In this document: one piece after another, positions 1-18,336 of the stretch
Layout: every line of letters begins with the position of its first letter
How positions within the stretch are numbered: the stretch's first letter is position 1
NCBI GenBank assembly: GCA_019058275.1
Contig: JAHLVW010000114.1
Location: forward strand, 1-18,336
Source of the DNA: Candidatus Heimdallarchaeota archaeon
GTDB taxonomy: Archaea; Asgardarchaeota; Heimdallarchaeia; JABLTI01
DNA length: 18,336 nucleotides
Reading direction: 5' to 3'
The notes under the pieces: generated by a model
What the model was told of the DNA's origin: nothing
What the model saw: the letters and a program-made list of their open reading frames with translations, nothing else
Databases searched by the model: none
Made by a program: the position numbers and the translations under genes

Positions 1-174
1 GGCAATGAAGGTAGTTTTCTTAGTTTCAACTAAAGGTGATTTTCCTAAATGTAAATATTCGCAATTATGATTTTCTGGTAAACGGTGAACACTACAAAAC
101 GATTTGCTGCAATATTTACATTTGAAAGGTAGCATCTGAGTATTTTCGCAATCTGTAAAATCACATTTAGCCAT
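1..174 (-). CDS. AN1-type zinc finger protein (5' part only, runs off window start)
   Basis: Manual translation from ATG at 174 gives MAKCDFTDCENTQMLPFKCKYCSKSFCSVHRLPENHNCEYLHLGKSPLVETKKTTFIA with no stop. C-x4-C-x9-C-x2-C-x4-C-x2-H-x5-H-x-C is the zf-AN1 pattern, including the typical LPFxC and FCxxHRLPExHxC. Absent from the ORF track. Confidence 0.92.
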   Translation of the reverse strand, partial: MAKCDFTDCENTQMLPFKCKYCSKSFCSVHRLPENHNCEYLHLGKSPLVETKKTTFIA

Positions 175-236
175 AATATATTCTCACATTATTGGTAGAT
201 AAAAAATTTATGACCAATGCCTTTATTAAAATATAA

Positions 237-1769
237 TTAAATTGTTGCAGAGAAGATTTTATGTATAGTTTCTTTCTTTAGTAGTTCTCTTGAACATCGT
301 GTAAATTCCATTCCAGTTCTTATCAGGAACCAGACAATTGTAATCAGAATTATAGATACCCAAACCTCAACAGGAATCACTTGGGTTAATTTAAGCGCTG
401 GATTGACAATTAGTGTATAAAATGGTGTATTCTCAGATGCTGCAAGCTTGGAAAGCTCTAGAAACGTTACAGAATTCGATGCTTCAAAGAAAATCAAAGC
501 TAGTCCACTCACAATGGTTAAAATAGAATATTCAAGTAGCAAAACCAGTTTTTTACGAAGTGCAAAATAAGGCGTGAGCCATGCAAGTACTTGTATGTTA
601 ATTGCTTTGAAGCTTAAGCTAAATATGAAGAGAGGAATAAAAACAAAATTTGTTATTGTTGATAAAGGTAATGTGCCTATGCTGTTAGATCGCATATATT
701 TCTTGTATCTGAAGATATATACAAAGAAGATTATTGCATACATTATAATAAAGAGAGGTAGGTAGAGATGTTTGACAAACCAAGGTTCATCAGCGCTAGC
801 ATAAGTGTCATCAATGCCACCAATATACTTCATTTTAAATCCATTCCAAAAAATATAGATTGCATGCCAAATTGAAAATCCATAAGCTATATGCGAATCC
901 CTTAACAAAATCGCTTGTATGAACTCATTTGGTACTGTTATTAAGAATGGAAAAATTGGCAGGAAACCTAGTAACAGTCCCAGGATAAATGGAATTATGT
1001 CTTCCTTTTTCATCCAAAAAATTACAAATGGTAAGAAAATTATTCCAATATATTTTGTTGATGTACCTAATGCAGCATAAAATCCAATTCCAAACCAATT
1101 ATTCCTTTGAATGCAAAATACTACCATTGTAAAGCAAAAAATCATTAGACTATCATATCTTCCCCCACCTGTTTGTAGTATTAATGGTAAACTAAATGCA
1201 ATAAAATATCCAGCTATTAGCTTTGTTTTTCTTACATCCTCAAAAGAAAGCTCATCAATTGCTTCACCATCATAATCTCTTTTTAATTTCTCTTTTTCAA
1301 CTATCTTAATAATAGCAAATGCTATCCCAATATCCGCCACTAAATATGGAAATTTCATAAACAACCTCAAAGCGATTATGTTTCCTTTCCATGGGCAAAT
1401 AATATACATTGCAACATAAATAATGTCTACAAGTGGCATATGTGTTGATTGGATATCAACATACAATTTTTCACCTGCTAAGACTCTTTGTGCAATTTCA
1501 ATATAAAAATCAAAATCCATTCCCCAGTGAGTAAATATAATAAAAAACATTCTACTTACAATGAGAAGAAAGATGATTTGTATTTCAGGTTTTTTCCATA
1601 GATATTTGAAAAATCCACTAAATTTTGATCCTAACAAATGTCTTTGATGAAATGCAGAACCCTTTTTGTTTTCGATAATATCATTGAATTGATTTTCCAA
1701 AAATTTCTGAGAACTCCTATTACCTTTTCCATAAAATAATTCATTAAAGTTGAAATCTATTTTTCTCAA
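237..1769 (-). CDS. GT-C fold polytopic glycosyltransferase (GT87/DUF2029/PIG-M-like)
   Basis: 510 aa with about 10-12 hydrophobic segments. Acidic motif after TM1 (MDFDFY...LAGEKLY), plus KFPYLVAD, GRYDSL, TKYIGIIFLP and NIQVLAW, typical of lipid-linked-sugar transferases. TTG start with GAGGT at 1781-1777. Confidence 0.72.
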   Translation of the reverse strand: MRKIDFNFNELFYGKGNRSSQKFLENQFNDIIENKKGSAFHQRHLLGSKFSGFFKYLWKKPEIQIIFLLIVSRMFFIIFTHWGMDFDFYIEIAQRVLAGEKLYVDIQSTHMPLVDIIYVAMYIICPWKGNIIALRLFMKFPYLVADIGIAFAIIKIVEKEKLKRDYDGEAIDELSFEDVRKTKLIAGYFIAFSLPLILQTGGGRYDSLMIFCFTMVVFCIQRNNWFGIGFYAALGTSTKYIGIIFLPFVIFWMKKEDIIPFILGLLLGFLPIFPFLITVPNEFIQAILLRDSHIAYGFSIWHAIYIFWNGFKMKYIGGIDDTYASADEPWFVKHLYLPLFIIMYAIIFFVYIFRYKKYMRSNSIGTLPLSTITNFVFIPLFIFSLSFKAINIQVLAWLTPYFALRKKLVLLLEYSILTIVSGLALIFFEASNSVTFLELSKLAASENTPFYTLIVNPALKLTQVIPVEVWVSIILITIVWFLIRTGMEFTRCSRELLKKETIHKIFSATI

Positions 1770-1906
1770 ACCAATAACCTCGACACATTAATTTGGAATC
1801 CTCATGTCTATCAATGGATAATATTAACATTCAATAGTGTATTATGCTAAATCTCTATCAGAAATTTACTTTAAAAGAAGCTAAATTTGTTGATACTTGT
1901 TGAATT

Positions 1907-1940
1907 AAAAAAAAGAATGAATATGCGATAATAAATCGCA
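1907..1940 (-). terminator. Putative terminator: TGCGAT/ATCGCA hairpin followed by T8 tract
   Basis: 6-bp inverted repeat at 1924-1940, 20 nt after the stop at 1961, then 8 T on the minus strand (A8 at 1907-1914). Confidence 0.55.
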
Positions 1941-1960
1941 CTTCTTGTTTTACTGTATGT

Positions 1961-3556
1961 TTATTTCTTACGTCTTATGATAGTAATCACTGCGATACTA
2001 AGAATTGCAGGTATTGATACTAACCAAGTGTATCCTGGTATTACTCCTGTACCAAGTGGATCAGGAACTTTGTATTCTGGATTTGTTAGTAAAAGGTTCA
2101 AGTCTATTGCAATTGTACCAGCAGGAATATCTGTATAAGTATCATAGTCTGTGGTAACCTCGACATTGATATCTAGATCTAATTGTATTCCTGCGAGGTA
2201 ACCATCTTCATGATATGCTACCCAACCAGTTTGTTTAATTATTACACCAACACCCATTGACAATTGTTGTGGTGTCAAATCCTTAGCGGTTAAGTTTAAA
2301 CTTTCTGAATCAAGATCTAAATTTATATCAAATGTATTCTGCAAGTAAAAGAATTTTCTTTTCTCTATTACTTGAAATGAACCATCGATGGCGTTAATGC
2401 TAATTCCTGATGTTTCAAGGTTTGGTAAGAATCCTATCAAATCATCCAAATAAACACCAACAATTGAATCGAAGAGAAGCATATATCCGGTATAAATATC
2501 ATAATCTGCAGTTAATGCAGGGGAGATGATTGATCCTATTTGAACATCAGTTCCATTAAGCGTAGAATTTGTAGATGGAGATGAACCTAAGAATGCACTA
2601 TACAAGTAAGAACCTTGAGAGACTAATGCTTGTGTCCCAAAATCGTACATACTAACTTCTGCTTTAATATACAGTCCATGAATGGCTTCTATCACGAATT
2701 TAACGACAGTTTGTTCTTCCATAGCAAAAACAGAATCCTCATATGATTCGTAGGTTGATAGATTCAACATGGTAACAATATCACCAGTGCTAACAATATC
2801 TAAGAATGCTAAATCAGCTTGTAAAGAAATTTCATCACCAACAGCTAATTCAATGCCAAGTGTTTCTACACTATTTAAAGCAAGAACAACTTCATAATCA
2901 GTCATATCAGTTTCATAGAAGTATAGGTCATTCATTACAATGTCAGTTAAAATACCATCAGATTTTCTCCAATTTAATAGAAGATGTCCTGTACCATTAA
3001 TAAACTCCGCAATTAGAGCTTCTGCATTAATTGTTACCGTAAAGCCCATAGATTCTAACACTGTCTCATGATCAGTCCAACCATCATCAAGGAAGAATAA
3101 ACCCATAGGATTGAAGTCTCCTCCAGCAAAGTGTGGAAAACCTTCCATTGGAATTGGTGGTGTTGCCGATCCAGCGGGAATTAACATTTCAACAGATTCA
3201 TAACCTTCTCCTATTGAAATTGTTTCATCAGTGAGAAAGATTAAGCCTAAACCATAGAAGACATATTTTCCAGCGGCTCCCCCGCCAAAATCTTGATCTT
3301 CAACAGCTAGTATCTTTAAGTAAAGCTGATTACCTGATAGATCTGACACTGATATATTGTCAAGTAAATCAGGAACTGTAAAATCAGTTATATCATATTT
3401 TATTGTCATACCAGCTTCTACGCCAACATCATCACCAAAATCATTTGGAGTAATTGCTATATTCTCTATATCAGCAGAACCAATTACTCCCGATATAGGT
3501 AATAACATTAGCAGTATAACTGTCAGAACTATTATCTTGTTATACCTCAAAATCAT
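1961..3556 (-). CDS. Secreted acidic cell-surface glycoprotein with PGF/Loki/Heimdall-CTERM-like anchor
   Basis: N-terminal signal peptide (RYNK, hydrophobic stretch, IGSA), very D/E-rich body, 6 N-x-S/T sequons, and C-terminus IPGY-TWLVSIPAILSIAVITII-RRKK. AGGTGA at 3563-3558 fits in-frame TTG 3550 at least as well as ATG 3556. Confidence 0.8.
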   Translation of the reverse strand: MILRYNKIIVLTVILLMLLPISGVIGSADIENIAITPNDFGDDVGVEAGMTIKYDITDFTVPDLLDNISVSDLSGNQLYLKILAVEDQDFGGGAAGKYVFYGLGLIFLTDETISIGEGYESVEMLIPAGSATPPIPMEGFPHFAGGDFNPMGLFFLDDGWTDHETVLESMGFTVTINAEALIAEFINGTGHLLLNWRKSDGILTDIVMNDLYFYETDMTDYEVVLALNSVETLGIELAVGDEISLQADLAFLDIVSTGDIVTMLNLSTYESYEDSVFAMEEQTVVKFVIEAIHGLYIKAEVSMYDFGTQALVSQGSYLYSAFLGSSPSTNSTLNGTDVQIGSIISPALTADYDIYTGYMLLFDSIVGVYLDDLIGFLPNLETSGISINAIDGSFQVIEKRKFFYLQNTFDINLDLDSESLNLTAKDLTPQQLSMGVGVIIKQTGWVAYHEDGYLAGIQLDLDINVEVTTDYDTYTDIPAGTIAIDLNLLLTNPEYKVPDPLGTGVIPGYTWLVSIPAILSIAVITIIRRKK

Positions 3557-3683
3557 ATCACCTTTTAGTGAATAGCTTTAGCAAGTTGCAATAAACTTAC
3601 ATGCTAACCTATTATAGCTTAAAATAACTTATAAAGAGTTGCTATTAGATTTGGAAATCAAAATGCATTAAATATTTTATTTT

Positions 3684-4445
3684 CTAAGATATATCTCCTA
3701 CTTCTCGATCCCTCTTTCCTATTTTTCCTATGTTAAATCCTACAAACATTAAAACAGGACCTATTATCCAATAAATTTCAGCAACAATCCAACCAATATA
3801 TTCAAAGGTTACAGATTCTTGACTGAATATCTGTTCATATATACCACTTAATGCATAAGTCAGAACTCCTGCAACAATGAATGTAAATCCTAATATGAAA
3901 TAAAGGATTCTCCTTTTAATTAATGGATCTTCAACCTCTTTTCTTGTTCTAATAAAGAAAAAGATTGCAAAACATATCACAATAGTAGGAATAAGATAGA
4001 TAAATATCATTACCCATGGTTCTTGAGTTGTTTTTATTCCTTCAGTTGTTGGTAAACCATCCTCACTATCCCAGACTACACTATCAAAATAACTACCAAC
4101 AATGGTATTTACTAATACGCAAGCTATGAATGGTAAAAACAAATACCATTTTTTAAGATAATGTTCACCATGAAACATAGAGAAAGCTGTTGCGAAAATC
4201 AGAAAAGCAGCAACTGAAGCAGTACCGGTAACAAAATCTCTGATTAAATTTGCTCCTACTGTTGGTTCAGTATATAGAAAAGTTAAACCATTAAGTAAAA
4301 GTGAAAGTCCCCAGAAAGACAAAGCACTTGAAAAGAGAATATTCAAAAAAGCTTTAATGTCTTTTACGAGAATCAAAAAACTAACAGCTATTGCTATAAA
4401 ACCAGTAATAATATTCACATAATTTAAGGGATTATTAAAGAGCAT
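3684..4445 (-). CDS. Standalone 7-transmembrane protein (HisKA_7TM-like sensor domain without output domain)
   Basis: 253 aa with seven hydrophobic helices, a long acidic loop between TM4 and TM5, a basic loop between TM5 and TM6 (RTRKEVEDPLIKRR), and only a ~14-aa C-tail. Confidence 0.65.
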   Translation of the reverse strand: MLFNNPLNYVNIITGFIAIAVSFLILVKDIKAFLNILFSSALSFWGLSLLLNGLTFLYTEPTVGANLIRDFVTGTASVAAFLIFATAFSMFHGEHYLKKWYLFLPFIACVLVNTIVGSYFDSVVWDSEDGLPTTEGIKTTQEPWVMIFIYLIPTIVICFAIFFFIRTRKEVEDPLIKRRILYFILGFTFIVAGVLTYALSGIYEQIFSQESVTFEYIGWIVAEIYWIIGPVLMFVGFNIGKIGKRDREVGDIS

Positions 4446-4500
4446 AGCTATGACCCTTTCAGTGGTCTTTATCTGAAATTGTTTGAGATAGGATATTCTA

Positions 4501-4531
4501 ACATTTAAATAAATTGGTTTTATTTAAACGT
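4501..4531. promoter_or_regulatory. Palindrome in divergent promoter region (TTTAAATAAA-N5-TTTATTTAAA)
   Basis: Perfect 10-bp inverted repeat 4504-4513/4519-4528, 12 of 13 bp when extended. Each arm contains a TATA-like TTTAAATA. Lies between divergent genes starting at 4445 and 4632. Confidence 0.4.
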
Positions 4532-4631
4532 GAGTAGTTTTTTTGCCAAAAGTATTATTACGATGAATTTTTATTTTAGAATTATCTTTTTAAAGTTAGT
4601 ATAATAGTAGTTCACTATTGAGGGTATTACA

Positions 4632-5411
4632 ATGAGCAGAAAACTTGATTTACGAGCATTAGCTGGTTGTGTTCTAGAGACAGATGCTGATTTTGATGAA
4701 GTATATATCTTAGGTGGTTTAGTATCAAATGGTAGCTTGAATGCTAATTTAGTTGATATAAAAGGTTCTGTCAAAATTAGAGGAAGTCTTTGGGCAAACA
4801 GATTAATGATAATGGGTGGAATAAATATCGGAGAAGATGTAATAACAGAGATGGATATTGACATCAAAGGAGGAGTGGAAGTTGGTGGGAAAATTCAAGC
4901 TAGGAACATTGAAGCATTTGGTGGATTACATGCCAAAGAAGGTATAGAAGCTTCTAACATGGTTGTTAAAGGTGGAGTAAAATGCAACAACAAAATTCAT
5001 GTGGAAGGTTTAATCGACATTGCTGGTGGATTGGAAGCTCAAGGGGAAATACTAGCAGCAGAGATATCAGCAATTGGTGGTTTGGCAGCTGAAGGAAGAG
5101 TGAAAGTTGTTGGACCCATAAATGTTCGTGGTAAAGTAGAAGTCGAAGGAGATATTGAATGTGATGAGTTTATCTTTCTTATCAGTGGACCTTCCTTCAT
5201 AAATGGTAAATTACAAGCAAATCGAATTAAAATTGAACTTGATGAACATGCAAAAATGGAATCATTTATGCGCGTGGAGGAAATCGTTTCTCCTAATAAA
5301 ATAGAGATAGATTATGTTATTGCTGAACGAGTTGTATGTCCTAAAATGAAAGCAGGAGAGAATACTCGTATTAGTGAACCTATCGAAAAAGATTATGATC
5401 CAGATTATTAA
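4632..5411 (+). CDS. Bactofilin-like (polymer-forming cytoskeletal, YhbE/YhbF-type) beta-helix protein
   Basis: About 10 repeats of 17-18 aa with consensus hxhxGGhxxxxxIxA. C-terminal LQANRIKIEL...IEIDYVIAERV...GENTRI resembles the Bacillus YhbE/F tail. GAGGG upstream of the ATG. Confidence 0.7.
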   Translation: MSRKLDLRALAGCVLETDADFDEVYILGGLVSNGSLNANLVDIKGSVKIRGSLWANRLMIMGGINIGEDVITEMDIDIKGGVEVGGKIQARNIEAFGGLHAKEGIEASNMVVKGGVKCNNKIHVEGLIDIAGGLEAQGEILAAEISAIGGLAAEGRVKVVGPINVRGKVEVEGDIECDEFIFLISGPSFINGKLQANRIKIELDEHAKMESFMRVEEIVSPNKIEIDYVIAERVVCPKMKAGENTRISEPIEKDYDPDY

Positions 5412-5511
5412 TTTAAAATGAGTAAATTAGTGCTGGATTTTCTTTCTTTTTGGTACTTTAAAAATAAAATCTCTTAGTGATATTTGAATTCACATAGAGC
5501 GAGTTATTAAA

Positions 5512-6507
5512 ATGACCAGATTACTTGTTACAGGTGGGGCAGGATTCATTGGTTATCATGTCTCAAAGTACTTACTCGAGAGAGGGCTAGAAGTAGTAGT
5601 TTTTGACAATTTTTCGGATTATTATTCTCCACATTTAAAACGAATGAATGCTCATGAAATTGAAAAACTCGGAGCCAAAATCGTTGATGGTGATATTTTA
5701 AACAAAAAAGCACTTGCTTCAACGATTGAAAATGAAAGATGTAGAAGAGTTATTCATTTAGCAGCTCAGCCGGGTGTTAGATATTCAACAATAAATCCAG
5801 ATAAATCTCTACGTATTAACGTTGAAGGAACTTCTAATGTCTTGAATATTTCCAGAGAATGTAATTTGGATCGAGTTGTTGTAACTAGTTCATCTTCAGT
5901 CTTTGGTCCAACAATCTTTATGCCAATAAATGAGGAGCATCCAAAAAATCCAATGTCAGTTTATGGAGTCAGCAAGTATACAACAGAGCTTTTAGTTTCA
6001 GTTTTTAGACATTTGTACCCTGAATTTGATACAACAATAATTAGACCATTTACTGTCGTCGGAGCACGACAAAGACCAGATATGGCAATTAATAAATTTG
6101 TATCAAAAGTCATGACCAGTTCACCAATTACTGTTTTTGGAGATGGAAGTCAAACAAGAGATTGGACGCACGTTGAAAATATGGCCCAAGCATTCCATCT
6201 AGCAGCATTAAAACCAAAAGCTAAAAATCAAGACTTTAACATTGGTGCAGGATCTAGAATTTCTGTTAATGTCGTTCTTGAAATGGTTTCTCAAATAACC
6301 AACAGAGGATTATCCATTGAATATACTGAAATGAATAAAGCTGATGCTAAAGATACATTTGCAGACATCTCGAAAGCTAAGAAGTTATTAGGTTATGATC
6401 CCAAGAAAAACATCTATGATGCTATTGAAGACTTTACAGAATTTTGGTTGAAACAATTCCATAGTGAACGAATGCTAAAGCAAGAAGCACAGCCTGCTAC
6501 AATATAG
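5512..6507 (+). CDS. NAD-dependent NDP-sugar epimerase/dehydratase (UDP-glucuronate 4-epimerase-like extended SDR)
   Basis: TGGAGFIG, HLAAQPGVRYS, SSSSV, catalytic YGVSK, RPDMA and GDGSQTRD motifs. Confidence 0.92.
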   Translation: MTRLLVTGGAGFIGYHVSKYLLERGLEVVVFDNFSDYYSPHLKRMNAHEIEKLGAKIVDGDILNKKALASTIENERCRRVIHLAAQPGVRYSTINPDKSLRINVEGTSNVLNISRECNLDRVVVTSSSSVFGPTIFMPINEEHPKNPMSVYGVSKYTTELLVSVFRHLYPEFDTTIIRPFTVVGARQRPDMAINKFVSKVMTSSPITVFGDGSQTRDWTHVENMAQAFHLAALKPKAKNQDFNIGAGSRISVNVVLEMVSQITNRGLSIEYTEMNKADAKDTFADISKAKKLLGYDPKKNIYDAIEDFTEFWLKQFHSERMLKQEAQPATI

Positions 6508-6576
6508 AATTCAATTAACAAACAAAACTGTTGGAATATGAAGTATGGATGCAATCGATTATAGGACTGGACAAAA

Positions 6577-7755
6577 TTGACAGATGATCTGTATGACAAT
6601 GCAATTACACATCAAGCAAATTTCGAAATAGATGCTTCATTTGATCCAGAGGAAAAGATTGTCATACCTAAGCTAAAATGGAACAAAGTAATCACCATTT
6701 CTGAAACAATGCCTAAGAATGATTGGTTTAAAAGAAATTGGAAATACATAATGGGAATAGTTATAACATTTGGATTAATGGGGTATTTGATTTGGAGAAG
6801 TAAACCAATAGCTATTTGGGAAACTCTTGTTGAATCCAACTACTTATTGATACTCTCATCATTTGGTGGAACAATTATCCTGTTTTTAATTAAAACCCTC
6901 AGATGGAAAGCGATTCTTAAAACACAAGGAATAAACATACCATTTTTCCAAGTTCTAGATCTAGTTTTTATCGGTGCATTTGGGTCCTCAATAACACCAG
7001 CAAAAGTAGGAGATATATTGAGAGCTGTTTATTTAACAAAAAGAGAGAAAAATGCAAAAATGGGAACTGCAGTATTCTCAGTTGTTTTTGATAGAATATT
7101 AGATTTTGTTGGAATATTTATCATAATTGGAATATCTGCTCCATTTATTTTATTGAGATTTGATAATATTGATTGGAAAATTCCTTTAGGATTAGCTGTC
7201 GGTTTTGTAATTTTTGTAGTTCTCACAATTGCAGTTTTCAGTGAAAGGATAACTAAACCTATACTTAGATTTGTTGTCAAATTTATTTCCAAAGTCTTTA
7301 GAAATCAAGAAGCTAAAGACAAAATTAGTTTGAATTCAAATGAAATAATTGATGATTTCTTTACTGGACAGAAGAATTGCAAAATTAAAAATTATCTTTT
7401 GTTGGGATTTCTATCAGTTTTGTTTTGGCTAATACTTGGTTTACAAGGATTTTTACTATTGAAAGGATTTCGAGTAGAGAATGTTAATCCTCTTGTAATT
7501 ATTTCAGTACTTTGTATTGCAGCAATAGTTGCTACTGGAATTCCTACAAGCATTGCTGGTATAGGTATTAGGGATTTTGTAATTGTCACCTTGCTACATC
7601 TAATCTTAGGAATAAGTGATGCACATGCAATTAGCTTATCAATGATTCAGACATTTCTCAATGTTATGATTCCAGGTTTGATTGGTGGTATTCTTATATT
7701 AAGAAGCAGAAGTTCTAAAGATGATCTAAAACCAAAACAGATTGCTTTTTCTTAA
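6577..7755 (+). CDS. UPF0104 / LPG_synthase_TM flippase-like membrane protein
   Basis: About 8-9 TM helices with family motifs LRW, TPAKVGDILRA, FDRILD and PTSIAGIGIRD. Start uncertain (TTG 6577 or ATG 6709). Confidence 0.85.
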   Translation: MTDDLYDNAITHQANFEIDASFDPEEKIVIPKLKWNKVITISETMPKNDWFKRNWKYIMGIVITFGLMGYLIWRSKPIAIWETLVESNYLLILSSFGGTIILFLIKTLRWKAILKTQGINIPFFQVLDLVFIGAFGSSITPAKVGDILRAVYLTKREKNAKMGTAVFSVVFDRILDFVGIFIIIGISAPFILLRFDNIDWKIPLGLAVGFVIFVVLTIAVFSERITKPILRFVVKFISKVFRNQEAKDKISLNSNEIIDDFFTGQKNCKIKNYLLLGFLSVLFWLILGLQGFLLLKGFRVENVNPLVIISVLCIAAIVATGIPTSIAGIGIRDFVIVTLLHLILGISDAHAISLSMIQTFLNVMIPGLIGGILILRSRSSKDDLKPKQIAFS

Positions 7756-7758
7756 GAT

Positions 7759-7799
7759 AAAAAAAAGAGATGAAAAGCATGAAAACAGAAGTTTCATGC
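7759..7799 (-). terminator. Putative terminator of the hydrogenase operon (possibly bidirectional)
   Basis: 8-bp inverted repeat GCATGAAA(7777-7784)/TTTCATGC(7792-7799) between convergent stops, followed on the minus strand by TTTTCATCTC-T8. Confidence 0.65.
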
Positions 7800-7820
7800 A
7801 ATTTCTTATTCTATATGCTT

Positions 7821-9362
7821 TTAGATTCCTATCAAGGCTTTGGCAGCTTCACTTGCAAGATTAGAGAAGTACCCTGGAAAGATTCCTACTACAAACATTA
7901 AGAGAACTAATACCATGAGAGGTATTACAATCTCTACTGGAGTCTCTTTAATGTCTTCCAAATGTTCACCTGGTTCTTTGAACCAGAGTCTTTGTAAGAC
8001 AATTAGATAATAGACTACGCTGATAACGCTTGAGAGAAGGAATAAAGCTACTCCTACGAAATATTGCCAGTTTCCACTACCAACAGCAGCAACGACCATG
8101 TTAAATTTGCTCCAGAAACCTGGAAGTGGTGGAACACCTGCTAAACTCAGTAATGAAATTGTTAATGCTCCAATTGTCAATGGCATCTTTTTACCAATAC
8201 CCTTGAGACGATCTAGACCGCGATCATGGAATCGATATAGGATTGCTCCAGCGCATAAAAATGCAAGGCCTTTTCCAAGTGCATGTGTAAAGATATGGAA
8301 GTAACCACCTTGAATTCCTACTGCTGCAACATCTGTATCAATACCACTTAAGGACATAGATAATCCGAAGAGGATAAACCCAACGTTTAGAACGGTGGAG
8401 AATGCTAACAATCGTTTAATGTCGTTTTGTCGTAATGCTAGTAAGTTTCCAACAGCCATGGTTATAACTGATATCCAGAGCAAAGCTGAACCAATTGCTT
8501 CGGTTCCTGTTGAGCCAGAGAAGAATACTGTAAGCGTATTGGTCATTCCAAACATACCTGTCATAATCACAACACCAGACAACATCGCACTAATTCCACT
8601 TGGAGCCGCGGGATGTGCATCTGGAAGCCATGTGTGTAAAGGTACAATAGCAGCTTTCACACCAAAGCCTAAGATTAGACAGATAATGGTTATGACATAC
8701 ACTCCTGAAAATCCATTTGCTGTAATATCAGCAGTTAGGATTGTACCAATTTCTGCTATGTTTAGTGTTCCGGAAACACCATAAAGTAAGCTCATTCCAA
8801 AGAGTAGTAAAACGCTACCGAAAGCACTCATAAAGAGGTATTTAATACCTGCTTCAATAGGTTCTGGATCATCTTTTCTGAATGAAACTAAAATATAGCT
8901 TGCTATGCTCATTGTTTCCCAGAAGATGAACAGGGTAAGTAAATCACCAGCCATTACCACTCCTATCATTCCAGCGACAAGAAAAAGTAATAGTAGATAG
9001 TATTTATCAAGTCTGTCATCCTGATCCATGTATCGAATCGAGAAAATTGCCACTACTGAACCTAAAAGTACGAAGATAAGCATAAACCACCATGTGAGGC
9101 TATCTAATCTAAAGATAGTATAGACACCAGCAACATAGCTCTTATCACCTAACTTCAAGTAAAGGTCTTCAGCAGGGATAGATCCGACACTGCTGTAGAA
9201 GAATATGATTAATCCTAATACGACTAGGAGACAGACATTGGCAATTACTGCGTAAGCTAAGTTCCAACCCACTGTTTCTTTTCGTGCAAATCGTCCTAAT
9301 AATGCAATTAAGACAGCACCTGCAATGAGGATTATTATTGGGAGTAACCAAATAATGTTCAT
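7821..9362 (-). CDS. nuoN: Antiporter-like ion-translocating subunit N (NuoN/MrpD-like)
   Basis: 14-TM Proton_antipo_M pattern: FWE, EAGIKY, VKAAIVPLHTWLPDAH, DIKRLLAFS, GVPPLPGFWSKF. Start moved from TTG 9380 to ATG 9362, which has GGAGG at 9378-9374. Confidence 0.88.
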   Translation of the reverse strand: MNIIWLLPIIILIAGAVLIALLGRFARKETVGWNLAYAVIANVCLLVVLGLIIFFYSSVGSIPAEDLYLKLGDKSYVAGVYTIFRLDSLTWWFMLIFVLLGSVVAIFSIRYMDQDDRLDKYYLLLLFLVAGMIGVVMAGDLLTLFIFWETMSIASYILVSFRKDDPEPIEAGIKYLFMSAFGSVLLLFGMSLLYGVSGTLNIAEIGTILTADITANGFSGVYVITIICLILGFGVKAAIVPLHTWLPDAHPAAPSGISAMLSGVVIMTGMFGMTNTLTVFFSGSTGTEAIGSALLWISVITMAVGNLLALRQNDIKRLLAFSTVLNVGFILFGLSMSLSGIDTDVAAVGIQGGYFHIFTHALGKGLAFLCAGAILYRFHDRGLDRLKGIGKKMPLTIGALTISLLSLAGVPPLPGFWSKFNMVVAAVGSGNWQYFVGVALFLLSSVISVVYYLIVLQRLWFKEPGEHLEDIKETPVEIVIPLMVLVLLMFVVGIFPGYFSNLASEAAKALIGI

Positions 9363-9369
9363 TATTTTT

Positions 9370-10884
9370 TTAGCCTCCAAAGATTTTACTGACTGCTTCA
9401 GTCACGAAGACTAGGACACTCTTTGGGAAAAGTCCGATAACTAAGCTTAAGATTGCAAGGATAATTAATGGAATCCACATTGATGGACTTGGATCCTTGA
9501 CATCTTTGAATTCTTCTTTTTCTGGTCCTAGAAAGACGTTCTTCATAAAGAGAAGGACGTAAGTCGCTGTTAAGGCTGTTGAGAGTATAGCGAAAATCAC
9601 AGCAATAATTCCTAAAGTATTATTTGCTTGTAAACCGCCTTGGAAAATGATCCACTCAGACATAAAGCCTGCTAGTGGAGGTGTGCCGGCAAGACTTAAT
9701 GCAGCAATGATTGCTACAATCGTAGTTATAGGCATTCTACAAGCTAGACCTCCTAGCTTGTCTATTCTTCTACCTTTATGGTGACCAATTTGAGTCATAA
9801 GTATGCCAGCGACCATAAAGAGGGTCCCCTTAGCAAGGGCATGGCTCACGATATGGAATGTTGAACCAGTTGAACCGAAAAGTTCGAAGGTTCCTAAACC
9901 AAACAAGATGTAGCCCATCTGTGAGATAGATGAAAAAGCAAACAATCTTTTTGTGTCTTTTTGTGCTAAAGCCATAAGACCTCCGTAAAGCATAGTGAAT
10001 ACTGCGAAACCAATTAGCACCCAGCGCATCCAACCACCCATTCCTTCCTCGCCAAATATGCTTGTGCAAATTCTGAGGATACCGTAGGCAGCTGTTTCTA
10101 TCATGACACCACTTAGGATAGCACTAATTGGAGTTGGTGCTTCACCATGAGTGTCAGGTAACCAGGTGTGGATTGGGAAGATCGCCATTTTCACACTAAA
10201 ACCGAGCATCATTAGAATTGTTAATAGTCTAATGATATTTGCAGGGGCACTTATTCCTGTTGAAATTAATGTTGCAATGTTAAATGTTCCACCAAAAGCC
10301 CAGAGACCACCAATACCGATTAAAATTGCCATTGCACCTACATGTGTGAAGATGAAATATTTGAAAGCAATTTTCACTGCGTTTGGTTTTGATCCCCATT
10401 TAGCAATGATGAAATATGATGGAATTAACATTAATTCCCAGAATACATAGAATTGTGCTAAATCACCAGCAAGTACTACTCCAACCATTCCAGCAATATA
10501 AAGGACTAGTAGAGCGTAGTACCCACCTTGGCTTTCTTCTTTCTTCATGTATCCAAAGCTGAAAGATACTGCAGCTAATGATAGTATGAAGATGATTGCT
10601 GCCATTGTGAAACTTAAACCATCAGCTACTAATGAAAAGCCAATGTCAATTGTTCTTGAACCAATTGTGAAATTAATCCAATCCCAACCTTCGAAAACAT
10701 CGGAATCAGTACTTGTTACTCCAAGAACATCACCCATTGTTAAGGCAAAGAAGACAGTGGCTATAAGGACAGCTATTAATGCTGACCATTTTGCTGCTTT
10801 ATCATTCCACTTACCTAGAAGGAAAATAACTATTGGTGCTCCTAGCAGAATAGCTAAGGAAATAAATAGTGTAGATTCAAACAT
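9370..10884 (-). CDS. nuoM: Antiporter-like ion-translocating subunit M (NuoM-like)
   Basis: FYVFWELMLIPSY, VKMAIFPIHTWLPDTHGEAPT, and GFMSEW (TM12 Glu diagnostic of NuoM). AGGAGGA overlaps the nuoL stop. Confidence 0.9.
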   Translation of the reverse strand: MFESTLFISLAILLGAPIVIFLLGKWNDKAAKWSALIAVLIATVFFALTMGDVLGVTSTDSDVFEGWDWINFTIGSRTIDIGFSLVADGLSFTMAAIIFILSLAAVSFSFGYMKKEESQGGYYALLVLYIAGMVGVVLAGDLAQFYVFWELMLIPSYFIIAKWGSKPNAVKIAFKYFIFTHVGAMAILIGIGGLWAFGGTFNIATLISTGISAPANIIRLLTILMMLGFSVKMAIFPIHTWLPDTHGEAPTPISAILSGVMIETAAYGILRICTSIFGEEGMGGWMRWVLIGFAVFTMLYGGLMALAQKDTKRLFAFSSISQMGYILFGLGTFELFGSTGSTFHIVSHALAKGTLFMVAGILMTQIGHHKGRRIDKLGGLACRMPITTIVAIIAALSLAGTPPLAGFMSEWIIFQGGLQANNTLGIIAVIFAILSTALTATYVLLFMKNVFLGPEKEEFKDVKDPSPSMWIPLIILAILSLVIGLFPKSVLVFVTEAVSKIFGG

Positions 10885-10900
10885 TGTTCTTCATTTCCTC

Positions 10901-13012
10901 CTAAAGTGTGAATAATAATATCGCCAGTAGGATTATTGCTCCTAATAGCATATAGATGAAATTCACTGAAAGAATTCCTGTATGAGTCTTTCTGAAAACT
11001 TCACCCGACTTCATGGTTCCAGAAGCGATGATATAGTTCGATCGGTCAATAATCTTCAGATCGAAGTATTCATAAGCTAGTTCTGAGAATCGCTTGAATT
11101 TACGTATGCACCAGTAGATTGCAGTATTCATATACCATCTCTTATAGAGGAAGGTGTTAATACTGCGTATGAATTTACTCTTTTCTTGGATTTTACCTGC
11201 ATCCCATTTTCTTCCAATATAGAAGAGGTATGCTGGTAAACCACCTGCCAACAAGATAACTAGAGTAATCCAGAATGTTGGAGGAGCAAATCCAAATGTA
11301 TGTCCTAAGAAATGACCATAGTCTATGGGTGATATTTCGGGATTTAAGATACTTGGGAACCACTCATTGTGAGACATGAAATTCTTCACAATTGGTGATA
11401 ACCAACCCAAAGCGATTGTTCCAACAGCTAGTATAACTAATGGAATCCACATTGTTGGACCAGTTTTGTGTAGATGACCGCCTGATTCTTTCTCAATATG
11501 CTTGACATTTTCTGTTTTCTCACCAAAGAATGTTTTTCCAATGAATCTGAGAGTATAGAAGATTGTCATTGCAGCTGAGATAGCAGCAACAGCGAAGAAT
11601 ATCCATCCGAAAGGATTGTGTTCATGTTGACCTAATTCCCAGCAAACGCCAAAGACTGATTCCTTACTGAAGAATCCACCCAATGGGGGTATTCCAGCAA
11701 GTGACAAACCACCTATAAGCATTGGCCAGAAGACTTTAGGCATATCTTTTCTCAGACCGCCCATTTCATCGACGTATTTGGAATGGATAGTGTGAATTAC
11801 AGCTCCCGCGGAAAGGAATAACAATCCTTTGAATACTGCGTGTGATAACATATGGAATGTACCAGCAAAGTAGCCAGTAACACCTAACTCACCAGTTAAC
11901 AAACCACCAGCACCAAGTCCTATAAACATGTAACCAAGTTGTGAGATGGTACTGAATGCTAGTATTTTCTTTAGTTCTGTAGCAGCCATACCCATTGTTG
12001 CTGCCATGAATGCTGTAAAAGCACCAATTGCTGCGACAAATAGGAAGTAAATTTGTAGTGAATCGTGTCCAAGTTGGTGATAACCGATATACCACATAGG
12101 ATATGTTCTAGCAACCATGTAGACACCTGCTTTAACCATTGCAGCTGCATGTATCAGAGCTGAAACAGTTGTGGGTCCGGCCATTGCTTCTGGAAGCCAG
12201 AATTGTAGTGGAAATTGTGCTGATTTACCGATAGGTCCACCAAAGATCAAAATAGCAGTTAAGACAAGGATTCTATCATTTGCTAAGTTATTCATCCAAG
12301 CTGTATTACTGAGGAGTGACATATAATTGAAAGTTCCAGCATAAGCAAAAACAATCATAATACCAGTCAACATCATTACATCACCAATTCTGGTGGTAAC
12401 GAATGCTTTTAGACCAGCATGTGAATTATAATCACCTTCTGTTTCTTCACGAATGGTGAATTCTCTTGGGTCTTGTTTTTCCTTCTTTGTGAAGAAATAC
12501 CCAATTAAGGCATATGAACAAAAACCAACTATTTCCCAACCAACAAATGATTGTAATAAATTGTTAGACATTACAAGGAAAACCATTCCTCCAATGAACA
12601 ATTGCATTAGGAACCAATATCGGTTAAGATGTTTGTCACCTTTCATGTAACCCACACCATAAATCATGATCATTGTTCCTACACCAGTAGCGAAGCAAGC
12701 GATCATAACTGTTAGTGGGTCAACTAGTACTCCGAATTCTACTCCGTATGTACCTCCACCAAGTCCGAAGAACCATTCAGTTTGGAATAATTCTACACCA
12801 GTGTCTCCATTGAAGACATCAACAACTAACAGGAGACTGAAAATGAATGCAATAAATGAAGTTGCTACTGCCATCCAATCACGGATGATATAGAGAACTT
12901 TCTTTATGCCTTCTGCTTTTAGTAAACCTGCGATCCAACCAATTACTGGAGTAATTAATGCACCAGCAAAAGGAATAGCCCAATTTAATATTGCAGCTGA
13001 TTCTAGTATCAT
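10901..13012 (-). CDS. nuoL: Antiporter-like ion-translocating subunit L (NuoL-like, with C-terminal transverse helix)
   Basis: GWEIVGFCSYALIG, KAFVTTRIGD, GKSAQFPL..WLPEAMAGPTTVSALIH, FFSKE. C-terminal KRWY...IID...HTG plus final TM, as in NuoL. Confidence 0.93.
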   Translation of the reverse strand: MILESAAILNWAIPFAGALITPVIGWIAGLLKAEGIKKVLYIIRDWMAVATSFIAFIFSLLLVVDVFNGDTGVELFQTEWFFGLGGGTYGVEFGVLVDPLTVMIACFATGVGTMIMIYGVGYMKGDKHLNRYWFLMQLFIGGMVFLVMSNNLLQSFVGWEIVGFCSYALIGYFFTKKEKQDPREFTIREETEGDYNSHAGLKAFVTTRIGDVMMLTGIMIVFAYAGTFNYMSLLSNTAWMNNLANDRILVLTAILIFGGPIGKSAQFPLQFWLPEAMAGPTTVSALIHAAAMVKAGVYMVARTYPMWYIGYHQLGHDSLQIYFLFVAAIGAFTAFMAATMGMAATELKKILAFSTISQLGYMFIGLGAGGLLTGELGVTGYFAGTFHMLSHAVFKGLLFLSAGAVIHTIHSKYVDEMGGLRKDMPKVFWPMLIGGLSLAGIPPLGGFFSKESVFGVCWELGQHEHNPFGWIFFAVAAISAAMTIFYTLRFIGKTFFGEKTENVKHIEKESGGHLHKTGPTMWIPLVILAVGTIALGWLSPIVKNFMSHNEWFPSILNPEISPIDYGHFLGHTFGFAPPTFWITLVILLAGGLPAYLFYIGRKWDAGKIQEKSKFIRSINTFLYKRWYMNTAIYWCIRKFKRFSELAYEYFDLKIIDRSNYIIASGTMKSGEVFRKTHTGILSVNFIYMLLGAIILLAILLFTL

Positions 13013-13025
13013 TGTTTTGTATCTC

Positions 13026-13361
13026 CTAATGTTTCAATTGTGATAGTCTTCTTGAGTTCAAGGTAGCGTGCATCCTATAGGCTTGAATTATCAAGGCTAA
13101 AGCAACACCTGCTATACATCCTCCAACACAAATGCTGATAATAACAACAGCATGTGGTAAAGGATCAACTAATCCACTTGCTCCAAAGATGTTTGAAAAT
13201 ACAATGAAGTTCAAGTGAGCTGCATCAAGCAGCAGTTCAATAGCAATCAAGAATTTAATCATGTTTTGTTTCGAGGTGAGACCATAGATGCCTATAGCAA
13301 GAAGCAAAATTGAGAAAATCAAAATGATGTATATATTATCAAATGGAATTTCAACTGCCAT
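13026..13361 (-). CDS. nuoK: Membrane subunit K (NuoK/MrpC/MbhG-like)
   Basis: 111 aa, 3 TM. IGIYGL..KQNMIK.LIAIELLL (NuoK) and DPLPHAVV (MrpC-type). Confidence 0.88.
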   Translation of the reverse strand: MAVEIPFDNIYIILIFSILLLAIGIYGLTSKQNMIKFLIAIELLLDAAHLNFIVFSNIFGASGLVDPLPHAVVIISICVGGCIAGVALALIIQAYRMHATLNSRRLSQLKH

Positions 13362-13363
13362 GT

Positions 13364-13780
13364 CTATCCTGCCTCCTCAAGTTCTTCCGCATCTTTTCGT
13401 TCAAGAATGACGAATTTGTCAGTCTCACACATTTCAGTACGGAATTCTGCGCATTGGTCTTCGATTCCTTTTACAACTGTAGAAGCTGCTTCAGAAGCGA
13501 CCAACAACATGATACCTACAATAATGATATCAACACCTCTGGCTTCCCAAAGAAGATATCCTACTGCTTCACCGATGTCCTTAAAGGTAACATCAGACCC
13601 TCCAACGAAGGTATAATCACCTCTAGAATTATCGTCAGTATCATCTAGTCGTAAACCTCGATCATTCGTTCCTTCTGGATCATAGAAATCCCATAATCCG
13701 AACATCATAAATCCAACGATACCCAGAACGAGGACTATGCTTGAAGCGAATATAAGATATTTTCTCATTTTCTTGTTCAT
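13364..13780 (-). CDS. Membrane subunit J2 (C-terminal half of split NuoJ / MbhE-like)
   Basis: 2 TM helices separated by an acidic loop. VGYLLWEARGVDIIIVGIMLLVA resembles NuoJ TM5 and the RGxD motif of MbhE/MrpA C-terminal domain. ATGA overlap with the upstream gene. Confidence 0.7.
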   Translation of the reverse strand: MNKKMRKYLIFASSIVLVLGIVGFMMFGLWDFYDPEGTNDRGLRLDDTDDNSRGDYTFVGGSDVTFKDIGEAVGYLLWEARGVDIIIVGIMLLVASEAASTVVKGIEDQCAEFRTEMCETDKFVILERKDAEELEEAG

Positions 13781-14091
13781 GCAGATGCTTCCTCCTTAGT
13801 ATCATCTTCTCCGAATAATCGATCTAGATCCTCTGCTGGTTCACCAGTTTCGAATCTCTCAGTTAGAGCAACTGTGGTGATAAGTAACACTGTAACAGCT
13901 CCTCCATAGATCATTAGCTGAAAGAGAGCAACCCACGGAGCATTTAGGATCCAGAAGACTCCAGCCAAGGCTATACTTAGAACAGCTAACGCAATTGCTG
14001 CATATATTAAATCTCGCAATTCAATTGCAAATATTGCTGCGATAACCACAATGACTAGTAAAATAATCAATAATATAGTATTGACATCCAT
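13777..14091 (-). CDS. nuoJ: Membrane subunit J1 (N-terminal half of split NuoJ)
   Basis: 3 TM. LNAPWVALFQLMIYGGAVTVLL matches NuoJ TM3 (QxxxYxGAxxVL). Confidence 0.88.
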   Translation of the reverse strand: MDVNTILLIILLVIVVIAAIFAIELRDLIYAAIALAVLSIALAGVFWILNAPWVALFQLMIYGGAVTVLLITTVALTERFETGEPAEDLDRLFGEDDTKEEASA

Positions 14092-14113
14092 ATTTCTTGC
14101 ACATCCTTTGGTT

Positions 14114-14127
14114 CGACACGAGTGTCG
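14114..14127. repeat. GC-rich palindrome CGACAC-GA-GTGTCG in the nuoI-nuoJ spacer
   Basis: Perfect 6-bp inverted repeat 2 nt after the nuoI stop, in the largest intergenic gap (38 nt) of the operon. Confidence 0.6.
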
Positions 14128-14129
14128 CT

Positions 14130-14555
14130 CTAGCTTTCTTCCTCCTTTGGAGACTCTTCAGTAGCTTCTTCTTTTTTAGCTAATGAAGGTTCTTCTTTCG
14201 AGTAGATGATCATTTCATCTTGTTCGAAAGCTGATAGTTCAATGTAATCAGTAAGAACCAATGCATCGTATCTGCACGCGTCTTCACAGAGACCACAGAA
14301 AATGCATTCACCGAGGTTAATAACTGGTCTTTTACCTGTTTTAGTAATTTCTGAAGGAACCATTACAATTGCCAGAGGTGGACAAGCTCGTTCACAAGCT
14401 CTACAACCTGTGCACAGAGTAATGTCTAAATAGTGCGCACCTCTGAGTCCTATCGCAGGTTTAACTCCTGGTTCGAAAGGATAATCAATGGTCGCTTTTT
14501 TTCGTTTGAAAGCGTTTCTCAATGCTTCCCAAATAATTACTGCTGGTCTTGTCAT
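14130..14555 (-). CDS. nuoI: 2x[4Fe-4S] ferredoxin-like subunit I (NuoI/MbhN/HycF-like)
   Basis: ATIDYPFE, LRG.H, CTGCRACERACP and CIFCGLCEDAC motifs. AGGAGGA directly after the nuoH stop. Confidence 0.95.
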   Translation of the reverse strand: MTRPAVIIWEALRNAFKRKKATIDYPFEPGVKPAIGLRGAHYLDITLCTGCRACERACPPLAIVMVPSEITKTGKRPVINLGECIFCGLCEDACRYDALVLTDYIELSAFEQDEMIIYSKEEPSLAKKEEATEESPKEEES

Positions 14556-14573
14556 GTGTCATCAAATCCTCCT

Positions 14574-15695
14574 TTATGTTGCTCCTCCAGGGAACAATGC
14601 TTCAAATTTGCTCCACAGTGTATTATCTAACCATGGAACCCAGAAGAATGTAACAATCATTAATCCAAGACTTACAGGGATTAACCATTTCCATGAAAAT
14701 TCTAAGAATTGTTCAATTCGTAACCTTGCCATTAATGCTCTCATAGTCGAGAAAACAAGAACGATCAAGGTAGTCTTAATTGCAAACATTAAAGCATAAT
14801 ATGCTATTCGTATAGCACCTACCCACATGACACCAGCTGGTTGAGCTAAGGAAGCTCCTGTACCTAACCAGTCAGCAAAAGAGGGTATCCATATTTCAAC
14901 TCCTATTGGTCCACCTAAGAATAAGGCTGCACCAAGTCCAGCTGCGTACAACATTTGTAAGTCAGCAGACAATCTGAAGAATGCTAACTTCTTTCCAGAG
15001 TACTCAACTTCCCATCCACCGACAATTTCTGTTTCAGCTGTTGGTATATCAAATGGACTTCTTTCTAATTCTGCTTGAGATGAAAGCAAGAATATCAAGA
15101 AGAAGATTACCATTGGTAAGCTGAATAGAACTGGTCTGTGGTGTTCGAGTTGCCATGTAACTATTCCTGCAACAGACAAGCTTTCGGTTCGTAATGCTAC
15201 TGCAAACATTGCCATGAGAATTGGTATTTCATAGCTTAATAATTGTGATGCAACACGCATTGTTCCAGGCATCGCCAACTTATTGGCAGAGAACCATCCT
15301 GCAAGGTATATGACTAAAGCTAAGATTGTAGTTAAGAATGATAGCAATAATAAATCTGCTTCAAATGAGAGAATTCCACTTATGTTAATAATTGGAACAA
15401 ATAACAATGCTAGTAAAGGAATTGTTAATCCAATAACTGCAACGATTCTCATTCCCCATTTATCAGCAGCCTTTGGTTCGATATCTTCATTTGTCATTAG
15501 CTTGAGGAAATCTGCTAAAGGTTGTAAAATACCTTTAAAGCCTGTATGTAAAGGACCTATTCGGTCTTGCAGAGCAGCATAAAACTTCCGATCAATCCAT
15601 TCATCAAATAATGCTATTGAAATACAGAAGCCTATGCCAGGGAAGAAAAGTATCCCCAATATTAGTAATAACCATGGTGCCCATACTGCTAACAT
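14574..15695 (-). CDS. nuoH: Membrane anchor subunit H (NuoH/MbhM/HycD-like)
   Basis: DRKFYA.LQDRIGP, GILQPLADFLKL, QLLSYEIP, RSPFDIPTAETEIVGG..VEYSG. Start moved to ATG 15695 (TAATG overlap with the large-subunit stop, AGGTGG upstream). Confidence 0.94.
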   Translation of the reverse strand: MLAVWAPWLLLILGILFFPGIGFCISIALFDEWIDRKFYAALQDRIGPLHTGFKGILQPLADFLKLMTNEDIEPKAADKWGMRIVAVIGLTIPLLALLFVPIINISGILSFEADLLLLSFLTTILALVIYLAGWFSANKLAMPGTMRVASQLLSYEIPILMAMFAVALRTESLSVAGIVTWQLEHHRPVLFSLPMVIFFLIFLLSSQAELERSPFDIPTAETEIVGGWEVEYSGKKLAFFRLSADLQMLYAAGLGAALFLGGPIGVEIWIPSFADWLGTGASLAQPAGVMWVGAIRIAYYALMFAIKTTLIVLVFSTMRALMARLRIEQFLEFSWKWLIPVSLGLMIVTFFWVPWLDNTLWSKFEALFPGGAT

Positions 15696-16966
15696 TATTT
15701 TTTCCACCTTTTGTTTTTGGCATTCCATTCTTTGGAATATTTTCTTAGTTGGTCTAAATTCCATGTCCAAACTTTTGATTTCCTTCGGTCTTTGTTGATA
15801 ATAATTATCATTCTGTCTTCACAACTGAAGCAAGGATCAATTGAAGCTAATGATATTGTAGAATCAGCAATGTAGTCTCCTTTCAACATTTCACTAACTG
15901 AAAGTATGTTAGCTAATGTTGGAGTAGTAATTTTCAATCTGTATGGTTTGTTTGTATTATTTGACCAAAGGTAGTGAATCAGTTCACCACGAGGAGCCTC
16001 TGTTCTTGAGAGAATTTGAGCTTCTGGAATCTTCCTTGGTGGTTTAGCAAAAACAGGTCCATTTGGCATGTTCTCAACTAACCATATAATGTATTTACAA
16101 GCCTCAATAGTTTCAATCAAACGAACAACAACTCTTGAGAATACATCATTGGTATCATAAGTCACAACTTTGAAGATATCTCTTAAAGGCCCCTTATAAG
16201 CACTATAGGGATCATCATATCGAATATCAATAGCTAGTCCAGATGCACGTGCTGTAGGACCACAAGCGCAAAGTTCTTTGGCTTTGCTTGGTAAAAGGAT
16301 TCCAACTCCTTGTGTTCGTAAACGAACTGTATCTTCTTTAATACAGATATCAACATACCTTTCTAATCTCTCAATGGTTAGATTCATATACTTGACAGTT
16401 CTGTCCAATTGTTCTTGGGTCATGTTTCTTCGTATACCACCGATTTCATTGATACCATAGTTGACTCTGTTGCCAGTAATTTCTTCTAAAAGATCCATAG
16501 ATAATTCACGATCACGCCATGAAAGCATAAATAATGTATCAAAACCAATTTCATGGGCAGCTATGCCTAACCAAAGTATGTGGCTATGAATTCGTTCTAA
16601 TTCAAGTATAATTGTTCGTATGTATTGTGCTCTCTCTGGTACTTCAAAGTCATGTGAGCTAAGTATTCCTTCTACAGCATTTACCAATGAAATAGAATGT
16701 ACATGACTACAAATACCACAGACACGCTCAACCAAAGTGAGATTCTGGGAATAGGTTTTTGTTTCAGCTAATTTCTCAATTCCACGGTGAACATAACCAA
16801 TTCTTGGAGTAACATTAACAATGACTTCTCCTTCAACTTCTAATAAGAAATGTTCTGGTTCTTTCAACGCGGGATGTTGAGGACCAAGAGGAATTTCCAT
16901 AGTATTGGGTATGCAAGCAGCACATCCTGTTTTTGGGCTTGCGACTTTAATTTTCTTTTTCGCCAA
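15695..16966 (-). CDS. Group 4 [NiFe]-hydrogenase large subunit (NuoD homologue with intact Ni ligands)
   Basis: GPQHPALKEP, GYVHRGIEK, L1 ERVCGICSHVH (C83, C86), ELERIHSH, EAPRGE, L2 DPCFSCEDR (C379, C382) and a 38-aa tail. TTG start with GAGGTGA overlapping the nuoC stop. Confidence 0.95.
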   Translation of the reverse strand: MAKKKIKVASPKTGCAACIPNTMEIPLGPQHPALKEPEHFLLEVEGEVIVNVTPRIGYVHRGIEKLAETKTYSQNLTLVERVCGICSHVHSISLVNAVEGILSSHDFEVPERAQYIRTIILELERIHSHILWLGIAAHEIGFDTLFMLSWRDRELSMDLLEEITGNRVNYGINEIGGIRRNMTQEQLDRTVKYMNLTIERLERYVDICIKEDTVRLRTQGVGILLPSKAKELCACGPTARASGLAIDIRYDDPYSAYKGPLRDIFKVVTYDTNDVFSRVVVRLIETIEACKYIIWLVENMPNGPVFAKPPRKIPEAQILSRTEAPRGELIHYLWSNNTNKPYRLKITTPTLANILSVSEMLKGDYIADSTISLASIDPCFSCEDRMIIIINKDRRKSKVWTWNLDQLRKYSKEWNAKNKRWKK

Positions 16967-16975
16967 TCTATCACC

Positions 16976-17491
16976 TCATTTTTTAGCCTTTTTTGCAGCT
17001 TCTTCCTTTTGTATTTCCAACAGGAAGTCTTTACGCAATGGGTGTACCCCATCTGGAAAATCTTCTGGTAAGATAAGTCGACTAAGGTCTGGATGTCCTT
17101 CAAAAAAGATACCCAGTAAATCATGTGTTTCACGTTCGAAAAATTGCACCCCTGGAATTACCTCTGAAGATGAGGTTAGTTTAGGGTTATTATAATCAGT
17201 ACAATCCACATGTAAATTCATGGTTACTGCAGTTTCCCCGTTATGAGGTGGTATAATATCAAAATGATATACACAAGCTATTACTTTTTCTGGTGTATCA
17301 ACACCTGAAATAGCGATCATATGCCAAGCATTCCATTTTTCCTTTGCAAAAACAAATACCTCTAATTGGTCGGGGTCAGCAACTTTGACATAAATTCTCC
17401 TTAGGGCTCGTATTTCTGCCTCGAGAATCTTATCTCCAAATTGACTTTTCAATGCGTCAATTACCTTTTGTTCTCTTTTCGTATCACTCAT
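16976..17491 (-). CDS. nuoC: Subunit C (NuoC/MbhK-like)
   Basis: ISGVD, YHF, and [43 protein letters not shown] overlap with the upstream gene, AGGAGG upstream. Confidence 0.94.
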
Positions 17492-17994
17492 TATATAGCA
17501 AAAGCCTCCTTATCTTTTATATGACTCTTTAAGTCAATCTCCTTCGGAGTTATAACAGGGGTTTCTTTACCTTGTAATTTTGCTAACAATTGAGCAATGC
17601 CAAAAATAATCGCCTCTGGTTTAGGAGGACATCCAGGAATATAGATATCTACGGGGATAACTGTATCAATTCCCAAACAAGGAATGTAGCTGTGTCTAAA
17701 AATACCACCACTACAAGCGCAAGCGCCAATAGCAATAACAAATTTAGGATCTGGTGTCTGTTCCCATAATAGCTTAAGACGATTTTTCATTTGTTGGGTT
17801 GCGGGTCCTGTCACTACTAAGACATCTGCATGTCTAGGGCTACCTTGAATAAGTATTCCAAGGCGTTCCACATCGTATCTAGGAGTTAGAACATCGACTA
17901 CTTCGATATCACATCCGTTACAACCTCCTGTATTGACATGAATTATCCAGGGTGACTTCACTCGCGCCCAATTGACTATCTTCTTCAGAACCAT
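17491..17994 (-). CDS. Group 4 hydrogenase small subunit (NuoB homologue, one [4Fe-4S])
   Basis: [50 protein letters not shown] 17994 preferred over GTG 18006 because AAGGTGA lies 8 nt upstream. Confidence 0.94.
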
Positions 17995-18002
17995 AGTAAT
18001 TT

Positions 18003-18336
18003 TCACCTTCTGAGTGATATCACTCCTAAAAGTCCAATACCAGCGAATATTGCTGCTACTGCACTAAATTCATACCCTTGCTTAAGGGTCACCATAGCGG
18101 TTGCTAGGACGAATGCTAATATATCAAAAATAGTGAAATAGATAGCAAAGATGAATACATTGGGATAGAATTGTGATTGACCACCTTCCATGTCTTCTCC
18201 GCATGCATAGCTTTTCAGCTTTTCTGGTGGAGGGGTTCGCGGGGCCAACCGGCGACCTAAAATGTATAATAGGAGTACGGCAACCAGGATTACGACTAAA
18301 GCAAGCCAAAGGTTATACGGTTCAGGTGCTCGGGCC
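18003..18336 (-). CDS. nuoA: Membrane subunit A (NuoA-like), 5' end outside window
   Basis: Frame stays open to the window edge: ARAPEPYNLWLALVVILVAVLLLYILGRRLAPRTPPPEKLKSYACGED...FAIYFTIFDIL...TM3. This gives 3 TM helices, a KxxxYxCG loop and the FxIFD motif. Confidence 0.88.
   Translation of the reverse strand, partial: ARAPEPYNLWLALVVILVAVLLLYILGRRLAPRTPPPEKLKSYACGEDMEGGQSQFYPNVFIFAIYFTIFDILAFVLATAMVTLKQGYEFSAVAAIFAGIGLLGVISLRR

Follow-up and report, generated by a model that had tools for sequence, protein, structure and literature searches.

A putative complex I-like group 4 [NiFe] hydrogenase with three antiporter-like subunits in a family of Heimdallarchaeia

Complex I-like group 4 [NiFe] hydrogenases have been described in Asgard archaea (Appler et al. 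2024, 10.1101/2024.07.04.601786; Valentin-Alvarado et al. 2024, PMC11291895). In subgroups 4j, 4m, 4p and 4q of Heimdallarchaeia (10.1101/2024.07.04.601786), the peripheral arm is of the NuoBCDI type and lacks NuoEFG, the Ni-Fe site of the D subunit looks active, ferredoxin is the proposed electron donor, and the membrane arm resembles that of complex I. We identified an operon that shares all these features in an 18,336-nucleotide Heimdallarchaeota contig, the whole of which (the window) was analyzed. A preliminary description of this DNA had suspected that similar Heimdallarchaeia complexes were already reported, which is indeed the case. However, the hydrogenase operons of five other Heimdallarchaeia families that we examined contained only L and N, whereas the present operon contained L, M and N; the large subunits of these families formed separate clades and were 41–50% identical to D. 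The hydrogenase of Freyarchaeia and Atabeyarchaeia (Nat Commun 2024, PMC11291895), which belong to another Asgard class, also has two antiporters rather than three, and an N-terminal CxxC arm is a feature of the present D.

More distant systems resemble individual parts of the complex. The catalytic module is similar to that of Escherichia coli FHL/Hyf (group 4a, PDB 7Z0S; D shares 40% identity with HycE and has a HycE-like propeptide) and of Pyrococcus furiosus MBH (group 4d, PDB 6CFW; MbhL, 265 bits). However, the NuoA/J/K set is missing from FHL, in which C and D are fused and which contains HycB and a formate dehydrogenase; MBH carries a single antiporter-like subunit together with Mrp-type small subunits, and both MBH and FHL/Hyf were placed on long separate branches of the D tree. 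Complex I, NDH-1 and Fpo share the A-B-C-D-H-I-J-K-L-M-N order, orthologous L, M, N and H subunits and the lateral helix, but the present operon differs in having a Ni-Fe site where these enzymes have the quinone site, CxxC instead of CC in B, and no module for input from NADH, F420 or another donor.

The operon consists of 12 co-oriented ORFs, overlapping or tightly packed on the minus strand in the order nuoA-B-C-D-H-I-J1-J2-K-L-M-N (from 18335 to 7821, based on ORF calls and Pfam; Table 1), none with a broken reading frame. Since the window is an entire contig, A lacks its start; the full gene encodes 111 aa in L016, a second assembly of the same sequence in which the operon lies on a 930-kb contig. 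The most likely starts of H and N are 15695 (373 aa) and 9362 (513 aa), respectively. Pfam searches and the L016 locus revealed no NuoEFG or FpoF within the operon. All three of L, M and N contained both Proton_antipo_M and Proton_antipo_N domains, and the 11-subunit complex I-type set with distinct L, M and N proposed in the preliminary description was confirmed by Pfam and phylogenetic trees.

Table 1. Genes of the hydrogenase operon, in the order of transcription
Gene	Predicted product	Position	Strand	Support
A	NuoA-like 3-TM subunit, 5' end cut	18003..18335	-	Pfam Oxidored_q4, E 5.5e-10
B	Hydrogenase small subunit, NuoB/HycG-like	17491..18006	-	Pfam Oxidored_q6, E 6e-34
C	NuoC-like 30-kDa subunit	16976..17491	-	Pfam Complex1_30kDa, E 8.6e-27
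D	[NiFe] large subunit, 423 aa	15695..16966	-	Pfam Complex1_49kDa and NiFeSe_Hases
H	NuoH-like membrane subunit	14574..15695	-	Pfam NADHdh, E 2.8e-76
I	NuoI/HycF-like 2x[4Fe-4S] ferredoxin subunit	14130..14555	-	Pfam Fer4/Fer4_7
J1	N-terminal half of split NuoJ, MbhD-like	13777..14091	-	Pfam Oxidored_q3 and MbhD
J2	C-terminal half of split NuoJ, 2 TM	13364..13780	-	NuoJ alignment
K	NuoK-like 3-TM subunit	13026..13361	-	Pfam Oxidored_q2, E 1.9e-20
L	NuoL orthologue, 703 aa	10901..13012	-	TIGR01974, 463.6 bits (cut-off 407.5)
M	NuoM-type antiporter-like subunit	9370..10884	-	TIGR01972, 333 bits (cut-off 263.8)
N	NuoN/MbhH-type antiporter-like subunit	7821..9362	-	NuoN clade and PDB match

To characterize the catalytic module, D was aligned to E. 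coli NuoCD, HycE and HyfG, and B to NuoB, HycG and HyfI. D has an N-terminal arm of approximately 24 residues with a TGCxxC motif, an L1 motif (RVCGICSHVH), EAPRGE, an L2 motif (DPCFSCEDR) and a 38-residue HycE-like C-terminal propeptide, the last being homologous to the cleaved propeptide of HycE in the alignment. Its catalytic motifs aligned with those of HycE and HyfG and not with those of NuoD: GPQHPALKEP occupied the position of the NuoD HPxxHG, ERVCGICSHVH that of DRIEYL, and the NuoD-specific insertion was absent, while EAPRGE and DPCFSCEDR could both be read. The four Ni-Fe cysteines, the proton-relay Glu and the EAPRGE Arg were invariant across 15 homologues, down to 53% identity. In a phmmer search of PDB, D matched HycE (277 bits), MbhL (265 bits) and Nqo4 (200 bits), with no NuoD above 200 bits. 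B contains ligands for one [4Fe-4S] cluster and, like HycG and HyfI, a GGCNGC motif in place of the tandem CC of NuoB; BLAST scores were 139 bits for HycG versus 108 bits for NuoB. Thus, the alignments bore out the hydrogenase-type residues that had been noted in D (RVCGIC, DPCFSC and the EAPRG Arg, without HPxxHG) and in B (CNGC). C is encoded by its own gene, unlike the C-D fusion in HycE. I has two CxxCxxCxxxCP-type motifs, matched NCBIfam models of both NuoI and the FHL Fe-S subunit and is the probable docking site for the electron donor.

The membrane arm is of the complex I type. H scored higher with NuoH than with HycD (128 versus 61 bits, BLAST), has a NuoH-type TM1-2 loop and a SANK...SYE motif, and is predicted to connect the catalytic module to the pump. 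When aligned to E. coli NuoA, A contained a YACGED loop and an FDIL motif, in which, compared with the E. coli FDVE, the Asp was kept and the Glu was absent. J1 aligned to TM1-3 of E. coli NuoJ, including the conserved Tyr, and J2 aligned to TM4-5. No family match was found for J2 in Pfam or NCBIfam; it was 31% identical to the ORF in the same position in Asgardarchaeia and carried a clade-specific, Cys-bearing tail (QCxEFRTEMCE) that was kept in five family loci. In the alignment to E. coli NuoK, K retained the first of the two glutamates and lacked the second.

Phylogenetic analyses placed each antiporter-like subunit with its namesake: L in the L clade (support 100), M in the M clade together with the NuoM proteins of E. 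coli and Heimdall (support 95), and N in the N clade with NuoN (support 99). The transverse helix reported earlier in L was supported by a full-length match to NuoL/NdhF including the long C-terminal helix; phmmer coverage against NdhF, Nad5 and Nqo12 reached residue 699, all 32 best Foldseek matches were NuoL, NdhF or ND5, and an AF2 model (pTM 0.80) contained helix 628-676 and TM 679-702, both at low pLDDT. The best PDB match of N was MbhH (249 bits), and its TIGR01770 score (267 bits) was under the cut-off of 332.6 bits. The pump pattern of a TM5 Glu, a TM7 Lys and a TM12 Lys/Glu/Lys was retained in L (E160, D211, K263, H387, H391, K395, K450), M (E150, K232, H344, H348, K352, E410) and N (E155, K242, H362, H366, K370, K425). 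However, the TM8 lysine of NuoM and NuoN was absent in M and N, where a NuoL-like H-x3-H-x3-K was present instead. Because M and N lack this lysine and K lacks its second Glu, ion pumping by each module is not assured.

The preliminary description had regarded the complex as an evolutionary intermediate between hydrogenases and complex I, a view that our data did not sustain. By D, L and N, its nearest relatives are hydrogenases of Asgardarchaeia, Jordarchaeia and Lokiarchaeia (L121, L122 and L020; D identity 54–56%), which share the gene order and have two antiporter-like subunits. The L121 operon is arranged A-B-C-D-H-I-J1-J2-K-L-N as here, but the M module is absent and J2 has no Cys tail; D lacks the N-terminal arm in all three. 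M, on the other hand, grouped with M subunits of Bathyarchaeial hydrogenases and with an additional M subunit from a Heimdall complex I. Since M groups apart from the relatives of D, L and N, the three-module arm seems to have been gained later, within one family, and these sequence relationships suggest a secondarily acquired NuoM-type module and not a stage toward complex I. The view that Hyf alone has three antiporter-like subunits is outdated, as three are also present in many relatives from bacteria and Bathyarchaeia. Such relatives are widespread in Bathyarchaeia and across many bacterial phyla, where a Ni-Fe large subunit is accompanied by A, B, C, H, I, J, K and either two or three subunits of the antiporter type; some Bathyarchaeia have orthologues of L, M and N. 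D identity is 49–56%, and in the bacterial loci the membrane genes come first and some of the antiporter-like subunits lie outside the NuoL/M clades. These relatives probably correspond to HydDB group 4g, an assignment made from the literature, where Omnitrophota are reported to carry this group and the group is called polyphyletic. What distinguishes the present operon is the third, NuoM-type module on the L+N Asgard layout, the N-terminal CxxC arm of D and the Cys tail of J2.

We also examined the genome and related genomes. The complete HypA-F set (HypA, HypB, HypC, HypD, HypE and HypF) was found, as were three NiFe large subunits and, matching them in number, three HycI-type proteases. No hyp or hycI genes adjoined the operon, whereas the hydrogenase operons of other Heimdall families have them. 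Canonical NuoD was not found in the genome (92.8% complete), arguing against an ordinary complex I, and no heme-copper oxidase was detected there. The operon was intact and its order was kept in all six family loci examined, which represent five distinct genomes (L016 being the window's own sequence, and L023 and L120 one contig), with D identity of 74–95%; the D clade was restricted to one Heimdallarchaeia family. The earlier assignment of the host to Asgard archaea holds, specifically to the Heimdall group, as supported by 82–95% identical loci. With regard to RNA, short contigs of a 93–96% relative were present in one metatranscriptome library that possibly contains DNA.

Taken together, these sequence data make it likely that the product of the operon is an energy-converting group 4 [NiFe] hydrogenase of the membrane, organized like the 11-subunit core of complex I, which would act as a ferredoxin-driven, H2-evolving ion pump. 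That it is a true group 4 [NiFe] hydrogenase, as first proposed, agrees with the motifs, the higher scores of D with HycE and MbhL than with NuoD, the Hyp set and the HycI-type proteases. The gene set, catalytic and pump residues, module orthology and maturation genes are direct support; the donor, direction, ion and stoichiometry we only infer. An ordinary ferredoxin- or NADH-linked quinone reductase with leftover hydrogenase-like residues is very improbable, even though D is labelled NADH dehydrogenase subunit D in source annotations (the misannotation that had been anticipated), the top NCBIfam models are NuoD, NuoB, NuoH, NuoL and NuoM, and B, L and M exceed the Nuo-family cut-offs. D itself scored 313 bits with the NCBIfam NuoD model, under the 360-bit cut-off, and lacks the His/Tyr quinone ligand motifs and the insertion of NuoD, while conservation extends to all four of its Ni ligands, to the Glu and the Arg and to a protease-type propeptide. 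Canonical Heimdall NuoD of other families, in contrast, has lost the Ni-Fe motifs, and published models of related Heimdall complexes show no quinone access (Appler et al., 10.1101/2024.07.04.601786). The short contig ending within A, and a GC content of 38.9% versus 32.5% for the genome, the highest for any 10.5-kb stretch (0 of 655 windows as high), could point to a foreign or dead operon resulting from misassembly, misbinning or decay. This is the least probable explanation: an identical operon, flanked by the same low-GC DNA, is found within the 930-kb contig of another assembly, the operon is intact in 9 of 12 family genomes with conserved neighbors, and its frames are unbroken.

A less remote, though still unlikely, alternative is that the same enzyme mainly runs in reverse, oxidizing H2, with the ion gradient acting via the three-module arm to power uphill ferredoxin reduction. 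Group 4 enzymes are reversible, and Eha, Ehb and Ech of methanogens carry out such gradient-driven ferredoxin reduction from H2; a high ion-to-electron ratio would favor the uphill direction at low H2, and the two further NiFe large subunits in the genome could produce or recycle H2. However, seven alpha subunits of the POR type (2-oxoacid:ferredoxin oxidoreductase) are encoded in the genome, and a terminal oxidase was not detected there, suggesting abundant reduced ferredoxin for which a sink is needed.

If the complex evolves H2, reduced ferredoxin from the many 2-oxoacid:ferredoxin oxidoreductases would dock on I, and electrons would travel via its two [4Fe-4S] clusters and then the one in B to reach the Ni-Fe site of D, where protons would be reduced to H2 at the site at which complex I reduces quinone. 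Energy would be relayed via H, A, J1/J2 and K to N, M and L, which the lateral helix of L would hold in place, and the three modules would export H+ (or Na+), feeding an A-type ATP synthase. Maturation of D may involve HypA-F and cleavage of the C-terminal propeptide by a HycI-type protease. Enzymes of this kind were described in 2024; compared with the published Asgard examples, the present operon has one additional pump module. Based on standard potentials, we estimate that electron transfer from ferredoxin at approximately -500 mV to H2 at ∼1 Pa yields roughly 45 kJ per H2, which could cover the cost of three to four ions only if H2 is low and the membrane potential modest; four ion paths would be hard to fund by this chemistry at ordinary H2 pressure. 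Since the ion cost would be met only at low H2, the long arm fits a syntrophic, H2-scavenged lifestyle.

The window is the whole of contig C111 (18,336 bases) of a 4.1-Mb, 92.8%-complete genome, and its twelve co-oriented operon genes, designated by complex I (Nuo) naming, overlap or lie no more than 38 bases apart. Subunit J is split into two genes: in alignment, J1 covers E. coli NuoJ helices 1–3 and J2 covers helices 4–5. Gene A is truncated by the contig edge; the same operon in a 930-kb contig of another assembly (L016) showed that it is first in the operon and 111 aa in full length, and that the genes upstream of it are transcribed divergently. Gene A was 91% identical to its L016 counterpart and the rest of the operon 100% identical, with the mismatches concentrated toward the contig end, probably reflecting strain mixing at the assembly edge. 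The operon is also a GC island (38.9%, vs 32.1% in the flank and 32.5% genome-wide), richer in GC at every codon position including GC3, and none of 655 genome windows of 10.5 kb was as GC-rich. Contamination was rejected as the source because the operon sits inside the 930-kb contig; the enrichment could be due to old transfer or codon bias. Two genes lie downstream of the operon, and the one for a lysyl-phosphatidylglycerol-synthase-like membrane protein is a neighbor conserved across the family.

Features of the operon, its flank and the loci used for comparison
Feature	Sequence	Position	Strand	Assignment
Operon, 12 genes	window	18335 down to 7821	minus	
Gene 1, A	window	18003-18335	minus	NuoA (Pfam)
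Gene 2, B	window		minus	NuoB, 20 kDa (Pfam)
Gene 3, C	window		minus	NuoC, 30 kDa (Pfam)
Gene 4, D	window		minus	NuoD, 49 kDa, and NiFeSe_Hases N-terminal domain (Pfam)
D N-terminal arm	window	16898-16966	minus	basic, about 24 aa, TGCxxC
Gene 5, H	window		minus	NuoH (Pfam)
Gene 6, I	window		minus	NuoI-like, 2x[4Fe-4S] (Pfam)
Gene 7, J1	window		minus	short, NuoJ/MbhD-like (Pfam)
Gene 8, J2	window		minus	138 aa, without Pfam family
J2 tail	window	13424-13456	minus	QCxEFRTEMCE
Gene 9, K	window		minus	NuoK (Pfam)
Gene 10, L	window		minus	703 aa, Proton_antipo_M/N (Pfam)
Gene 11, M	window		minus	504 aa, Proton_antipo_M/N (Pfam)
Gene 12, N	window		minus	about 513 aa, Proton_antipo_M/N (Pfam)
Downstream gene	window	4632-5411		bactofilin-domain protein
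Downstream gene	window	6577-7755		lysyl-phosphatidylglycerol-synthase-like membrane protein
Gene A counterpart	L016	8629-8964		
Fe-S protein gene	L016	6122-7201	opposite to operon	359 aa, weak reductive-dehalogenase match
D-H pair	C30 (L017)	9878-12142		NuoD-like, 375 aa; NuoH-like, 351 aa
NuoE-NuoF-NuoG-like cluster	C33	about 72.1-75.6 kb		
Complex I operon, other Heimdall family (G006)	L125	8145-19000		four antiporter-like genes

The catalytic subunits D and B argue that the enzyme is a hydrogenase and not a quinone reductase, a conclusion well supported by sequence evidence. In alignments with E. coli proteins, the D motifs GPQHPALKEP, ERVCGICSHVH, EAPRGE and DPCFSCEDR matched HycE and HyfG residue for residue; at the same positions NuoD has HPSAHG, DRIEYL, EATKG and DFVMSDVDR, plus an insertion absent from D. 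The group 4 L1 (RxCGxCxxxH) and L2 (DPCxxCxxH/R) motifs are present as RVCGICSHVH and DPCFSCEDR, and the four Ni-Fe cysteines, the Glu and the Arg were invariant across 15 homologs down to 53% identity. D continues for 38 residues beyond the last motif, aligning as a homolog of the HycE propeptide, which is cleaved off by HycI. Subunit B lacks the tandem CC of E. coli NuoB, and its GGCNGC, GACxxSGG and GCPP align with HycG/HyfI, indicating a HycG-type single proximal [4Fe-4S] cluster. Searched against solved structures, D gave 277 bits for HycE and 265 for MbhL, and no NuoD exceeded 200; the top NCBIfam model for D was NuoD, at 313 bits under a 360-bit cut-off. BLAST against E. coli placed B, C, D and I nearer Hyc, and H, J1, L and M nearer Nuo.

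The preliminary description is correct on the complex-I-type set of 12 genes with Ni-Fe motifs, as gene order, Pfam assignments and motifs show, and its hydrogenase reading is well supported by these motifs, by the HycG-type B and the propeptide, and by the rest of the genome, where the maturation genes that it proposed to search for, HypA, HypB, HypC, HypD, HypE and HypF, were all present, as were three HycI-type proteases for three NiFe large subunits. Its prediction that such genes would be labeled NADH:quinone oxidoreductase also held, as several D homologs bear the name NADH dehydrogenase or NuoD in their source records. Neither nuoEFG nor fpoF, for which it had likewise proposed to look, lies in the operon; a NuoEFG-like cluster is present by itself on contig C33, distant from the hydrogenase operon, and probably belongs to a soluble NAD-linked redox complex. 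The 92.8%-complete genome contained no canonical NuoD and no second intact complex-I-type operon. What we found elsewhere was a lone membrane-arm remnant on contig C84 and, on contig C30, a NuoD-like gene that has lost every Ni-Fe cysteine, adjacent to a NuoH-like gene; this pair is also adjoined by a 209-aa membrane protein, and no further complex I genes were present near it.

The membrane arm has the complete complex I set (A, H, J, K, L, M and N) with a lateral helix on L. L and M scored above the NCBIfam cut-offs for NuoL and NuoM, and N below that for NuoN. L could be aligned to NdhF, Nad5 and Nqo12 up to residue 699; its AF2 model (pTM 0.80) has a terminal helix (628–676) followed by a transmembrane helix (679–702), the C-terminal helices being of low confidence, as expected when modeled as a monomer, and the best 32 Foldseek matches were all NuoL/NdhF/ND5 chains. 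Antiporter trees included E. coli NuoL/M/N, HyfB/D/F and HycC, the L, M and N subunits of canonical complex I from two Heimdall operons, and antiporter-like proteins encoded in related hydrogenase loci. L, M and N fell into three separate clades with NuoL, NuoM and NuoN (SH-aLRT 100, 95 and 99), as the preliminary description's three distinct subunits had implied, and an LG+G4 tree gave the same picture. Orthology of L, M and N to NuoL, NuoM and NuoN is therefore well supported by sequence, though not proven, because these were quick trees with long reference branches. Charged residues conform to complex I at the TM5 Glu (E160, E150 and E155 in L, M and N), at the TM7 Lys (K263, K232 and K242) and in TM12 (K450, E410 and K425). 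Departures are that the TM8 lysine is missing from M and N, which have a NuoL-like His-His-Lys run in its place, that K has one of the two NuoK glutamates, and that A keeps the Asp but not the Glu of the NuoA motif.

The operon was compared with known systems. Respiratory complex I shares the membrane set and the lateral helix on L, but the quinone-site His/Tyr of NuoD, the tandem Cys of NuoB and the NuoEFG NADH module are absent from the operon. MBH (group 4d) has a single MbhH with Mrp E/F/G/B-type small subunits, whereas the operon has three antiporter-like subunits and no Mrp E/F/G match. FHL/Hyf (group 4a) has a fused NuoC-D, a HycB/HyfA polyferredoxin and formate dehydrogenase; here C and D are separate and no HycB-like or Fdh gene was present in the operon, and in trees whose references were E. 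coli HycE, HyfG and NuoD only, the D clade lay on a long branch far from HycE/HyfG. Scores for Fpo models were below cut-off (FpoD, 266 bits vs 600; FpoL, 364 vs 1050; FpoH, 153 vs 475), and an FpoF-like gene is absent from the operon. The closest described systems are the Asgard complex-I-like hydrogenases reported in 2024 (Appler et al., 10.1101/2024.07.04.601786, subgroups 4j, 4m, 4p and 4q; Valentin-Alvarado et al., PMC11291895), so that the concept, mentioned in the preliminary description as similar Heimdall complexes, is a published one. They share the NiFe D, the NuoBCDI arm and a Nuo-type membrane arm with an HL helix; however, they have two antiporter-like subunits, or "one or more missing", compared with three here. 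The three-module version with additional Cys residues in the window's family appears to be undescribed in the accessible literature, and this family is an exception to the published Heimdall pattern or is not resolved there.

The records behind D homologs at 72–95% identity are Asgard or Heimdallarchaeota ones. Across 83 species genomes from the class, the D clade (an identity of 74% or more, with the N-terminal arm included) was limited to the window's own family, where it occurred in 9 of 12 genomes, the remaining three being 69–85% complete. All six family loci examined carried all 12 genes, in one shared order; they represent five distinct genomes, as L016 re-assembles the window's own sequence and L023 and L120 are one contig. 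Five other families of the class possessed group 4 hydrogenases (41–50% identity) with large subunits in separate clades, two antiporter-like subunits only (L and N) and, often, adjoining hycI and hypC. A scan of one genome per species detected 595 relatives of D. Beyond two Heimdall loci, the best 80 of these were 49–56% identical and spanned Jordarchaeia, Bathyarchaeia, Thermoproteota, Thermoplasmatota and more than 15 bacterial phyla, and most had A, B, C, D, H, I, J and K with two or three antiporter-like genes; in trees, some Bathyarchaeia had L, M and N orthologs. The bacterial loci (L028–L102; Ni-Fe large subunits 49–54% identical), from phyla including Planctomycetota, Omnitrophota, Acidobacteriota, Bacillota, Elusimicrobiota and Spirochaetota, had a different order, with three antiporter-like genes followed by J-K-A-B-C-D-H-I. 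Complex-I-type chassis bearing a Ni-Fe enzyme are therefore common among uncultured anaerobes. In the literature, enzymes of this type are assigned to group 4g, a bin that is polyphyletic. In metatranscriptome library X11, short contigs covered many operon genes at 93–96% similarity; they derive from a relative, and DNA may be present in the library. Operon stretches without cover in RNA runs carry no meaning.

How the third module arose can be approached from the trees. The family clade of D (support 100, stem 0.5–0.6) lay beside Jordarchaeia and Asgardarchaeia sequences. L grouped with hydrogenase L of Asgardarchaeia, Jordarchaeia and Lokiarchaeia (support 96), and N was nearest by path to an Asgardarchaeia subunit, a grouping without tree resolution; the Asgardarchaeia operon L121 has the order A-B-C-D-H-I-J1-J2-K-L-N. 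M grouped with Bathyarchaeial hydrogenase M subunits, and its nearest relative (47% identity in BLAST, weak support of 81) was the fourth, extra antiporter-like subunit of the canonical complex I operon L125, whose D lacks the Ni-Fe cysteines. The simplest reading of these sequences is that a two-module Asgard hydrogenase gained the M module later. Acquisition of the entire membrane arm from a Heimdall complex I by module swap was rejected, as the L and N subunits cluster with their counterparts in Asgard hydrogenases and not with canonical Heimdall NuoL and NuoN. The preliminary description's "evolutionary intermediate" is not supported either, since M looks like a later gain on a two-module layout.

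Two cysteine pairs distinguish the same lineage. The TGCxxC of the D arm is invariant and the arm was present in 20 of 20 full-length clade members and absent in all relatives at or below 56% identity; the J2 tail, at a predicted cytoplasmic C-terminus, was conserved in four of five species. The tail could partner the CxxC arm, and the D TGCxxC and J2 QCx8C may together provide an additional metal or redox-switch site by which coupling is gated. A shared four-Cys site is weakened as an explanation because in the family locus L118 an Arg replaces the first tail Cys of J2 and D keeps both arm cysteines. The combined reading, that one Heimdallarchaeia family inserted a NuoM-type third module into a two-module hydrogenase and that the two Cys pairs may gate its coupling, is one we regard as rather unlikely to hold as a whole. 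If true, no other Asgard hydrogenase would have a complex I membrane arm of full length, and the ion-to-electron ratio of hydrogenases would be evolutionarily tunable through module gain, parallel to complex I.

In the proposed mechanism, ferredoxin would be oxidized on subunit I, protons reduced at D and ions exported by N, M and L. This direction is favored because the operon has no input module, the genome encodes seven 2-oxoacid:ferredoxin oxidoreductase alpha subunits, and a search of the genome for a heme-copper oxidase found none. Standard potentials suggest that ferredoxin to H2 yields about 20–45 kJ per H2, depending on H2 pressure, and that three to four ions per H2 would be affordable only with a partner holding H2 near 1 Pa; alternatively, the enzyme may work in reverse, or some modules may act as exchangers rather than pumps. 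A search of the gene neighborhoods for an electron-input partner found no orthologous partner common to all loci. In three species a 359-aa Fe-S protein is encoded upstream of nuoA (L016, L023, L024 and L120), next to it in L023/L120 and with a DUF362-Fer4 gene intervening in L016/L024; the Fe-S genes at that position are different in other species (a DUF362-Fer4 protein, a 427-aa Fer4 protein).

Complex I is presumed to descend from energy-converting hydrogenases, and no known archaea are more closely related to eukaryotes than Heimdallarchaeia. The family clade appears to pair proton-reducing chemistry with the lateral helix and an ortholog of each of the three pump modules of complex I. Should the enzyme prove active, a long membrane arm would not be bound to quinone chemistry and could be gained one module at a time. 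Routine NADH:quinone oxidoreductase labels on such operons inflate claims of respiration in Asgard genomes. The operon is a natural test case for ions moved by a low-energy reaction, from ferredoxin to H2, with a bearing on the livelihood of syntrophic Asgard archaea.

Follow-up and report, generated by a model that had tools for sequence, protein, structure and literature searches.

In a Heimdallarchaeial operon that encodes, by its sequence, a complex-I-shaped [NiFe]-hydrogenase, both of the MrpD/MbhH-like antiporter-like subunits, M and N, have lost the central lysine of transmembrane helix 8 (TM8), which is replaced by Glu263 in M and by Met273 in N. The TM5 glutamate, the TM7 lysine and the charged residue of TM12 (Glu in M, Lys in N) are intact in both subunits, and both have a NuoL/MrpD-like lysine on TM11 (in HALAKG and HALGKG), all as described in the initial annotation of this DNA. 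Both substitutions are conserved among relatives and, judging from the alignments, appear to be selectively maintained. We somewhat favor the view that the TM8 states are old, maintained traits of two archaeal paralogue families, in which a TM11 array carries the central link of the charged axis, and that they are not an adaptation to the ferredoxin/H2 couple. The operon lies in a window of 18,336 nucleotides, the whole stretch of DNA that was analysed, where the following features were located:

9370..10884, (-) strand: M subunit (P0001, 504 aa), antiporter-like, of the archaeal 'M-prime' clade; by Pfam, NCBIfam, PDB relative and AF2
10435-10437, (-) strand: TM5 Glu150 of M; by alignment
10189..10191, (-) strand: TM7 Lys232 of M; by alignment
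10096..10098, (-) strand: Glu263 of M (GAA), in the TM8 central lysine column (E. coli NuoM K265); by HMMER, MAFFT and profile alignments
9829..9855, (-) strand: TM11 H344-x3-H348-x3-K352 of M (FHIVSHALAKG), a NuoL/MrpD-type array; by alignment
9655-9657, (-) strand: TM12 Glu410 of M; by alignment
7821..9380, (-) strand: N subunit (P0002, 519 aa from TTG), MrpD/MbhH-like and antiporter-like, 'N-prime'; by Pfam and PDB relative
8916-8918, (-) strand: TM5 Glu155 of N; by alignment
8655..8657, (-) strand: TM7 Lys242 of N; by alignment
8562..8564, (-) strand: Met273 of N (ATG), in the TM8 central lysine column (E. coli NuoN K247); by MAFFT and profile alignments
8271..8297, (-) strand: TM11 H362-x3-H366-x3-K370 of N (FHIFTHALGKG); by alignment
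8106-8108, (-) strand: TM12 Lys425 of N; by alignment
10901..13012, (-) strand: L subunit (P0003, 703 aa); by TIGR01974 (463.6, above 407.5) and alignments
13026..13361, (-) strand: K subunit, part of the same charged axis; TM2 Glu present, TM3 Glu (E. coli NuoK E72) absent
15695..16966, (-) strand: D subunit (P0004), group-4 [NiFe]-hydrogenase-type catalytic subunit; four Ni-Fe cysteines kept

The genes stand in the order A-B-C-D-H-I-J-K-L-M-N and make up the 11-subunit core set of complex I and Fpo, including a lateral-helix NuoL: the C-terminal extension of L aligns with the lateral-helix region of E. coli NuoL. D is not of the quinone- or phenazine-reducing type without Ni-Fe ligands that complex I and Fpo possess; its four cysteines (C83 and C86 in RVCGIC, C379 and C382 in DPCFSCEDR) match the L1 (RxCGxC) and L2 (DPCxxCxxR/H) signatures of group 4 [NiFe]-hydrogenases, and the motifs are kept in 8 orthologues. 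D also bears a conserved basic tail of ~37 aa. The B subunit has a hydrogenase-type CxxC, NuoEFG genes are absent, and a search of the genome for HypD and HycI-type maturation proteins returned HypD (460 bits) and three HycI-family proteases. L has a full axis, consisting of E160, K263, TM8 His288 and Lys294 (MrpA-like ALIHAAAMVKAG), TM11 H387/H391/K395 and TM12 K450.

M and N both contain the Pfam domains PF00361 and PF00662, and for both the closest solved structure is MbhH (6cfw_H; E 8e-73 for N). M scores 333.1 bits against TIGR01972 (NDH_I_M), above the curated cut-off of 263.8, which makes it a member of the NuoM family; its AF2 model (pLDDT 85.4) predicts a normal generic fold with discontinuous TM7 and TM12, at TM-scores of 0.88-0.91 to NuoM, MrpD and MbhH chains. 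Of the residues that mark canonical NuoM, it has the TM5 Glu, TM7 Lys and TM12 Glu (E150, K232, E410) and lacks the TM8 Lys (K265). N reaches none of the NCBIfam cut-offs and falls outside the NuoN family (266.8 against 332.6 for TIGR01770, NDH_I_N); the top-scoring model of that set is the MrpD/MbhH-like PRK08376, at 314.8 below a cut-off of 662, and in place of the TM8 Lys of canonical NuoN (K247) N has Met273. Held against the MrpD/MbhH-like pattern of a Proton_antipo_M fold with TM5 Glu, TM7 Lys, TM11 Lys and TM12 Lys, N shows every element and M every element except the last, which is Glu; the TM8 Lys on a pi-bulge that also belongs to this pattern is missing from both.

The translations around TM8 read ...LSGVMIETAAYGILR... 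in M and ...LSGVVIMTGMFG... in N, with Glu263 and Met273 lying within them. In HMMER alignments to solved chains, Glu263 faces the TM8 lysines of MbhH (6cfw_H), MrpA (7qru_A), MbsH' (6u8y_X) and E. coli NuoM (K265), and a MAFFT alignment with E. coli NuoL, NuoM and NuoN places K265 of NuoM, K247 of NuoN, Glu263 and Met273 in one column, an assignment that recurs in a profile alignment of ~700 antiporter-like subunits. A single MAFFT run displaced N by one residue, bringing an Ile into the column in place of Met; this shift is immaterial, since neither M nor N has a Lys or Arg within two residues on either side of the column, and an alternative TM8 lysine in another register is ruled out on the same grounds.

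That the substitutions stem from a sequencing or assembly error, or from decaying genes, is so improbable as to be negligible. The source MAG does have an estimated contamination of 6.8%, but both reading frames are intact, and identical residues recur in over 25 independent assemblies, which differ synonymously from one another. The orthologue alignment that the initial annotation had proposed as a check gave the same answer: in seven genomes of the same genus or family, M has Glu (Gln in two) and N has Met, and codons in and around the TM8 position differ synonymously (GAA/GAG; ATA/ATC/ATT). This conservation, along with the synonymous changes, rules out a private variant.

At larger distances, Asgard M-type homologues down to ~45% identity carry Glu at TM8, with few exceptions that have Gln, Ala or Gly; Lys (AAA) is a single transition away from GAA, yet it was not found among them. 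Met occupies the N column in 48 of the 121 closest homologues: it is present throughout the Heimdall genus (68-100% identity) and again at 43-49% identity, in homologues that their sources label Thorarchaeota or Promethearchaeota, and the Met homologues include operons of two further Asgard groups and one Promethearchaeota MAG. Such strong conservation of Glu and Met shows that, within Asgard archaea, TM8 is not just an unconstrained site. In a FastTree phylogeny, M falls in a clade of 45 rows (support 83) that adjoins canonical NuoM; every row of the clade has the TM11 Lys, and TM8 is Glu, Lys or Gly (Asn in one), whereas canonical M in the same tree (16 rows) has the TM8 Lys and no TM11 Lys. 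In both archaeal paralogue families the residue at TM8 has been exchanged frequently (K, E, G, A, Q, N, S, M, V), while the TM11 His-x3-His-x3-Lys array is essentially invariant; in M, the array shows no variation across 18 diverse M-type homologues.

In the initial annotation, the loss of the lysines had been related to how little free energy the ferredoxin/H2 couple provides, the idea being that without them fewer ions are moved per 2 e-, in keeping with the low energy yield of electron transfer from ferredoxin to H+. Thermodynamic considerations of a general kind suggest that moving four ions per 2 e- would cost more energy than this couple yields under most conditions. The Ni-Fe ligands of D, the CxxC of B, the lack of NuoEFG and the maturation genes described above all agree with energetic tuning of this kind, as does the fact that in this genus only L has a complete axis. 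We nonetheless consider it quite unlikely, as the distribution of TM8 states speaks against it. M-type subunits with Glu occur in operons whose D lacks the Ni-Fe cysteines, in Ca. Heimdallarchaeum aukensis, Thorarchaeota and Geothermarchaeum, and some of these operons have four antiporter-like subunits (L052, L056-L064); the Nitrosopumilaceae, aerobic ammonia oxidizers with only three antiporter-like genes, have Gly at TM8 of their sole NuoM. Conversely, Lys is retained in both M and N of the Bathyarchaeia that bear Ni-Fe ligands (L046, L049), and the Ni-Fe operons of Baldr- and Odinarchaeota keep it in N. A tally of operon signatures also gives a similar number of intact-axis subunits per complex in operons with and without Ni-Fe ligands. 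In many Asgard genomes the L-M-N genes lie away from D, and such loci were left out of the Ni-Fe pairing; at the loci that were paired, comparison of the sequences indicates that TM8 state does not track hydrogenase chemistry.

The link to ferredoxin/H2 is thus not supported: archaeal relatives widely share the loss, ordinary respiratory complexes among them, and the substitutions therefore look like an old lineage trait of the membrane arm and not like a specific adaptation to this couple or a tuning of hydrogen metabolism. It had been conceded at the outset that the case for a special role would fail if such substitutions proved common in ordinary archaeal NuoM and NuoN. This applies to the M and N paralogue families, because Glu, Gly and Lys states cross the Ni-Fe boundaries there, but not to canonical NuoM and NuoN, which keep the Lys. 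The proposal that the charged axis is rewired has held up better, as the central axis of M and N differs from that of canonical NuoM and NuoN, the difference is conserved, and the TM11 Lys could take over. A lower stoichiometry or a role in lateral transfer only are possible readings.

How, then, might the axis work without a lysine at TM8? We suggest that the TM11 lysine (K352 in M, K370 in N), together with the two histidines, would link the pair of TM7 Lys and TM5 Glu to the Glu or Lys of TM12, a relay as in NuoL/ND5, whose TM8 lysine column is likewise non-Lys. M and N would then go on relaying charge or protons through the axis, with Glu263 acting as an additional titratable group or as an ion-pair partner of K352 and Met273 as a neutral, lysine-shaped filler; the outward proton exit would most plausibly lie in L, which has the full MrpA-like residue set. 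In MrpD, D333 and K337 bridge the stretch that separates LysTM8 from LysTM12; for NuoL/ND5, the same paper states that a His of TM8 'presumably replaces' LysTM8 (PMC7419157). In E. coli, the NuoN mutation K247A lowers activity to ~10% (PMC13073174); the TM8 Lys therefore matters in the canonical background, which is without the TM11 Lys.

The two lysines were compared in 272 antiporter-like subunits, non-redundant at 70%: 136 have a Lys near TM8 and the TM11 Lys, and 103 have the TM11 Lys without the TM8 Lys. The TM8 Lys is absent in 103 of the 239 subunits that have the TM11 Lys and kept in 30 of 30 otherwise intact subunits that do not, these being raw counts among related sequences in which subunits lacking the TM11 Lys are few (33). 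Both lysines are missing in 3 of the 272, all of them degenerate, with several axis residues gone. At least 27 changes between Lys and another residue at TM8 fall on the tree; a phylogenetically independent-pairs test of TM8-Lys loss against TM11 Lys comprised only 8-9 pairs (median p = 1). A position screen of M subunits revealed no compensating charge change separating the Glu type from the Lys or Gly types, with only I256/M and T264/I differing, and K-to-E therefore shifts the net charge by two, visibly unbalanced.

A different view of the same residues is that M and N have been decommissioned as pumps, no longer take up or release ions of their own and serve as an electrostatic or lateral conduit to L, the sole pump ('ND5-only'). 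For LysTM8, a role in connecting to the cytoplasmic side along TM8 has been put forward (PMC7419157), Met cannot be protonated, the K subunit is without its TM3 Glu, the full MrpA-like set is found in L alone, and the near inactivity of K247A points in the same direction. On the other hand, the TM5 Glu, TM7 Lys, TM11 HHK and TM12 Lys or Glu are strictly kept in M and N, which argues for continued proton chemistry, and Glu263 is titratable; we thus regard the decommissioning of M and N as unlikely. A Na+ route, which the initial annotation had also entertained, could mean that Glu263 forms a cation site and that M serves an Mrp-like antiporter module as its Na+ limb. A buried carboxylate beside Thr264 (in IET) could in principle ligate a cation, and an MrpE/F/G-type Na+ module is not visible in the operon. 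However, two congeneric species have Gln in place of Glu, homologues including one named Promethearchaeota have Ala, Nitrososphaeria have Gly and Bathyarchaeia have Lys, with the surrounding motif otherwise unaltered; no known Na+-site motif was found, and the position screen showed no further acidic ligands that co-vary. The Na+ route is thus without support, and we deem a Na+ site at Glu263 very improbable.

We speculate, as something of a long shot, that L is the one complete pump of Asgard complex-I-shaped hydrogenases, with M (Glu) and N (Met) being selected, non-pumping transmitters via their TM11 lysines (a 'single-exit', ND5-only-like arrangement), and that more generally the TM8 Lys would be dispensable given a TM11 Lys across much of the archaeal relatives of complex I. 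To our knowledge, the TM8 lysine is central to every current model of proton pumping in complex I and Mrp. Sizeable archaeal clades, maintained by selection, dispense with it, having Glu or Met in the hydrogenase-type complexes of Asgard archaea and Gly in the complex I of ammonia oxidizers. They amount to natural experiments that can show which residues of the axis are needed, and the TM11 His-His-Lys array emerges from them as a potential substitute relay. If the dispensability of the TM8 Lys were true, the essential residue set of antiporter-like subunits would need revising. Such substitutions should in any case not be read as metabolic tuning or as pumping stoichiometry in models of Asgard bioenergetics.

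Heimdallarchaeial complex-I-like [NiFe]-hydrogenases of groups 4j, 4m, 4p and 4q were described in a 2024 preprint (Appler et al., bioRxiv 10.1101/2024.07.04.601786), and the complex studied here resembles them in its NuoBCDI peripheral arm without NuoEFG, the Ni-Fe motifs in D and the complex-I-like membrane arm. The preprint does not discuss axis residues (the word 'lysine' occurs 0 times), and our literature search for an earlier mention of the TM8 substitution found nothing relevant. With NuoM and NuoN (ND4, ND2) of E. coli and T. thermophilus, M and N share the 14-TM antiporter-like fold, the TM5 Glu, the TM7 Lys, the TM12 Glu (M) or Lys (N) and the gene order L-M-N; the canonical subunits, however, have the TM8 Lys (K265, K247), one TM11 His and no TM11 Lys, where M and N have Glu or Met at TM8 and H-H-K on TM11. 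NuoL/ND5 is similar in that a TM11 HxxxHxxxK lies between its lysines of TM7 and TM12 and in a K265 column that is non-Lys (Thr in E. coli NuoL), but it has a TM8 His on a pi-bulge and a lateral helix, and M and N have neither. MbhH of the Pyrococcus furiosus MBH (6CFW) and MrpD and MrpA (6Z16, 7QRU), which belong to ferredoxin-hydrogenase or antiporter machines, share the TM11 Lys, whereas all three retain the TM8 Lys (alignment; PMC7419157); MBH, moreover, has one such subunit and an Mrp Na+ module that is not seen in the operon here. The NuoM of Nitrosopumilaceae and the extra M-type subunit of four-antiporter archaeal complexes differ from M in having Gly at TM8 (Glu in Asgard four-subunit operons) and a D without Ni-Fe cysteines, but they belong to the same paralogue clade as M and share with it the invariant TM11 HHK (the first His often being Met), the TM12 Glu and the absence of the TM8 Lys.

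Both M and N, two antiporter-like membrane subunits of the complex-I-shaped [NiFe]-hydrogenase, have lost the central lysine of TM8, a loss that the initial annotation had proposed and that the aligned column and its conservation in relatives bear out. M reads LSGVMIETAAYGILR, with Glu263 at this position (codon 10096-10098), and N reads LSGVVIMTGMFG, with Met273 (codon 8562-8564). In a MAFFT alignment with E. coli NuoL, NuoM and NuoN (from NC_000913.3) and in a profile alignment, both residues share one column with NuoM K265 and NuoN K247; HMMER comparison with solved chains places Glu263 opposite the TM8 lysine of MbhH, MrpA, MbsH' and NuoM (K265). No lysine or arginine was found within two residues of this column in M or N. 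The remaining axis, TM11 lysine included, is complete in both subunits, again as annotated: E150, K232, H344/H348/K352 and E410 in M, and E155, K242, H362/H366/K370 and K425 in N. L has the full MrpA-like residue set, with both His288 and Lys294 in TM8. In the AF2 model of M (pLDDT 85.4) the fold is the usual one, TM7 being interrupted after K232 and TM12 before E410, and the TM-score against NuoM, MrpD and MbhH chains is 0.85-0.91. The loss of the TM8 lysine is real and conserved, and "rewired axis" is a fair description of M and N.

The proposed check of orthologues showed that in seven related genomes (same genus or family) M carries Glu (Gln in two) and N carries Met, and the Ni-Fe cysteines of D are kept in all. 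The M glutamate is encoded by GAA or GAG, with synonymous variation in flanking codons; lysine (AAA), a single transition away, is absent among these M orthologues. In the 120 database homologues nearest to M, Glu persists in almost all matches down to ~45% identity, including those named by their sources as Heimdall-, Odin-, Baldr-, Thor-, Hermod- and Hodarchaeota; several have Ala (one named Promethearchaeota), one has Gly, and a group at ~47% identity, in which the members with a name are Bathyarchaeota, has Lys (MIKCGAY). For N, 48 of the 121 closest homologues have Met at TM8, namely the Heimdall genus and homologues of 43-49% identity, some source-named Thorarchaeota or Promethearchaeota; 37 combine Thr at the TM7 position with Lys at TM8, both lysines are kept in 28, TM8 is Glu, Ser, Val or Ala in 8, and none of the 121 lacks both lysines. 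That the K+Met, K+K and Thr+K forms all occur, and never neither, suggests that one lysine suffices in the N-terminal half-channel. The Thr+Lys subunits, seen for example in L128 and L129 (Asgard genomes of 1.3-1.4 Mb, probably Odinarchaeia) and in L075 (Nitrososphaerales), have Thr at a TM7 lysine position that has been called "absolutely conserved".

The genes form one operon on the minus strand, running from 18335 to 7821.

Operon genes in the window
18003-18335, minus, A; abuts the contig end (A of the orthologue is also 110 aa)
17491-18006, minus, B
16976-17491, minus, C
15695-16966, minus, D
about 14574-15695, minus, H
14130-14555, minus, I
13777-14091, minus, J1
13364-13780, minus, ORF without Pfam match, possibly J2
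13026-13361, minus, K
10901-13012, minus, L
9370-10884, minus, M
7821-9380, minus, N

No E, F or G genes are present in this operon. The longest ORF for H (14574-15770, minus) begins with TTG at 15770 and overlaps D by 76 bases; the start is likely the ATG at 15695 (MLAVWAPW…), overlapping the D stop codon. Neither Ni-Fe ligand pair of D has been lost (RVCGIC, DPCFSCEDR), and B has the hydrogenase-type GGCNGC motif rather than the tandem CC of complex I. The C-terminus of D (15695-15808, minus) carries a basic tail of ~37 residues after DPCFSCEDR, conserved across the genus (…INKDRRK…LRKY…W…WKK) beyond what is expected of a peptide merely cleaved off at maturation. K retains the TM2 glutamate (AIELLL) and has no TM3 glutamate opposite E. 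coli NuoK E72 (GGCIAGVA vs AAAEASIG), so that the proximal charged axis likewise departs from complex I. The source genome, 4.1 Mb in size and 92.8% complete, also has genes for HypD and for three proteases of the HycI type; the closest homologues are labelled Heimdallarchaeota or Asgard group by their sources, and the class also contains Ca. Heimdallarchaeum aukensis. In the orthologous locus of Heimdallarchaeota HM7_B34 (L028:3517-4800, plus), a gene that lies 220 bp upstream of nuoA, in the same orientation, encodes a protein of 427 aa with a 2x[4Fe-4S] ferredoxin domain at residues 285-345, a candidate electron-input partner; the matching region falls past the window's contig end. Heimdallarchaeial complex-I-like [NiFe]-hydrogenases are complexes of this kind (Appler et al., bioRxiv 10.1101/2024.07.04.601786), and the word "lysine" is absent from the text of that paper; the complex itself is already known, and the residue pattern appears to be undescribed.

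The initial annotation had suggested that the lysine loss would suit the small free energy of the ferredoxin/H2 couple. At every locus that carries both, we compared the TM8 state with the presence of Ni-Fe motifs in D.

TM8 residue of M and N by presence (Ni-Fe+) or absence (Ni-Fe-) of the Ni-Fe cysteines in D
Ni-Fe+; Heimdall genus; M = E/Q; N = M
Ni-Fe+; Baldrarchaeota, Odinarchaeota; M = E; N = K
Ni-Fe+; Bathyarchaeota L046/L049 (L degenerate, N without TM7 Lys); M = K; N = K
Ni-Fe+; L067; M = G; N = E
Ni-Fe-; Geothermarchaeum L052; M = E; N = K
Ni-Fe-; Ca. H. aukensis (L056), Thorarchaeota (L057, L064), similar four-subunit operons in MAGs; M' = E, then L and M (K); N = K
Ni-Fe-; Nitrososphaeria; M = G; N = K

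The TM8 state thus does not track hydrogenase chemistry, which removes the main support for an energetic cause; the distribution gives low ferredoxin/H2 energy no backing. For these two paralogue families, the substitutions prove to be common in ordinary archaeal NuoM/N, an outcome that the initial annotation had named as refuting its reading. Two Nitrosopumilaceae genomes have just three antiporter-like genes each, which leaves the M with Gly as the sole NuoM of either genome. In the Bathyarchaeota loci L046, L049, L051 and L053, L is degenerate, with both TM8 His and Lys absent, L/I-D-S instead of H-H-K in TM11 and T/S/C in TM12, and in the N-type subunits Val or Gln replaces the TM7 lysine; lineages therefore differ in which parts of the axis were lost.

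Other loci were noted as well. Contig C84 of the source genome (about 27836-32749; L125:6837-11504) holds a second, very divergent membrane-arm-like cluster. In it, one NuoK-like gene accompanies two proteins of 531 and 638 aa that match Proton_antipo_M weakly (E about 1e-8 to M); ORFs of 906 and 1635 aa adjoin them, and no redox genes lie nearby. Contig C30 (L126:7879-10143) has a stand-alone pair, NuoD-like (375 aa, Complex1_49kDa) and NuoH-like (351 aa), separate from the main operon. Proteins P0125-P0127 and P0133-P0142 are ~1250-1330 aa long and each match M in two to four separate places; they are apparently fused antiporter-like subunits.

The most likely account, in our view, is an old, family-level shift in which the central relay would have moved to TM11. 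In a FastTree phylogeny of 151 subunits, M falls within a 45-row archaeal paralogue clade (M-prime; support 83) beside canonical NuoM. The TM11 lysine is present in 45/45 of this clade and the TM12 glutamate in all but two, while the TM8 residue varies between E, K and G, with a single N. In the clade of canonical M, to which E. coli NuoM belongs, the TM8 lysine is present and the TM11 lysine absent. N clusters outside canonical NuoN, among MrpD/MbhH-like subunits; it scores below the NCBIfam NuoN cut-off, and its best solved relative is MbhH.

TM8 and TM11 lysines in 272 sequences, non-redundant at 70% identity (sample biased towards M and N relatives)
Lys near TM8 and TM11 Lys; 136/272
Lys near TM8, no TM11 Lys; 30/272
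No Lys near TM8, TM11 Lys; 103/272
Neither lysine; 3/272 (degenerate subunits without several axis residues)

This is the pattern expected if the TM11 lysine renders that of TM8 dispensable. The tree implies at least 27 changes between Lys and non-Lys at TM8, and at least 9 changes in the TM11 lysine; an independent-pairs test of TM8 loss against TM11 Lys gave a median p of 1 with only 8-9 pairs. Given this value and the sample bias, compensation by the TM11 lysine is something we infer from the sequences. No compensating charge change separating Glu-type from Lys-type M was found.

LysTM8 lies on the TM8 pi-bulge and is the sole protonatable TM8 residue in MrpD-like subunits; in NuoL a His presumably takes its place, and in MrpD it is connected to LysTM12 through D333 and K337 (Steiner and Sazanov, PMC7419157). 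In NuoN, K247A leaves ~8-35% of the wild-type oxidase and pumping activity, with the value varying by assay (PMC13073174). The TM8 lysine thus matters in the canonical background, which is without a TM11 lysine, and for this reason the natural forms without it are informative.
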